From Planctomycetota bacterium (lineage in GTDB: Bacteria > Planctomycetota > Planctomycetia > Planctomycetales > Planctomycetaceae), in contig VGZH01000017.1 in NCBI GenBank assembly GCA_016872645.1, forward strand, positions 4,626 to 68,625: a stretch of DNA of 64,000 bases, given 5' to 3'. The position numbers and the translations under genes are program-made. Below the pieces are notes generated by a model, which had not been told where the DNA came from, made no database searches, and worked only from the letters and a program-made list of their open reading frames with translations. Shown piece by piece: positions 1 to 64,000 of the stretch; positions within the stretch are counted from its first letter, which is position 1, and every line of letters begins with the position of its first letter.

Positions 1-113
1 CCACATTTGGCCGGTTCAAGTTTCTTCAGCGTCTCGATTTTCTGTGGCTTGTCCTCCGAAACCGCGACTGAGGCACAGAACGCCACGGCGACGAACAGCA
101 GGCGAGCGATCAT
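1..113 (-). CDS. Partial CDS: N-terminus of a secreted protein, continuing past the left window edge
   Basis: ATG at 111-113 on the reverse strand. My translation is MIARLLFVAVAFCASVAVSEDKPQKIETLKKLEPAKC, which looks like a signal peptide. The frame stays open to position 1. Same orientation as the upstream MFS gene. Confidence 0.35.
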   Translation of the reverse strand, partial: MIARLLFVAVAFCASVAVSEDKPQKIETLKKLEPAKC

Positions 114-177
114 GAGAATTCCCTTTGAGGACGGCGAAGCAGAAATCCAAACCGGCGTTGACGCGCCGCACTCCCAA

Positions 178-1746
178 TCAGTCCGGCAGCGGTTGGCCTT
201 TTGTCTCCGGCGCGAACCAGATGATGCCCATTCCGATGACGTAGATGAAACTCATGGCCGAGCAGGCCAATGGGTAACCTCCGGCAAAATCGTGTCCGAG
301 GATGTTGGTCGTGGGGACTTTCGTCAGCAGGCCAGCCTGCAGAGCGCCGATCGCCGCCAGGATGCGGCCGAAGTTGAATGAGAATCCCTGCCCGGTGGCT
401 CGAACTTTCGTCGCGAACAGTTCCGGCAGGTACAACGGCAGCCAACCGTAAAACGCCGCCGTGCAAGTCCCGGCCAGGAAGCAGGTGACGAGAAAGAATG
501 TGCCGTACTCCGTATTGCCCTGGAAGAACAGCAGCGCCGTGGCCAGCGAGCAGATGCACATCCCGAAGTAAGTCATGCGCCGCCCGAGCCAGTCACCGAT
601 CAGTGCAGCGGCGATCGTCCCGATAATCGCTCCGATCGCCAGACAAATCTGCGTGTGCTCGCGAGCGAACGGCACGTCCGTCCGGCCTTGCGTCAGTTTA
701 CCCGCCCAGGCCGGAGCCCACTGCGTCGAACCCCAGGTCCCCAACAGCGCAACACCGCTCAAGCAGGCTCCCAGCAGCATGCGCCGCAGAGTTGGCTTCC
801 AGATGTCCGCTTCCGCGGTGATTCCACTGAGGGCAAATGTTCGTTTCAGAAACTGCATCACCGGGAAGACATATCCGACCGTAGCAATCGTCAGTCCAAT
901 CAGCGTCCCCACAATTCGTGCCGCGAGACCAACGTCGTTTGACCAGACGTAGATGATCACCGCCGGCCCCACCGCTCCGACAAACACCCCCAGCAGATCG
1001 CGAGTCGCCCACTGCGACGTCGAACCGCGACCCTTTTCTTGCTCCCATTTGTGGGATTCGGGGACGAACAGTCGAAAGAAAAACGTCAGCAGCGCGGGAG
1101 TCGCGCCGAGAATCATCATCAGCCGCCAACCCTTGAAGGCCACGAGCGATTTGCAGGTCTCCGCTGACAAACCGAGCGTGAGGAGCCATTGCTCCATGTT
1201 TCCCAGGATCGACGTCAGTCCCATGCCGATCACACCGACCAGCAGATAGCCGACGTTTGCCGCGGCTCCGATCAAACCGGCCATTAACGCTCGCGAGCGA
1301 TTCGGCCAGACCTCCATGACCAGTGCCACACCCAAAGCCCACTCGCCACCCATGCCCAACGAGGCGATGAACCGCATCACGGCGATCTGCAACGGCGACG
1401 CGACAACACCGCACAACCCGGTGAAGATCGCGTACGTCGCCACGGAGAGCGACATCGCACGCACGCGACCAATGCGATCCCCCAGCCAGCCGAACACCAC
1501 TCCACCGGTCGCGGCACCGACCAAAAAGACCGCGATCACCACGCCGAAATAAAACCCGATCAGAGCCTCTTGAGCTTCCGTCGGTTTCCCCGTGAAGCCC
1601 ATCAAGTCCTGGATGGCCGACCGGCCGACCATCGAGAACAGTCCCATCTCGAAGCCGTCGAACATCCAGCCCAGCAGTGCGGCGGTCAACGCCAGATACT
1701 GCCCCGCCTTGGTGATCTGCCGGGGACTCTCGGTCGAAGAACTCAT
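178..1746 (-). CDS. MFS transporter
   Basis: 522-aa ORF with many hydrophobic helices. Two MFS loop signatures are present: GWLGDRIGRVR and IGDWLGRRMTY. Confidence 0.85.
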   Translation of the reverse strand: MSSSTESPRQITKAGQYLALTAALLGWMFDGFEMGLFSMVGRSAIQDLMGFTGKPTEAQEALIGFYFGVVIAVFLVGAATGGVVFGWLGDRIGRVRAMSLSVATYAIFTGLCGVVASPLQIAVMRFIASLGMGGEWALGVALVMEVWPNRSRALMAGLIGAAANVGYLLVGVIGMGLTSILGNMEQWLLTLGLSAETCKSLVAFKGWRLMMILGATPALLTFFFRLFVPESHKWEQEKGRGSTSQWATRDLLGVFVGAVGPAVIIYVWSNDVGLAARIVGTLIGLTIATVGYVFPVMQFLKRTFALSGITAEADIWKPTLRRMLLGACLSGVALLGTWGSTQWAPAWAGKLTQGRTDVPFAREHTQICLAIGAIIGTIAAALIGDWLGRRMTYFGMCICSLATALLFFQGNTEYGTFFLVTCFLAGTCTAAFYGWLPLYLPELFATKVRATGQGFSFNFGRILAAIGALQAGLLTKVPTTNILGHDFAGGYPLACSAMSFIYVIGMGIIWFAPETKGQPLPD

Positions 1747-1882
1747 GCGCGGTCGCCTTTCGTGCTGGTGATGCGTGACGAAGAGGCGACAGCATATCGC
1801 GACAGTGACAAAGGGTCAGGGGCTAGGGGTCAAAGCAATTGCCTTGATCCTGGCTCCTCATCCCCAGCTCCTAATTCCTCGA

Positions 1883-4800
1883 CTACGCCAGTGCGGCCAG
1901 CAACGCGGCCGACAACGTAAAAGTCGTGTCGATCTCGTTGGTCGGATCGAAGACTGTGTCGCTCCCTTCACCGGGGTTGATGGTGTCGAAGCTGCCTTGG
2001 CCATTGAGGGAATCGTCTCCTTCGTCTCCGAGCAGTACGTCCCGACCGGCGCCACCGGCCATCGTGTCGTTGCCGTCACCGCCAGTGAGCGTGTCGTTGC
2101 CGGCAGCTCCATTTATGACGTCGTCGCCGTTGCCACCCCCAAGTAGATCGTTGCCATTCAGGCCATCGAGCGTGTCATCGCCGTCGCCGCCGCTGATCGT
2201 ATCGTCGCCGTCGTGACCGACGATCGAGTCATTGCCGTCATCGCCGTCGAGCTTGTCATTGCCGTTCTCGCCGGTGATCGTGTCGTCGCTGCCACCTCCA
2301 CGAACCGTATCGTTTCCGAGATTGCCATTGAGGCTGTCTGCTTCATTGCCGCCGAGGATTGAGTCGTTACCGTCACCGCCATCGACGACATCGGTCCCGT
2401 CACCGGCATCGATCGAGTCGTTCCCTGCCTCGCCGTTAATCGTGTCCGCACCGACATCTCCCGTCACAGAGTCATCCCCCGCGCCGGCATTGACACTGTC
2501 GGCACCGTCTCCGGCGAGGATGCGATCGTTGCCGGTCCCACCCAGGATCGTGTCGTCACCCAGTCCACCGAAGATCAGATCGTTGCCCCCTTGACCATCC
2601 AGCACATCGTCGCCGTCGCCGCCGTTGAGCGAATCAATGCCGGCGCTGCCGGTCAGCGAGTCATCGCCGAGTCCGCCGACTAACGACACGCGGATGAGGC
2701 CAATATTCGCGCCGTTCGAGTTGATCGTGTCGTTGCCGTCACCACCATCAATCGTCAGCAACGTCGCCGTCTGCACTCGATCGAGCGCATTAATGGTGAT
2801 CGTGTCGTCTCCGTCGCCCGCCAAAATGTCCACCACTTGAATGATCGGCGAGACGTTGAGCACCGCCGACCCATCCGTGATTCGCAGTTGCCCATTGGCC
2901 TGCGACACGACAAAGTTGTTCGCCACCGCCGTCCCCTGCACGCGGACACGATCGTAGCCAGATAGACTCGACAACGTGTCGACGCCGTCACCGTTTCCGT
3001 TCCAGACGTAGGTGTCGGAGCCATCGCCACCTTTCACGAGATCGTTGCCACCCTGGCCATCTACGGTGTCGTCGCCAAGCTCACCATCGAGCGTGTCAGC
3101 ACCTGCGCCACCTAATATCGAATCATTGCCGGCTCCTCCGAGCAGCGAGTCGTTCCCGGCCATGCCGTTGAGAAAATCATTGCCGATACTTCCGAGGAGC
3201 GTGTCATTGCCGCTGCCGCCCAACAGGGTGTCCCGTTCCAAATCCGCCGCGCCGCCGCCGGGAATAGTAGGCGGTGGAGGCGGTGGAGGTGGTGGAGGTT
3301 CAACTTGAGGCAGGGTGCCGTAGAACGAGATCTGCCAGGAATCGAACGTGCCCACCGTCCCTGATGCTAAATCGCGAACCTGCAGAGTCCAGGTGCCGAG
3401 CGTGGATTCGTCCCAGTGGCGTGCCGAGGTGAATAACCAATTCCTGTAGTCGTCGTTAGGGTCATTGCGGTCTTCGGCGAGGACCGACTGCGTTCCGTCG
3501 GGAGACGTGAGGATGACTTCCAATTGGCCTCGGACGCTGTGTGTGGTGTTAAACGTGACCTCAACCCATTCGACGCTGATGTCCTCTGTCACGTTCACTG
3601 GAGATGAGACGCCGCTCAGGTTGTTGTCAGGAATTGTTGAATTTACGGCAATTGTAGGCGAAACAACCGTGATTTCGGCATCCACGTTGACATGTGTGAT
3701 CGCCGCATTGACCGCAGCCAAGGCGTCGATCGCTCCGAAGCCGTATTTGTGGTTCACCAAATGTCCGGCACCGTTGAGAACCCAATCCGAATCGGTGGGG
3801 TGATTCTGTTCGGCGGTGTTCACCAAGATGTGTTTGATATCTCGATAGGACAGATTCGGATTGGCTTGAAGCATGAGCGCGATTACGCCGGAGACCAGCG
3901 GGGTAGAGGAAGAGGTGCCGTCGAAGTCATCGCGATAATCTCCTGGATCAGCACCGGCATTACCGATCAGATCGGTTGTCGTGATCCCGTCCGGACTTGT
4001 TCCTGGAACGCCTCGCGAGTAAGCGGTGACCAAAATCGGCGCGCCCGGCTCGCTGTAGGATGCCTGAACGCCATCGTCATCCACGGCAGCAACAGCGATC
4101 ACGAACCGCGAATTGGCGTAACCGTCATAGTTAACGTTGTCATTGTTACCGAGACCGTTGCCGGCCGCCCAAGTGAAGACACTCCCCAAGCCTCCGCGTC
4201 CGTTCGCCGTACCATTTTGAAGTGCGGCCAATGCCAACGGGCCGGGAAAGTCTAAACTCCGGCCATCGTCAGGTGGTCCCCAGCTGTTGTTGTAAATGTC
4301 GATGTCTTGATTCATGAAGCTGAGCGCGTTGCCTTCAAGCAAATCGGTTTGCCCAAAGGCCACGAGCCGCAATCCAGCCAATGACGCACTTGGCGCCGAG
4401 CCTGTGCCCCCCAGTGAGTTGAATCCTCTCGCGGCCGCAACTCCAGCGACAGCCGTGCCGTGACTGTCACCACCTACCGGCGTCGGATCAGAGTCATTGC
4501 CGATGAAATCAAAACTCAAGGCTGAAACATAATTCGGATTCAGATCTTCGTGTGCGTGCTGCAGACCATCATCCACGATGCCGATAACGACGCCCGTGCC
4601 GAGGAAGTTGTCCCACGCTTGTACCACGTTCGCGTCCGCCCCGACGGTGCCTCCTGTCTGGCCAGTGTTTCGAAGATGCCACTGATCAGGGAACAGCGGA
4701 TCGTTGGGAATTGCCCGCGTCGAGACCTCACTGCCGACCAGCGGATAAAAAAACGCGACGTCCTTGTGTTTCTCCAACTCCGCTCGGAGATGCGTCGCCT

Positions 4801-6496
4801 TCTCGGCATCGGGCAGTGTCACTAAATAGGTGTTCTCAATATGTCCGGTGGCCACAAGTGGCAAGATGTCGAGCGAATTGGCGAAAGCGAGCGATGAAAC
4901 GCCAGTATTGAGCGACACGATCCATTGCTTCGGTTTGGTTTGCGGGTCGGCGGCGACCTCGGTCGTGATACGGCGTGCCGTCTCTACGAACCGAGCTTTT
5001 TGTATCCGGTCCAGATCACGGGCTGACGCGATTCCGCTCGACGCGCCATCGTTATCGAGAATCGTGACGTCGCAAACTGCGTTTTCCAGCAGCGAATTTT
5101 GTGGATTGCTCAGGAGGATGCGGAAGGTTTTCGTGCCCTCCAGCAGCGTGTCACCCAAAATGGAAATAGTGATCGACTGCGTGGTCACTCCCGGAGCGAA
5201 CGTCAGTTGACCGCTCTTGGCGACGTAATCGCTGTCTGCCAGCGCAGTCCCGTTCTCGGTGCGAAACGACACGCGAATCGTCTGCAAACTTGCTTCCGCC
5301 AAAGTGACATTCAGTGTGGCGATGGTTGACCCCGTGTCTCCTTCCGTGACCGAAGCTGACGCGGCGATAGACACGGCGGAACCAAGGCTCTGCAGGAGGT
5401 CGTTGCCGGCTCCACCATCGACCGAATCAACGCCCCCACCGCCGAACAACGTGTCGTTGCCGGCTTGTCCCAGAACTGTGTCATCGTCCAACCCTCCCGA
5501 CAGCAGATCGTTTCCCGTGCTGCCGAGCAGCGAGTCGCCCCCCGCGCCGCCGATGGCTGTGTCATTACCCGCCCCGGCCGAGATCGTGTCGTTGTCTGCA
5601 CCGCCGTCGATCGCATCATCACCCGTTTCGCCCAACAAACTGTCCGCCCCGTCGTCGCCGTTGAGCGAGTCGTTGCCGGCGCCGCCGTTGATCGTGTCGA
5701 GGCCATCGCCGCCGGAGACAGTGTCGTTCCCAGTCCCGCCGAGAATCGAATCGTTTTCCGCGCCACCCAGCAACGAATCATTACCGTTGTCGCCGCTGAG
5801 TGTGTCGTTGTCCGCGTCGCCGTTGAGCGTGTCGCTGCCGTCGCCGCCATTGAGCGAATCAAAGCCGGCATCGCCGAAGACACGATCGGCTCCGTTCCCG
5901 GCGATGACGGTGTCGTTCCCCGCATCTCCGTGAATCGAGTCCGCGCCGTCTCCACCGAACACCGAGTCGTCGCCTTCCTGACCGGAAAGCGTGTCGTTGC
6001 CGTTGCCACCTTCCAGCGTGTCACCCGCCAACGCACCCGTGATTGAGTCGGCTCCGTTGCCCCCGATCAAGCTGTCGGCGAATTCGCTGCCGAAGATCGT
6101 GTCGCTGCCATCGCCGCCGTTGACGGTGACAGTCAACGCCGCATCGAAGGCGGCCGTCGTGACGTTCGTGAGATCGATTCGGTTCGGCCCATCACCACCG
6201 AAGACGCTGATCGATGTCAGCGAGCTGACCGCAATCGTCGGAGTTGCGATCACCAGCGAGCCGTTCGACAGCACTTCGAGATTCCCCGAAGCGTCCGCTT
6301 GAATCGTGACGTTGTCGCTGCTCTCCAACTGTACTAGAAGCTCGGTGTCGTTGATGATCAACGGAGTGACCGCCAGCAAACAGCGAGGTTCGAGCAACTC
6401 GGCGAGGCGGTGTGCTTGTGGAACCGGTGCGGCTCGGCGAGCGGAATGTCGGACGCAGCGCGCACGAAGTGAGCGTAACCAAGATTGAAGCGACAT
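1883..6496 (-). CDS. Giant secreted mosaic protein: RTX-like Ca-binding repeats, Calx-beta domain, kexin-like S8 serine protease with P-domain, poly-Pro linker, second RTX block
   Basis: S8 catalytic motifs: IVDDGLQHAHEDL (Asp), DSHGTAVAGVAAA (His), GTSSSTPLVSGVIALM (Ser). A P-domain-like segment ends in WQISFYG. The Calx-beta-like segment reads ADSDYVAKSGQLTFAPG...ILGDTLLEG. There are dozens of GGxGxD/GxDxL nonapeptide repeats. I prefer the start at ATG 6494-6496 (MSLQSWLRSL...LEPRCLLAV) over the ORF-track start at 6664. Confidence 0.85.
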   Translation of the reverse strand: MSLQSWLRSLRARCVRHSARRAAPVPQAHRLAELLEPRCLLAVTPLIINDTELLVQLESSDNVTIQADASGNLEVLSNGSLVIATPTIAVSSLTSISVFGGDGPNRIDLTNVTTAAFDAALTVTVNGGDGSDTIFGSEFADSLIGGNGADSITGALAGDTLEGGNGNDTLSGQEGDDSVFGGDGADSIHGDAGNDTVIAGNGADRVFGDAGFDSLNGGDGSDTLNGDADNDTLSGDNGNDSLLGGAENDSILGGTGNDTVSGGDGLDTINGGAGNDSLNGDDGADSLLGETGDDAIDGGADNDTISAGAGNDTAIGGAGGDSLLGSTGNDLLSGGLDDDTVLGQAGNDTLFGGGGVDSVDGGAGNDLLQSLGSAVSIAASASVTEGDTGSTIATLNVTLAEASLQTIRVSFRTENGTALADSDYVAKSGQLTFAPGVTTQSITISILGDTLLEGTKTFRILLSNPQNSLLENAVCDVTILDNDGASSGIASARDLDRIQKARFVETARRITTEVAADPQTKPKQWIVSLNTGVSSLAFANSLDILPLVATGHIENTYLVTLPDAEKATHLRAELEKHKDVAFFYPLVGSEVSTRAIPNDPLFPDQWHLRNTGQTGGTVGADANVVQAWDNFLGTGVVIGIVDDGLQHAHEDLNPNYVSALSFDFIGNDSDPTPVGGDSHGTAVAGVAAARGFNSLGGTGSAPSASLAGLRLVAFGQTDLLEGNALSFMNQDIDIYNNSWGPPDDGRSLDFPGPLALAALQNGTANGRGGLGSVFTWAAGNGLGNNDNVNYDGYANSRFVIAVAAVDDDGVQASYSEPGAPILVTAYSRGVPGTSPDGITTTDLIGNAGADPGDYRDDFDGTSSSTPLVSGVIALMLQANPNLSYRDIKHILVNTAEQNHPTDSDWVLNGAGHLVNHKYGFGAIDALAAVNAAITHVNVDAEITVVSPTIAVNSTIPDNNLSGVSSPVNVTEDISVEWVEVTFNTTHSVRGQLEVILTSPDGTQSVLAEDRNDPNDDYRNWLFTSARHWDESTLGTWTLQVRDLASGTVGTFDSWQISFYGTLPQVEPPPPPPPPPPTIPGGGAADLERDTLLGGSGNDTLLGSIGNDFLNGMAGNDSLLGGAGNDSILGGAGADTLDGELGDDTVDGQGGNDLVKGGDGSDTYVWNGNGDGVDTLSSLSGYDRVRVQGTAVANNFVVSQANGQLRITDGSAVLNVSPIIQVVDILAGDGDDTITINALDRVQTATLLTIDGGDGNDTINSNGANIGLIRVSLVGGLGDDSLTGSAGIDSLNGGDGDDVLDGQGGNDLIFGGLGDDTILGGTGNDRILAGDGADSVNAGAGDDSVTGDVGADTINGEAGNDSIDAGDGTDVVDGGDGNDSILGGNEADSLNGNLGNDTVRGGGSDDTITGENGNDKLDGDDGNDSIVGHDGDDTISGGDGDDTLDGLNGNDLLGGGNGDDVINGAAGNDTLTGGDGNDTMAGGAGRDVLLGDEGDDSLNGQGSFDTINPGEGSDTVFDPTNEIDTTFTLSAALLAALA

Positions 6497-7096
6497 GGGG
6501 CTGGGCTTCCGTTGGCTGAAGTTCGCCCGCCTTTTCAAGCCGACGAACTGGGCAATCGAAGTTGTCACCCCAAAACGCTCACGCCAACGTCCTTGATTCG
6601 TCGGTGCGGCGCGGTCCGCAGGCTGGGCACGCTTGCTGGTCCTTGGTCCGGCAAGAGTCTCCAACCGTCAAGACAGAGTAGGGGTGTCGTGTTGATCGAC
6701 CACAACGCTCGTGACGCTGACGACGTGTTGTGCCGAGGAATCCGATTTCTCACGATTGCTCGCCGTCAGGCACTTTGATTCGCAAGCGAGGCAGGACCGC
6801 CGCGACTGCTGCATTCCGATTGATAATTGCTGCGCGAGTAATCGTCGAAAAGCATACAGCCGGAATATCAGGACTTCGTGGTACGGTCCCGCTTGACGAT
6901 TATGCTGCGTTGAGTTGCTCTGCCGGTTGTGCCATATTGCAGCGCTCGTACAACCGGAATTTTTGGAATAATTTCACCAATCTTGTTGGGCCCAAGAATC
7001 CCAAGGCTCAACTACCGCAAACATATTTCCTCCCAGACTGACCCTTTGGATTGATGCGTGGCACTCGCAGATTCGATCCCCTGGAAAGTTCCAATT

Positions 7097-8335
7097 ATGC
7101 CGAAGAAGACCATCGCCGACATCGATGTTCGCGACAAAGCCGTGCTTACCCGGGTTGATTTCAACGTCCCGCTCGACGGCCAGACAATTACCGACGATCT
7201 CCGCATCCGTATGGCGATTCCGACCATTCAGTCGGTGCTTGACCGCGGCGGCCGAGCCATCCTGATGAGCCATCTGGGGCGTCCAGAAGGCAAAGGCCCT
7301 GAGCCGGTATTCAGCCTGAAGCCGGTTGCTGTGCGACTCTCGGAATTGCTTGGCCGACCGGTCATGTTCGCCACCGACACTGTCGGGTCGGATGCTCAAG
7401 CGAAAGTGATGTCATTGGCCAACGGCGGTGTGCTGTTGTTGGAAAACGTCCGTTTCAATGCTGGCGAGGACGAGAAGTCCTTCAAAAAGAAGACAGGCCA
7501 ATCCAATGATCCCGAGTACTTCAATGCTCTCGCACGGTTCGGCGACGTCTACTGCAATGACGCCTTCGGAACGTGTCACCGAGCCGAAAATGCCTCGATG
7601 CACAACGTTCCCAAAGCGATGACCGGCAAGCCGAAGGTCATGGGCTTCCTGGTTGAGAAGGAAGTGAAGTACCTCGAAGAGGCCATCGCGAATCCAGCTC
7701 GCCCGTTCGTGGCGATCCTCGGTGGCAAGAAGGTCAGCGACAAGATCGGCGTCATCCAAAATCTGCTGCCGAAGTGCGATCAAATCCTGATTGGCGGAGC
7801 CATGGCCTACACGTTCGCGCTCGCGAAAGGGCTGAAGATCGGTAAGAGCTACGCCAAGTCCGAAGACGTGCCGCTCGCCCAAAAACTGTTGGCCGAAGGC
7901 GCCGCCAAGATCGTGCTGCCGATCGATAACAACGCCTTCGACAATTTTGTGTGGGACAACTACACGGCTGATCCCAGCCGAACGAAAGTCTTCCCCTTTG
8001 GCGAACTGGCTGACAGCTTTGAAGGTCTCGACATCGGGCCCGGGACGATTCAGCGGTATGTCGGCATTGTGAAGTCCGCGAAGACCGTCATCTGGAACGG
8101 GCCGATGGGGGCGTTCGAACTGCCGCCATTCGACGCCGGCACGCGGGCGGTCGCTCAAGCGATTGCCGATTCCGCTGCGATCAGCATCATCGGTGGGGGC
8201 GACAGCGCGGCGGCCATCGAACAAATGGGCTTCGCTGACAAAGTCACGCACTTGAGCACCGGCGGCGGCGCGAGCCTCGAACTCCTCGAAGGCAGGAAGT
8301 TCGAAACACTGGCAATCCTCGACGACAAACCTTGA
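7097..8335 (+). CDS. pgk: Phosphoglycerate kinase
   Basis: The N-terminus [26 protein letters not shown] is typical of [15 protein letters not shown] and [10 protein letters not shown] motifs are also present. I prefer ATG 7097 to the upstream start at 7058. Confidence 0.95.
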
Positions 8336-8457
8336 TTCTGCCGTCGCTGGGAGGCCCTGCCGGGCAATCGGAAGTCCGCAATATTTGACGGATACAATCT
8401 GTCGGGTGTTGGTTATACTTCCCCGGTCGGTTAATCCTTTCGGAGAGGCACCCCATC

Positions 8458-10530
8458 GTGAGCGTCGTGTTGCAAGACCCCCTGCACGAGAATGCAACTC
8501 GGCTCGATGAGCCGGAGACGGATGTCCGTCGCGATTTGGACGCACCGCGTCTACCTGCGGACGAGGTCATTCTGTTGGAGTTCGTGGACGAATCGGACCC
8601 CAGCGGAACGGTCGGTACCCGAACGGTGTTCGGAGGATTTTTGGTCAGCCTGCTGCTGCATGTCTGGCTGATGATGAACCTCGGTGGCTGGCTGTTGCCC
8701 GAATCGGTCGAAGCGCTCGAGCCGGTGCTTGAAACCACATTTGCGGAAAAGGTGATTCATCAAGAGATCGAGGACGCGATCCCGTTCGAACTGGCGAACC
8801 CCGACGATCGCGAGCTCGAAGTCCGCGAAGTCACGAACGCGATGAGCCTGGGTCTGGCCGTTGTGGAAAACGTCCCGAAGGTTGCCGCCCCGGCGAAGCA
8901 GTTGCTCGATGAAGCACGCGTCGATCTCGCCAGGCTGCCCGCCTACGACGTGCCTGAAGGCTTAAAGTTCGATGACCGCCTCGTCGTCAAAGGTTCAACC
9001 GGTGAGCAAATGGTGCAGATCGAATCGGCACTTGATCGCGTCACCTGGGAGATCGCTCAGAACTTGCAAGAGAGCAAGTTGTTGGTCGTCTGGTTACTCG
9101 ATGGGTCCGGCAGCTTGAAGACGCAGCGCGATGCGGTCGCCAAACGGCTGCGACGTATCTACGGGGAACTGGGTGCCCTGGACAACACCAGCACAATTCC
9201 GCGGCACGAAAAGGGACTGCTCTCCAGCGTCGTGATGTTTGGTGAGAAGACGAACTTTGTCGTCAAACCAACCGACAAGTTCGAAGATGTCCAAGAGGGT
9301 ATCGCCAACTTGCCCACAGATTCTTCCGGCGTGGAAAACGTCTTCACAGCGGTCAAGCAGACCGTGAATCTGTGGTCCAGTTATCGCAGCGAGCAGCATC
9401 GCCGCATCATGCTGATCACGATCACCGACGAAGCGGGTGACGATTTCGGAAAGCCTCATCTCGAAGCCATTGCGATTTGCCGCCGCTACGGGGCGAAGGC
9501 ATACGTCATCGGCCCGACCTCTCCGTTCGGACAGCGGCGCGGATTCGTCCCGTACGTCGCTCCGGAGAATGGCCGGACGTACCAAATTCCCATCGACCTC
9601 GGCCCGGAAGCCCCGATGGCGGAAAATGTCAGCCTGCCGTTCTGGTTCAATGGCCCGCAGTACGAGTACCTCTCGTCCGGATTCGCACCGTTTGGATTGG
9701 CTCGATTGGTCAGCGAAACCGGGGGCGTTTATTTTTTGACAAACATGACGACGATGGCTGGCTTGGCCCCGATCGGCAGTTTTGACGAAGCCACGCTGCG
9801 AACGTTCGCTCCCGACTATAGTTTCGGCGAGATTAACGAGTTCGCGAAGGATATTCGCAAACATCCGCTTCGAGCTTGCGTGCTCAACGCGGCGCAGATG
9901 AGCCAACGATTCAAGATCAAAGGTGCACCGCGACTCGACATTCGAGTGGCCGCCAACAACTTTCGCCAAACCGCGACCGAAGCCCAGAAAGATGTCGCCG
10001 AGAGTCAGTACATGCTCGACGCGATGCTGCAAGCATTCCCCCCCGGCATCGAAAAGCAACTCGAGCGGGAACCGTCGTTGCGTTGGCGCATGGCCTTCTG
10101 TTTGAACTACGGACGACTCCTCGCGAATCGCACGCGGAACTTGGAATACAACTCGTTGTTGGCTTTGATGAAAACATCTTTGTCGGAAGGGGACATCAAC
10201 ACACGCTCCAATCACTGGATCTTCCATCCTTCGCCGGACGTGAAAAATTCCGGTGTCGCCAGCAAGAAGGGAGCGCAACTCGCGGTCGATTTGCTCAACC
10301 GAGTTGTCACCGAAGCTCCCGGCACCCCGTGGGCCATCATGGCTGCTCGCGAATTACAGCATCCCTTGGGAATTCGTGTTGAGGAACGCTTCATCCCGCC
10401 GCCGCCACCACCCGCGCAGAATAAGGCTCAGGCGGCGCCCGCCAAGCCACGTCCACTGTTCGTCCCTGAACCGACGAAGCAGGCACCGCGCACTCCGCCT
10501 CCTAAGCCACCGGTCTTGCCGAAGCTCTAG
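8458..10530 (+). CDS. Membrane-anchored vWA-domain protein with a Pro-rich C-terminus
   Basis: GTG start. N-terminal TM segment FGGFLVSLLLHVWLMM. MIDAS-like DGSGS within VVWLLDGSGSLKTQRD, followed by ITDEAGDD. The tail is PPPPPAQNKAQAAPAKPRP. Confidence 0.7.
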   Translation: MSVVLQDPLHENATRLDEPETDVRRDLDAPRLPADEVILLEFVDESDPSGTVGTRTVFGGFLVSLLLHVWLMMNLGGWLLPESVEALEPVLETTFAEKVIHQEIEDAIPFELANPDDRELEVREVTNAMSLGLAVVENVPKVAAPAKQLLDEARVDLARLPAYDVPEGLKFDDRLVVKGSTGEQMVQIESALDRVTWEIAQNLQESKLLVVWLLDGSGSLKTQRDAVAKRLRRIYGELGALDNTSTIPRHEKGLLSSVVMFGEKTNFVVKPTDKFEDVQEGIANLPTDSSGVENVFTAVKQTVNLWSSYRSEQHRRIMLITITDEAGDDFGKPHLEAIAICRRYGAKAYVIGPTSPFGQRRGFVPYVAPENGRTYQIPIDLGPEAPMAENVSLPFWFNGPQYEYLSSGFAPFGLARLVSETGGVYFLTNMTTMAGLAPIGSFDEATLRTFAPDYSFGEINEFAKDIRKHPLRACVLNAAQMSQRFKIKGAPRLDIRVAANNFRQTATEAQKDVAESQYMLDAMLQAFPPGIEKQLEREPSLRWRMAFCLNYGRLLANRTRNLEYNSLLALMKTSLSEGDINTRSNHWIFHPSPDVKNSGVASKKGAQLAVDLLNRVVTEAPGTPWAIMAARELQHPLGIRVEERFIPPPPPPAQNKAQAAPAKPRPLFVPEPTKQAPRTPPPKPPVLPKL

Positions 10531-10644
10531 TAGCCGCTAAAAACCTCCGTCGCCCGACTGTTCCAACCCGGCTACGTGCTGGGAAAATCTCTATCAAGTT
10601 GCTCCGGTATTTTTGAAGTTCCGCGCAACCAAAAGGAGTCCGAC

Positions 10645-11406
10645 ATGTTGAGAACTGCAAATCCCGCCTTGAACTCTTCGACATTTGAATCGTTCGACAC
10701 ATTCTCGGTCGGACAGTCAACCACGATGACTCTGCAAGGCACGGCAACTAAGACCGGCATGTTGCTGGTGTTGCTCGCCGCTTCAGCTGGATACTCGTGG
10801 ATCGAATTGCGAGGCGCGGGTGGCATTCAAGCAGTGATGCCGCACTTTATTGGCGGTTTGGTGGTCTCGCTGATTGCTGCCATCACACTCTGGTTCAAAC
10901 GCGCTTGGGCAGCGATCCTCGCTCCCGTTTACGCCGTTGCGGAAGGCTTGGTGTTGGGTGTGATCTCGGCCGCCTACGAGATTCAGTTTCCGGGCGAAGG
11001 CCTGGTTTTTCAAGCTGTGTGCCTGACGTTTGGTACCCTGTTCAGTCTGCTGACTCTGTACCGCACCGGTCTCATCAAGCCGACCGAGAACTTCAAACTT
11101 GGCCTCTTCGCCGCCACTGGCGCGGTCGCGCTGCTGTATCTCGTTAACTTGATCATGTCGCTCTGCGGAGTGGGCGGCCTTGGTTTCCTCCACAACTCCA
11201 GTTGGCTCTCGATCGGTATCAGCGGAGTGATCGTCATCATCGCCGCGCTAAACCTGGTGCTCGACTTCGACTTTATCGAAGAAGGAGTCAAGCATGGAGC
11301 CCCGAAATACATGGAGTGGTACGCCGGCTACGGCCTGTTGGTCACACTGGTCTGGCTGTACTTGGAAATTCTGCGGCTGCTCTCGAAACTCAATAGCCGC
11401 GACTAG
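10645..11406 (+). CDS. Bax inhibitor-1/YccA-like integral membrane protein (COG4760-like)
   Basis: The N-terminus MLRTANPALNSSTFESF is characteristic of this family. Multiple TM helices follow. ATG 10645 is preceded by aaaaggag. Confidence 0.75.
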   Translation: MLRTANPALNSSTFESFDTFSVGQSTTMTLQGTATKTGMLLVLLAASAGYSWIELRGAGGIQAVMPHFIGGLVVSLIAAITLWFKRAWAAILAPVYAVAEGLVLGVISAAYEIQFPGEGLVFQAVCLTFGTLFSLLTLYRTGLIKPTENFKLGLFAATGAVALLYLVNLIMSLCGVGGLGFLHNSSWLSIGISGVIVIIAALNLVLDFDFIEEGVKHGAPKYMEWYAGYGLLVTLVWLYLEILRLLSKLNSRD

Positions 11407-11440
11407 CCGGTGGACGCGGCGCGGACGCTAAAAATCACGC

Positions 11441-11471
11441 AGCCCGGTCTTCTTCAAGGCCGGGCTTTTTT
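11441..11471 (+). terminator. Rho-independent terminator
   Basis: 11-bp stem agcccggtctt / aaggccgggct with a 4-nt loop cttc, followed by a T6 run. It lies 35 nt after the stop of the upstream gene. Confidence 0.8.
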
Positions 11472-11488
11472 CATCCAGGAGTCCGAAC

Positions 11489-14400
11489 ATGATTCGTCTC
11501 CGGTGGCCATTCGTGGCGATGGTGTTGCTCGGCTTCTCAATGCTCTCCGCCGCCGAGCCACTTCCGCGCATTCCGCCCAAAGAGCCGGTCGAAGCTCTGA
11601 AGTCGTTCATCATTCGCGATGGTTTCGAGATGCAGTTGCTGGCTACAGAACCGCTTGTCGCCTCGCCCGTCGCGATGGAGTACGACGAGAACGGCCGTGC
11701 CTACGTCGCCGAGATGCGCGACTATCCCTACACCGACAAGGCCAGCGACAAACCGTTCGTCGAACGTACGAAGGACGAACCGCTGGGCCGCATCCGTTTG
11801 CTCGAAGACTCCGATGGCGATGGCCGCTTCGACAAGAGCACAATTTTCGCCGAGGGACTCTCGTGGCCGACGGGCCTCGCATTGTGGAAGGGAGGCGTGT
11901 ACGTCGTCGCGACGCCAGACTTGTGGTACTTGAAAGACACCGACGGTGACGGCAGGGCGGACGAGCGTCGCAAAGTGCTGACTGGCTTTCGCAAGTTCAA
12001 CGTGCAGGCGGTCATCAACAATTTGAAGTGGGGACTTGACGGAAAAATCTATGGGGCGGGTTCCTCCAATGGCGGTCAGATTCGACGCGGCGACACTCCC
12101 GACGCGAAGTCGATCGCGATGACGACCGCCGACTTTCGCTTCGACCCGCGCGACGAGGCCGGATCGTTCGAGTTACTCTCCGGCGGAGCACGTTTCGGCA
12201 ATTCGTTCGACGACTGGGGGAACCGCTTCATCTGCAATATCCGCAATCCGATTCAGCACGTCGTCCTGCCAAGACATTACCTCGCCCGCAACCCGCATCT
12301 CGCGTCGCGCTCACCGCTCAACGACGTCGCTGAATCGGGGGACACCGTTCCTGTCTTTCGCCGCAGTCCGCCAGAGCCGTGGCGCGTGATGAACGCTCGC
12401 CGTCTGGCTAACGACGCCACGCTGGCCTCGCCACGCAGCGAAAGCGTCGCGGCCGGCTACATGACTTCCGCCGCCGGACTGACCGTCTATCGCGGCTCGG
12501 CCTATCCGAAAGAGCTGTACGGCACGATCTTCCTCGGCGAAGTCGCCGGCAACTTGATCCACCATCAAGTGCTCAAACCCGACAGCGTGACGTTCAAGTC
12601 ATCACGATCCGAAGAAGGTAAAGAATTTCTGACCTCGACCGACAACTGGTTCCGCCCAGTCAACTTCGTCAACGCTCCCGACGGCACGCTGCACGTCATC
12701 GACATGTACCGCGAGACGATCGAGCACCCGTGGTCGATCCCCGACGACATCAAAGCCCAGCTCGACCTTGAAAGCGGCCGCGACCGAGGCCGCATCTATC
12801 GGCTGGCACCGGTTGGCACTAAGCCGTCCGCTCCGCCGAAGATTAGCAATGCGACGACGCGCGAACTCATCGGAATGTTGAAGCATCCGAACTGTTGGTG
12901 GCGAGAAACCGCGCATCGTTTACTGCTCGAACGGCAAGATCGGGAGGCCGTAAACGAGTTGCGAGGATTGTTGTTTTGCCCAGATCGATTTCCAAGAACA
13001 GAGCAGCTTCATGCACTAAATTTGCTTTCGTCGATGGATGCCTTGTCAGATTCAGATGTACTCAGCGCCATGAACCGTGGAATCCGTACGCCGGGCCTTC
13101 TCGAACACGCGGTCAGATTGTCCGAACCTCGACTTGCCGCACAACCCGAACTGCTCGACACAGTCCTGAGGACTGCCCAAGACGATTCGATTCGTGTGCG
13201 TTTGCAAGTCGCTTTCTCGCTCGGCGCGGTCGTGCGTGATTCCGAAGGCCGGGTCCGAGAGCCGGTCGTGACCGCCCTCGCGAGCATTGCCGATCGCGAT
13301 GCCGCAGACGACTGGCTGCGAACCGCCGTGCTCAGTTCGAGCGGCGAAATTTTGCCGCATTTGTTCGCCGAATTGATTCGACAGCCGCGCTTCGGCGAGT
13401 CCGCGCCGCAGCGGCAACTGGCTCGACTGATCAGCGTGATGATTGGCAGCCGCGCGCAAGCCGATGAACTTTCGGCGTTCTTCGTCGCCGTTGAAACTTG
13501 GGCAACATCCGTTCGAAAGGAGTCGTCGTTCGTCGAGGAGGTCACGTCGGGACTCGGCGAGGGATTGAAACGATCCGGAAAGGCACTGTCTGCCGAGCTG
13601 TCGGCTTCGAAGTCGGCCGGCGCGCGACGAATGCTCAAGCGGCTGGAGAATTCGCTCGCGACGTTGAAGAGCAACGACACGCCGTTGACCGATCGGCAAA
13701 CGGCCGTGCCACTGCTGGCGTTCCTCGATTTCGAGCGTGCTCGTGAAACGCTGATCGCCCTATTGCAGCCGCGACAGCCGGCCGAGTTGCAAGCCGCCGC
13801 AGTCCGCGCTCTCGCCGAACATCGGCACGAGACCGTTCCCAAAATCTTGTTGTCGGCCTATCGGCAGCTTGGCGCAGCCGCGCGCGCCGAAGCGGTCGAA
13901 GCGTTGCTGTCTCGACCCGATTGGCATGTCGCGTTGCTGGACGCCATCGACGCGAACACGATCAAACCGTCCGAGATTCCGCACGTCCGCCGCAACGCTT
14001 TGGTCCGCAGCGCGAATGCCGCCGTGAAGGAGCGCTCTGTCGCAAAGTTTCGATCGCTGATCGAGTCGCGGCAGAAAGTGGTCGACAAGTATCGTGACGC
14101 ACTGCCGAATCTGAAGTCTGACTTTACGAAGGGCGAGGCGATCTTCCGCCGCGAATGCCAAGCCTGTCACCGAGTCAACAATATCGGCACTGAGATTGGT
14201 CCTAGCCTCGCCACGATCCGCCATCGTGCTCCCGAAGAAGTCCTGCTGCACATCCTCGACCCGAACCGCGAAGTCGGTCCGAACTTCGTGGCCTACGCCG
14301 TGGAACTCAACGACGGCCGAGTCCTCACTGGCCTGATCGTCGAGGACACGGCCTCAAGCATCACGCTCATTCGCGCTACGGGGACCCGCGAAACAATCCT

Positions 14401-14521
14401 GCGTTCCAACATCGAAGAAATCGCCGCCACCGGCCAATCCCTGATGCCTCCCGGCCTGGAAGACCGAGTCACCCCGCAAGAGATGGCCGACCTGCTAGCA
14501 TTTTTGCTGCCCACCAAGTGA
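11489..14521 (+). CDS. PVC-type heme-binding CxxCH protein (membrane-bound dehydrogenase-like domain, HEAT-like repeats, C-terminal cytochrome c)
   Basis: Signal peptide. The N-terminal FIIRDGFEMQLLATEPLVASPVAMEYDENGRAYVAEMRDYP region is typical of this family. A long helical-repeat middle follows. The C-terminus carries CQACHRV and LMPPGL. Confidence 0.85.
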   Translation: MIRLRWPFVAMVLLGFSMLSAAEPLPRIPPKEPVEALKSFIIRDGFEMQLLATEPLVASPVAMEYDENGRAYVAEMRDYPYTDKASDKPFVERTKDEPLGRIRLLEDSDGDGRFDKSTIFAEGLSWPTGLALWKGGVYVVATPDLWYLKDTDGDGRADERRKVLTGFRKFNVQAVINNLKWGLDGKIYGAGSSNGGQIRRGDTPDAKSIAMTTADFRFDPRDEAGSFELLSGGARFGNSFDDWGNRFICNIRNPIQHVVLPRHYLARNPHLASRSPLNDVAESGDTVPVFRRSPPEPWRVMNARRLANDATLASPRSESVAAGYMTSAAGLTVYRGSAYPKELYGTIFLGEVAGNLIHHQVLKPDSVTFKSSRSEEGKEFLTSTDNWFRPVNFVNAPDGTLHVIDMYRETIEHPWSIPDDIKAQLDLESGRDRGRIYRLAPVGTKPSAPPKISNATTRELIGMLKHPNCWWRETAHRLLLERQDREAVNELRGLLFCPDRFPRTEQLHALNLLSSMDALSDSDVLSAMNRGIRTPGLLEHAVRLSEPRLAAQPELLDTVLRTAQDDSIRVRLQVAFSLGAVVRDSEGRVREPVVTALASIADRDAADDWLRTAVLSSSGEILPHLFAELIRQPRFGESAPQRQLARLISVMIGSRAQADELSAFFVAVETWATSVRKESSFVEEVTSGLGEGLKRSGKALSAELSASKSAGARRMLKRLENSLATLKSNDTPLTDRQTAVPLLAFLDFERARETLIALLQPRQPAELQAAAVRALAEHRHETVPKILLSAYRQLGAAARAEAVEALLSRPDWHVALLDAIDANTIKPSEIPHVRRNALVRSANAAVKERSVAKFRSLIESRQKVVDKYRDALPNLKSDFTKGEAIFRRECQACHRVNNIGTEIGPSLATIRHRAPEEVLLHILDPNREVGPNFVAYAVELNDGRVLTGLIVEDTASSITLIRATGTRETILRSNIEEIAATGQSLMPPGLEDRVTPQEMADLLAFLLPTK

Positions 14522-15856
14522 TCAGGACAGACTCAAAACGCCCGTACTGTCACCCAAGCGGTCCAGGTCGACCTCCATGCGATTGAGCATCGAGACCCAG
14601 AGGTTGTTGAGTGGCGTTTCCTTCGGAAAGACGATGTGGCGGCCTTGCTGGAAGGTGCCGCAGCCGCCGCCGGCCAGAACGATCGGGAGGTTGTCGTGGT
14701 TGTGGGCATTGCCGTCGGAGTTGCCGCTGCCGTAGGCGATCATGCTGTGGTCCAGCAGCGTCCCGTCTCCCTCTTTGATCGAGTCCAGCTTTTGCAGAAG
14801 GTATGCAAGCTGCGTCGTGTGGAACGTGTTGATGTCGCGAATCTTTTCCATCTTGGCTTTGTCGTTGCCGTGGTGCGAGAGGTCGTGATGTCCCTCCGGC
14901 ACGTTGATGAACGGGTACGGCTTGTTGCTTCCTTCGTTAGCCAGCACGAACGTGCAGACGCGCGTGCTGTCGGTTTGAAACGCCAAGACCAGCAGGTCGC
15001 ACATCAGGCGAATGTGCTCTTGGAAGTCGCCGGGAATGCCGGTCGGCTTCGGGCTTTCGGGAGTCTTGGCGGGGGTCAGCTTCGCCGCCCGTTCGATGCG
15101 CAGTTCGATGTCACGCACCGAACTGAAATACTCGTCGAGCTTGCGCACGTCGTTGACTCCCAGCTTGCCGCTGAGGTCTTTCGAGTCTTCACGCACGAAG
15201 TCAAGCACGCTCTTGCGACGAGCATCGCGTTTGATGCGATCCGCGTCAGGCACTGAACTGAAAAGTCGCTCGAAGACCAGCTTCGGATTGACTTCTTTCG
15301 GCAGCGGTTGCGTTGCCGATCGCCATGACATCGTGGACGAGTACACGCACGAGTACCCTGAATCGCAGTTGCCGGCCATCGCGCCCGCTTCGGTGCCGAT
15401 TTCGAGAGACGGCAAGCGTGTCTTGTCGCCAATGCGTGCCGCTGCGACTTGATCGGCCGACGTGCCGGTTTTGATGTCCGTGCCGTCCGTCTTGCGCGGC
15501 TGAGCACCAGTGAGAAACGCTCCGAGCGCCCGTGCGTGATCTCCGCCTCCATCGCCATGCGCCCGCGCCTTGTCGGCGGTCAATCCAGTCAGTATCGAAA
15601 ACTTCGACCGTACCGCTTCGAGTGGTTTCAAGATGTGTGGCAGTTCATAGCTCGTCCCTTCGCTGGCCGGCGTCCAGTCGGCCATGTTCTTGCCGTTGGG
15701 GACGTACAAAAACGCCATGCGATTCGGAGCGGCTTGTTCCGGCTTCGTGGCCCCATCGGCCCAGGCAGTCAGTGGCCCCATCGCTTCCAACCAGGGAAGG
15801 GCAATTCCTGCTCCGAGTCCTCGAAGCACTGTTCGGCGGGAGAGTTCAAGTGGCAT
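14522..15856 (-). CDS. DUF1552 domain protein with a Tat-type signal
   Basis: N-terminus RRTVLRGLGAGIALPWLEAM. HHDLSHHGND motif. Sits immediately downstream of a DUF1592-type gene, the canonical pairing. Confidence 0.85.
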   Translation of the reverse strand: MPLELSRRTVLRGLGAGIALPWLEAMGPLTAWADGATKPEQAAPNRMAFLYVPNGKNMADWTPASEGTSYELPHILKPLEAVRSKFSILTGLTADKARAHGDGGGDHARALGAFLTGAQPRKTDGTDIKTGTSADQVAAARIGDKTRLPSLEIGTEAGAMAGNCDSGYSCVYSSTMSWRSATQPLPKEVNPKLVFERLFSSVPDADRIKRDARRKSVLDFVREDSKDLSGKLGVNDVRKLDEYFSSVRDIELRIERAAKLTPAKTPESPKPTGIPGDFQEHIRLMCDLLVLAFQTDSTRVCTFVLANEGSNKPYPFINVPEGHHDLSHHGNDKAKMEKIRDINTFHTTQLAYLLQKLDSIKEGDGTLLDHSMIAYGSGNSDGNAHNHDNLPIVLAGGGCGTFQQGRHIVFPKETPLNNLWVSMLNRMEVDLDRLGDSTGVLSLS

Positions 15857-15892
15857 GATCGATTCCTTCGGTGGGAGGGAGGGCAGATTTTA

Positions 15893-15965
15893 CTACAGAG
15901 ATACAGAGGCCACAAAGTTTGGAAAGCAAAGTCTCTCTCTGTGTCTTCTGTGTCCTCTGTGGTGA
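15893..15965. repeat. Dispersed imperfect inverted-repeat element, family 2 (ACAGAGATACAGAGG ... CCTCTGTGGTGAA)
   Basis: The arms acagagatacagagg and tgtcttctgtgtcctctgt are imperfect reverse complements. The end motifs are shared with the copy at 61154-61212. Confidence 0.5.
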
Positions 15966-15976
15966 ATGGTCTTCAA

Positions 15977-18400
15977 TCATTCGTCGGTAAACTTTCCGCG
16001 GCGCATTCGGAACGGTTGGCTCTTCACTGTTTCGACGATAAGGGTTGAGAACCGATAGCCGTTTTGCCCCAGAGCAGTCGCGATCTGATCCACGGCTGGC
16101 CGATCATAATACTCCAGCCCGCGGCCGAGGGCATACGTGAGCAACTTCTCGGCGATACACCGGGTGAACAGATTCTGCCGCGTCTTCAAGATTTCCTTGA
16201 GTTCAGTTGGCCCCGCGATTTTCTCACCGGTCGGCAGTTCGCCGGACGGGTCGATAGGAAACTCGCCGTCCTTTTCGCGAAAGCGGCCGATAGCGTCGAA
16301 GTTCTCGAACGCGAAACCGAGCGGGTCCATGCGAGCATGACAGTTCGCACAGCTGGGGTTGGCTCGATGTTGTTCCATGCGTTGCCGCAACGAGCCGGTC
16401 AGCTTCTCGCCTTGTTCGAGCTCCGGAACGTTCGGCGGCGGCGGCGGTGGCGGCGTTCCGAGCAGTTGTTCGAGCACCCAACGCCCCCGTTTGACTGGTG
16501 AAGTCCGCGTCGGGTTCGACGTGACTGTGAGCAAGCTGGCTTGGGTGAGCAATCCACCACGCGCGGTTCCGGACACATTGACTCGGACAAACTCGGGGCC
16601 GCGAATCGGTTGACCTTTGTCTTTTGCCGGCTTCTGGCCGGCGAGGTTGCCGTTCGTATCAGCGATGCCGTAATGCTTTGCGAGCGGTTCGTTCAGGAAG
16701 GTGAAGTCCGAAGCCAACAGGTCGAGCAGGCTGCGATCTTCCTTCACGATCGTTTCAAGAAACATCCGCGTTTCGTCGCGCATCGCTCGGCGAAGCGACT
16801 CGTTGAAATCAGGGAACAGCTTCGCGTCAGGGGCGAACGTGTCGAGCCGTTTGAGCTGCAGCCACTGCATGGCAAACTGATCGACGAGCGAAGTAGAGGC
16901 TCGCGGGTCCTTCAACATCCGAAGAACTTGCGGTTCGAGGTTCTTCGACAGCTCGCCGCGCCGAGCCAGGTCAAACAATTCGTCGTCGGGCATCGTGTTC
17001 CACAGGAAGTAGGATAGTCGCGAGGCGAGATGAAACTCGTCGATGGGCCGCGGCTCCGGGCTGTCGGGGCGGTCGTCGAGTTCGACTCGAAACAGGAACT
17101 TCGGCGAACAGAGGACCGCTTGCACGACCCACTGCATTGCGGCCTCCCACTTCTCGCCACCGGCGACAAGCTGATCAACCATCTTGCACATCGACTCCGT
17201 TTCCTGCGGCGAAGCGGTACGGCGGTACGTTCGCGATAGTAACCGCGTGACGACCTCGCGCGTCTGTTCGGCCTGCGGCTTATCCTTCGCACACGCGAGC
17301 AGCATCAGATGCGACGCCGGACGAGTTTCGAGCGGCCCTTCGGTCCAGATGTGCTCGATGAAAAGCTGCGGCGGCTCCTCCCCTTCAGGCGGCTTCACAA
17401 CGGCGACGCCGGCTCGCTGAATGTCGCCGCGACGCTTGATCGGGAATTCAATCTGCTGAACGCTCTTCGCGTCGCGAGCGGTGATCTCAAACACGTTCAA
17501 AATTCGCAGCGGCTTGAAACCCTTGAGTGCCGCCCCCATCAGTTGATCGACTTCCGCATCCGGCGACGGATCGGTCAGCTTGCCGCCGGAGATAAACAGC
17601 GCGACCTTCACCGGCGCGGAGCCTTTCGTTTCGGCGTACATGTTCGCTCGCAGAATCAGGTCGGCATCCGCAGAGAATTTGAGATACCCGCCGTCCGCCG
17701 TGAACGGCCCTGATTCCACCGGAGCTTCCGCCGTCGGGTTCAGCGGACGGAATCGTCCCTGCGGTGTCTGTGCGTTGTTCGGTTGCAGGAACCGACCCGC
17801 CAAGTAGCGACGCGCCGGCGACGGCGGATTCGGCAGGATGACTCGTTGAGCGATCGTCTCCGCGGCAGCAAGATATTGTTCCATCAAAATCGGAGAGAGA
17901 GTCAGCACGTCACCGATGTTGTCAAAGCCGTGGCCGATGTCGTCGGTGGGAAAATCGGCAGCCGGATTGAAGTCCGCGCCGACGAGATCGCGCACCGTGT
18001 TCGCATACTCGACGCGATTGAGCCGCCGCATCGTGACACGGCCAGGATCGGGTTTCGCGTTCTTGTCGTGATGCTCGAAGACAGCCCGCGCGAGTCCGGC
18101 GAACGCTTCGATTTCTTGTGCGGTTGGCTGCGGCTTGTTGTCCGGCGGCATCTCGCTCGCCTCGACCATCTTCAGCACCGACTCCCACGTCTTCCGCTTC
18201 TTGACAACCGAGGCGTTGTCGACGAACGCCGCCAGCGATAGTTCAGCCTTCGGCTTGTCCCCGCTGTGGCATTCAAGGCAGTACTTTTTGAGAAACGGGA
18301 CTCCCGTCTTGCTGAAATCGGGTAGTGTGTCCTGCGACCGGCTGGCGGTCGGAACAAGCAGCATGAAACCGCACAAGAGACATGGCATCAGTCGGTTCAT
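15977..18400 (-). CDS. DUF1592/DUF1595/DUF1587/DUF1588/DUF1585-type protein with an N-terminal cytochrome c motif
   Basis: Signal peptide. CLECHSG near the N-terminus. CANCHARMDPLGFAFENFDAIGRFR near the C-terminus. The poly-Pro stretch GTPPPPPPPN is also present. Confidence 0.85.
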   Translation of the reverse strand: MNRLMPCLLCGFMLLVPTASRSQDTLPDFSKTGVPFLKKYCLECHSGDKPKAELSLAAFVDNASVVKKRKTWESVLKMVEASEMPPDNKPQPTAQEIEAFAGLARAVFEHHDKNAKPDPGRVTMRRLNRVEYANTVRDLVGADFNPAADFPTDDIGHGFDNIGDVLTLSPILMEQYLAAAETIAQRVILPNPPSPARRYLAGRFLQPNNAQTPQGRFRPLNPTAEAPVESGPFTADGGYLKFSADADLILRANMYAETKGSAPVKVALFISGGKLTDPSPDAEVDQLMGAALKGFKPLRILNVFEITARDAKSVQQIEFPIKRRGDIQRAGVAVVKPPEGEEPPQLFIEHIWTEGPLETRPASHLMLLACAKDKPQAEQTREVVTRLLSRTYRRTASPQETESMCKMVDQLVAGGEKWEAAMQWVVQAVLCSPKFLFRVELDDRPDSPEPRPIDEFHLASRLSYFLWNTMPDDELFDLARRGELSKNLEPQVLRMLKDPRASTSLVDQFAMQWLQLKRLDTFAPDAKLFPDFNESLRRAMRDETRMFLETIVKEDRSLLDLLASDFTFLNEPLAKHYGIADTNGNLAGQKPAKDKGQPIRGPEFVRVNVSGTARGGLLTQASLLTVTSNPTRTSPVKRGRWVLEQLLGTPPPPPPPNVPELEQGEKLTGSLRQRMEQHRANPSCANCHARMDPLGFAFENFDAIGRFREKDGEFPIDPSGELPTGEKIAGPTELKEILKTRQNLFTRCIAEKLLTYALGRGLEYYDRPAVDQIATALGQNGYRFSTLIVETVKSQPFRMRRGKFTDE

Positions 18401-18586
18401 GGGAAGTCACTCAGGCTTGAAGGAAGGCAGGAGGTCGGTGGGCAAAGCGAGGCAAGGAGCGTATCGTCGTCGCCGAGACGTCCGAATTTCAAGCGCGAAT
18501 TGGGTGACCACGAGGACACAATGGCACAAAGTTGAGGCCCTTCGTGTCTTTGTGCCTTCGAGGTTCAATTCGTCAGGAGTTGTTTC

Positions 18587-19381
18587 ATGCTTCAATACCG
18601 CGTCTGGGATTTACACTGCCATCTGCTTGGCATCGTCGGTCGCACACCAGAAGAGAAGATGGCCAACCTGCTGGAAATTGCTGATCGGCACGGCATCGAG
18701 AGACTTTGTCTGTTCTTCAGCCGCACATGGTCAAAGACGCCGACACCAGAGGAACTCAAGGCCGACAACGACTTCATCATGCAAGCGATGTCACACTGGG
18801 CCAATCGGACACACGGCTTCTGCTACGTCAGCGGCGAGCATGTCGACTTCAGCCTCTCCGAGATGGATCGTTGCATCCAAAACGGGCCGATGGTCGGCAT
18901 CAAACTGTGGGTCGCGAAGCGAGCGAACGAACGCGACCTCGACGCGATCATTCGCAAAGCGAGTGAACTCAAAGCGGTCATCTTCCAGCACACTTGGTTC
19001 AAACAAGACGGCACGCAGTACCCCGGCGAATCGACGCCGCTAGATTTAGTCGAACTGGCGAAACGGCATCCGCAGACGCATTTCATTTGCGGGCACGCCG
19101 GCGGCCAATGGGAAATGGGCATCCGTGCGATTCGAGCCTTCAAGAACATTTCCATTGAACTCGCCGGCTCCGACCCGACTGCCGGCTTCACCGAAATGGC
19201 CGTGCGCGAACTCGGACACGAGCGCATCATCTACGGCAGCGATAGCGCAGGGCGAAGCTTCGCCTCACAACTGGCAAAGGTTTACGGAGCGGACATCTCC
19301 GAGGAAGCCAAGCGCATGATCTTTTCAGAAAACCTTCGGCGGCTGATCGAGCAACCGTTGAAATTAAAGAAGACAAGGTGA
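18587..19381 (+). CDS. Amidohydrolase-family metal-dependent hydrolase
   Basis: The WDLHCHL N-terminal metal-binding motif, a later CGHAGG, and a YGSDS tail fit the TIM-barrel amidohydrolase pattern. Confidence 0.7.
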   Translation: MLQYRVWDLHCHLLGIVGRTPEEKMANLLEIADRHGIERLCLFFSRTWSKTPTPEELKADNDFIMQAMSHWANRTHGFCYVSGEHVDFSLSEMDRCIQNGPMVGIKLWVAKRANERDLDAIIRKASELKAVIFQHTWFKQDGTQYPGESTPLDLVELAKRHPQTHFICGHAGGQWEMGIRAIRAFKNISIELAGSDPTAGFTEMAVRELGHERIIYGSDSAGRSFASQLAKVYGADISEEAKRMIFSENLRRLIEQPLKLKKTR

Positions 19382-19447
19382 AAGAGTGACACGGTGAGTT
19401 GGCAATCGGCACTTCTCATCTCGTCTTCAACAACCGGGATTTCTGCG

Positions 19448-20224
19448 ATGACGATCGACACCAACATCAACCTCGAGCGCTGGCCGTTTCGGCGATTGAG
19501 CCTCGAGGAGACGAGCAAGCTCGTCGCCAAGCTTAAGGCGAGCGGAGTGACGCAGGCATGGGCCGGCAGTTTCGATGGTCTGTTGCATCGAGACATCGCC
19601 GCTGTGAATCAGCGGCTGGCAGATGCTTGCCGGCAGTTCGCCGATTTGTTGCGGCCGTTCGGGACGGTCAATCCCGTATTGCCCGACTGGCACGAAGACC
19701 TGCGGCGTTGTCACGAAGTGCACAAGATGCCGGGCCTGCGTTTGCATCCAAACTTCCATGGCTACACGCTCGACGATCCACGATTCGCCGAACTGTTGTC
19801 GCTCGCGACGGATCGCGGATTGATTGTGCAACTCGCGCTGGCAATGGAGGACGAGCGGACTCAGCACGCTCTGCATCGCGTGCCGCACGTCGATCCGAAG
19901 CCTTTGGCCGGAGTCGTCGCGAAGCTGCCGAAGTTGCGGCTTGTGCTGTTGAATGCATTTCGTTCGTTGTCGTTACTGCAATGCGGAGAGGTCGCAAAGG
20001 CCGGGCAGGTCTGGTTCGACATCGCGATGCTCGAAAGTGTGGCCGGAGTTACGAAGCTAATCGAAAAGGTTTCGCCGGAGCGGGTGCTTTTCGGTTCGCA
20101 CTCACCGCTGTTCTATTTTGAGTCGGCGGAGTTGAAGCTGGTCGAGAGCGGCTTGCCGGAGGCGGTGTTGCAACAGATTCGCATCGGGAACGCGATGAAA
20201 CTCTTGGCGGTCAGTTCCGACTGA
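19448..20224 (+). CDS. Amidohydrolase-family protein, paralogous neighbour of the preceding gene
   Basis: MTIDTNINLERWPFRR... with LHPNFHGY and a LFGSHSPLFYFE tail. I prefer ATG 19448 to GTG 19394. Confidence 0.65.
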   Translation: MTIDTNINLERWPFRRLSLEETSKLVAKLKASGVTQAWAGSFDGLLHRDIAAVNQRLADACRQFADLLRPFGTVNPVLPDWHEDLRRCHEVHKMPGLRLHPNFHGYTLDDPRFAELLSLATDRGLIVQLALAMEDERTQHALHRVPHVDPKPLAGVVAKLPKLRLVLLNAFRSLSLLQCGEVAKAGQVWFDIAMLESVAGVTKLIEKVSPERVLFGSHSPLFYFESAELKLVESGLPEAVLQQIRIGNAMKLLAVSSD

Positions 20225-20912
20225 AGGCCGGCGGAAATCCCGAAGCGATACCAGCTGCCAGAGTTCGTTGACGCTGCCGAAGATGAGCCAACACGAGATC
20301 GCTGCGAATATCGACGTTCCGTTCTTCCAGGAGAGACTGGGCGTCGATGGTACTCAGTCCCAGCGAATGACCGAGTACGTCGCAGAGTACTCCCAGCGGA
20401 AGTTCCGCTTCGAGCAATTGATGGAGCAACGGATCCGATTGCAGCTCGGGGAGTATCTCAGTGGCTCCAGCCAGTAACTCTCGCTGGCGATGATGGCGGT
20501 CAATTGTTGGTTCGGACGAATAGAAGTCGCTGAGCAACGTCAGCTCCGCGGTGCGATACGGCCGATTGGTATCAATCTCCGACTCAATGCGTGCCCGGCA
20601 CAGTCCGCGCAGGGCGAGGTTGAACCGGCCATCCGGGAGCTTCTCCTCGACGGCGATACGGCCCAGGCAGACGACGTTGTAAATCTTGGCGTTCTTCGTC
20701 TCGTAGGCCAGTTCTTGCTTGGGATGGAGCAAGGCCATCGCGATGAGGCGGTTGCTGTCCAGGGCATCGGCGATCATTGCTCGATAACGGGGTTCGAAGA
20801 TGTGCAGCGGTTGCCATGTGTGCGGAAGTTGGACGACGTTGGGCAACGGAAACAACGGAGCCTCTCCCGTGAATAGTTTCAGTTCGTCTCGAATGTCAAA
20901 AGATTCGCTCAT
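20211..20912 (-). CDS. LON substrate-binding (N-terminal) domain protein
   Basis: LPLFPLPNVVQLPHTWQPLHIFEPRYRAMI is the classical LON N-domain opening. Confidence 0.8.
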   Translation of the reverse strand: MSESFDIRDELKLFTGEAPLFPLPNVVQLPHTWQPLHIFEPRYRAMIADALDSNRLIAMALLHPKQELAYETKNAKIYNVVCLGRIAVEEKLPDGRFNLALRGLCRARIESEIDTNRPYRTAELTLLSDFYSSEPTIDRHHRQRELLAGATEILPELQSDPLLHQLLEAELPLGVLCDVLGHSLGLSTIDAQSLLEERNVDIRSDLVLAHLRQRQRTLAAGIASGFPPAFSRN

Positions 20913-21301
20913 GTGGTCGCGTCCTCAGGGAAAGCGATCTTCGGGACCAATTCGTCCCGAAGTTGAATGTCGGTGGGATATTTTTCTTTGTGATCGAGTA
21001 ACTCTTGGAAGCAGCGTTGGTAGTCGTTCAAAAACGTGGTGAGGTCAATACCCATGAAACCGGGCCGGTAGGGGTCGAGCTTTTGCCGACATGAGTCGTA
21101 GAGTTTTCTCGCCCCGCCGAAGTTCTCGTTCCCGAAGTGGAACAGAGAAACGGATGCCTGAATCAACCCTTGCAAGAACTTCTTTTCGTCACCGACCGAT
21201 TCGGACCACAATTCCTCCCAAACATCGTGAGCCTCGAAGAATGCCTCCTCGTTGAATAATCGCAAACCTTCCAGGTACTGCGTTGCGTATCCGTCCGACA
21301 T
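20909..21301 (-). CDS. DUF309 domain protein
   Basis: LFNEEAFFEAHDVWEELW motif. Its stop overlaps the start of the downstream LON-domain gene by 4 nt. Confidence 0.75.
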   Translation of the reverse strand: MSDGYATQYLEGLRLFNEEAFFEAHDVWEELWSESVGDEKKFLQGLIQASVSLFHFGNENFGGARKLYDSCRQKLDPYRPGFMGIDLTTFLNDYQRCFQELLDHKEKYPTDIQLRDELVPKIAFPEDATT

Positions 21302-21411
21302 GGTTTGGGTCCTTTGTGATTGGTCCTTGCAATCGTCATTCGCGGGCGGGATTCTAGCGCGGCCCGAAACCGTCAGTCCACGAGCAACTTTACAACTTCG
21401 ACAAGTTCAAC

Positions 21412-22089
21412 ATGCCGCAATCCAAGAGTGCTGAATCCGGCGATGATCGAAAGCAACGTGCCCTCAAAATCGCGCGGCAACTGGCGATCACCTACGTCGC
21501 TGCCGAGTGCGCGTTGAAGCACGACACCCCGTTTCAGTTGCTGGCAGCCACCATCCTCTCGGCGCAATGCACGGACGAGCGGGTCAACATGGTCACGCCG
21601 GCGTTGTTCGCGAAGTATCCGACTCCCGCCGCTCTGGCCGCTTCGAAGCAGGCGGATATCGAGAAGATCGTCCAGTCGACCGGGTTTTTTCGAGCGAAGG
21701 CGGCAAACCTGCGCGGCATGGCTCAGGCGTTGGTCGATCAGTTTGGTGGGGAGTTGCCGAGGACGCTCGACGAGATGATCGCCCTGCCGGGTGTCGGACG
21801 AAAGACGGCAAACGTGGTGCTTGGCACGGCTTTTGGCTTGCCGACCGGAGTTGTCGTCGATACGCACGTCAAGCGCCTCACGCGACTTTTGGGGCTGACG
21901 AAACACCTCGACCCGGTGAAGATTGAGCACGATTTGGCAATGTTGTTGCCGAAATCCGAATGGATCAACTTTTCGCATCGCCTGATTCACCATGGCCGCC
22001 GAATCTGCAACGCTCGCAAACCCAATTGCCCGGAGTGTCCGCTGTTGAAATTCTGTCCACGTGTCGGATTGCCGCCGCTGTCAAACTAG
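21412..22089 (+). CDS. nth: Endonuclease III
   Basis: HhH-GPD motif LPGVGRKTANVVLG. C-terminal Cx6Cx2Cx5C Fe-S cluster motif CNARKPNCPECPLLKFC. Confidence 0.93.
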   Translation: MPQSKSAESGDDRKQRALKIARQLAITYVAAECALKHDTPFQLLAATILSAQCTDERVNMVTPALFAKYPTPAALAASKQADIEKIVQSTGFFRAKAANLRGMAQALVDQFGGELPRTLDEMIALPGVGRKTANVVLGTAFGLPTGVVVDTHVKRLTRLLGLTKHLDPVKIEHDLAMLLPKSEWINFSHRLIHHGRRICNARKPNCPECPLLKFCPRVGLPPLSN

Positions 22090-22130
22090 CTGCGTCGTTC
22101 CGCGAGACGAACCCCCTTAAAGACTGACCG

Positions 22131-23294
22131 ATGCTCACAAGATTTCGAACGCTGCTGGACGTTCGCCCTCGCTGGCGTTGCGGGTTGGTATGTCTTGTGC
22201 TGTTTCACCCGGTGAGCGTGTTCGCCGCAGAGCCGCTTGCCGGAAAGCCGTTTGAAGCGGCGTTGGATCAGAAGATTGGACGATCTTGGACCGGTCAAGA
22301 TGGCCACATTCTGCGCAATGTCTTGCGACAACTCGCCGACTCACAACGAGTCTCGATCGTGCTGGACCGACGAATTGATCCGACTCAGTCGATTGAGTTG
22401 ACACTGCCACCAACTCCGTTGCGAGACATGGTGTCCACGCTCGCGCGTAAGGTGGATTGTGGAACGTCGATCGTCGGCAACGTCATCTACGTGGGACCAA
22501 CAGACTCCGCAAAAAAACTTCGCACACTGGTTGAGCTTCGGAACGCTGACCGGACCAGGCTGACCGGGCGGAATCGACCGGCCGCGTTGACGCAGCCAAA
22601 GACATTCGTCTGGCAAGAGCTTGATCGACCGCGCGACATGCTCCAGCAAGTTGCCGACAAGTTTCAGATCGAGATCGACGGACTCGACAAGCTACCGCAT
22701 GACTTGTGGGCCGCGACGTCGCTGCCGCAGGTGACAGCCACCGAAGCACTCTCGTTGCTGCTCGTGCAATTCGGTTCGACGTTCGAGTTCGTTCCCAATC
22801 GAGCGGCAGTCCGCATCGTGCCGATTCCGGAACGAGTCTTCGTCGAGCGGTCGCATCGCGTCTTGGCAAACTCGCCTGTAAGTCATGATGCCGCCCGGCA
22901 GCGATTCTCCGAGGTTGACTTCGAACAGGCGGAAGGCAAGCTGATCGTGCGAGGTACCGTCGAACAGCAGGCGGAGATCGCCACCTGGTTGAGGACGGGG
23001 AACCAGAAGACAACCAAGCCCACCGACAAGCCGCTTCGCGACCGACACTTCAAGACACTCCAGCAGAAGAATGTCGCACTCGGCGAGATCATCAAGACAT
23101 TTATCGTTTACGGAATCAAGATCGAGTACGACCCAGAGCAATTTGCGAACGGAGGCATTTCGCTCGATCAGAAAATCGACATCGATGAAAAAGACATTTA
23201 CGCCGAGAAGCTGTTCCGCAAAATCTTCGAGCCACGAGGCATCGAAGTCACGATCGAGGGCGAGACGGTGCGACTGACCCCGAAGAGCAAATAG
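22131..23294 (+). CDS. Secreted hypothetical protein with three STN-like repeat modules
   Basis: Signal-like N-terminus. Three modules of about 80 aa share the same spacing, ending in IVGNVIYVGP, RAAVRIVP and GETVRLTP respectively. Confidence 0.6.
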   Translation: MLTRFRTLLDVRPRWRCGLVCLVLFHPVSVFAAEPLAGKPFEAALDQKIGRSWTGQDGHILRNVLRQLADSQRVSIVLDRRIDPTQSIELTLPPTPLRDMVSTLARKVDCGTSIVGNVIYVGPTDSAKKLRTLVELRNADRTRLTGRNRPAALTQPKTFVWQELDRPRDMLQQVADKFQIEIDGLDKLPHDLWAATSLPQVTATEALSLLLVQFGSTFEFVPNRAAVRIVPIPERVFVERSHRVLANSPVSHDAARQRFSEVDFEQAEGKLIVRGTVEQQAEIATWLRTGNQKTTKPTDKPLRDRHFKTLQQKNVALGEIIKTFIVYGIKIEYDPEQFANGGISLDQKIDIDEKDIYAEKLFRKIFEPRGIEVTIEGETVRLTPKSK

Positions 23295-23312
23295 CCGTCT
23301 CACCAAACAGCA

Positions 23313-23344
23313 ACAGCCCGGCGGCTAAGAAGCTGTCGGGCTGT
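23313..23344. terminator. Stem-loop between convergent genes (possible bidirectional terminator)
   Basis: acagcccg ... cgggctgt outer stem, extended by an inner stem with G-U wobbles around the loop aaga. No strong T-run on the plus strand. Moderately U-rich on the minus strand. Confidence 0.4.
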
Positions 23345-23369
23345 GATAAATGAATCGGGCCAGCAAAAT

Positions 23370-23540
23370 CTACTTCGCGGCTTCCAAGACGGTGAACGGG
23401 CTGATACGGAAGACCTTTTGCTCAATCGCTTCCTTATCACCCTGAGTCTTGGCCTTGGCGTACTTTGCGCGGAACTTCTTCAGTTGTTCCCCGCGCTTGC
23501 GTCGCCGAGCCAATTCGCGCTCACGTTGACATCGTCCCAT
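23370..23540 (-). CDS. Small highly basic protein (56 aa)
   Basis: MGRCQRERELARRRKRGEQLKKFRAKYAKAKTQGDKEAIEQKVFRISPFTVLEAAK, starting at ATG 23538-23540. The longer 111-aa ORF upstream extension looks non-coding. Confidence 0.5.
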   Translation of the reverse strand: MGRCQRERELARRRKRGEQLKKFRAKYAKAKTQGDKEAIEQKVFRISPFTVLEAAK

Positions 23541-23695
23541 GATTCTTTGTGACCTCACACCCTGAAATCGTTGACCGAAATTGATTTTGCCCCAAAGCAG
23601 GGCGAAACTTGTAGCGGGCCGGACGATGATGGTCAACCGGCCACGCCCCGGCGAACACCCTTTCCGAGCGGCTCCACATCCTTCATGCTCCCCCC

Positions 23696-24757
23696 ATGTC
23701 CGCACCGTTTTTCGCTGAGTTGATTGTCGAGCCGTTCCTCAGCGGTAAGCGGATCGACACATTTTTAGGGCGGCATTTCCGCAACTATTCGAGCTACCGG
23801 CTACAACGAATTGTGCGGGCCGGCGAAGTTCGCATCAACGACGTCGCGGCTGACAACGAGTCGCGAGTCTATCGCGATCAGCGAGTTTCCGTCCGCCTGA
23901 TCGAGCCGCCGGACCAACTGCTGTTACCCACTCCCGGCCCGCTGCACATCCTCTACGAGGATCCCTGGCTGCTGATTGTCGTCAAGCCATCGGGACAAAT
24001 TGCTCACCCCGCCGGAGCCTATTTAACTAACACACTGGCCAACGTCGTCCAGCATCACCTCGATCAGCAAACTTGTTGGCGAGGATTGTTGAGACCGGGC
24101 ATCGTGCATCGGCTCGACCGCATGACGAGCGGTGTCATGGTCATTTCCAAGGAACATCTCTCGCACGCACTGCTGACCGAGGCGTTCATGCGTCGCAAGG
24201 TTCAGAAGACTTACCTCGCGCTGGTGGAGGGGGTCATTGCGGTCGACTCGGGAGTGCTCGACAAGCCGATCGGCGAGTCGGTTGATCCGGCGAGCTGTTT
24301 GATGACTACACATCCCGAGGCCCGCGATTCACGCCCGGCACTGACCCACTTTCAAGTCATTGAACGGTTCTCCGCCCATACTCTGGTCGAGGCGAAACCA
24401 GTCACCGGTCGACAACACCAAATTCGAGTGCATCTTGCCGACATCGGCCACCCGGTCGTCGATGACGAGTTCTACGGCCCGTTTAGCTGGATCAAGAAAG
24501 ACCCCGCCGGGAATCCGGTCCCTTGCCCTGCCGAAAGTCGTAGGCCGAAAACCGATGGACGTGATCCTTTTTTTCCGAACGACGATGACGACGTGAACGG
24601 ACTTCCGAACGACCAACAGCTCGTTGGCCGCCACGCTCTGCACGCGCATCGCTTGGAGTTTCGCCACCCAATCACTTGGGAGCCGCTGTCATTTGAAGCC
24701 CCATTGCCGGAAGACATCGCGCACGCTGCCGCTCGACTGCGCGCCCCATCAAAGTAG
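23696..24757 (+). CDS. RluA-family 23S rRNA pseudouridine synthase (RluD-like, with an S4 domain)
   Basis: HRLDRMTSGVMVISK catalytic motif. The N-terminal S4-like segment reads RIDTFLGRHF...SYRLQRIVRAGEVRIND. GRQHQIRVHLA is also present. Confidence 0.9.
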   Translation: MSAPFFAELIVEPFLSGKRIDTFLGRHFRNYSSYRLQRIVRAGEVRINDVAADNESRVYRDQRVSVRLIEPPDQLLLPTPGPLHILYEDPWLLIVVKPSGQIAHPAGAYLTNTLANVVQHHLDQQTCWRGLLRPGIVHRLDRMTSGVMVISKEHLSHALLTEAFMRRKVQKTYLALVEGVIAVDSGVLDKPIGESVDPASCLMTTHPEARDSRPALTHFQVIERFSAHTLVEAKPVTGRQHQIRVHLADIGHPVVDDEFYGPFSWIKKDPAGNPVPCPAESRRPKTDGRDPFFPNDDDDVNGLPNDQQLVGRHALHAHRLEFRHPITWEPLSFEAPLPEDIAHAAARLRAPSK

Positions 24758-24788
24758 CCGAGCCGGCCGCAGCGGAATCGTATGCTTT

Positions 24789-24807
24789 CCGGTCACTGAG
24801 TGACCGG
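24789..24807. repeat. Half copy of palindromic element family 1 (CCGGTCAC-tga-GTGACCGG hairpin)
   Basis: Perfect 8-bp stem with a 3-nt loop, in the 60-nt spacer between convergent genes. The hairpin arm is identical to those of the copies at 26911 and 63003. Confidence 0.55.
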
Positions 24808-24817
24808 TCTACTTTCG

Positions 24818-26110
24818 TCAGGCAAATAATTCCCGCACCGGCTCACCTTCGTCCGTGATCGGAACCGGCCGCGTACCGGAGTAAATTTCCTCGCGCGGAT
24901 TGATGCCGAGAGCGCAGTGAACCGTCGCGTGCAGATCGGGAACGGATACCGGTCGCGAGACGATCTTCATGCCGAGTTCGTCGGTCTCGCCAATCGTAAT
25001 TCCGTTTTTCAAGCCGCCGCCTGCCAGCACGACGCTAAAGCACCTGCCGTGATGCCCACGCCCGCCGCCGCCATCGAATTGCGCGGGGCGGCCGAATTCG
25101 GTTGCGACGACGATCAACGTCTTGTCGAGCAACTTCTTGTTTTCGAGGTCCCGCACAAGCGCGGACAGCGCTTGATCGAGTTCCGCGATCAGTTTGTGCT
25201 GATTCAAGATGCCTTCGTTATGCACGTCCCAGCCGGTGCCGTTGAGAAAGTTGAGGTTGTGCGAGACCTCGATGAATCGCACGCCCCCTTCGATGAGCCG
25301 TCGCGCCAGCAAGCAGCGCTGGCCGAATTCGCCACCGAAGTCGTGACGCAAGTCCGCCGACTCGCGGTTGAGATCGAACAGCCTCATGAACTCCGGTCCC
25401 GCCAATTTCTGAGCTGCGGCAATCGCCGCATCGTATTCCGCCGCGATTCCCTCGCTGCCGTTTCGCGATCGCAGATCGTCGCGCACCGCATTGAGCAATG
25501 TCTCACGCCGAGCCTGTCGCTCATCCGTGATCCCGACCGACCGCTTCAGTGCCGGCGGCCCGGACTTTGTGTCGGTCAGATGTACGTAGCCGTACTTCGG
25601 GCCGAGAAATCCCGGCCCCCGCGTCACGTTCGGATACCCCATCAAAACGTACGCTGGCACACCGTCGGTGATCGTCCCTCGCTGCTGAGCGACGATCGAC
25701 CCGATCGACGGATACTGTTCCGTGCCGCTCGTCGGCCGCCCAGTGTGCATCCGATTGGTCGCCGCCGCGTGCTCGTCGATCACGTCGTGGTTGACCGTCC
25801 GCAGAATGTTAAACCGATCCAGAATTGTCGCGCAACGAGGCAAGTGCTCGCACACGCGAGTTCCTGAAATCGCCGTCTCGATCGAGTCGTAGTACGACCC
25901 CGGCTTCTTCTCTTTGGGATCGCCTTTGACTTTCGGATCCCAAGTATCGAGATGCCCCTGCCCGCCGCCGAGCCAGACGAACACGCAATGCTCGGCTTTG
26001 CCGCGAGGCAGTTGTGACATCTTCGATTCGTCCGCTTGCAGCACTGGTACTGTCAGCGCGGCGGTCGTAATCGCGGCCGATTGAGACAGAAAAGTTCGTC
26101 GAGTCGTCAT
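24818..26110 (-). CDS. DUF1501 domain protein (sulfatase-like fold, Tat signal)
   Basis: MTTRRTFLSQSAAITTAAL Tat-like leader. WLGGGQGHLDTWDPK motif. Sits downstream of a DUF1549/DUF1553 gene. Confidence 0.9.
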   Translation of the reverse strand: MTTRRTFLSQSAAITTAALTVPVLQADESKMSQLPRGKAEHCVFVWLGGGQGHLDTWDPKVKGDPKEKKPGSYYDSIETAISGTRVCEHLPRCATILDRFNILRTVNHDVIDEHAAATNRMHTGRPTSGTEQYPSIGSIVAQQRGTITDGVPAYVLMGYPNVTRGPGFLGPKYGYVHLTDTKSGPPALKRSVGITDERQARRETLLNAVRDDLRSRNGSEGIAAEYDAAIAAAQKLAGPEFMRLFDLNRESADLRHDFGGEFGQRCLLARRLIEGGVRFIEVSHNLNFLNGTGWDVHNEGILNQHKLIAELDQALSALVRDLENKKLLDKTLIVVATEFGRPAQFDGGGGRGHHGRCFSVVLAGGGLKNGITIGETDELGMKIVSRPVSVPDLHATVHCALGINPREEIYSGTRPVPITDEGEPVRELFA

Positions 26111-26177
26111 TTGTTTGTCCTTTGGGTGAGCTTCACCTTTCCGGAGTCAGCATTTCAGTATCTCGATCAAACCGGTT

Positions 26178-29100
26178 TCAGGGAACAATCAAAAACTCCG
26201 GGCTGTTGATCAGGGACCAAATCATGTCCTCGGCGCGCTCACGCCAATCGGCGTTGAGTCGCGACGTCGTGGGGTCGCCAAAGGCGATTTCTTCGGCGAG
26301 TTGTTGTTTACGGAAGTTGGCTTCGGGTTTGAGGTGGTTGGACCAAGAGACGCCGGTTTGCCTCGGTGGCTGCGAGCGGCGGATCGGATGCTCGCCGGGG
26401 ACGATGCGGGACGCGAATCCGTCACGCAACAAGTCGCCGAAAATCTTTTGTTCGGCAGCAGTCGCGGGGCGTGTGAGGAGGCGTTGCGTGACTGAGTCGA
26501 TGAAGTCTTCGGGCGTCTGCGCGGCCAGCGCGAGTTCGGTGAAAGCACTGTCGTCGGAAAGTTGTGAGACTCGCTTGGCAACGACGCCGTTGGCGATCAT
26601 CGCCGGTTGCAGAACGGTCGTCTCGTTCGAGCGAATTGTGATCGGATCGGGACGAGAAGCTCGCCATCCGAACGATTCGAGGAGATCGACGATCGTCTGC
26701 GCGGCAGGGAGAGATAGGCTGGGCCGGTCCCGTTCGTTGGACATCGACGTAAACTGCCACGCGCGGCGCGCGTGGCCGAGGCTGATGGAGACGTCTTGCC
26801 GACGAGCGCCATCGACGTCGATGTTGATCTCTTCCACGTTGAACGGCTTGTCGGCCGCGACGAATAGCGAGTCGATCAGTTGCTCGGCAGTCAGACGGCG
26901 GGAATGTGGACCGGTCACTCGGTGACCGGAATTCGAGTCACGGAGTAACTGGACTTCTTTGGCCTGATACGCCCGCGAATTCAGGATCACGCGCATCAGT
27001 TGCTTCACGTCGTAGCCGTGAGAGACAAACTCCCGTTCGAGTGATTCCAGTAATTCCGGGTTGGACGGCTTGACCTTTTCCCAATCATCGACCGGATCGA
27101 CGATCCCTTTGCCGAAGAGCCGCGCCCAGATTCGGTTCACGATGACCTGGGCGAAGCGGCGATTCGTTGGCGACGTGATGAACGCGGCGAGTCGCTCGCG
27201 CGAGTCCTTAGGGTTACTCAACAGTTCGTCGGGGACAGCAGCCACGAGTTCCCCGAACGGCCAGACAGGCGTGACTGACTCGCCCGGCTTAAGCGTGACT
27301 TTGACGAGCGGTTCGCGACCGCGCACGGCGAAGGCGTCGAGGTTCAGGCTGCTGGTCTTCGGAACTTTCTCCGGTTCGCGTTTCAGCAGAGCGGCGAGCG
27401 AGAACAAATCGCGTTGCAGGAAGTCGTGATACGGCGCGTCGTGACAGCGGGCACACTTCATTTCGAGTCCGAGAAATGCTTGCCCGACAATGTGGGCCTT
27501 CGCGGCCATCGGCACATCGTTCTGACTGGCAACCGAGAACCCACCCGGGCCGCCGTAGCGGATGCTTCCTTCCATCAGGATTAGTTCGGTCGCGAATTGG
27601 TCGAACGGTTTATTGTCGAGAAAGCTCTCGTGAATCCACCAGCGGAACGGGCCGGTGTTGTTAAGCGTTGGATTCAGGATGTTCGGGTTCTCGGCGAGCA
27701 CGTCTTGCCAATAGCTGACCCAGTGATCGGCATAGCCCGGCTCCGCCAACAGCTTGTCGATGATCGCTGCTCTTCGCGTGGCTTCCGGCTGAGCGAAGAA
27801 GAACTTGATGTGCTCCGCAGTCGGAATTGTTCCGACCGTGTCGAGCGCGACGCGACGCAGGAAAGACCAATCATCGGCCGACTGTAGACCGGTCATGCCG
27901 TGACTCGAATTCGAGTCACGGAGTGATTCGGCGACTTTGCTCGCATACTCATGCCGCTTATTCCAGAATGCCGTCCACTCGCGACTGGCCTCGCGACGTC
28001 GTTGCTGATTCAACGTCGCCAGTTCGCCGCGAAGACGAGCGTCGTAATCCATCCAAGCGTCATCGGTAAGCGGAAACGGCTTCGTTGGGTGCAACACGAC
28101 AAACGTATCGCGATCGGGTTCGGCCAGTGCGACGAGCGTTTCGCCGAGTTCCGGTCGCATACTCTTGCCCCCCAGGAAGACCTCCCACGTTAGGCGATGT
28201 CGACCGCCGTCGGACTTGAAAGTGGCGATCGCGTCTTGATCGCCCGGACGAAGTGCTCGATGACCGGGAGCAGGGACCCGATCAAGCCCCCAGACATCTT
28301 CGTGGCCATCACCGCGAAACTTCGGGAACGGATTCGCGACGACAAGCCTGCCATCGACAAACAAACGGGACGCACTGCGGCTGCGCGTCAGCAAACGACA
28401 GTCGCCGGCGGGGAGTTTCAGATCACCGGTTACACGCACGACAAACGGGTTCGAGCGATCGGCTCGCACGCCCAGAGGCGAATACTTGTGAGCAATCTCG
28501 ACGAGCGCGAAACCGGACTCGACGTAGCGATCAGTCGGTTCGGGCGCGATGAAATCCCAATTCATCTTGTCCGGAATGCCCTCCAGGACTTCGACGAGAA
28601 CGCCGTCTTTCGGCGGTTCGATCGTCGTGACGTACGGCTTGGGTTGTAGCACTCGCCACCGCGCGGCGATTCGTTCGGCAGGCAACGCGGAGCGATAGAT
28701 CGCGACCTCGTCAATCGAGCCGTGAAAACTGTTGCCCGCGTTGATCGCGCTGGCCGAGCCGATCCAGACCTCATCATCATCGACGACGGGCGCTTCAGTC
28801 GTCGCACCGCCATAGTCCCATTCACCTTCGAGCGGCTGGCCGTCGATGTAACCACGAATCGACTCCGGCTTGCCGAACCTGTAGCTGGTCGCAACGTGAT
28901 GCCAACCGGATTCGATGTCAAAGCCAGCCTTCGATGTCCAACGATGGAAGTCGTTTTGATTCCCCTTCCGATTGTCCTCGCTGCGGAACAGAAACGTGAC
29001 GCAGGCGTCCCCTTTGTTGCCGGCGAGTCGCAATGCGTAGTTCTGATTGTCCTCGGCAACGCCGGCGTTTTTCGTGCGGCCTTTGCCGACGACGTACATC

Positions 29101-29552
29101 TGCTGACCGTCCCCGAGTTTCTTGACCAACACCCAGGCTTCGAGCGTGATCGAATCACCGAGTCCAAAATCGAGCGGACTCTTCTCGCCCGGATCGGCGA
29201 TCTTGATGACCGCGGGAGACTCAAACGCTGCCGCCTGATTGTCCGCTTCAAAGTTCAAGAATTTCGGCGGCCTCGGGCCGAGTTGATCAGCTCGGACGAA
29301 TCCCTTTGACGTCGCGCTGGCGTCGTTCAAGTTGTCCTCGTCAAACAAACGCGATGCGACGCCCGGCTTGATGATGCCGTGGCCGAGCGACTTTGGGTGA
29401 ACCTCGAACAGATGATCCTCCAATCGCCAATAGGCGACGGGCTGATCCTGCAAGATCGTTTCGGCATACGGCAGAGAGTCCGATGGCTGGGCCAAACTAA
29501 AACGGCTTCCGAAAATCGAAAGCGAGATCATCACCAGCAAGGCCGAACGCAT
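26178..29552 (-). CDS. DUF1549/DUF1553 (PSCyt2/PSD1-type) protein with an N-terminal LamG-like domain
   Basis: Signal peptide MRSALLVMISLSIFGSRFSLAQ. LamG-like segment LEAWVL...WHHVATSY...GSIDEVAIYRSAL. The DUF1549 opening FLRRVALDTVGTIPT and the CARCHDAPYHDF motif are present. I prefer the start at 29552 to 29675. Confidence 0.88.
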   Translation of the reverse strand: MRSALLVMISLSIFGSRFSLAQPSDSLPYAETILQDQPVAYWRLEDHLFEVHPKSLGHGIIKPGVASRLFDEDNLNDASATSKGFVRADQLGPRPPKFLNFEADNQAAAFESPAVIKIADPGEKSPLDFGLGDSITLEAWVLVKKLGDGQQMYVVGKGRTKNAGVAEDNQNYALRLAGNKGDACVTFLFRSEDNRKGNQNDFHRWTSKAGFDIESGWHHVATSYRFGKPESIRGYIDGQPLEGEWDYGGATTEAPVVDDDEVWIGSASAINAGNSFHGSIDEVAIYRSALPAERIAARWRVLQPKPYVTTIEPPKDGVLVEVLEGIPDKMNWDFIAPEPTDRYVESGFALVEIAHKYSPLGVRADRSNPFVVRVTGDLKLPAGDCRLLTRSRSASRLFVDGRLVVANPFPKFRGDGHEDVWGLDRVPAPGHRALRPGDQDAIATFKSDGGRHRLTWEVFLGGKSMRPELGETLVALAEPDRDTFVVLHPTKPFPLTDDAWMDYDARLRGELATLNQQRRREASREWTAFWNKRHEYASKVAESLRDSNSSHGMTGLQSADDWSFLRRVALDTVGTIPTAEHIKFFFAQPEATRRAAIIDKLLAEPGYADHWVSYWQDVLAENPNILNPTLNNTGPFRWWIHESFLDNKPFDQFATELILMEGSIRYGGPGGFSVASQNDVPMAAKAHIVGQAFLGLEMKCARCHDAPYHDFLQRDLFSLAALLKREPEKVPKTSSLNLDAFAVRGREPLVKVTLKPGESVTPVWPFGELVAAVPDELLSNPKDSRERLAAFITSPTNRRFAQVIVNRIWARLFGKGIVDPVDDWEKVKPSNPELLESLEREFVSHGYDVKQLMRVILNSRAYQAKEVQLLRDSNSGHRVTGPHSRRLTAEQLIDSLFVAADKPFNVEEINIDVDGARRQDVSISLGHARRAWQFTSMSNERDRPSLSLPAAQTIVDLLESFGWRASRPDPITIRSNETTVLQPAMIANGVVAKRVSQLSDDSAFTELALAAQTPEDFIDSVTQRLLTRPATAAEQKIFGDLLRDGFASRIVPGEHPIRRSQPPRQTGVSWSNHLKPEANFRKQQLAEEIAFGDPTTSRLNADWRERAEDMIWSLINSPEFLIVP
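26911..26952. repeat. Palindromic element family 1, full double-hairpin copy inside a CDS
   Basis: ccggtcac-tcg-gtgaccgg aatt cgagtcac-gga-gtaactgg. Translated in-frame on the minus strand as LLRDSNSGHRVTG. Confidence 0.65.
27889..27930. repeat. Palindromic element family 1, full double-hairpin copy inside a CDS
   Basis: ccggtcat-gcc-gtgactcg aatt cgagtcac-gga-gtgattcg. It contains a perfect 24-nt palindrome ccgtgactcgaattcgagtcacgg. Translated in-frame as ESLRDSNSSHGMTG. Confidence 0.65.
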
Positions 29553-29641
29553 CGGAAACCTCGTTTGTAGGATGGGCACTCCTGCCCATCTTTTTGACGA
29601 ACAATCACCGAACGGGCAAGAGTGTCCGTCCGACAAATCGG

Positions 29642-30016
29642 TCAATCGGCCGACACCCAACGGTCGGCCGCCCAATCGCGGAGTTCGGTAATTCGTTCGG
29701 CCATCAGCACCGAGAGCGGCCGCGTCTTCGACATCTTCTCGAAGATGTGGCGATCCTGCAGTTCGACTCCCTCTTGGAACGCACCGTACATCGCGCTGAG
29801 GATTGCTTGCTCTAGCTCGGCCCCGTTGAAGCCGTCGAAAGCTTCGGCCAATTAGTCGAGATCGAACTTCACCGTATCGCGTTCACGCCGCAGCAGGTGG
29901 ATCGAGAGGATGTTCGTCCGCGCTTCGGATGTCGGCAGGTCCACGAAGAAAACTTCGTTGAAGCGGCCTTTGCGCATCAGTTCGGGGTCAAGCGGGATTT
30001 GAGCGTGGAGGGCATC
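29642..30016 (-). pseudogene. AAA+ ATPase C-terminal remnant with an internal nonsense codon
   Basis: My reverse-strand translation is [79 protein letters not shown]...LSVLMAERITELRDWAADRWVSAD. It includes the sensor-2/lid region. The Walker A/B part is absent. There is an in-frame TAA at 29852-29854 and a stop upstream at 30017-30019. Confidence 0.6.
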
Positions 30017-30037
30017 TCAACCCGGCCGCCAAGGAAA

Positions 30038-31138
30038 TCAAAGTTTCGCGTCGATGTTGACCCACGTCCTCTTCTCAAATGATTCGAGCGTCGCGTCAGC
30101 GACTGCTTGAGCCAAAGCTCCATGATCGAAGCCCGGCACGCAGTCGCGCCCTTCAACGATCGCACTGACGAATTCCCAAACTAAATCATAACGGAAGACA
30201 GTGCTCGGCACGCCGTCGTTGGGATTCCGCGGGCTGCCGGGAATGACGAGGAACTCGCGCGGCACCGCTTGCTTCTGCATCGTGCCGCCGTGCTTGCCGA
30301 TGACGATGTTGTTCGGATCGGTGAGCTGATAGGCGGCCGATCCGTCGCTGCCGTTGACCTCGGCCCACTCGTAGCCGAAGCCATTGTTGTGATGCCCCTT
30401 CATCAGCGTGCTCCCTTCCCACACGCCGGTCGCTCCACTTTCGAACAGGCCGATCAACGACGACCAGTCATCGACTTCCGACGGAGCACACGCTTGGCCA
30501 TCGTTCGTCTTGTCGCGCTTCGCATACTGAGCGACCGCGCCGCAAATCGTTTTGATCGGCCCCATCAGGTCCATCGAGAAGTCGATCCGGTGAATCGTCA
30601 TGTCAAAGAGATCGCCGGCCCCGGCCAGCTTCTTGTACTGACGCCAGCCCCAACTCGTTTCCGGCCAATCGAGGAACCGCTGACTGCGGAAGTGCCGAGG
30701 CGTGCCGAGTGCTCCGGTTTTCACGAGATGCCGCACGTACCTCATCGAAGGAGCGAACCGGTAGGTAAACGCCGTCATGTGCCGCAGATTCTTGTCGCGA
30801 GCCGCTCGAAACATCTCGGCGGATTCGGAGAAGTTCAGCCCCAGCGGCTTTTCGCACATCACATGCTTGCCGCCGGCGATGCAGGCCAGCGCGATCGGTT
30901 TGTGCGTGAAGTTCGGCGTCGCAATAATGACCGCATCGATGTCTGGGTCATTGGCGATTTCCTCGAACTGAGTCGTCTTCTTCGTCGGTCCCCAGTCCTT
31001 CTGCCGCTGATTAAGCAGTTGTTCATTCGGATCGCAGACAGCGACCAACTCACAGCGGGAGTCGATCCGAATTCCGGGGACATGGTGATAATCAGAAACC
31101 GCGCCGGCTCCGATGATGGCGATGCGAACTTTGGGCAT
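30038..31138 (-). CDS. Gfo/Idh/MocA-family oxidoreductase
   Basis: Rossmann opening KVRIAIIGAGAVSDYH and an EKPL motif (MCEKPLG). The ATG at 31138 and the upstream TTG at 31150 are both possible starts. Confidence 0.9.
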   Translation of the reverse strand: MPKVRIAIIGAGAVSDYHHVPGIRIDSRCELVAVCDPNEQLLNQRQKDWGPTKKTTQFEEIANDPDIDAVIIATPNFTHKPIALACIAGGKHVMCEKPLGLNFSESAEMFRAARDKNLRHMTAFTYRFAPSMRYVRHLVKTGALGTPRHFRSQRFLDWPETSWGWRQYKKLAGAGDLFDMTIHRIDFSMDLMGPIKTICGAVAQYAKRDKTNDGQACAPSEVDDWSSLIGLFESGATGVWEGSTLMKGHHNNGFGYEWAEVNGSDGSAAYQLTDPNNIVIGKHGGTMQKQAVPREFLVIPGSPRNPNDGVPSTVFRYDLVWEFVSAIVEGRDCVPGFDHGALAQAVADATLESFEKRTWVNIDAKL

Positions 31139-31347
31139 GGTGAAAGGCAAATGGTTTGAGGTTCAGGGTTGATCAGAAACGAGGCGGAAGAATGAGGAAA
31201 AGCAAGGGCGATGGGAAGAGCCAACGTAGCCGCCGCAGCCATCACGTTTCCAACTAGCTCCGGCGGTCAATAAAGTGGCCACCGACCGGGAGACTTAATC
31301 TTCCGTCTCGCCTGCGTTTTTGCCCGCCTCTGTCTGCTCAGGAGTTC

Positions 31348-34300
31348 GTGATGTTGCGATCCGCTGTGTTGTTGATTTTTGTCGTGATCGGTTTGGGGAT
31401 CGTCGTTCGAGCGGCGGATTCGACGCCGACGGAAGCCGAATACAAATCGGCCTGGCACAAGTTGACGGTGCCGGGGACTTGGGACGATCAGTCGAATGGT
31501 GTGCTCGCCAAATTCGACGGGATCGCGTGGTATCGGGCCGAGGCCAAAATTCCGGCCGAGTGGCAATCGACCCAAGTGACGCTCGGTACCGAGCAGATCG
31601 ACAACGCTCATGAGGCGTACTTCAACGGCGTGAAGCTGGGTGGGGCGGGAGCCTTTCCTCCCAAGTACGAAAGCGGTTTGAAGGAACTCAAGAAATACGT
31701 CGTTCCCTCGGAACATATCCGCTACGGTGAGCCGAACGTCATCGCGATTCGGGTTTACGACCATGACGGCAAAGGAGGCTTCAAAGGAGCGGCTCCCAGC
31801 GTCAGCGCCGGTGGGCAGACGATTCGCATGGAAGGGAAATGGAATTTTCGACTCGGTGATGATCCGGTCTTTGCCGCTCGCGTCGACGACAAGAACGCCA
31901 CGAAGCTGCCCAGCGATCCGGCGTCGTTCAGCAAGATTCTCGCATCGCCGCACAGTGCTCCCGCCGGGAAGGCCCCGACCGATTACACGCCGATCGTTCC
32001 GCCGAATGAGGCGTTGAAAACATTCACTGTGCCGGACGATCTCAAGCTGGAACTGGTGCTCGCCGAGCCACACGTCAAGCAACCGCTACACATGACCTGG
32101 GACGAGCGGGGTCGGCTGTGGGTCGTGCAGTATTTGCAGTATCCGTATCCGGCCGGGCTGAAGATGGTCAGCAAGGACGTCTTCTGGCGCGCCGTCTACG
32201 ACAAAGTGCCACCGCCGCCGCCGCAGGGTGAGCCGGGACTCGACAAAATCACGATTCACGAAGATACCGACGGTGACGGCAACCTCGATAAGCATTCGAC
32301 GTTTTTGGATGGTCTGAATATCGCGACGTCGTTGGCTCTCGACCGCGACGGCGTATGGGTGATGAACCCGCCGTACTTGCTGTACTATGCCGACAAGAAT
32401 CACGACGACGTGCCTGACGGCGATCCGGAAGTTCATCTCCAAGGCTTCGGCCTCGAAGACACGCACTCGGTCGCGAACTCGCTGAGATGGGGGCCGGACG
32501 GCTGGCTCTATGGCTGCCAAGGGAGCACGACCAGCAGCGCGGTTCTGCGGCCGGGGCTCGACAAGCTGCCGGTTCATTCGATGGGACAGCTCATCTGGCG
32601 CTATCACCCGGCAACGCGCCGCTTCGAGATTTATTCCGAGGGAGGCGGCAACTCGTTTGGTTGCGAGATCGACGCTGAAGGCCGAGTCTTCTCCGGCCAC
32701 AATGGTGGCGACACACGCGGCTTCCACTACGTTCAAGGGGGCTATTACCAAAAGGGATTCAACAAGCACGGACCGCTGTCGAACCCGTACGCCAACGGCT
32801 ACTTCAACGCGATGGGGCACGCGAATGTGCCGCGGTTCACGCACAACTTCGTGATCGACGCTGGAGCTGCGTTGCCGGAACCGCATCGCGGCCACCTGTT
32901 TGGTGTCGAGCCGTTGCAAGGGCGCGTCGTCGAAGCGGAATTGTCGAATGATCGCTCGTCGTTCAAGACGAAAGACTTGGGCTACTCAATCACCTCGACC
33001 GATCCACGCTTCCGCCCGGTCGAAATCAAAGCCGGCCCCGACGGAGCCATCTATGTCGCCGATATGTACGAGCCGCAGATCGCGCATCGCCAACACTTCC
33101 AAGGCTTGATCGACAAAGACAACGGCCGCATCTACCGACTGTCGGCCAAGAACTCCGCGCGGTCGAAGCAGGTGGACCTCGGCAAGAAGTCGACGGCCGA
33201 ACTGGTCGAGCATCTGCAGCAGCCGAACAAGTGGCAGCGTCAATCGGCCCTGCGACTCATCAGTCAGCGCCGCGATCGAACCGTGCTGCCATTGCTGAAA
33301 AAGAACATCGAATCGAGCACGGGCCTCTTCGCGTTGGAGTGTCTGTGGGCGACGTACCAGCTCGGAGGACTTGACGATGCATTTGCGCAGAAGTGCCTGG
33401 CTCACAAAGAGCCGCTTGTTCGCGAATGGACGGTACGATTCGCCGCTGATCTGCCGCTCGATCTCGCCGCCGCTGCGAATGCGACCGGCCGCGCTGTGCC
33501 GGGACCGCGCGAAGTTCAGGACGCGCACCTGACGGGGCATCGCTTCGCCGAAACGCGAACGTCGATCCCGCTGGCTCGCAAGTTGGTCGATGTTGCCAAG
33601 TCGGAAACCTACGTCCGAGTCCGCAGCCAACTTGCTTCGACCGCCAAACGACTGCCCGCCGATCAAGCTTTGCCGCTGATCGACGCGCTGATCACGCACA
33701 ACGAAGACGCTGACGATCTTCACATCCCGCTGCTGCTATGGTGGGCGCTGGAATCGAAAGCCACGAAAAGCTCGGCCGCGATCATCGGGCTGTACAAAAA
33801 ACCGGAAGTCTGGAAGCGGACGCTGGTCGAAAAGCATCTGGCCTTGCGCACGATGCAGCGATTTGCTCAGTCTGGGACGCGCAACGATTTGCTCATCGGC
33901 GCGGAATTGTTGGCGAATGCTCCGACCATTGAACACAAGCAGGAGCTTCTGAAAGGATTCGAAGCGGCGTTCAAGGGTCGACCGCTCAGCGGTCTGCCCG
34001 ATGAACTCGTCAAGGCAATTACCGAAGCCGGCGGCGGGTCGCTTGCGTTGCGAGTCCGCCAGAAAGACGCGGCAGCTATCGTGGAGGCGCTTAAACTTGC
34101 TGCCGTCGAACCGGCGTCCTCACCCGATCCGAAACAGAAAGCGGCCGCCGAAGAAGCCAAGACGCGGCGTATCGAACTCGTGCAAACGCTTGGTGAAGTT
34201 CAGCCGAGCGGTTCGGTGAACGTCCTGGTCGCGATTGCAAAGTCTTCGGCGGACAACGATGTTCGTGCGGCCGCGCTTACCGCATTGCTCGGTTTCAAAG

Positions 34301-35022
34301 ACGAAGTGATCGGCTCGGAAGTGCTGACCGTCTTCTCCAGCTTACACGACGATGTACAGTCGGTCGCGCTGACGCTGCTCACCAGCCGTGCTGCCTGGGC
34401 CACACAACTGTTGGAGGCGATCGACGCTGGTGCGCTGAAGCCAGATGTACTGCCCCTCGACGTCGTCCGAAAGCTGACGTTCCTCAAAGGGGACAAGCTG
34501 GCCGCACTGGTCAAAAAGCACTGGCCGAAGCTCGAGGGTGCCAGCACGGCGGAGATGCAAGAGCTGATTGCTCGGTTCGCATCAGTCGCCAAGTCGGAAG
34601 GGGGTGAGCCGTTTGAGGGCAAGAAAATCTTCATGCAGTCCTGCGGCAAGTGTCATCTGCTGTTCGGAGAAGGAGGCCGCATCGGTCCCGACCTGACCGC
34701 GTTCAAACGAAACGACGTGAATCACATCCTCACCAACGTCATCAACCCGAGCGCGGAGATTCGAGAAGGCTTCGAGGCAATCGTCGTCATCACAACCGAC
34801 GGTCGTACAATCACCGGCTTCCGCGCGGATCAAGACGCCCGGGTTTTGGTTGTCCGAGGCATTGACGGTCAGAACATTTCGATCAACCGCGACGACATCG
34901 AAGAAACAGTCCCGCTCAAGAAATCGCTGATGCCTGAAGGACTACTTAATAATCTGACCGACGAACAGGTCCGCAATCTGTTCACCTACTTGCGAGTCGG
35001 TCAGCCGTTGAACTCGCAGTAG
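31348..35022 (+). CDS. PVC-type heme-binding CxxCH protein with an N-terminal galactose-binding-like (GH2 sugar-binding-like) domain
   Basis: Signal peptide. The WYRAEAKIPAEW...AYFNGVKLG...IAIRVYD jelly-roll-like segment is followed by a dehydrogenase-like propeller region, HEAT-like repeats, and a C-terminal CGKCHLLFGEGG and LMPEGL. Confidence 0.85.
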   Translation: MMLRSAVLLIFVVIGLGIVVRAADSTPTEAEYKSAWHKLTVPGTWDDQSNGVLAKFDGIAWYRAEAKIPAEWQSTQVTLGTEQIDNAHEAYFNGVKLGGAGAFPPKYESGLKELKKYVVPSEHIRYGEPNVIAIRVYDHDGKGGFKGAAPSVSAGGQTIRMEGKWNFRLGDDPVFAARVDDKNATKLPSDPASFSKILASPHSAPAGKAPTDYTPIVPPNEALKTFTVPDDLKLELVLAEPHVKQPLHMTWDERGRLWVVQYLQYPYPAGLKMVSKDVFWRAVYDKVPPPPPQGEPGLDKITIHEDTDGDGNLDKHSTFLDGLNIATSLALDRDGVWVMNPPYLLYYADKNHDDVPDGDPEVHLQGFGLEDTHSVANSLRWGPDGWLYGCQGSTTSSAVLRPGLDKLPVHSMGQLIWRYHPATRRFEIYSEGGGNSFGCEIDAEGRVFSGHNGGDTRGFHYVQGGYYQKGFNKHGPLSNPYANGYFNAMGHANVPRFTHNFVIDAGAALPEPHRGHLFGVEPLQGRVVEAELSNDRSSFKTKDLGYSITSTDPRFRPVEIKAGPDGAIYVADMYEPQIAHRQHFQGLIDKDNGRIYRLSAKNSARSKQVDLGKKSTAELVEHLQQPNKWQRQSALRLISQRRDRTVLPLLKKNIESSTGLFALECLWATYQLGGLDDAFAQKCLAHKEPLVREWTVRFAADLPLDLAAAANATGRAVPGPREVQDAHLTGHRFAETRTSIPLARKLVDVAKSETYVRVRSQLASTAKRLPADQALPLIDALITHNEDADDLHIPLLLWWALESKATKSSAAIIGLYKKPEVWKRTLVEKHLALRTMQRFAQSGTRNDLLIGAELLANAPTIEHKQELLKGFEAAFKGRPLSGLPDELVKAITEAGGGSLALRVRQKDAAAIVEALKLAAVEPASSPDPKQKAAAEEAKTRRIELVQTLGEVQPSGSVNVLVAIAKSSADNDVRAAALTALLGFKDEVIGSEVLTVFSSLHDDVQSVALTLLTSRAAWATQLLEAIDAGALKPDVLPLDVVRKLTFLKGDKLAALVKKHWPKLEGASTAEMQELIARFASVAKSEGGEPFEGKKIFMQSCGKCHLLFGEGGRIGPDLTAFKRNDVNHILTNVINPSAEIREGFEAIVVITTDGRTITGFRADQDARVLVVRGIDGQNISINRDDIEETVPLKKSLMPEGLLNNLTDEQVRNLFTYLRVGQPLNSQ

Positions 35023-35063
35023 TCCCAATCGCCAATCAAGAATCTCAAATCGAAAGTCCCATC

Positions 35064-35657
35064 ATGTGGTTCACAGAAACCCCCTGGCCGCCGATTATTG
35101 GCCTGTGTTTTGTGGGCGTGTTGCTGTTTTTGGGATGGATGTCACAGCGGAACACGGGTTTCCTGGCGGGTGTCGCTTTGTGCCTCGCGTTGTGCGGGAT
35201 TGTGTTTTTCGTCGAGCAACAGGTTGTCACCGAGCGTGAGCGGGTCGAGCAGCGATTGCTGGATTTCGCGGTGGCGTTCCAGCAGGACTCGCTGCGGAAA
35301 GGGTTAGTGAATTTAGTGGTCCCCGGGCCTGAGCCAGCCACGCTGAGTTACATCTCGGCATCGGCGGATAGCACCAAGCGAATGGCGGAAGCCGCGTTGA
35401 GCTACGTCGATCTCCCTGAAGCGGTCCGAATTTCAGACGTGCGAACGACGATGAGCAACAGTGACTCGCGGGCAGTCACGCAGTTTCGAGCTTCAGCTAC
35501 CGTGAAAGCCGGAAGCGATTCGGATGGCGTTCACTATCCGACTCGCTGGGAACTGACGTGGCAGCGGGAAAAGGGAGACTGGAAGATTCTTCGTGCCACT
35601 CGATTGCACTTCAACACCGGCGAGGCGTTGCAAAACCCGTTCACAAATCGCGAATAG
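35064..35657 (+). CDS. Hypothetical membrane protein (two N-terminal TM helices plus a small NTF2/SnoaL-like C-domain)
   Basis: Hydrophobic N-terminus PIIGLCFVGVLLFLGW and FLAGVALCLALCGIVFFV. The C-terminal segment WELTWQREKGDWKI is typical of NTF2-like folds. Confidence 0.55.
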   Translation: MWFTETPWPPIIGLCFVGVLLFLGWMSQRNTGFLAGVALCLALCGIVFFVEQQVVTERERVEQRLLDFAVAFQQDSLRKGLVNLVVPGPEPATLSYISASADSTKRMAEAALSYVDLPEAVRISDVRTTMSNSDSRAVTQFRASATVKAGSDSDGVHYPTRWELTWQREKGDWKILRATRLHFNTGEALQNPFTNRE

Positions 35658-35750
35658 TCGGGCAGGCACTTCAGCCCGTGCCGAGTGTTTCGAAAAATGT
35701 CGATTCCAAATCGAATCAGCCAGGAAAGCGTGATTCACAAGGAGACAGAC

Positions 35751-38700
35751 ATGTCCGTGCCTCACCTCTCTGGTGCCGGCGATCAAAGAACGGAATCTCC
35801 CAAGGAGGCGACGTTGGTCGATGACACTCCCGCCAAAACATCGGGCGCGACTCCCAACCAGACGGTGGCTGAGCAGAGCGAACGAGACGAAGTGACGATT
35901 GTTGATCGGTCAATCAGATCGGGCACCGCGCGGTCTGGATCGAACGAGGCCGATGATCGAGACGCAACCATTACGGAGGGGGCGCCGGTTTTTCAGCAGT
36001 CCGAGTCCGCCGTTCAGACCGTCATCGATCCAAAGGCTCAGGATGCGTGTCTCGCGAGTCCCGAGTTTCAGACGAGTGCCGACTCGAGTTCCGCAGCAAG
36101 AGATTGGGCACCAACCAAAGGAGCGACCGAAGCCGCATGGCCGCAACCATCGCCGAGTGTGGCGAAGAAACCACAGACGTCACAACGGCCGCAGTTGGAG
36201 GATCGGTATCAGCTGCTCGACAACTTTGCACGCGGCGGCTTGGGCAATATTTGGCGGGCCAAAGACTCCATCATCCATCGCGAAATCGCGTTTAAAGAGC
36301 TGCTGCCGAAGGCGTTGAAGAACCCTCGCATCGTCGAGCGCTTTCTTGAAGAGGCACAAATCACCGGACAGCTTGAGCATCCCGGCATCGTGCCCATCTA
36401 CGACGTCGGCTACCAAGAAAACGGGACTCCATTCTACGCCATGAAGCTGCTGAAGGGCGGCAACATGGAAGAGGCGATCGAAACGCTGCACATCCTGCCG
36501 CGCGGAAGCACCGAGCGGCAGTTGGCCTTCACGCGACTATTGAGGCAGTTCATCGCAGTTTGCCAGGCGGTGGGGTTCGCGCACGAAAAGGGGGTGCTGC
36601 ACCGCGACCTCAAACCGCTCAACGTGATGATCGGCCAATTTGGTGAGACTATGGTGCTCGACTGGGGTCTGGCCAAGGTGGTCGATGCGCTCGGCGAACA
36701 CCAAATCGCGACCGACTCGGACGGACAACTCGACAACGCCAAACCTTCGGCCGATGACCACACGCTGGCGGAATCACCCACCTCCGATACAAACGTCGCC
36801 ACCACGAAAGCTGGGGCCACCGGGACCGCCCCTTCAAACATCGGTGCAACCCGCGCCGCGGCGACTTCCGCCGCCGACCCGCAGACGGCACGAACCGAAC
36901 CGGGAACCTTCTTTCGCCGCCAAGTCACGACGGATGCTCGCACCGCCGGCAGCCAAACCATGATGGGCCAGATCATGGGAACACCGGCGTACATGCCGCC
37001 AGAACAGGCGCGTGGATTGATCAACGAACTCGACGCGCGGACCGACATTTATTCGCTGGGAGGCATCCTCTACAAGCTGCTCACCAACCAATCGCCGGTG
37101 GCGAAAGGCAAAGCGCAAGACGTGCTTGCCAAAGTCATCAGCGGGCAAATCGTCCGACCGCGCGAGATCGATTCGACCATCCCGGCACCGCTTGAGGCGA
37201 TCTGTCGCAAGGCCATGGCATTGCTGCAGGCCGATCGCTACCAGAGGGCACTGGATCTTGCCGCTGATGTCGAGTCCTGGCTGGCCGACGAACCGGTTTC
37301 CGTCTTCCCCGAGCCGTGGCACGAGCGATTTCGTCGCTGGAGAAAACGGCATCGCGCGCTGGTCTTCGGTTCGACAGTGGCAGCCGTTGTGGTTCTGTGC
37401 GGTTCGATCGCGTGGATTTGGCTGGAATCCAGCCGCGTCGAAAGTCTGCGACTGGCCGCGCAATCGAAGGTGGATGCCGCTGGCATCGCCGCCAAGGATT
37501 CGGACCTTGCGAAGGCCACGACGCTGCTGAGGGAGGCACTGGGCCAAGTCCAAGCTGAATCGAAGCTGACGCAATTTCGCGAGACCATTCAAGGCAATCT
37601 GGATTACGTCGGCCGTCTGCAAGCTGCCGCCGAACAGGCCCGGCTCGCCGAGTTGCGCACAAAAACGTCTCGACTTCTCGAAGAGGCCCAGCAAGCGACC
37701 AACACCGCGAGGGATTTTGCCCATGCTCGCACGCTGCTGACCGAGGCGGTCACGCTCCTGGCGAAGGAAACCTCGCTCGCCGAACTGCATCGACAAGCAC
37801 AATCGCTGTTGGCCGACGTCAACCAGTCACTCGCGGAGCAATCTGAGGTCGATGCCGCGAAGGCACAGCTTGCCAAGTTCATGGCAACGGTCGAGCAAGT
37901 TCGCGTGCATGGCAGCAATCTCTCCGGCCAGGATTCGACGGATGACCTTCGCGAGGCCCGTAAACTGGGCCTCGCCGGATTGGAATTGTTCGCCATCGAC
38001 TTCAAGCAGACGGAGAAGCTTGATCCACGTCTCACGCTCATTGGCCCCGACGCCATCGAGACGTGGCGCAGCGGCGCGTTCGAATTGTTGTTCACGGTCG
38101 CACAAGTCGAGATCAATCTCGCGAATAGGGATCAGCCGGCAGAGTTTCAGAGAGCCGCCCAACGCAGTCTCGACCGATTGCAAGAGGCCGACCATCTGGG
38201 ACGCACATCTCCAGTGGTCGCCGCGCTGAAAGCACAATTGCTGGAGAGTCTCGGCAAGACCGAAGAGGCTCAGGCAGCGCTCAAGGAAATGGCAACGATT
38301 CCAGCTCGCACTCGCTTCGATCACTTCTTCCTTGGTGAAATGGATCGATTGCGACACGATTACAAATCCGCGCTGTCTCACTATCAGGATGCTTTGCAAG
38401 TCGCCCCCGACGATTTCTGGTCATTGAACATGATTGGTTATTGTCACCTGTATTCGCAGGACACGGCGGCGGCGACCGCTGCCTACACCGCTTGCATCGC
38501 TCGCCGCCCCAAGGTGTTCTGGCCGTATGTTGTGCGTGGCTATGCCTTCGGCGAGTTGAAGCAGTACGAGAAAGCTCAACGTGATTTCGACAAGGCGCTG
38601 GAACTTGAACCGCAGTCTTATCATGTCTTCTTGAATCGCGGTGTCGTGTTCCTGAAGAAAAAGGATTACGCCGCAGCGCGAGCCGATTTCGTCAAGGCCG

Positions 38701-39791
38701 GCGAACTGCGTCCAGACTTGGCCGGCCCGCACGAAAACTTGGCGGATCTCAGCCGCCTCCTCGGTCGTGAGCTGGCGATCTCTGACGCTCCCGACGGTGT
38801 GATCCGGGCGAATGCCGAGTTTCAAACATCTCTCGCCGAGTTGACTAAAGCGATCTCGCTGTCTCCTCAGCAGGCGTCGTTGTACCACGCGCGCGGAATG
38901 ATCCGTGTTGCCTTGAGCGACGCGACGGCGGCGATCGACGATTTTCAACGAGCGATCCGGCAATCTCCCAATCCCCGTCTCCGAGCAGCCAGTTTGCGTG
39001 AAATTGGATTGATTCACCAGCGGGCAAAACGATTTCCCGAAGCCCTCTCTGCCTTTGATCAGTCATGGACTCAAAACCCACAAGACACCAACGTCATTCG
39101 CCAACGTGCCGAGACGCTCTTGTCGCTCAACCGATTCGCAGAAGCGGTGGCGGGGTTCACCGAATTCCTCGAAAAGGAAGGCCCGGTCGGCGATGTGTAT
39201 CGAGCTCGTGGCCTGGCGTTCGCCAAGATGGAGAAGTACCGCGAGGCGATCAACGACTACACGATGTCTCTGCAATACGAGCCCTCCCCAAACATGCTGA
39301 AACAACGAGGCAAGGCGTACTTGCTGCAAGCGACTCAGCTCGCGAAAGAGGATTTTGAAGAATCGCTGCGGCTCAACCCGATCGATCCCGACAGCCGGTG
39401 GGGGCTGGCTCACGCGATGGTCTTGCTGGGCGACTATGCAGGAGCAGTCGTCGAAGTCGAGAAAACCGGTATCGCCGCCAAAGGGACAGGCGGCCAATTC
39501 GGACCACGCGAATGGCCGCTCCTTTTCAACCCTGCGACGACCTACGCGCTGGCGTATGCCAAAGCATTGGTCGATCCAAAACTCTCCGGTGAACGCCGCG
39601 AGGAACTCACGAAGCAGTACGTTTCCAACGCTGTGGAACTGCTCGACCTTGCTCGTCGCACCGCCGGCGAACAGTTTGGTCAGACGTTCGTGAAGCAACT
39701 CCGCAGCGATACGGACCTCAACCCCATTCGCCAACGTCCAGAGTTCACCGAATTCCTGAAGAAGGTCGACGCGGTGTCGCAACCGAAGTAG
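35751..39791 (+). CDS. Ser/Thr protein kinase with a disordered N-terminus, one TM helix, a coiled-coil and an extended TPR region
   Basis: Kinase motifs HRDLKPLNVMI, DWGLAK and GTPAYMPPEQ. TM helix ALVFGSTVAAVVVLCGSIAWIW. Many TPR-like repeats follow. ATG 35751 is preceded by aaggaga. Confidence 0.9.
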   Translation: MSVPHLSGAGDQRTESPKEATLVDDTPAKTSGATPNQTVAEQSERDEVTIVDRSIRSGTARSGSNEADDRDATITEGAPVFQQSESAVQTVIDPKAQDACLASPEFQTSADSSSAARDWAPTKGATEAAWPQPSPSVAKKPQTSQRPQLEDRYQLLDNFARGGLGNIWRAKDSIIHREIAFKELLPKALKNPRIVERFLEEAQITGQLEHPGIVPIYDVGYQENGTPFYAMKLLKGGNMEEAIETLHILPRGSTERQLAFTRLLRQFIAVCQAVGFAHEKGVLHRDLKPLNVMIGQFGETMVLDWGLAKVVDALGEHQIATDSDGQLDNAKPSADDHTLAESPTSDTNVATTKAGATGTAPSNIGATRAAATSAADPQTARTEPGTFFRRQVTTDARTAGSQTMMGQIMGTPAYMPPEQARGLINELDARTDIYSLGGILYKLLTNQSPVAKGKAQDVLAKVISGQIVRPREIDSTIPAPLEAICRKAMALLQADRYQRALDLAADVESWLADEPVSVFPEPWHERFRRWRKRHRALVFGSTVAAVVVLCGSIAWIWLESSRVESLRLAAQSKVDAAGIAAKDSDLAKATTLLREALGQVQAESKLTQFRETIQGNLDYVGRLQAAAEQARLAELRTKTSRLLEEAQQATNTARDFAHARTLLTEAVTLLAKETSLAELHRQAQSLLADVNQSLAEQSEVDAAKAQLAKFMATVEQVRVHGSNLSGQDSTDDLREARKLGLAGLELFAIDFKQTEKLDPRLTLIGPDAIETWRSGAFELLFTVAQVEINLANRDQPAEFQRAAQRSLDRLQEADHLGRTSPVVAALKAQLLESLGKTEEAQAALKEMATIPARTRFDHFFLGEMDRLRHDYKSALSHYQDALQVAPDDFWSLNMIGYCHLYSQDTAAATAAYTACIARRPKVFWPYVVRGYAFGELKQYEKAQRDFDKALELEPQSYHVFLNRGVVFLKKKDYAAARADFVKAGELRPDLAGPHENLADLSRLLGRELAISDAPDGVIRANAEFQTSLAELTKAISLSPQQASLYHARGMIRVALSDATAAIDDFQRAIRQSPNPRLRAASLREIGLIHQRAKRFPEALSAFDQSWTQNPQDTNVIRQRAETLLSLNRFAEAVAGFTEFLEKEGPVGDVYRARGLAFAKMEKYREAINDYTMSLQYEPSPNMLKQRGKAYLLQATQLAKEDFEESLRLNPIDPDSRWGLAHAMVLLGDYAGAVVEVEKTGIAAKGTGGQFGPREWPLLFNPATTYALAYAKALVDPKLSGERREELTKQYVSNAVELLDLARRTAGEQFGQTFVKQLRSDTDLNPIRQRPEFTEFLKKVDAVSQPK

Positions 39792-39836
39792 TTCGGTTGT
39801 CCTTTCCGAACGGCTTGAACGGACGTCGATGTCCTT

Positions 39837-40688
39837 CTACGGTTGGTCTTCCGGTTTCACGAAGAACTGCGACAGGTCGAGGCCGCCTTTCAACTCCGCC
39901 TGCACGATCTTCAGCGATTGCTCGATGCGTTGCAGGCGTTGTTCCAGCACGGGATGGATCATCGGCTGGTCGGACTTCGGTTTCATTCGCGGCACAGCTG
40001 GGTAGCCAAGCTGCCGTTGCAGCGCGGCGAACATGTAGAGGGGATCCTTCTTGCGGTGAGCTTTGGCGATTCGGCCTTCGCGGAGACCGAAGAGCGTCGG
40101 GTACGGCACGCTGAAATCGGGGTCTTGGTTCGCTCGGCGACGGTCAGCGACGAATTGTTCGGAACGGAAATAGAGCAAATCTGAAAACTCGGATGTGCCG
40201 AGTTCTCGCCGTAAGACCGCAAACCATTCGCGCCAGGTATCGTCGTACAACGGATCGCCTCCGATTGCGACCAGACCATCGGCGTAACCCAGACGGTTTC
40301 GTGACAGACATTCGAACTGGTAAATGAACAACCCCTGTGGCGTCGGATTGTTCGCGCGGAAGTCCGCCTCGCGGGTCAGGATTTCGAGGGCCATGAACTG
40401 GTCGAACCGCGACTTTGTTTCCTGTTCCGCCTGCCGCATGATGAAGGCTTGGAACGGAGCGAAGTAATGCTCCAGCCGAGCCATCCCGTCGCTGATTCGG
40501 CCTTGCAACAGGATTTCGCTTCGCAAGAAATCAATCGCCATGGGCAACTTGGTCGTGCTGAGAATCTCTTCTTGGATCGTCGTGAGAATCTCCTGCGACG
40601 AAATGCTCTCGCGCAGCCGCTCGGCGAAGACGCGGAAGAAGTGCGTCTGCTCGATGTATTCCTCGCGGTCCAAAAGGGGAGTCGGCAT
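39837..40688 (-). CDS. Conserved-looking hypothetical protein (all-helical, 283 aa)
   Basis: The ORF has coding-like composition. I prefer the start MPTPLLDREEYIEQTHFF at 40688. I recognise no motif. Confidence 0.55.
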   Translation of the reverse strand: MPTPLLDREEYIEQTHFFRVFAERLRESISSQEILTTIQEEILSTTKLPMAIDFLRSEILLQGRISDGMARLEHYFAPFQAFIMRQAEQETKSRFDQFMALEILTREADFRANNPTPQGLFIYQFECLSRNRLGYADGLVAIGGDPLYDDTWREWFAVLRRELGTSEFSDLLYFRSEQFVADRRRANQDPDFSVPYPTLFGLREGRIAKAHRKKDPLYMFAALQRQLGYPAVPRMKPKSDQPMIHPVLEQRLQRIEQSLKIVQAELKGGLDLSQFFVKPEDQP

Positions 40689-40734
40689 GTCAGTCTCTGT
40701 AGCGTTCGGCCAGAGTTTCGCAAAGCGGCAATGG

Positions 40735-41301
40735 TCACACCGGACGGCGATATCGAGACAACGGACCTTTGGGAGGAACCTGTGCCGTCGATGGCTCTTT
40801 CTCCGTCGCAAGTGTTGCCGTCGGCGGTAAAAACATGAACGCGAACACCAACGTCAGCGCGGAGGCCAACAGAATCGCCCCACGCAAACGGTTGTTGACC
40901 GCGAATGGATAAACCGCCGAGCCGTACCACGGCAGCGAGTCGGCGGGCATCTCCAAGGCCGGGTCGTTGTCGTGGATCGAAAGCTGCAAGTGCTCATCGA
41001 CGGGAATGCGTTCCTCGCCAGGTCTGCGCGCTCCGAAATCAACACTGGCCAGCTTGCGAACGAAGTCCGGATCGCGGGCCAGCGAATCGACGACCAGAGT
41101 CAGGTCGTCGACTTCGTGTTCCAGGCCAACGAGCCGCATCTGCCTCGCGTGATAGTCTCGCTGCAGTTGGATGTAGCTCAGCAATTTTGGTGAGAGCGCG
41201 ACTAACGAGTACGCACCGATCGCCGCCAACAAGGCCAGCCAGAAGGCCAGCGAGGTGGTCCAGGGGGTATGGGAGTCGGGTTGTTCGATCGTGTCGTTCA
41301 T
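40735..41301 (-). CDS. Septum formation initiator (FtsB/DivIC)-like membrane protein
   Basis: A single N-terminal TM is followed by a coiled coil LQRDYHARQMRLVGLEHEVDDL. Then comes DPDFVRKLASVDFGARRPGEERIPV, which resembles the DivIC-family C-terminal motif. It lies downstream of eno, as ftsB does in many Proteobacteria. Confidence 0.5.
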   Translation of the reverse strand: MNDTIEQPDSHTPWTTSLAFWLALLAAIGAYSLVALSPKLLSYIQLQRDYHARQMRLVGLEHEVDDLTLVVDSLARDPDFVRKLASVDFGARRPGEERIPVDEHLQLSIHDNDPALEMPADSLPWYGSAVYPFAVNNRLRGAILLASALTLVFAFMFLPPTATLATEKEPSTAQVPPKGPLSRYRRPV

Positions 41302-41375
41302 TTTGGAGTGCGGTGTATCAGCACCGCTTGGGATCTATTCGAAGCCGATACACCGCGCTCCAGAGTGTGCCCGAT

Positions 41376-41413
41376 GAAACGAAACAGGCCGGAGATTTTT
41401 GCGGCTCCGGCCT
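41376..41413 (-). terminator. Probable intrinsic terminator after eno
   Basis: On the minus strand: 9-bp stem aggccggag/ctccggcct, 10-nt loop, then gtttcgtttc. Confidence 0.55.
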
Positions 41414-41446
41414 GAGTTCCGTGACTTTCGCAACCAAGTTTCGCGA

Positions 41447-42784
<1,338 letters not shown>

Positions 42785-42927
42785 TCAGCCCACATTCGCC
42801 ACCATGAGCGGCCGGAGAATTTGCCGGATCGGAACGGTCGGCTCGAACGGATGGCGGTTCTGAAGAGGCTGACTTCGCGATAGCAACTGCGTCGCGAGCC
42901 ATCGGGTGCACAACTACAATCCGCCGC

Positions 42928-43947
42928 ATGACTTCACTTTCCGAACAATCGCCTCGCTCGCATCCCGCCGAGCCGCTTCCGCTGGAGCCGATGGACCCGC
43001 AACTGAAATGGATTCAGCCGGGGGGCGGAGTCATTTGCCATCTCGAACTGGGGTGGGGACACGTTCGTCGCGGGTGGCTGAGGACATTTCGTCGCGGCTA
43101 CGTTCGCCGCATGGCGGAGCTTCGGAAAGGAGACTTCAACGGCTGCCCGCATGACGTGCTTGACCCCCGCGACGTGAAATTCTTCCGCAACCAAGGGGGC
43201 TACTACTGGGACGCCGCCGACGATCCATTCCGCTGGCGCGACAAGATTCCGTTTGCACGATCAGGGCTGTGCGAACTGTTCGTGTTCTCGCTGATCACGT
43301 TTGGTCCGGCGATCGGACTGATCTGCTGGTTGACCTGTCCTTGTTCCGCTTGGCTGCCGATTGCGGCTCGCATCGCCGCCTGGTTGGCTGTTGCGACTTG
43401 CTCGGTCATCGGCCTATTGATCGTGTGGTTCTTTCGGAACCCGCCGCGAGTGATTCCATCGACACCGGGTTTGGTTGTATCACCAGCCGACGGAAAAATC
43501 GTCGCGATTGACGAGATCGAGCACGACGAATTCCTCGGTGGGCCGGCGGTCCAGATCGGGATCTTCCTCTCGATCTTCAATGTCCACATCAATCGCGCTC
43601 ACGTGGCAGGCCGGGTGATCGGGTTGCGGTATCGGCCGGGGAAGTATTTGAATGCGTTGCGACCTGAGTCGGCGCGTGAAAACGAACAACTCGCCGTGCG
43701 AATGCAAGAAACGGAGTTCCCGTTTCGCCGGTATATTGTGCGGCAAATCACGGGGGCGATCGCTCGGCGAATTGTCTGCTGGCTGAAACCGGGAGACGTG
43801 TTGGCTCGTGGCGAGCAATTCGGCATGATCAAATTGGGGTCGCGAACCGAACTGGTCCTGCCGCGCGAGGCGGCGTTGAAGTTGCGAATTCAACTCGGCG
43901 ACAAAGTGAAAGCCGGCACTTCGATCCTGGCGGAGTTTCAATCATGA
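42928..43947 (+). CDS. psd: Phosphatidylserine decarboxylase-family proenzyme (short type) with an N-terminal extension of about 150 aa
   Basis: The C-terminal half contains SPADGKIV and the self-cleavage-type motif MIKLGSRTEL. It directly precedes pssA with a 4-nt overlap. The true start is uncertain. Confidence 0.75.
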   Translation: MTSLSEQSPRSHPAEPLPLEPMDPQLKWIQPGGGVICHLELGWGHVRRGWLRTFRRGYVRRMAELRKGDFNGCPHDVLDPRDVKFFRNQGGYYWDAADDPFRWRDKIPFARSGLCELFVFSLITFGPAIGLICWLTCPCSAWLPIAARIAAWLAVATCSVIGLLIVWFFRNPPRVIPSTPGLVVSPADGKIVAIDEIEHDEFLGGPAVQIGIFLSIFNVHINRAHVAGRVIGLRYRPGKYLNALRPESARENEQLAVRMQETEFPFRRYIVRQITGAIARRIVCWLKPGDVLARGEQFGMIKLGSRTELVLPREAALKLRIQLGDKVKAGTSILAEFQS

Positions 43948-44861
43948 ACCGACGCGAAAAAGTCTTCGCCGTGCTGCCGACGATGCTGACGCTCGGCAAC
44001 GCAGTCTGCGGGTTCGGAGCGATCACCTTCGCGGCCAAGTGGTCTGGCGGCGATCCCGCGCTATCGTTGTTCATCGCGTCATGTCTGATTTTTCTGGCGA
44101 TGGCGTTCGACGCGCTTGATGGCAGCGCGGCTCGGTTGACCAAGCAGACCAGCGAGTTCGGGGCGCAGCTCGATTCGCTGTGCGATGCGATTAGCTTCGG
44201 CGCGGCTCCGGCCTTCTTGATGCTGCAATTCTCGCAGTCGCGGGATCTGCTGCACCTGCGATTTTTGTGGTGGATCGCGGCTTTGTACGTCGCTTGTGCA
44301 GTTTTGCGGTTGGCTCGATTCAATGTCGAAACCGACGAGGACGATGCTCACAATTCTTTCAGCGGCCTGCCGTCACCGGCGGCAGCAGGAACGATCGCCA
44401 GCTTTCCGATCATGGCGTTTGGATTTCGTCACTTGGAGGACGCAGCCAATGACAAGCTTTGGGAGCGGATAGCGACGTGGCTCGATACCTGGACCGCCAA
44501 CGTGCTGCCGTTCATCACGCTGGCCGTCGCCTGTTTGATGGTCTCGCGGATTCGTTACGCGCATCTCTTCAATCAACTGGTGCGTGGCCGACGAACCCGG
44601 AAGCATCTGATTCAAATCGTCTTCGCGATCGCCGTGATATTCGTAATGCCGCAGGTGTTCGTGCCGCTGTTTTGCTGCTGGTTCGCGTTCGGAGCGCCGG
44701 TGAAGGCGTTGTGGAACGAGTCGGTGATGCGCTGGTGGCAGCGAATACATCCGCGACCGGCGATCGCTGGTGGAACACCCTTGCCAGAGACCGGTTGGAA
44801 GAGTGAGGGGCCGATGCCAATCGATTCCGCCGATCACGCCAACGACACGGACGATGCCTGA
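43944..44861 (+). CDS. pssA: CDP-diacylglycerol--serine O-phosphatidyltransferase
   Basis: CDP-alcohol phosphatidyltransferase motif DALDGSAARLTKQTSEFGAQLDSLCDAISFG. Confidence 0.9.
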   Translation: MNRREKVFAVLPTMLTLGNAVCGFGAITFAAKWSGGDPALSLFIASCLIFLAMAFDALDGSAARLTKQTSEFGAQLDSLCDAISFGAAPAFLMLQFSQSRDLLHLRFLWWIAALYVACAVLRLARFNVETDEDDAHNSFSGLPSPAAAGTIASFPIMAFGFRHLEDAANDKLWERIATWLDTWTANVLPFITLAVACLMVSRIRYAHLFNQLVRGRRTRKHLIQIVFAIAVIFVMPQVFVPLFCCWFAFGAPVKALWNESVMRWWQRIHPRPAIAGGTPLPETGWKSEGPMPIDSADHANDTDDA

Positions 44862-45472
44862 TGTTTACGGGACTAGTCGAGGCGCTGGGAACTGTGCGAT
44901 CGCTCACCGAAGAAGGGGATGCGAAGCGGTTGGTCGTTGCAGTCCCACCGGTGTTTCTGGAAGGTGCTTCCCCGAGCCAACGGCTGGGTGACAGCGTGGC
45001 AATCAACGGTTGCTGTCTGACGGTCGTTGCCGCCGACGGCGAGGTATGGAGCTTTCAGGCCGGACACGAAACATTGGCGAAGACAAACCTCGGCCGCCTG
45101 AAGGTCGGTGATTGCGTCAATCTCGAACGAGCGATGCCGGCGGACGGCCGCTTCGGCGGGCACATCGTGCAAGGACATGTTGATGGAGTCGGCCGAGTCG
45201 CAGCGATCAACTCGCGCACCGACTTCGCCGATTACACGTTCGAAGTCCCCGAATCGCTCGCGGCGCAGATGGTCGAGAAAGGTTCGGTCGCCATCGATGG
45301 CGTCAGCCTGACCTTGGTGCGAGTCACCACCACGAGCTTTCAAGTCATGTTGATCCCGCACACGCTGGCAGTCACGACGCTCGGCCGGCGAAAAATCGGC
45401 GACGAGGTCAACATCGAAACCGACGTACTGGCGAAGTACGTCGCGAAGCTGCTCGGGCCACGCCATGAATGA
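44861..45472 (+). CDS. ribE: Riboflavin synthase
   Basis: MFTGLVEALGTV opening. Duplicated GDSVAINGCCLTV / GSVAIDGVSLTL lumazine-binding repeats. Confidence 0.92.
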   Translation: MFTGLVEALGTVRSLTEEGDAKRLVVAVPPVFLEGASPSQRLGDSVAINGCCLTVVAADGEVWSFQAGHETLAKTNLGRLKVGDCVNLERAMPADGRFGGHIVQGHVDGVGRVAAINSRTDFADYTFEVPESLAAQMVEKGSVAIDGVSLTLVRVTTTSFQVMLIPHTLAVTTLGRRKIGDEVNIETDVLAKYVAKLLGPRHE

Positions 45473-45935
45473 ATTTCGAGATCGGTGTCGAATGTTTGGT
45501 CGCGGCTTGATCTGCGGTGGATTCGGAGCGGGCATCGGCTTAGTTGCCTTTTTCGCTGCCTATCTTTGGGTGTTCGCGGTTCGAGGCCCGTTGACGGCGA
45601 TGAACTGGTTCAGCCCAGGATTCTCAAATGCAGGTGTGGCAAGCAGCTTTGTCTTCGTCACTACCGCGGGCGTGCTGGGTCGGCAAGTGGTGTCAGTCTG
45701 GCGTGTCGTTATCTATTCCTGTTTAGGTTCATTTGTAGCGTCCATCTTGGGGCCATCCACTTCGATTGGCTGGTGGCAACGCAAGATGCGCTTGCTGGAA
45801 AATCCTCTGTTCGAAATGGAAGCGATCTGGCTCATCTTTGCCGCCAATGTGTTGGCGATTGCACTCGGTTTTGCCTTCGCAACGCCTGTTGGACCAACTC
45901 AGACGTCCTGCGAAGTGGAGAAGCTCACGCGATGA
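45465..45935 (+). CDS. Hypothetical 4-TM membrane protein
   Basis: Hydrophobic segments. Translationally coupled at both ends: an 8-nt overlap with ribE and an ATGA overlap with rsmA. Confidence 0.5.
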   Translation: MNEFRDRCRMFGRGLICGGFGAGIGLVAFFAAYLWVFAVRGPLTAMNWFSPGFSNAGVASSFVFVTTAGVLGRQVVSVWRVVIYSCLGSFVASILGPSTSIGWWQRKMRLLENPLFEMEAIWLIFAANVLAIALGFAFATPVGPTQTSCEVEKLTR

Positions 45936-46846
45936 ACGCAGCCGAACGGCAGACTCGCACGCATTTGACTAAGCTGTTTGCTCAGCACGGGTTCTTTCCA
46001 CGCGGCGATCTCGGTCAGAATTTTTTGATCGACCTCAACATCGTGCAGTACGTCGCGGATCAAGCCTTCATCGGGCCGGACGACGTTGTGCTGGAGGTCG
46101 GCACGGGGACGGGCGGGCTGACGACGTTTCTGGCTCGTGAGGCGGCAGATGTCGTGACGGTCGAATACGACCAGAACGTGTTTGGACTCGCGCAGCAGAT
46201 GCTCGACGGGTTGCCGAACGTGACGCTGATCAATGCCGACGCGCTCAAAAGCAAGAATCAACTCAACCCGGACGTGTTGGCCGTCGTCGAAGAAAAGCTG
46301 CGCGTCGATCCGGATCGCAAGCTGAAGTTGGTTGCCAATCTGCCGTACGACGTGGCAACGCCGGTGATCTCGAATCTTGTCGCCAGCGAGCTACCGTGGG
46401 TGGCGATGGTCGTGACCATTCAACTTGAATTGGCTCAGCGCATGGCGGCTCAACCGAAAGCGGGCAGCAATTTCGGAGCGTTGTCGATTTGGTTGCAGTC
46501 GCAGTGCCAGATCAAGTTGCTGAAGAAACTCGGCCCGCAGGTTTTCTGGCCTCGACCGGACGTCGATTCAGCGATCCTCAGCATCCGCCCCGACCGAGAC
46601 CGCCGAGCGTTGATCACCGATCGAGCGTTCTTCCACGATCTGGTCCGGGGAATCTTCACGCAGCGTCGCAAGCATCTGCGAGTCGTGCTCGCATCATTCC
46701 TCAAAGGCCGGCTGGATCGAGAAACCATCGACGGCGTCCTTCTGGAACTCGGCCTTAAGCCAGACGTGCGTGCCGAATCGCTGGAAGTCGAGACATTTGT
46801 GTCGCTCTCGAACCGGCTGCATGACGCTTTGTCGAAGCCGATCTGA
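45932..46846 (+). CDS. rsmA: 16S rRNA (adenine1518/1519-N6)-dimethyltransferase
   Basis: The family-typical LGQNFLID motif lies near the N-terminus and VLEVGTGTGGLT is the SAM motif. I prefer ATG 45932 to the 453-aa ORF-track start. Confidence 0.92.
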   Translation: MNAAERQTRTHLTKLFAQHGFFPRGDLGQNFLIDLNIVQYVADQAFIGPDDVVLEVGTGTGGLTTFLAREAADVVTVEYDQNVFGLAQQMLDGLPNVTLINADALKSKNQLNPDVLAVVEEKLRVDPDRKLKLVANLPYDVATPVISNLVASELPWVAMVVTIQLELAQRMAAQPKAGSNFGALSIWLQSQCQIKLLKKLGPQVFWPRPDVDSAILSIRPDRDRRALITDRAFFHDLVRGIFTQRRKHLRVVLASFLKGRLDRETIDGVLLELGLKPDVRAESLEVETFVSLSNRLHDALSKPI

Positions 46847-46847
46847 T

Positions 46848-47285
46848 TCAGTCCAGCCAGACAAAATCAATCGGCGAGTCGATGTCCGGGTGCAGGCTTT
46901 GATGGACCGGGCAGTGCCTCGCCGCTGTTTCGATCTTCGTGCGATCGGCAGCAGAGACCTTGGCGGCCTTGTCGGCGGGAATCGTCACGGTGACCGGCAG
47001 CCGGCCGATGCGGCGGATCGGTTGCTGGATCATTTCCTTGGTGACGTGGATGCGGGTACCAATCAGGTCGATCTGACTTCGTTCAGCGACGATTCCCATG
47101 ATGGTCATCACGCACGTACCGAGTGCCGTCGCCACTAAATCGGTGGGCGAGAAGCTCTCTCCCTTGCCGTGGTTATCCACTGGTGCATCAGTCACGAGGG
47201 TGGCTCCAGAGGGGCCGTGCGTCGCCGCACAGCGCAGTTGTCCTTCGTAGACGACGTTGATTTCTACGGCCATGAGTTGCTCCAA
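46848..47285 (-). CDS. OsmC-family protein
   Basis: 145 aa, with GKGESFSPTDLVATALGTC and CPVHQSL matching the two conserved Cys regions of OsmC/Ohr. Confidence 0.85.
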   Translation of the reverse strand: MEQLMAVEINVVYEGQLRCAATHGPSGATLVTDAPVDNHGKGESFSPTDLVATALGTCVMTIMGIVAERSQIDLIGTRIHVTKEMIQQPIRRIGRLPVTVTIPADKAAKVSAADRTKIETAARHCPVHQSLHPDIDSPIDFVWLD

Positions 47286-47495
47286 GAGGCTGCGGTGTCG
47301 AAATCGGTCTTCGCCGAGACCGGTTGGGTGGCTATGTTACTGCCCGCTCGACTGACTGCCGATGGAGCGGCGTGATCGGAACTCGATGGCGGATCGAAGG
47401 GTTCGTCGCGTCCATCGGTCACGGGCTTGCCCTGCTCAGCATAGTTCGTCGGTCATGGAAGGCACGTCTCTGGGAGGGAACCAAGGGGACCGAAC

Positions 47496-49031
47496 ATGCC
47501 AATCAGCATTCAACGTGAGCTCCCTCAAGAACTCGCCGACGTCCAGAAGGTGCTGTCGGCCAAGGCTCGTTCCTACGGGCTGGACTTCTTCGAGACGAAC
47601 TTCGAGGTCGTCGATTACGACGAGATGTCGATGCTCGCCGCGTTTGGAGGATTCCCCGTCCGCTACCCGCATTGGCGCTTCGGAGCCCAATACGACGAAC
47701 TCTCGAAGGGCTACGAGTACGGTCTGCAAAAAATCTACGAGATGGTGATCAATACCAACCCGTGTTACGCCTACTTGCTGAAGTCGAACTCGCTGATGGA
47801 TCAGAAACTGGTCATCGCTCACGTCTACGGACACTGCGACTTCTTCAAGAACAACGCCTGGTTCCAACCGACCAATCGCAAGATGCTCGACGAGATGGCC
47901 AACCACGCCGCGCGCGTGAATCGTTACATCGACAAATACGGCCACGAGGAAGTCGAAGCGTTCCTCGATGCCTGCCTGTCGTTAGAGGACTTGGTCGATC
48001 CACACGCTCCGCACATTCGTCGCCGTGATGAAATTGTCACTTCCTCTGCTGTCAGCCCGATTGGCAAATGCGACGACGAAAAGACAGCGGACGACACCCC
48101 GGGAAAGCTTCCGTCCAAAGATTACATGGACGACTTCATCAATCCGCGCGCCGCGTTGGATAAGGCCGACAAGCAGCAAAAAGAGAAGCAAAAAAAGAAA
48201 GAAGAACCGCGGACTTTCCCCGCGGAACCAGAGCGGGACTTGCTGCTGTTCCTGCTGGAACACGCACCGCTGAAACTTTGGCAGCACGACATCCTGCAGA
48301 TCGTCCGGGACGAGGCGTACTACTTCGCACCGCAGGCCCAAACAAAAATCATGAACGAGGGCTGGGCCAGCTATTGGCACTCGACCATCATGACGACGTT
48401 CGGTTTGAGTGACGGTGAGGTGATCGACTATGCCGACCATCACTCCGGCACGATGGCGATGAGTCCCAATCGGCTGAACCCGTACAAGATCGGCATCGAA
48501 CTGTATCGCGACATCGAAGAGCGCTGGGACAAAGGCCAGTTCGGCCACGATTGGGAAACGTGCGATGATTACGAAGAGAAGCGGAATTGGAACAAAGACC
48601 TCAAACTAGGCCGTAAGAAGATCTTCGAGGTGCGCCGCATCCATAATGACGTGACCTTCATCGACGCCTATCTGACGCCGGAATTCTGTCAGAAGCACAA
48701 GCTCTTCAGCTTTGCCTACAACGACGGAAACGATAATTACGAGATCGCCTCGCGGCAGTTCCAAGAGATCAAGCAACAGCTGCTGACAAGCCTGGCCAAT
48801 CACGGTCGGCCGTTCATCTACGTCATCGACGGCAACTACAAGAACCGCGGTGAGCTGTATCTCAAGCACCAGTTCGAAGGGGCCGAACTCAAGCACGACT
48901 ACGCCCGCGACACGCTCGCGAATCTGCAACGCATCTGGGGACGCCCCGTCCACATCGAAACAGTCGTGGATGAAAAGCCTTCGGTGATCTCGTTCGACGG
49001 CACAAACCACGAGATGCGGCAAAAGCCGTAA
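47496..49031 (+). CDS. SpoVR/YcgB-family protein
   Basis: Full-length similarity pattern: GLDFFETNFEVVDYDEM, YPHWRFG, INTNPCYAYLL, HVYGHCDFFKNN and NEGWASYWHS. Confidence 0.9.
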   Translation: MPISIQRELPQELADVQKVLSAKARSYGLDFFETNFEVVDYDEMSMLAAFGGFPVRYPHWRFGAQYDELSKGYEYGLQKIYEMVINTNPCYAYLLKSNSLMDQKLVIAHVYGHCDFFKNNAWFQPTNRKMLDEMANHAARVNRYIDKYGHEEVEAFLDACLSLEDLVDPHAPHIRRRDEIVTSSAVSPIGKCDDEKTADDTPGKLPSKDYMDDFINPRAALDKADKQQKEKQKKKEEPRTFPAEPERDLLLFLLEHAPLKLWQHDILQIVRDEAYYFAPQAQTKIMNEGWASYWHSTIMTTFGLSDGEVIDYADHHSGTMAMSPNRLNPYKIGIELYRDIEERWDKGQFGHDWETCDDYEEKRNWNKDLKLGRKKIFEVRRIHNDVTFIDAYLTPEFCQKHKLFSFAYNDGNDNYEIASRQFQEIKQQLLTSLANHGRPFIYVIDGNYKNRGELYLKHQFEGAELKHDYARDTLANLQRIWGRPVHIETVVDEKPSVISFDGTNHEMRQKP

Positions 49032-49355
49032 GAGACGCGTGGATGCTGCAAGTGGTTCTCGGCGAAATTTGCCGGATTGACGAAAATCGGCTCGTCAAAG
49101 GTGTCACGACTGCCGAACCGTTAGACAAGCGGCCAAGAAATCCCTGTTGACGCATGGGCACGACTTCTGACCAAATAGCACGAGTATCCAAGACGTAAAT
49201 TTTCCAGACCTTCCCGCCTTCCGCGGTTCGCAGGATGCGTGCCGCAATGATCTTTCTGAACTGAACAATGAAGGGCGAGGTGCTCGTCGTCGGTCCAAGA
49301 CCGCGACCAGTTCCTTGCCCTTCGTCCATTCTGCTCTCACACCGGGAGGTGTGCC

Positions 49356-49850
49356 ATGAGTCTTAGCCAAACGCTTTCGCAAGAATTTCCTCGGTTAATC
49401 GGATTGAACTCGTCTCAGCCAACAACGGTCACGCTGCCGACGACCGATGGCGTCGACATGTCGGTCGACTTCACGATCGTCGACACGCTGAGCTGCGCGT
49501 TTCGCGAGTTGCGCATGGATGTTCCGCGACTCGCCGGAGCTTCGTTCGCGATGCTCGAACACTGGGCTGAAGACTTGTCGAAGCGGATCACTTATCTGCT
49601 CGAAAACATCGGCCCGCTGGAGTTCGACCCGACGACACAGCAAGTCCTCATCCGCTCGAAATCGCCTGACCTGCGTACCGGTGGAGCGAAATACTACGAG
49701 GTGCTGTTGCAGTGCCAATCCGCCGGACGATTCGTCCTGCGCCGGTTCCATTCCGATCCCGCTCAATGCGGTCGCGATCAAGTCGATCTGACGATGACCC
49801 ACGAGACGCTGCTGAAACTCGTTGAAGATTTGCTGGCCACGGTCCCGTAA
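49356..49850 (+). CDS. Hypothetical protein (164 aa)
   Basis: ORF with coding-like composition. I recognise no motif. Confidence 0.45.
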   Translation: MSLSQTLSQEFPRLIGLNSSQPTTVTLPTTDGVDMSVDFTIVDTLSCAFRELRMDVPRLAGASFAMLEHWAEDLSKRITYLLENIGPLEFDPTTQQVLIRSKSPDLRTGGAKYYEVLLQCQSAGRFVLRRFHSDPAQCGRDQVDLTMTHETLLKLVEDLLATVP

Positions 49851-50195
49851 GTTGTGTGAAACGCATTCGGCAAGTGTATTTTGTGAGGTAGGATTGGCTG
49901 GAAGCCTCTCCCGCTTGTCGAATGGGCCTGCGATGACCAAACACGCTCGAAGAATTCGACCATCAACGACTTACAACCCCCTTGGCAGTTCTGCCCCGCA
50001 TTTCTCACAACGAGCTTTGGCTGGGATTCATTTAGCGCAACGAGGTCATTGTTCTGGTTGTTTTTTGCCGAGAGCGTTGGGACACGATTTGCGGGAAACG
50101 CGGGGGCGGTTTTGAGAGGCCGAGCCATGTTTTCGGGACGTGGGACATTATCTGAGCACACGCGGTGAGTGGCGGAGGTCGCGACGAACTCGCAT

Positions 50196-50700
50196 TTCAC
50201 GCCACACTTTTCGTGAGGAACGCCGGCGATACAGGTCGTAAGGTGATGTTCATCTCGCAGGCCAAGGATTGCGGACTGCGCCGGTCACGGAGGTTGGCCA
50301 GTACGCGTGCGAACAATGTTTGGTATGGGCAGGCCGACGACAGGCGGAGCTAGATTTTGCGGAACGTCAACGTCACCACGGCTCCGATTGTCGAGAGCTT
50401 CGTCCGCAGCGTGCCGCAGCTTGCGGTCGCCAGTTCGGTTCCCTTCAGGCCCTGTTCGCGGAGCACGGCCATGAACAACTACGCCAGTGTCGAGAACCAC
50501 AGCCGTAGTTGATTCGCACGCATGGTTGCGCAACTCGTGCGATCGGTGAATCGGCAGAGCGGTTGTTCCTTGTGGCGGTTTTCCACTTCGTCGCGAGCAC
50601 AGGATTTGTCTTTGTAGGTCGTGGGTGCGTCGAACTCCGTGGCGGGGAGGTTCGTGACGACGAACCGCAGGCTCCGCTCCGTTGAGCTCGCTGAAACGGC
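50196..50700 (-). mobile_element. IS1380-family transposase gene remnant (C-terminal third only, decayed)
   Basis: Reverse-strand translation: RSLRFVVTNL...YKDKSCARDEVENRHKEQPLCRFTDRTSCATMRANQLRLWFSTLA*LFMAVLREQGLKGTELATASCGTLRTKLSTIGAVVTLTFRKI*LRLSS. This matches the RFVVTNL / YxxRGxxENxIKE / DRxSC..ANQxRL pattern I recall for IS1380 transposases. There are in-frame TAG stops at 50479-50481 and 50350-50352. Confidence 0.65.
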
Positions 50701-50810
50701 TGTCTCACCTACGCTCCGTCCTGACCCACACCCATCACCCCTCCAAACCACACAGCCACAACCCCCTCAAACTCTCATAAGACCTGGCGTGACTTCCGGG
50801 GACACTCCAA

Positions 50811-51080
50811 GTGAATCCTCCGCTTTACGCCGGACTGCTCACGTGGCACGCGGTGTTCTACATCTCCGCACTCATCGGCTGGTGGTTCCAGCGCTCCGGC
50901 CGACGATCGGTGTTGTTTGCGGCACAATTGATCTTTGTAGCTCTCAGCACAACGACAGTCGCCGCCCTATGGGACGCCGTTCGTGGCCGCTTCCGCGCGA
51001 CGTGGCAAAAAGTTAATGCAAAAAAAGAACCCGAAGCGTCACCAATGGAGAACGCTCCAGGTTCATTTGCGAATTGTTGA
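50811..51080 (+). pseudogene. Possible C-terminal fragment of a family-2-like glycosyltransferase
   Basis: LLTWHAVFYISALIGWWFQRSGRRSVLFAAQLIFVALSTTTVAALWDAVRGRFRATWQK resembles the membrane tail of many GT2 enzymes. There is no catalytic domain upstream, only the IS remnant. Confidence 0.35.
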
Positions 51081-51085
51081 CCTCG

Positions 51086-54000
51086 TTATGCCCGTTCTGC
51101 CACGCGTCGTTTTTGTTCGCGGTTCCACATCCACAACAGGAGTGGGCTGGCGATGTAGATCGTGCTGTAGCAGCCGACGAGTGTGCCGATCAACATGCAG
51201 AATGCAAACCCGTGAATCCCTTCACCGCCCATGGCATAAAGAATAACGACGGTGATAAACACGATCACTGCGGTCAGGATCGTTCGTGAAAGCGTTTGGT
51301 TGACGCTGTCATTAACCATCTCGATCGTCAGTTGCGGATTGCGGCCGCGGATTTCTCGGATGCGATCGAAGATCACGATGGTGTCGTTCAACGAATAGCC
51401 GACGATCGTCAAAAGCGCTGCGACGATCGACAGGTTGAGCTTGAAGTCTTCCAGGCCGAGAATCGGCCCCAGTGGAGTTGTCGAGAGGTAGTAGGCCAGC
51501 GGCAAGCATGCCATGGTGAAGAACACATCGTGGAACACGGCAACCACGGCCGCGATGCCGAAGTCCGCTTTCGTGAAGCGGAACCAGAGATAGACGATGG
51601 TGGCGACACCGCTGGCAAGCAGCGCCAGAATGGCCAAATAGCGCATATCTTCAGCGACGGATGACGAGAAGTTGCTGACCTCTTCAAAGATTGGCGTGTC
51701 CTGCAGGGTCGCCTTCATCGCCGCGAGAGCTTGGGTCAATTCTGCTTCACTGACGGTTGTGCGAACTTCGACGAGCATCTTGGTAAAAGTTTTCGCCTTG
51801 TTGTCTGCAGCAGTGAGTCCGGAACCTTGTCGTCCAGAGATGCGGAACAAGGCATTGGGATTGGCATCAGCGTAGGCCTTCTCGTTGACGTCGCGGAGTG
51901 CTCGAATCAAGTAATCCGCTGCGGTCGACGTCGAAACTTCGCTACTGAAAGTCAGTTCGGTCTGGTACGCGTCGGCAAATGGGTCAAGCGGAGCGGTAAC
52001 GTCCAATCCGTCTGACGGCTTGTCATTTGATTTCGGGGAATCATCGTCAGACGTGGTCGTGACAGGTGTCTCTGCCTTCTTCTCGGACTTCTCCGCGGTC
52101 TTGTCCTCTTCGGCGGTTTTTTCTTCCGCTTTCGGCGCGGGCTTATTCTCGGAGGGATTGTCCGCCTTTTTCGGTTCGTCGTCGGAGGCAGGCTTTTTGA
52201 CTTCGTCGGACTGGGCTGCCTTCTTCTCGGAGGAATCGGTCTTCACTTCGTCTTGCCCGGCAGCGCCGAGGATTCGAGCATCTGGCACTCGCAGCGAGGA
52301 AGTCTTGGCGGCTCCCTTGGAAACAGGCGTGGAATCAACCGTCACCTTTTTCAATTCGTAATTGCGATCATTAAAAGTCGAAGCGATGCCAGCACTGATT
52401 TCTTTGGTGTTCTGCTCTTTCGTACGGAGTCGGAACTGCCGACCGCGTTCGCCACCTGGGGGATCTTCGGGCACTGCGAGTCTTTCCAACGACATCGAGT
52501 CAAACGTTTTTTGTAGTTTGCCACGCACGTCATCGATCTGCTGGTCATTCACGAATTGAAATGTCACGCTCGAACCGCCGCTGAAGTCGATATCCAAGCT
52601 GTCGGAGCCACGTGCCAAAAGCAGCGTTAACCCGAGGACAATAAAGCTGATGGAAAATGTGACAGCGGCTTTCAGCTTGCCGATGAAGTCAAATTTCGGG
52701 ACACCCATGACTTTCATCATGTTCAGCTTCGTGATCCAACGCTTTCGTTCGGCGATATCGAAGACCAGGTGCCCGAAGTACAAGGCCGAGAAATTGCTCA
52801 TGCAGATGCCGATGAACAGCGTCACCGCGAAGCCTTTGATTTGATCGGTGCCGATCATGTAGAGCACGACTGCGGCAATCAGCGTCGTCACATTCGAGTC
52901 CCAAATCGCGGTAAAGGCTTTGCTGAAACCGTTCTGAATTTCCAACCGCAAGCTACTGCCCCGCTCCATTTCTTCGCGCATGCGTTCATAGATCAACACG
53001 TTTGCATCGACCGACATACCCAACCCCAGCACCATTCCGGCCAAGCCGGGCAGTGTGAATGTCGCGTTGCAAATCACCATCACGCCCAGCGTGAGTACAA
53101 GATTGAGCAAGAGCGAGATGTCAGCGACCACCCCGCTAAACCGATAATAAATTGCCATGAAAAGAAACACGGCCAGGGACGACACCCACAGAGCCAAAAT
53201 TCCTTTGCGTTGCACGTCCGCTCCCAGCAAAGGACTGATCGAGAACTCGCTGATCGGAGTCGAATTGATCGGCAATTGCAAAGCGCCGGCATTCAATACA
53301 TCAACCAGTTTTTTCAATTCTTCATTGGAAAAGTTGCCCGTGATTTGACCGCTGTCGCGAATCGCACTATTCAAATTTGGAGCAGAATGGACTTGGCCGT
53401 CGAGGAGAATCGCCAATTGACGCTTGCGACCGTCGGTCGTGGGCTTATTGCGGTCGGTCAACCGGAAGAATCGCATCGCTCCTTCCGAGTCGAATGAAAA
53501 GTTGACGCAGGCCGTCGCGTCCTCAGACATTCCGATGGATGCTCGGCGGAGGAAGTCCCCCGTGACGCGGTCCTCGTCCGGCTCTTGCATGATGAGCACT
53601 TGTGTGACAGTCGTGTCTTCTCCTTTGCGATTCTTGCGAGTCACCCCTCGAGTCGCCGCAGTGGACGGCACGTCCCCTTTTTCGGCAACTTCTCGCCATG
53701 CGGCGACGATTTGTTTGTCTTCCAAGTAGTTGTCCTGATCAGCGGGAAGTCGACGCGCGGCTGCGATCGGACCACGGTGATCTTCTTGATTGGCAACGAT
53801 CCCAAACTCCAAGCTACCCAATCGAGTCATCGCGGCTTTCTTCTCCGCCACGACACCTTGATCCGCTCCAGGAATGATGATCTCGATCCGGTCCTGGCCA
53901 ACTTTTCGGATCGTGACTTCTTCCGTGCCCGATGGATTGATGCGCTTACCGACCGTGCTGACCATCTGGTCGACCGCTTTGGAAATATCTTTTCCTTCCT

Positions 54001-54346
54001 CAGCGGCCTTCGTGGTTTCGATCTGGTAGATCAGATTTGTGCCGCCCGCGAGGTCGATTCCCCAGCGGAGTGCGTCCTTCCAAGCTTCGAACTTGCCAGC
54101 CTGAATGATGTGATAGCCAAATGGAGCCAACCCCAACGTGAGTGCAAACAGCACGGTGCCGATGCGGTTCGAGAACTCCTTCAGCCGCAACGCGCGAGCC
54201 AGAAGTGCTCCGACCACAAACGGAGTTGTGCAGAGCACGATGAGCATTAACAACCGGAAGCCGATGTCGGCCACCTCCGGTGCGTTAGCTGCGGCTTTGT
54301 CAGCGGCATCCGCCAACAGTGACAGTCCCGTCGAAAAATCGTTCAT
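51086..54346 (-). CDS. secDF: Protein translocase subunit SecDF (fused)
   Basis: SecD periplasmic domain and TM bundle (GLGMSVDANVLIYERMREE), followed by SecF (GYSLNDTIVIFDRIREI). A large low-complexity insertion lies in the SecF periplasmic part. Confidence 0.92.
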   Translation of the reverse strand: MNDFSTGLSLLADAADKAAANAPEVADIGFRLLMLIVLCTTPFVVGALLARALRLKEFSNRIGTVLFALTLGLAPFGYHIIQAGKFEAWKDALRWGIDLAGGTNLIYQIETTKAAEEGKDISKAVDQMVSTVGKRINPSGTEEVTIRKVGQDRIEIIIPGADQGVVAEKKAAMTRLGSLEFGIVANQEDHRGPIAAARRLPADQDNYLEDKQIVAAWREVAEKGDVPSTAATRGVTRKNRKGEDTTVTQVLIMQEPDEDRVTGDFLRRASIGMSEDATACVNFSFDSEGAMRFFRLTDRNKPTTDGRKRQLAILLDGQVHSAPNLNSAIRDSGQITGNFSNEELKKLVDVLNAGALQLPINSTPISEFSISPLLGADVQRKGILALWVSSLAVFLFMAIYYRFSGVVADISLLLNLVLTLGVMVICNATFTLPGLAGMVLGLGMSVDANVLIYERMREEMERGSSLRLEIQNGFSKAFTAIWDSNVTTLIAAVVLYMIGTDQIKGFAVTLFIGICMSNFSALYFGHLVFDIAERKRWITKLNMMKVMGVPKFDFIGKLKAAVTFSISFIVLGLTLLLARGSDSLDIDFSGGSSVTFQFVNDQQIDDVRGKLQKTFDSMSLERLAVPEDPPGGERGRQFRLRTKEQNTKEISAGIASTFNDRNYELKKVTVDSTPVSKGAAKTSSLRVPDARILGAAGQDEVKTDSSEKKAAQSDEVKKPASDDEPKKADNPSENKPAPKAEEKTAEEDKTAEKSEKKAETPVTTTSDDDSPKSNDKPSDGLDVTAPLDPFADAYQTELTFSSEVSTSTAADYLIRALRDVNEKAYADANPNALFRISGRQGSGLTAADNKAKTFTKMLVEVRTTVSEAELTQALAAMKATLQDTPIFEEVSNFSSSVAEDMRYLAILALLASGVATIVYLWFRFTKADFGIAAVVAVFHDVFFTMACLPLAYYLSTTPLGPILGLEDFKLNLSIVAALLTIVGYSLNDTIVIFDRIREIRGRNPQLTIEMVNDSVNQTLSRTILTAVIVFITVVILYAMGGEGIHGFAFCMLIGTLVGCYSTIYIASPLLLWMWNREQKRRVAERA

Positions 54347-54494
54347 CGAGTCTAATTCCTCAATTTCATTTTGAAGTTCAGCGAATTTTCGCCGTTGTCC
54401 TTCGCCGCTTTCATAGGCTGGATGCAGGATCCCAATTTGTCAAAACGCGGTTCTGAGACAGTCCCAACCGGCAATGAATTGCCGCTCTCGAAAG

Positions 54495-54854
54495 TCAGCT
54501 TCCCGCCGGCTTGCTCGCGTCCGTGGGGGACGATTCGGCCAGCGGCCCCTGAATAGCGCTTCGCAAAAAGCGCAGCTTGACATTGTCGTCTACCCGCAGC
54601 GTGACTTCTTTATTGTCGTCCGAAAAGCCTGTGATCGTGCCAATGATCCCAGAGTAGGTCACGACACGGTCGTTTCGCTTCAGGTTGGCGAGCTGTAGTT
54701 CGCGTGCCTTACGTTCTCGGCCCTGCGGTCGCAAAATCAGGAAGTACCACACGAGGACAATCAGCACCATCGGCATCAGCAAAGACGGCAGCGACGGTGC
54801 TGGTGCTGCTCCTTCGGCATCGGCCAAAAGCATTCCTGCACTCAAAAAATCCAT
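54495..54854 (-). CDS. yajC: Preprotein translocase subunit YajC
   Basis: LLMPMVLIVLVWYFLILRPQGRERKA, then NLKRNDRVVTYSGIIGTI. Located upstream of secDF. I prefer ATG 54854. Confidence 0.9.
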   Translation of the reverse strand: MDFLSAGMLLADAEGAAPAPSLPSLLMPMVLIVLVWYFLILRPQGRERKARELQLANLKRNDRVVTYSGIIGTITGFSDDNKEVTLRVDDNVKLRFLRSAIQGPLAESSPTDASKPAGS

Positions 54855-55619
54855 GTCGGTTCTCAATTTGGTGCCGCTGCCAACGAGGAGCCAGGACGCT
54901 CTGACCCTAAGCCACACAAGGCGTTCCGCTCACACTTCCGGCCGCGAAAGGAGCGTATCTTAGGAGCGACCAACCACCCCGGCAAGCTGGGAGGAATCGT
55001 GGACGGGATCGCACTGAGTGACACTATTTCATCCCTTCTCCATTCGGAAGAAGGTGCGGAAAGCTGTAAGAGGGGCGCGATGATCAGTTAGCTCCCTCGG
55101 CTCAACCCCTTCGCGATGGAAGCGAGAGGGAAACTGGTCGATTACCCAAACCAGGCACGCCGACTCGTTCGTTCCCGGCCAGCGAATCGTGGTTCTCTTG
55201 TCCGTTGGGGGGGCTTAGCGTACCGCCACCTTTGCTGCCGGGCGGAATTCAGCCAACCACTCGAACGACCACCGTCACGGCAGGTGTCTCGGAAACGTCA
55301 CGATCGGCTTGTGATACGTGAACCAGATCAATTGAGGGTCCGGCATGGAAAATGATCGCCGCTGACGGTCAACCGTCAGCGATTTCCTTATCCGACCTTC
55401 GGCCACCCTCTCTTAATTGGAAGAAGGGATGTGGTCGAATCGGTGAAACGATGATGTTGATTTGTCAAACCGATCTCAATTGACCAATTCTTCGAAGTAC
55501 GATTACAAGTGCATTCAACACGACCGCACCAGCGCGTGGTGTTTTCTCTGTCGCTTCTCCCGTTTGTTTTTGATCTATGCAGGCATGACGCCTGCATCGC
55601 AGTTGGCAGGAAGGCCATC

Positions 55620-56366
55620 ATGAGTTGGGCTCGCCTATTGGGTTCGGCGGTTTCTTCGGCACCTCTGCCCCGTGCCGTCGTACGGCATTTGTTGTTCACG
55701 CACCAGATCGGCATGGGCTCGCGCGTGCTTGTGGTCGGTTGCGGACATGGTGAGTTGGTGCATTTCTTCGACGATTTAGGAATGGATGCTGGTGGGCTCG
55801 ACGAGTCTCCGGACAATGTCGACTGGGCGGCGGAGCACGAGCCGCGATCTGACTTCCGATTGGTTTCCTCTCCGGCCGAAGCTTCCTTGGAATACATCCG
55901 GAATGACGAGCCGTACAACCTGATCGTCGTCCGCCACTTGACGACCTATAACGGCAATCTTTTTTGCCCTTCGAGTTTCCTGGCGACCGCCAAGTTGTTG
56001 CAAAATCTTCGCCCGAACGGCTGGTTCACTTTCTTGGTTCATCGCGACAATAGCCGCCCATCGAATTGCGAAGCTCACGAAGTGTCCTGCTTCACGCGAC
56101 ATCTGTCATTTTTTCCGGGGACATGCCGTGTATCGCGCTTCGCCGACTGCGAACTGTCGACCATCGCCAACGACTGGCTGCACCTGCACCGCCACCACGG
56201 CGAGTTCGTAGTCGTGTCGCTCCGTATTCCTCACGTCGCACTTTCCGCAACCGAGTGGCGGCGTCTGGCGATACAAGCCGCCGAAAGTCAAGTTCACAGT
56301 TGCTGCTCGTGGGCCGCGTCTCAGGAGTTGACTTATCAACCTGCGTTGGCAAAACGGGCAGGTTGA
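55620..56366 (+). CDS. Class I SAM-dependent methyltransferase
   Basis: VLVVGCGHGELVHFFDDLGMDAGGLD motif I. I prefer the start at ATG 55620. Confidence 0.7.
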   Translation: MSWARLLGSAVSSAPLPRAVVRHLLFTHQIGMGSRVLVVGCGHGELVHFFDDLGMDAGGLDESPDNVDWAAEHEPRSDFRLVSSPAEASLEYIRNDEPYNLIVVRHLTTYNGNLFCPSSFLATAKLLQNLRPNGWFTFLVHRDNSRPSNCEAHEVSCFTRHLSFFPGTCRVSRFADCELSTIANDWLHLHRHHGEFVVVSLRIPHVALSATEWRRLAIQAAESQVHSCCSWAASQELTYQPALAKRAG

Positions 56367-56380
56367 AATCCAGCCGCACG

Positions 56381-57049
56381 TCACGAGCCAGTATTGGAAC
56401 CGCCTGTCGCAGACATCGCGAGTTCACGTTTCGCACGTGCGACCATGTCACGAACGTGCTCGCGGTTTTCCGACAACCTCGCGAACGCCGGCTCGATCCA
56501 GCTATTGAGGAAGATCAACACCACAGCCGCTGCCAGCGCACTGAATGTGGACCAAATCGACTCGCCAAAGTTGCGAACGATGGCATTGACCGTCGCGTTG
56601 CCATTCTGGTTTTCGGCTTGCAGTGCCGCTCCGATTGCCAACACCGTGCCAAGAATCCCGGCCATCGGATACGCCTCGATCATTGACCGCCACACGTTGT
56701 AGATCGTCTCGAACCGAATCGCGTGCAAGTAGCGACGCTTTTCGTCGAGGATGCTCATCCGAATTGCCAACTCCTGCCGCTCGGCCGATCGAGCGGGGAT
56801 ATCCAAAGCGTCTTTCACATCGGTGAGGAATGCCTCGATCTGATCGGACAGCGGCAGGCTGCGATCCAACACGCTGCGATTTCGCAGGCCACGAGTGAAG
56901 TCATCCAAGTTCTGTGCGATTGTTCGTAGGTTGTGCCGGTACGCCATCCAGAGCATCACGAACATGACCAGATGGCCGATGAACGCGCATAGGATGACTG
57001 GTGTCGAAAGCTCGGAGAGTTGTTTGAGGAGTTGGGCGGAGATGTGCAT
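56381..57049 (-). CDS. MotA/TolQ/ExbB proton-channel-family protein (orphan)
   Basis: Topology is TM1, a long helical cytoplasmic segment, then TM2/TM3. The family-like segments are AYPMAGILGTVLAIGAAL and ESIWSTFSALAAAVVLIFLN. Confidence 0.65.
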   Translation of the reverse strand: MHISAQLLKQLSELSTPVILCAFIGHLVMFVMLWMAYRHNLRTIAQNLDDFTRGLRNRSVLDRSLPLSDQIEAFLTDVKDALDIPARSAERQELAIRMSILDEKRRYLHAIRFETIYNVWRSMIEAYPMAGILGTVLAIGAALQAENQNGNATVNAIVRNFGESIWSTFSALAAAVVLIFLNSWIEPAFARLSENREHVRDMVARAKRELAMSATGGSNTGS

Positions 57050-57151
57050 GACGTTTTTGATGAAGGGGTGATAAAGCGAGGGGGCGACACGGTAAAACGC
57101 CGCAATGAGCACCTTCACCTTGTCACCGTGTCACCCGCTGACCTTATCACC

Positions 57152-57778
57152 TCATACCCCCAGCCGCTCCAAAACGTAAAGGGCACTTTCGGCTCGCAGG
57201 TTGGCCCCCCAAGCCTCCGGGACGGCTCGGCGTTTGATGATCGGCAGTTCGCGGATGATGCGGAAGTTCTGCTGCCCGCACAGGCTCCGAAAATCCCGGA
57301 GCGTCATGAAGTGGATGTTCGGGCTGTTGTACCACTCGTAGGGAAGCGATTCGGTGATCGGGGCTCTTCCTTGCCAAAGCACCTGAAACCGCACTTGCCA
57401 GTAGCCAAAATTCGGAACAACGACCAACCCGCGGCGAGCCACTCGCAGCATTTCGTCCAGCACGAATTGCGGTCGCTGCACCTGCTGCAACGTCTGGCTG
57501 AGCACCGCGAAATCAAACGACTGATTCGGGAACTCCGACAACCCCCCATCGAGGTTCGCTTTGACCGCCGGCACGCCACGCTCGATCGCGCCCAACAGAT
57601 GTTCGGCGTCCAGCTCGACCCCTTGAACGTTGCAGCCATGCTCGTCGCGCAGTCGTGCCAGCAGTCGGCCATCCCCGCAGCCCAAGTCGACGACTCGGCT
57701 GCCACGGTCCACGTGCTGCAAGATGATCTCGTCCGTCAGCGCCGCCGTTGGGTCCGGCATGCAATATCGCCTGGGCAT
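57152..57778 (-). CDS. metW: Methionine biosynthesis protein MetW-like methyltransferase-fold protein
   Basis: RVVDLGCGDGRLL, FDFAVLSQTLQQVQRP and VVPNFGYWQVR match the MetW pattern. No metX is adjacent. Confidence 0.75.
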   Translation of the reverse strand: MPRRYCMPDPTAALTDEIILQHVDRGSRVVDLGCGDGRLLARLRDEHGCNVQGVELDAEHLLGAIERGVPAVKANLDGGLSEFPNQSFDFAVLSQTLQQVQRPQFVLDEMLRVARRGLVVVPNFGYWQVRFQVLWQGRAPITESLPYEWYNSPNIHFMTLRDFRSLCGQQNFRIIRELPIIKRRAVPEAWGANLRAESALYVLERLGV

Positions 57779-57927
57779 CGAAACTCTCCCTGCCTACATC
57801 AAAGAAACGAGGAACTTCCGTATTGGAATTCCGCGAACGCTTTCCCTTCGGTTTTTTCCTCCGCCCAGATTCTTCTGCCAAATCAAAACAGGGCAGAGGA
57901 ATCAGGATAGCGGAATAAAATGAAGGC

Positions 57928-58758
57928 CTATGGTCCTGGGACTTTCTCGACTTTCCTTCGGCAGCACAAATCAAACTCGTCGCCAGGAGAGAGCAGTTCA
58001 TACTTTTGATCGACCGGCTTCGGCCAGTAGCGATCATGAATCACGACCTGGCTGGCTCCGATCACTTTGAAACGTCGGCCGGTGACGACGATTGCCGTTC
58101 CTTCGTCGATGCCGATGCCCAGCAGTCCCGGGTACGTGTCGAGAACTTCCGCGAGGTCGTTCTGTCGCTTGCGAGCGATCACATGCTGGTCGATCGCTGT
58201 GCAATTCATGAAGCCGAAGCCGATTTCATGTCCCTTCGCCATCATGACTGTGTTTCCTTCGGGAGCGCCGCGTACGAGGTACGAGCCCTGAATCGTCGCT
58301 CCGGCCGAACTGCCGCCAATCACTCCGCCGCGATTCAGGACGCAGAACAACTCCCGATGCGTTCGGGTATCGAGATACGAATCTGCGAGTCGCCACTGAC
58401 GGCCGCCGTCGATCCAAACTCCCTTAGCTCGTCGCAGCGGTGCAATGAAGTCGTCGGAATCAGCGACCGCTCGATCGCGCGTGTGCAGGACCGCGATGTC
58501 TTTCGCACCGGCGCGAGCCAGAAAGCTTTTTGCCACGTATTTCTCGTCCCAGTCTTCGCCTGAATTTGCCCCCGGGACCAGCACGAACGGCGAGTCGATC
58601 CCGCCGGCTCGGTCGATGAACTCTTGGACGATTTCTTTTCCCATCCGCCCGCCGCCGACGATCAGCAGCGTACCGTTCGATGGGCCGACCGACTGAGCTG
58701 ATGCCGTCGAGACCAACAGCCAACCGCTCAAACACATGATCGCAAAGCTAATCCGCAT
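57928..58758 (-). CDS. Exported peptidase S51 / cyanophycinase-like protein
   Basis: Signal peptide. IGGSSAGATIQGS is a nucleophile-elbow motif typical of cyanophycinase-like enzymes. GIGIDEGTAIVV is also present. Confidence 0.78.
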   Translation of the reverse strand: MRISFAIMCLSGWLLVSTASAQSVGPSNGTLLIVGGGRMGKEIVQEFIDRAGGIDSPFVLVPGANSGEDWDEKYVAKSFLARAGAKDIAVLHTRDRAVADSDDFIAPLRRAKGVWIDGGRQWRLADSYLDTRTHRELFCVLNRGGVIGGSSAGATIQGSYLVRGAPEGNTVMMAKGHEIGFGFMNCTAIDQHVIARKRQNDLAEVLDTYPGLLGIGIDEGTAIVVTGRRFKVIGASQVVIHDRYWPKPVDQKYELLSPGDEFDLCCRRKVEKVPGP

Positions 58759-58779
58759 GACGTCACCTCATGGCGCAGG

Positions 58780-58813
58780 AAAAAGCCTCTGGCGATCAAT
58801 CATCGCCAGAGGC
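58780..58813 (-). terminator. Rho-independent terminator
   Basis: Perfect 12-bp stem gcctctggcgat/atcgccagaggc with a 5-nt loop, followed on the minus strand by TTTTT. It lies 23 nt after the stop of the 58836-59855 gene. Confidence 0.8.
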
Positions 58814-58835
58814 AAGATGGCCTCGCCCGGAATCG

Positions 58836-59855
58836 CTACAGGCCGGAATCGAATTTCACGAGTGAACCCGCCGGCTTGTCGCTCCCTTCGGCGACGGTGC
58901 CGAACACGGCGACGTACAGCACTCCGTTCTTGTCGAATGCGCAGGCTGTCGGCTTGTCGAGGCTGGCGATCTTCACCGCCTTGACCGAATCACCGTCGAT
59001 GTCCAAACGGAACAGGCCGCCCGCTTTGGGGTCGCTCCACGAATAATCGGTCGCGTACAGCTTCTTGGTCTTCGGGCTGTAGGCCAGTCCGGCGATGTCG
59101 TTCAGACCGGTCTTGTAGTTCTTCTTGAGCTTGCCGGTTTCCGGATCGTAGATCGTCAGCAGGCTATCGCCCGGCGGAGTCGAGACCTCACCCATTTGGC
59201 CAACAACCAGATCCTTGCCGTCCAGCGAAAAGATGACCGGTACCGGAGCGTCGACTTCAGTGGCGATCTTGGTGGCGATCGACAACTTCAACGCGCCAGG
59301 TTTGCCGGCCGCGGCGGTGCTCTTGGAGATCCAGCCTTTGGTGTCGTCGCCGTTGCAGGTGATGAAGATCGACTTGCCGTTCGTGGCAACTCCGTAGAAG
59401 TTTCCTTCACCTTTCGCGGTTTCCTCGCTCGCCTTGATCGGGCCGAGCGTGACAACGGCAGCGTCCTCTTTGATCGGCTCGTGATTTTTTTGAGCCGCGT
59501 CCTTGGCGACCTTGTAAATACGGACCAACTCATCGCCATCCGGTCGGCTGCCATCGCCAACGATCAAGTGCTCGTCATCCCAGAACGCCAGACCGAGGGG
59601 GCCGATGTTGTACTTCGGCCCCTTGCCGTAGATGTCGGTCGGGAACCCTCTGATCTCGACGTGTGCCTTGCCACTTTTCGGATCGAGCCGATGCACGCCG
59701 CTATGAGCCGCAATGAAGACATGTCCGGTCGCCGGCTGTACCGCGACACCGCACGGGTTATCAATCCCGCTCAAGACTGTCACCGGCTTTGCATCCTGAC
59801 CGACGGCCGTCAGAGCTATCAAACCACACAACAAAAACGCCATTGTACGGAGCAT
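58836..59855 (-). CDS. Secreted beta-propeller protein (NHL / SMP-30-like repeats)
   Basis: Signal peptide. Repeated blade-like segments: GVAVQPATGHVFIA, LGLAFWDDEHLIVGD, FYGVATNGKSIFIT, IAGLAYSPKTKKLYATD and PTACAFDKNGVLYVAV. Confidence 0.6.
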   Translation of the reverse strand: MLRTMAFLLCGLIALTAVGQDAKPVTVLSGIDNPCGVAVQPATGHVFIAAHSGVHRLDPKSGKAHVEIRGFPTDIYGKGPKYNIGPLGLAFWDDEHLIVGDGSRPDGDELVRIYKVAKDAAQKNHEPIKEDAAVVTLGPIKASEETAKGEGNFYGVATNGKSIFITCNGDDTKGWISKSTAAAGKPGALKLSIATKIATEVDAPVPVIFSLDGKDLVVGQMGEVSTPPGDSLLTIYDPETGKLKKNYKTGLNDIAGLAYSPKTKKLYATDYSWSDPKAGGLFRLDIDGDSVKAVKIASLDKPTACAFDKNGVLYVAVFGTVAEGSDKPAGSLVKFDSGL

Positions 59856-59939
59856 GAGAATTTCCTTTCGTTTGGAGCCGCAAGCGGGACACCTGCGGTT
59901 GGGGGATCAATTTTGCGTACCGAGTCTTCGAGTCAGCAG

Positions 59940-60017
59940 GAATGAATACGGAATACGGACATTCGGAAGTCAGAATAAGCGGCAGCCAGAACATTCCGCG
60001 TTCCGTATTCCGCATTC
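59940..60017. promoter_or_regulatory. Inverted array of NNCGGAA heptamers (hairpin-forming) upstream of the beta-propeller gene
   Basis: The left arm gaatgaatacggaatacgga and the right arm tccgtattccgcattc pair over 11 + 5 bp with a 4-nt bulge. The right arm is ttccgcg ttccgta ttccgca in tandem. Confidence 0.4.
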
Positions 60018-60025
60018 GCTCCCTT

Positions 60026-61036
<1,011 letters not shown>

Positions 61037-61153
61037 GGGGTGTCTCCTTCGAAGAAGTGCAATGACATTAACCCTCTCAGCGTCGTTTGCAAGCTCCGTG
61101 AGTTCGACCTTGTACGGTTCAATCCGTTAATCTGTTTGGGCCGAAGGTGGGAT

Positions 61154-61212
61154 TCACCACAGCGATACAGAGGACGCAGAATTCGGACACGAGATTGCGT
61201 CTCTGTGGTGGA
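61154..61212. repeat. Dispersed inverted-repeat element, family 2
   Basis: tcaccacagcgatacagaggacgc ... gcgtctctgtggtgga. It shares GATACAGAGG and CTCTGTGGTG ends with the copy at 15893-15965. It lies 33 nt upstream of purB. Confidence 0.5.
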
Positions 61213-61244
61213 TCTCTTCTATACCCTCAGTCCGAAAGCGAACC

Positions 61245-62675
61245 GTGAGTCACGACGTCTACGAAAACCCGCTCATCAAGCGATACGCCTCGAAGCCGAT
61301 GGCCGAGTTGTGGTCAGAACAACGCAAGCACTCGACCTGGCGTCGGCTCTGGGTCGCGCTGGCCGAGGCGGAACGAGAACTCGGCATCGAGATTTCAGAA
61401 GCTCAGATTTCAGAACTCCGAGCCGCGACCGACGACATCGACTTCGCGCTGGCCGCCAAGTACGAGAAGGAGCTGCGGCACGATGTGATGGCTCACGTCC
61501 ACGCTTACGGTGATCGCTGCCCGTCGGCGCGCGGGATCATCCATTTGGGGGCCACAAGCTGCTATGTCACGGACAACACCGACCTGATTCTGATGCGTGA
61601 AGCGTTGCAGTTGGTGCAGGCGAAGCTTGTGGCGGTCATCGATGAGCTGGCGAAGTTTGCGGCGAAGAATCGCGAGCTGCCGTGTCTCGGATTCACGCAT
61701 CTGCAACCGGCTCAGCCGACAACAGTCGGTAAGCGGGCGACGTTGTGGTGCTATGACCTCGTGCTGGATCTCGCTGAGATTGAGCATCGGCTCGCCGTGT
61801 TGAAATGCCGAGGGGTCAAAGGGACGACCGGCACGCAGGCGTCGTTTGTGGCGTTGTTTAATGGTGATCACGCGAAGATCGAAGAACTCGACCGCCGAGT
61901 CTCCGCCAAGATGGGATTCGATGCAGCCTATGCGGTGACTGGGCAGACGTACTCGCGCAAAGTGGATGCGCAAGTGCTCGACGTGCTCAGCGGCATTGGC
62001 CAGAGCGCTCACAAAGCTGGCACTGACATTCGCATCTTGCAAAGCCGCAAGGAAATTGAAGAGCCGTTCGAGAAGCAGCAGATCGGCTCGTCGGCGATGG
62101 CCTACAAGCGGAATCCGATGCGATCCGAGCGGATGTGCTCGCTCTCCCGGTTTGCGATGAGCTTGCCCGCGAATCTTTCACAGACGGTAGCGACGCAGTG
62201 GCTGGAACGGACACTCGACGACAGTGCGAATCGGCGGCTCGTGCTGCCACAAGCGTTCCTGGCGATCGACGCGGTCTTGATTTTGTACCGCAACGTCGTG
62301 GATGGGATGGTCGTGTACCCGAAGGTCATCGCGAAGAATCTCGGGGAAGAGTTGCCGTTCATGGCGACCGAAGAAATTCTGATGGCTGGGGTCCAAGCTG
62401 GCGGCGATCGGCAAGAGCTTCACGAGCAAATCCGCGTCCACAGTCAGGCAGCCGCACAGCAAGTCAAAGAACATGGCCGAGCGAACGACTTGCTCGACCG
62501 TTTGAAGAGGGATCCGGCGTTTGCGTCGGTCGATCTGAGCAAGGCGCTCGACGCCCGCCGCTTCGTCGGCCGAGCACCCGAGCAAGTCGATCGGTTTATC
62601 GCCAATATCATCGAGCCGATTCGTCAGCGGTATCACAATCTCAGCGGTCAACCGTCAGAACAATTACGAGTTTGA
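61245..62675 (+). CDS. purB: Adenylosuccinate lyase
   Basis: GTG start. The opening [21 protein letters not shown], the [11 protein letters not shown] signature and the [13 protein letters not shown] motif are all present. Confidence 0.94.
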
Positions 62676-62693
62676 TCCTACAGGAGACATGCC

Positions 62694-62978
62694 ATGAATC
62701 GTTTTTGGTCATTCGTCGGTTTGTTTGTGGCGTTCGTGTTTGCGGTGACGTTCTTTAATCGGTCAGCGCAGTCCGATACCCCTGCGTCCACGATACGTTG
62801 GGAATATCGCACAGAGACGATCGAGCCGACGTTGCTCGCACAGCGGCTCAATGAATGGGGCGGCGATCGGTGGGAAGCCTTCGCCGTCGAACGGGGCGAT
62901 ACGGTGCTCGAACAAGACGGCGTGACCAAGCTGAAAGTCGCGAACTTTCAGGTCACCGCGCGACGCCCGTTAAAGTAG
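62694..62978 (+). CDS. Small secreted/anchored hypothetical protein (DUF4177-like)
   Basis: N-terminal hydrophobic helix. The segment WEYRTETIE...LNEWGGDRWEAFAVE resembles the DUF4177 pattern. Confidence 0.55.
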   Translation: MNRFWSFVGLFVAFVFAVTFFNRSAQSDTPASTIRWEYRTETIEPTLLAQRLNEWGGDRWEAFAVERGDTVLEQDGVTKLKVANFQVTARRPLK

Positions 62979-62979
62979 T

Positions 62980-63021
62980 CGAGTCACTCCGTGACTCAAA
63001 TTCCGGTCACGAAGTGGCCGG
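62980..63021. repeat. Palindromic element family 1, full double-hairpin intergenic copy
   Basis: cgagtcac-tcc-gtgactc aaatt ccggtcac-gaa-gtggccgg. It fills the 49-nt spacer between two convergent stop codons. Confidence 0.65.
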
Positions 63022-63027
63022 TCTCCT

Positions 63028-63999
63028 TTACGGCTTCCAGGCGGTGAAGAACTTTTGCAGCCGGACCATCTCTCCGGGCAGATAAGCGGCGGCGGTGATG
63101 TGGCCGGCGTCGAGCCACACTAACTCCGGCTTCGTGCCGATCGAGTCCCACAGGGCCATCGTAGCCGCGCGTGGGATGATCTCGTCGGTCTTCGCGTTGA
63201 CCATCAGCACGTCGCGGTCTTTGAGCAACCGGCCATGAGTCGCCGGATCGACCGGCTCGAGCAGTTTCAGGAATGATTCGCGCGACTCACCCATCTTGAG
63301 CCACTCGGAGCGAAACGCATCGGCATCGCGATGTTGCATGTCCCAAAGGTTCTCGCCGAGCTTTCCGCCACCCAGGTAGATCGCGACTTTGCGGAATCGC
63401 GGTTCACCCGCCGCCGACAACGCAGACATGATCCCTCCCAAACTGATGCCGGTGACACCCAGCCGTAGCTTGTCGATTTCAGGTCGAGCGGCCAGCCACG
63501 CTCCCGCGCGGCGAACATCGAGGACCGCCTGCGTCATCCCTTCGGCCACCTCGCGCGGGTCGCGAGAGATCATGCGACGCGGAGAGTCCTTGCTGCGACG
63601 CTCGCCGTAGTACGGCATCTTGATGAACAGCGCCGCGACCTTCGCGCGAGCCAGCGAACTTGCGACCGTCTGCGACAGCGGAAACTCGCCACCCAAAATG
63701 TGCAACACGACAACACCGGGAAATGGTCCTGCGCCGGCCGGCTGAAAATACTCGCCGTACACCGTGTTGTTCTCCGGGACGACGGTTTCGACGGGCGACG
63801 GAAACGTTACAGAGATCGTTCGAAGCGCCTCACTTTCCCGCAGGAGTTTCGCCTCGGCCTCAAAGCGATGCGACTTCAATCGAAACTGCTCCGGTACGGT
63901 CTCTTCGTTCTTCGCTGGAACAAACTCGATTTCGGCAACCTCCGAGACCTCTGAGAATGGAGACTGGTCGTCCGCGGCAACTTTTGCCAAGCAGTTCAG
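63028..63999 (-). CDS. Alpha/beta hydrolase (dienelactone hydrolase / S9-like), probably 5'-partial
   Basis: GVTGISLGG nucleophile elbow. The late motifs are NAKTDEIIP (Asp) and LDAGHI (His). The frame is still open at the window edge, and the only in-window start candidate is TTG 63990. Confidence 0.78.
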   Translation of the reverse strand: MNCLAKVAADDQSPFSEVSEVAEIEFVPAKNEETVPEQFRLKSHRFEAEAKLLRESEALRTISVTFPSPVETVVPENNTVYGEYFQPAGAGPFPGVVVLHILGGEFPLSQTVASSLARAKVAALFIKMPYYGERRSKDSPRRMISRDPREVAEGMTQAVLDVRRAGAWLAARPEIDKLRLGVTGISLGGIMSALSAAGEPRFRKVAIYLGGGKLGENLWDMQHRDADAFRSEWLKMGESRESFLKLLEPVDPATHGRLLKDRDVLMVNAKTDEIIPRAATMALWDSIGTKPELVWLDAGHITAAAYLPGEMVRLQKFFTAWKP

Positions 64000-64000
64000 C

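Follow-up and report, generated by a model that had tools for sequence, protein, structure and literature searches.

Probable GTAG-tagged REP dimers in frame within a DUF1549/DUF1553 gene of a planctomycete, and turnover of palindromic repeats at the same protein loops

The two palindromic elements within a DUF1549/DUF1553 gene of this planctomycete are very probably old and partly decayed GTAG REP dimers, which have spread through planctomycete genomes and are tolerated in frame in loops of the protein. They belong to a dispersed repeat of the GTAG-tagged REP class, a near-perfect palindrome of 58 bp that we name family A, and the puzzling peptide shared by both sites is explained without any protein function. 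The window, i.e., the whole stretch of 64,000 nucleotides that was analysed, contains the host gene at 26178..29552 on the minus strand. From its ATG it encodes a LamG / PSCyt2 (DUF1549) / PSD1 (DUF1553) protein of 1124 aa (Laminin_G_3 at residues 130-296, PSCyt2/DUF1549 at 544-725, PSD1/DUF1553 at 785-1040), and its frame is unbroken through both elements. In the predicted protein, the stretches that span the two inserts read YASKVAESLRDSNSSHGMTGLQSADDW and YQAKEVQLLRDSNSGHRVTGPHSRR.

Copies in the window

An initial annotation had noted palindromic elements at 26911-26952, 27889-27930, 62980-63021 and 24789-24807, and the sequence at these positions is as it described. The host protein likewise contains ESLRDSNSSHGMTG (aa 542-555) and LLRDSNSGHRVTG (aa 869-881), and the plus-strand readings DRSCRDSNSSHGVIR and ESLRDSNSGHEVAG are correct. 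The repeat unit, however, is not 42 nt but approximately 58 bp long, with an outer stem GTAGA/TCTAC and AAA/TTT flanks. E1 (26903..26960), in frame at site 2 of the gene, is a decayed family-A dimer, a CGG/GAG heterodimer with 7/58 mismatches to the consensus (covariance-model score 60.2 bits, E = 1e-17); its peptide AKEVQLLRDSNSGHRVTGP constitutes residues 864-882 of the host protein, inside the PSD1 domain. E2 (27881..27938), in frame at site 1, is similarly decayed with 9/58 mismatches (58.9 bits, E = 3e-17) and encodes SKVAESLRDSNSSHGMTGLQ (aa 538-557), directly followed by DDWSFLRR at the start of PSCyt2. The coding copies do not consist of two perfect hairpins each, as had been supposed: the second hairpin of E1 (CGAGTCAC-GGA-GTAACTGG) and the first of E2 (CCGGTCAT-GCC-GTGACTCG) are imperfect.

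Two further copies are extragenic. E3 (62972..63029), a GAG/CGG heterodimer with 5/58 mismatches (67.8 bits, E = 3e-20), is located just downstream of an alpha/beta-hydrolase gene (63028..63990, minus strand), whose TAA stop overlaps its TTT flank. The adenylosuccinate-lyase gene (61245..62675, plus strand) ends about 300 nt upstream of it, and a small ORF (62694..62978) is terminated by the TAG of its GTAG. The fourth copy (24748..24818; 36.7 bits, E = 9e-10) fills the 60-nt gap between two convergent genes: the TAG stop (24755-24757) of a pseudouridine-synthase gene (23696..24757, plus strand) comes from its GTAG, and the TGA stop of a DUF1501 gene (24818..26110, minus strand) lies 2 nt past its other end. 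What had been taken for a half copy at 24789 is its intact right hairpin (CCGGTCAC-TGA-GTGACCGG); the left hairpin is degenerate, but the copy is full length.

That these repeats are not due to chance follows from core counts far above expectation and from the covariance-model E-values. The 20-nt core GTGACTCGAATTCGAGTCAC occurs three times in the window at up to 3 mismatches (0.00 expected) and GGTCACNNNGTGAC has 13 matches at up to 1 mismatch (1.5 expected), while the covariance model assigns the four window copies E-values from 3e-20 to 9e-10 and the next best match E = 0.4.

Structure of the element

Each half of family A comprises a GTAG (sometimes GTGG) tag, one or two bases and a hairpin with an 8-bp stem and a 3-nt loop. 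Two such halves are inverted around a 4-bp AATT spacer with the tags outermost, in the layout AAA-GTAGA-[CGAGTCAC-TCC-GTGACTCG]-AATT-[CGAGTCAC-GGA-GTGACTCG]-TCTAC-TTT; the consensus of 71 aligned copies is nnnAAAGTAGACGAGTCACTCCGTGACTCGAATTCGGGTCACGGAGTGACCCGTCTACTTTG. Family A is a "head-to-head (HH) REP dimer" in the sense of Di Nocera, De Gregorio and Rocco (2013, BMC Genomics 14:522; PMC3733652), equivalent to a REPIN (Bertels and Rainey 2011, cited there as ref. 26). GTAG (columns 7-10) and CTAC (columns 55-58) are at least 90% conserved in the 71-copy alignment, with GTGG variants of the tag at four loci (L015, L063, L092, L110). All full copies are HH dimers around an AATT spacer; 23 are GAG/GAG homodimers and the others GAG/CGG or CGG/GGG heterodimers, and P0003 shows a long-spacer form of the dimer.

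The hairpin stems fall into three covarying types (GAG/CTC, CGG/CCG and GGG/CCC). In 70 distinct copies, 98-99% of the positions within each hairpin are paired and each variable stem pair shows 19-31 double-sided changes; the outer stem covaries too (GTAGAC/GTCTAC, GTGGTC/GACCAC, GTAGCC/GGCTAC). This covariation could reflect the amplification of three master hairpins rather than independent compensatory change. A single long hairpin was rejected as the conserved structure, as columns 13-52 and 29-36 are unpaired in 44-45 of the 70 copies, in contrast to the 98-99% pairing of the two-hairpin model. The homodimer nevertheless favours the long hairpin thermodynamically, despite the covariation in favour of two hairpins. 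The consensus folds at -33 kcal/mol (z = -12).

Dispersal among planctomycete genomes

At least 117 loci match the 20-nt core pattern, and at least about 75 copies come from 15 planctomycete MAG assemblies, so that the existence of further copies, on which the initial annotation had made its reading depend, is confirmed. The copy sample was ascertained by the exact 20-nt core pattern, and counts refer to the matches listed. The MAGs CAMDEA, CAMDDX and JAYVQJ contribute more than 15 loci each, and the 64-kb window alone holds four copies; at least four matches to the scan pattern were found in metagenome contigs and none in viral contigs. Matches of the 20-nt pattern in Bacteroidota, Firmicutes and Actinomycetota were left out as simple hairpins or terminators with no relation to family A. 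Near-identical copies are found in both orientations, in intergenic positions as well as inside unrelated genes. The proposal that the shared peptide belongs to a dispersed in-frame DNA repeat rather than to the protein family is thereby borne out, and so is the likeness in behaviour to Rickettsia palindromic elements, which lies in the in-frame insertion into many unrelated genes.

All related sequences derive from metagenome assemblies (MAGs or metagenome contigs), and assemblers may collapse or create palindromes at repeats. An assembly artefact is nonetheless scarcely conceivable: the insert-bearing host protein (P0001) was recovered identically 14 times, orthologues with the same inserts occur in independent ENA, JGI, NCBI and Logan assemblies, the elements lie within long contiguous ORFs with domains on both sides, and long-read MAG contigs of 1.2 and 2.2 Mb carry copies (L063, L110). 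We also consider it very unlikely that the palindromes were made locally and de novo from their flanks, by hairpin-templated inverted duplication or template switching at fragile sites. One orthologue (P0005, locus L119) retains at site 1 only the right arm (GCCGTGCCGCTCAGTG) of a palindrome of another family, D, of which locus L021 possesses the full inverted repeat, and at first this looks like a local duplication. In P0005, however, a partly deleted family-D copy is the better reading, and since families A, B, C and D display the same sequence at unrelated loci, they are dispersed elements and not local products.

With regard to the mode of dispersal, direct repeats of 2-5 nt are no more frequent than chance would have it at the seven boundaries tried (2-mers: 4-9/71). 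This lack of target-site duplication beyond chance agrees with a mechanism of the IS200/RAYT type rather than with a classic MITE. By analogy with published GTAG REPs, a RAYT-type HUH tyrosine transposase would copy or move the single-stranded hairpins, cleaving at GTAG, and family A would in this manner have spread through the genomes of an uncultured, mostly freshwater group of planctomycetes. Among the matches listed, only L109 and L008 have two copies each; both were considered as REP-flanked transposase loci and rejected, since no suitable ORF separates the copies of L109, and L008 contains prfA, prmC and murA.

Reading frames and gene ends

Neither the span from GTAG to CTAC (52 bp) nor the conserved unit (58 bp) is divisible by three. 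Family A has one open reading frame per strand (frame 1), which reads KVDESLRDSNSSHGVTRLL, while the other two phases on each strand stop at the TAG in GTAG or at the TGA in GTGAC. The notion that an insertion remains open in either orientation accordingly holds for one phase per strand and fails for the other two, and copies inside genes persist only in the open phase. A copy that lands in a gene would add approximately 19 residues (KVDESLRDSNSSHGVTRLL or variants) and would be kept only where a loop tolerates them. Among the matches listed in this pattern-ascertained sample, 31/79 copies are in frame inside long ORFs. Pfam domains flank the insert in enolase (between the N and C domains), the DnaE PHP domain, a B12-radical-SAM protein and two Ser/Thr kinases; further in-frame hosts are GH57, a GcvP-like protein, a FliF-like protein and three other PSCyt/PSD1 paralogues. 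The copies in the kinases are placed in the activation loops.

It might be argued that the peptide is a module under selection in the protein, for instance a flexible linker or a short motif, spread by descent or exon-like shuffling, with the palindromic DNA being incidental. Its recurrence at homologous loops of different PSD1 paralogues (L078/L114 versus the window gene) and its persistence in frame in several orthologues would agree with such a module. On the other hand, the DNA is near-identical at all codon positions, in both orientations, in intergenic positions and in genes as different as enolase, DnaE, kinases and GH57; the stem bases covary for DNA or RNA pairing and not for residues; and the same sites in orthologues hold unrelated palindrome-derived peptides or none. 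The inserts also fall in predicted disordered loops: the AlphaFold model of the host protein (mean pLDDT 77.6) drops below 50 at aa 546-554 and 867-879, as the loop placement suggested by the initial annotation would have it, and according to this model both inserts are in low-confidence loops with confident helices on either side. The protein-module reading is highly improbable and already largely refuted. Location in linkers is supported insofar as these loops are predicted, but site 2 lies inside the PSD1 domain, in a variable loop about 84 residues into it, and site 1 replaces the N-terminal edge of PSCyt2, which in distant orthologues is the IDRFIxxKL segment.

A different account regards the element mainly as an RNA or DNA structure that the host keeps for regulation: it would terminate transcription in both directions, stabilise mRNA as a hairpin or bind a protein, and intragenic copies would be by-products or internal regulatory sites. 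The positions at gene ends speak for it: a long ORF ends inside the element in 32/79 copies among the matches listed, 19 of these on the TAG of GTAG, the copy at 24748 is wedged between convergent stop codons, and E3 abuts a gene stop codon. The stable fold of the consensus is in agreement, and a role of REPs in termination or mRNA stability has been discussed (PMC3733652). At 24789 and 63003 a hairpin plus TCTACTTT tail fits a lax terminator pattern, but a genuine U-tract is lacking, the number of such sites is no higher than in shuffled sequence, and Rfam 15 has no match at gathering score in the window. Copies within essential genes (enolase, DnaE) cannot be efficient terminators, and the coding copies of the window fold at only -11 and -15 kcal/mol, a decay which indicates that the structure is not kept up there. 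We therefore consider regulation as the main reason for the element somewhat unlikely. For the extragenic copies it is compatible with the REP-dimer explanation and does not constitute an alternative origin; such copies at gene 3' ends may, like other REPs, also work as RNA or DNA hairpins, e.g., as terminators or mRNA stabilisers.

For the annotation of planctomycete MAGs, repeat-derived peptides and repeat-supplied stop codons are a source of noise.

Turnover at two protein loops

The host protein has 21 orthologues at 72-85% identity, among which sites 1 and 2 are hypervariable and carry palindrome families A to E in mosaic combinations; families B, C and D are also dispersed at unrelated loci. 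The peptides are absent from more distant orthologues, as the initial annotation had anticipated for a mobile repeat: at both sites, P0022 (72% identity) and P0024 (57%) have the native sequence. None of the orthologues examined presents an empty site between conserved flanks from which the exact boundaries and target might be read: P0020 lacks any element at site 2 but its linker differs, and P0005 was rejected as an empty site 1 because the right arm of family D is still there. At the enolase site, P0146 has another short sequence, and P0132 and P0130 carry another GTGG-tagged family.

The host gene would thus offer two tolerant loops, one before the conserved DDWxFLRR of PSCyt2 and one in the variable region of PSD1, both of which appear to have been occupied repeatedly by family A and at least four other palindrome families in close lineages. 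In-frame palindromes are known already from Rickettsia and Opitutus, and the planctomycete case is a further example; what is less ordinary here is that several repeat families turn over at the same loops of the protein. Different palindrome families at the same loops of close relatives provide a natural experiment on insertion-tolerant sites and REP targeting. These loops may act as persistent "landing pads", where the resident REP hairpin or its GTAG ends draw in other REP families, by insertion or by replacement, i.e., targeted turnover instead of a mere filtering of random insertions by selection. We regard this as rather unlikely. If true, otherwise conserved proteins would swap cassettes of 10-35 residues, the PSD1 protein at its two sites and enolase at the linker between its domains, rapidly and among lineages only 10-20% diverged, and REPs would be a generator of loop diversity in planctomycete proteins.

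Comparison with known repetitive elements

GTAG REPs, their HH homo- and heterodimers, their 3'-end location and their association with RAYT genes have been described by Di Nocera et al. (PMC3733652), who report GTAG REPs in Rhodopirellula baltica and, in Opitutus terrae (PVC superphylum), in-frame REP dimers within real genes, DnaE and uvrA among them, to which they contribute 20-30 aa. The supposition that such behaviour was undescribed for planctomycetes must thus be moderated. The GTCAC-TCC-GTGAC core is absent from the supplementary tables of that paper. Family A agrees with the published dimers in several respects. Their unit of 20-40 bp, with a stem of 5-13 bp and a loop of 2-20 nt, accommodates the family-A half, and a GTAG/GTGG (degenerate GTRG) tag stands at one end in both. 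The units are inverted with the tags outside and a spacer of 1-5 bp, forming homodimers and heterodimers with different stems. Dispersed copies cluster near the 3' ends of genes, between convergent neighbours, and often overlap stops, and intragenic in-frame dimers of about 20 aa occur, DnaE included. Several REP families coexist in one genome, and the hosts (R. baltica, O. terrae) belong to the PVC group. By contrast, the intragenic share of family A (31/79, in a pattern-ascertained sample) exceeds the mostly intergenic distribution in PMC3733652, and the intragenic cases listed there for R. baltica all lie in small hypothetical ORFs, not in genes such as those of enolase, DnaE, kinases and PSD1 proteins. 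A possible further difference concerns the associated RAYT gene: neither tblastn with E. coli RayT nor a scan for the HUH...YxxxNP motif detected a RAYT/IS200-like gene in approximately 0.9 Mb of scattered 8-kb blocks, a weak test in which one or few genes per genome are easily missed.

Rickettsia palindromic elements (RPE; Ogata et al., as summarised in PMC3733652 and PMC10969869), the first described of which measure about 150 bp (PMC10969869), share with family A the character of a selfish palindromic repeat in frame in many unrelated, apparently functional genes, and the conserved peptide that they add is thought to be tolerated in surface loops. Judged from published RPE features, family A, 58 bp long and GTAG-tagged, is not a member of an RPE sequence family; RPE-4 and RPE-6 are assigned to a CGTC-tagged superfamily (PMC3733652). 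Its host is moreover a free-living planctomycete with a large genome, unlike the reduced genomes of intracellular bacteria, and in-frame REP insertion is hence extended from Rickettsia and Opitutus to free-living planctomycetes, with core enzymes (enolase, DnaE, kinases) included. MITEs such as Correia/NEMIS, ERIC and RUP are likewise small non-coding palindromic repeats; their ends are inverted, and they are sometimes joined in frame to ORFs. Family A differs from them in its lack of target-site duplications and, apart from the hairpins, of IS-like terminal inverted repeats, and it is far shorter than the 70-300 bp that are typical of MITEs.

Repeat unit and copies in the window

The four repeat stretches reported in the initial annotation are confirmed in sequence at all four positions, and their resemblance is far above chance: the window contains three occurrences of the 20-nt core (≤3 mismatches; 0.00 expected) and 13 of the hairpin motif GGTCACNNNGTGAC (≤1 mismatch; 1.5 expected). 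The conserved unit is larger than the 42 nt originally proposed. An alignment of 71 copies gives about 58 bp with the consensus AAA-GTAGA-[CGAGTCAC-TCC-GTGACTCG]-AATT-[CGAGTCAC-GGA-GTGACTCG]-TCTAC-TTT, which is its own reverse complement and is here called family A.

Searched with a covariance model of the aligned copies, the window yields four copies and no others (next best match E = 0.4). Two of them (26900-26963 and 27878-27941) lie in a minus-strand ORF (26178..29552; 1124 aa from ATG) with the domains Laminin_G_3 (aa 130-296), PSCyt2/DUF1549 (aa 544-725) and PSD1/DUF1553 (aa 785-1040), whose product carries the peptides ESLRDSNSSHGMTG (aa 542-555) and LLRDSNSGHRVTG (aa 869-881). These coding copies differ from the nearest family-A consensus at 7/58 and 9/58 positions, the extragenic copy at 62969-63032, which adjoins an alpha/beta-hydrolase gene at its stop codon, at 5/58. 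The fourth copy (24748-24818), formerly taken for a half copy at 24789, is of full length with a degenerate left hairpin. It fills exactly the gap between a pseudouridine-synthase and a DUF1501 gene, and its GTAG provides the TAG stop of the former (24755-24757). The feature is real, and its overall reading as a dispersed palindrome in frame within a gene was essentially right.

A scan for GTGACYSRAATTYSRGTCAC in one genome per species matched at least 117 loci. About 75 family-A copies from 15 planctomycete MAG assemblies are among the matches listed, which bears out the claim of a dispersed repeat; the remaining listed loci were rejected as unrelated simple hairpins, mostly Bacteroidota-type terminators. 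Family A has no match in Rfam or in viral contigs.

Secondary structure

Three variable stem positions occur as the matched types GAG/CTC, CGG/CCG and GGG/CCC, which combine into homodimers (23 GAG/GAG) or heterodimers. Energetically, the homodimer consensus favours a single long hairpin (-33 kcal/mol, z = -12). As a conserved structure this hairpin was rejected, with 88% of cells paired overall, no better than shuffles, and pairs 13-52 and 29-36 failing in 44-45 of 70 copies. An outer stem with two hairpins pairs 93% of cells overall (98-99% in both hairpins) at a covariation score of 0.21 versus 0.095 in shuffles, and the outer stem covaries too. As this model outperforms the long hairpin, the conserved unit is the individual hairpin. 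The hairpin pair described for both coding copies is present, but with mismatches in the second hairpin of 26903-26960 and the first of 27881-27938; with decay, their folding energies now stand at -11 and -15 kcal/mol.

Relation to known repeats

GTAG REPs, as defined by Di Nocera et al. 2013 (PMC3733652), are short stem-loops that carry GTAG, sometimes GTGG, at one end. They frequently form head-to-head homo- or heterodimers with the tags outside, in some cases separated by no more than 1-5 bp. Most are located at the 3' ends of genes, and the class is associated with RAYT transposases. Family A agrees with them in every structural and distributional criterion that could be tested. A small, scattered sample of about 0.9 Mb of sequence blocks contained no RAYT genes. 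No target-site duplications were found at family-A copies, a result that is compatible with a RAYT/IS200-type mechanism and speaks against a classic MITE. Family A behaves like the Rickettsia palindromic elements (RPEs), though it falls outside their sequence class, since RPE-4 and RPE-6 are CGTC-tagged (PMC3733652) and the RPEs described first have a length of about 150 bp (PMC10969869).

The behaviour had been thought undescribed in planctomycetes. However, GTAG REPs are known from members of the PVC superphylum such as R. baltica and O. terrae (PMC3733652). Intragenic REPs are reported as well: over half are dimers or grouped repeats that encode 20-30 aa, they are commonest in O. terrae and R. 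conorii, and DnaE and uvrA are among the hosts (PMC3733652). Family A adds a new family to a class already in the literature; the phenomenon itself is not new.

Reading frames and gene context

Each strand of family A has a single open phase, reading KVDESLRDSNSSHGVTRLL, while the other two meet TAG (in GTAG) or TGA (in GTGAC); the proposal that either orientation stays open holds for that one phase only. We classified 79 copies by stop-to-stop ORFs, some of which are shadow ORFs. The open phase lies within a long ORF (≥100 codons upstream, ≥60 downstream) in 31/79, a high in-frame share that goes somewhat beyond the published picture, although the sample was pattern-ascertained. A long ORF ends within the element in 32, at the TAG of GTAG in 19 of these and at a TAA or TAG of the AAA flank in 8, so that the repeat often sets the annotated C-terminus of the upstream gene. 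Fourteen copies are plainly intergenic, and in two the ORF passes through and stops within 60 codons. At locus L008 (2220-2222) the GTAG supplies the stop codon of prfA (RF1).

Genuine Pfam domains flank many internal copies on both sides, namely in enolase (L005, between Enolase_N and Enolase_C), DNA polymerase III alpha (L015, within the PHP domain), a B12-binding radical-SAM protein (L007, L074) and two Ser/Thr kinases (L038, between catalytic loop and DFG; L093, in the activation segment). Further copies are in frame in a GH57 glycosidase (L033) and in GcvP-like (L063) and FliF-like (L020, L113) proteins. The presence of core enzymes among the hosts likewise extends the published picture somewhat.

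An in-frame copy at L066 (6189-8000) and L108 (4328-6229) links the C-terminal domain of one GFO_IDH_MocA unit to the N-terminal domain of another within a single open frame; two tandem oxidoreductase genes may have been fused through the repeat. At L109 (3118-3694), 576 nt without a convincing ORF separate two copies and translate into tRNA-like strings (e.g. GFEPVT), possibly candidate tRNA genes flanked by REP dimers.

Turnover at permissive loops

In the host protein, site 1 lies just before DDWxFLRR of PSCyt2 and site 2 in a variable loop inside PSD1. An AlphaFold2 model from a 38-sequence alignment (mean pLDDT 77.6) falls below 50 at aa 546-554 and 867-879, the two inserts, which form coil between confident helices (524-543 / 561-572 and 849-863 / 889-900), so that flexible loops are predicted at both. 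Of the suggested linker positions, the loop character of both is retained, but site 2 lies within a domain, and the site 1 insert replaces the N-terminal edge of PSCyt2.

Orthologues of the window protein number 21 at 72-85% identity, and many others lie at 50-57%. When they are aligned, the close group is hypervariable at both sites, and native sequence is seen in the distant group, which keeps the PSCyt2 opening xIDRFIxxKLxxxxxxPxPLxDDWxFLRR and, at site 2, SDxxxxxLFAGPxxRR. A 72% orthologue (P0022) has no element at either site, and P0020 none at site 2. In close orthologues the sites hold family A or peptides derived from other palindromes, giving a mosaic of (site 1, site 2) states (A/A, A/B, C/A, C/B, D/A, D/B, E/B, C/-, D/-, -/A, -/C) on a shallow, star-like tree. 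Families A and B share their left junction at site 2, directly after TATCAGGCC (Y-Q-A), and P0003 has, at site 1, a dimer resembling family A whose spacer is 36 nt long. Compared with P0022 and P0024, the 72-85% group has lost the canonical segment IDRFIxxKL...PxPL, leaving repeat-derived sequence alone before DDWSFLRR (window 27878-27990; aa ~536-560); the segment is therefore dispensable in this group.

PSCyt/PSD1 paralogues carry family A in the loop homologous to site 2 (L078, L114) or, as at site 1, where PSCyt2 begins (L069). In MAG CAMDDX, two long ORFs on separate contigs (L021, L099; 1136 and 1248 codons) have it about 240 codons before their end, a position resembling site 2; the flanking anchors of the window gene are present in L021 and unmatched in L099, and the two could be paralogous or reflect mixed strains in the bin. 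Enolases 80-90% identical hold in their linker family A, family F in monomeric or dimeric form, C-like peptides or no insert, and Gimesia enolases keep the native linker. This turnover of several families at the same loops, across close lineages and paralogues, also adds somewhat to what is published. REPs may attract REPs to the same loops, or selection may act on a high flux of insertions; the data are compatible with either.

At least five dispersed palindrome families accompany A in these MAGs, also in frame in genes. In contig DNA, B (GTAGGTTGGGACTCTGTCCCGACC ... inverted) is GTAG-tagged, whereas C (GGCGAGCGGGGCGGCGTCAGCCCCCCGGT ... inverted) and D (CACTGAGCGGCACGGCGCTAGCCGCCGGTG ... inverted) lack a GT[AG]G tag; F (GTGG-GGCAGG...CCTGCC-CCAC; L124/L125 enolase linker) is GTGG-tagged, and E is represented by peptide only (VPPSGGT...RLKAELQ). 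B occurs at L120 4120-4190, L119 3964-4033 and L099 1111-1198, C at L120 3109-3188, L001, L082, L106, L115, L007 and L109, and D at L021 5456-5530, L095 and L109; all three recur at unrelated loci and are hence dispersed repeats too. At L007 (4403-4548), inside the B12-radical-SAM gene, a C palindrome adjoins a truncated family-A copy; the insertion is nested or clustered and recalls BIME-like REP clusters.

In close enolases (P0121-P0172) the last 10-30 C-terminal residues vary in length and sequence (alignment A3, columns 574-598; e.g. FGSAVYQHRTPKFTRDAARGR vs FRSLNPGVPKRC), which points to remodelling of C-termini, too, by repeats at the stop codon.
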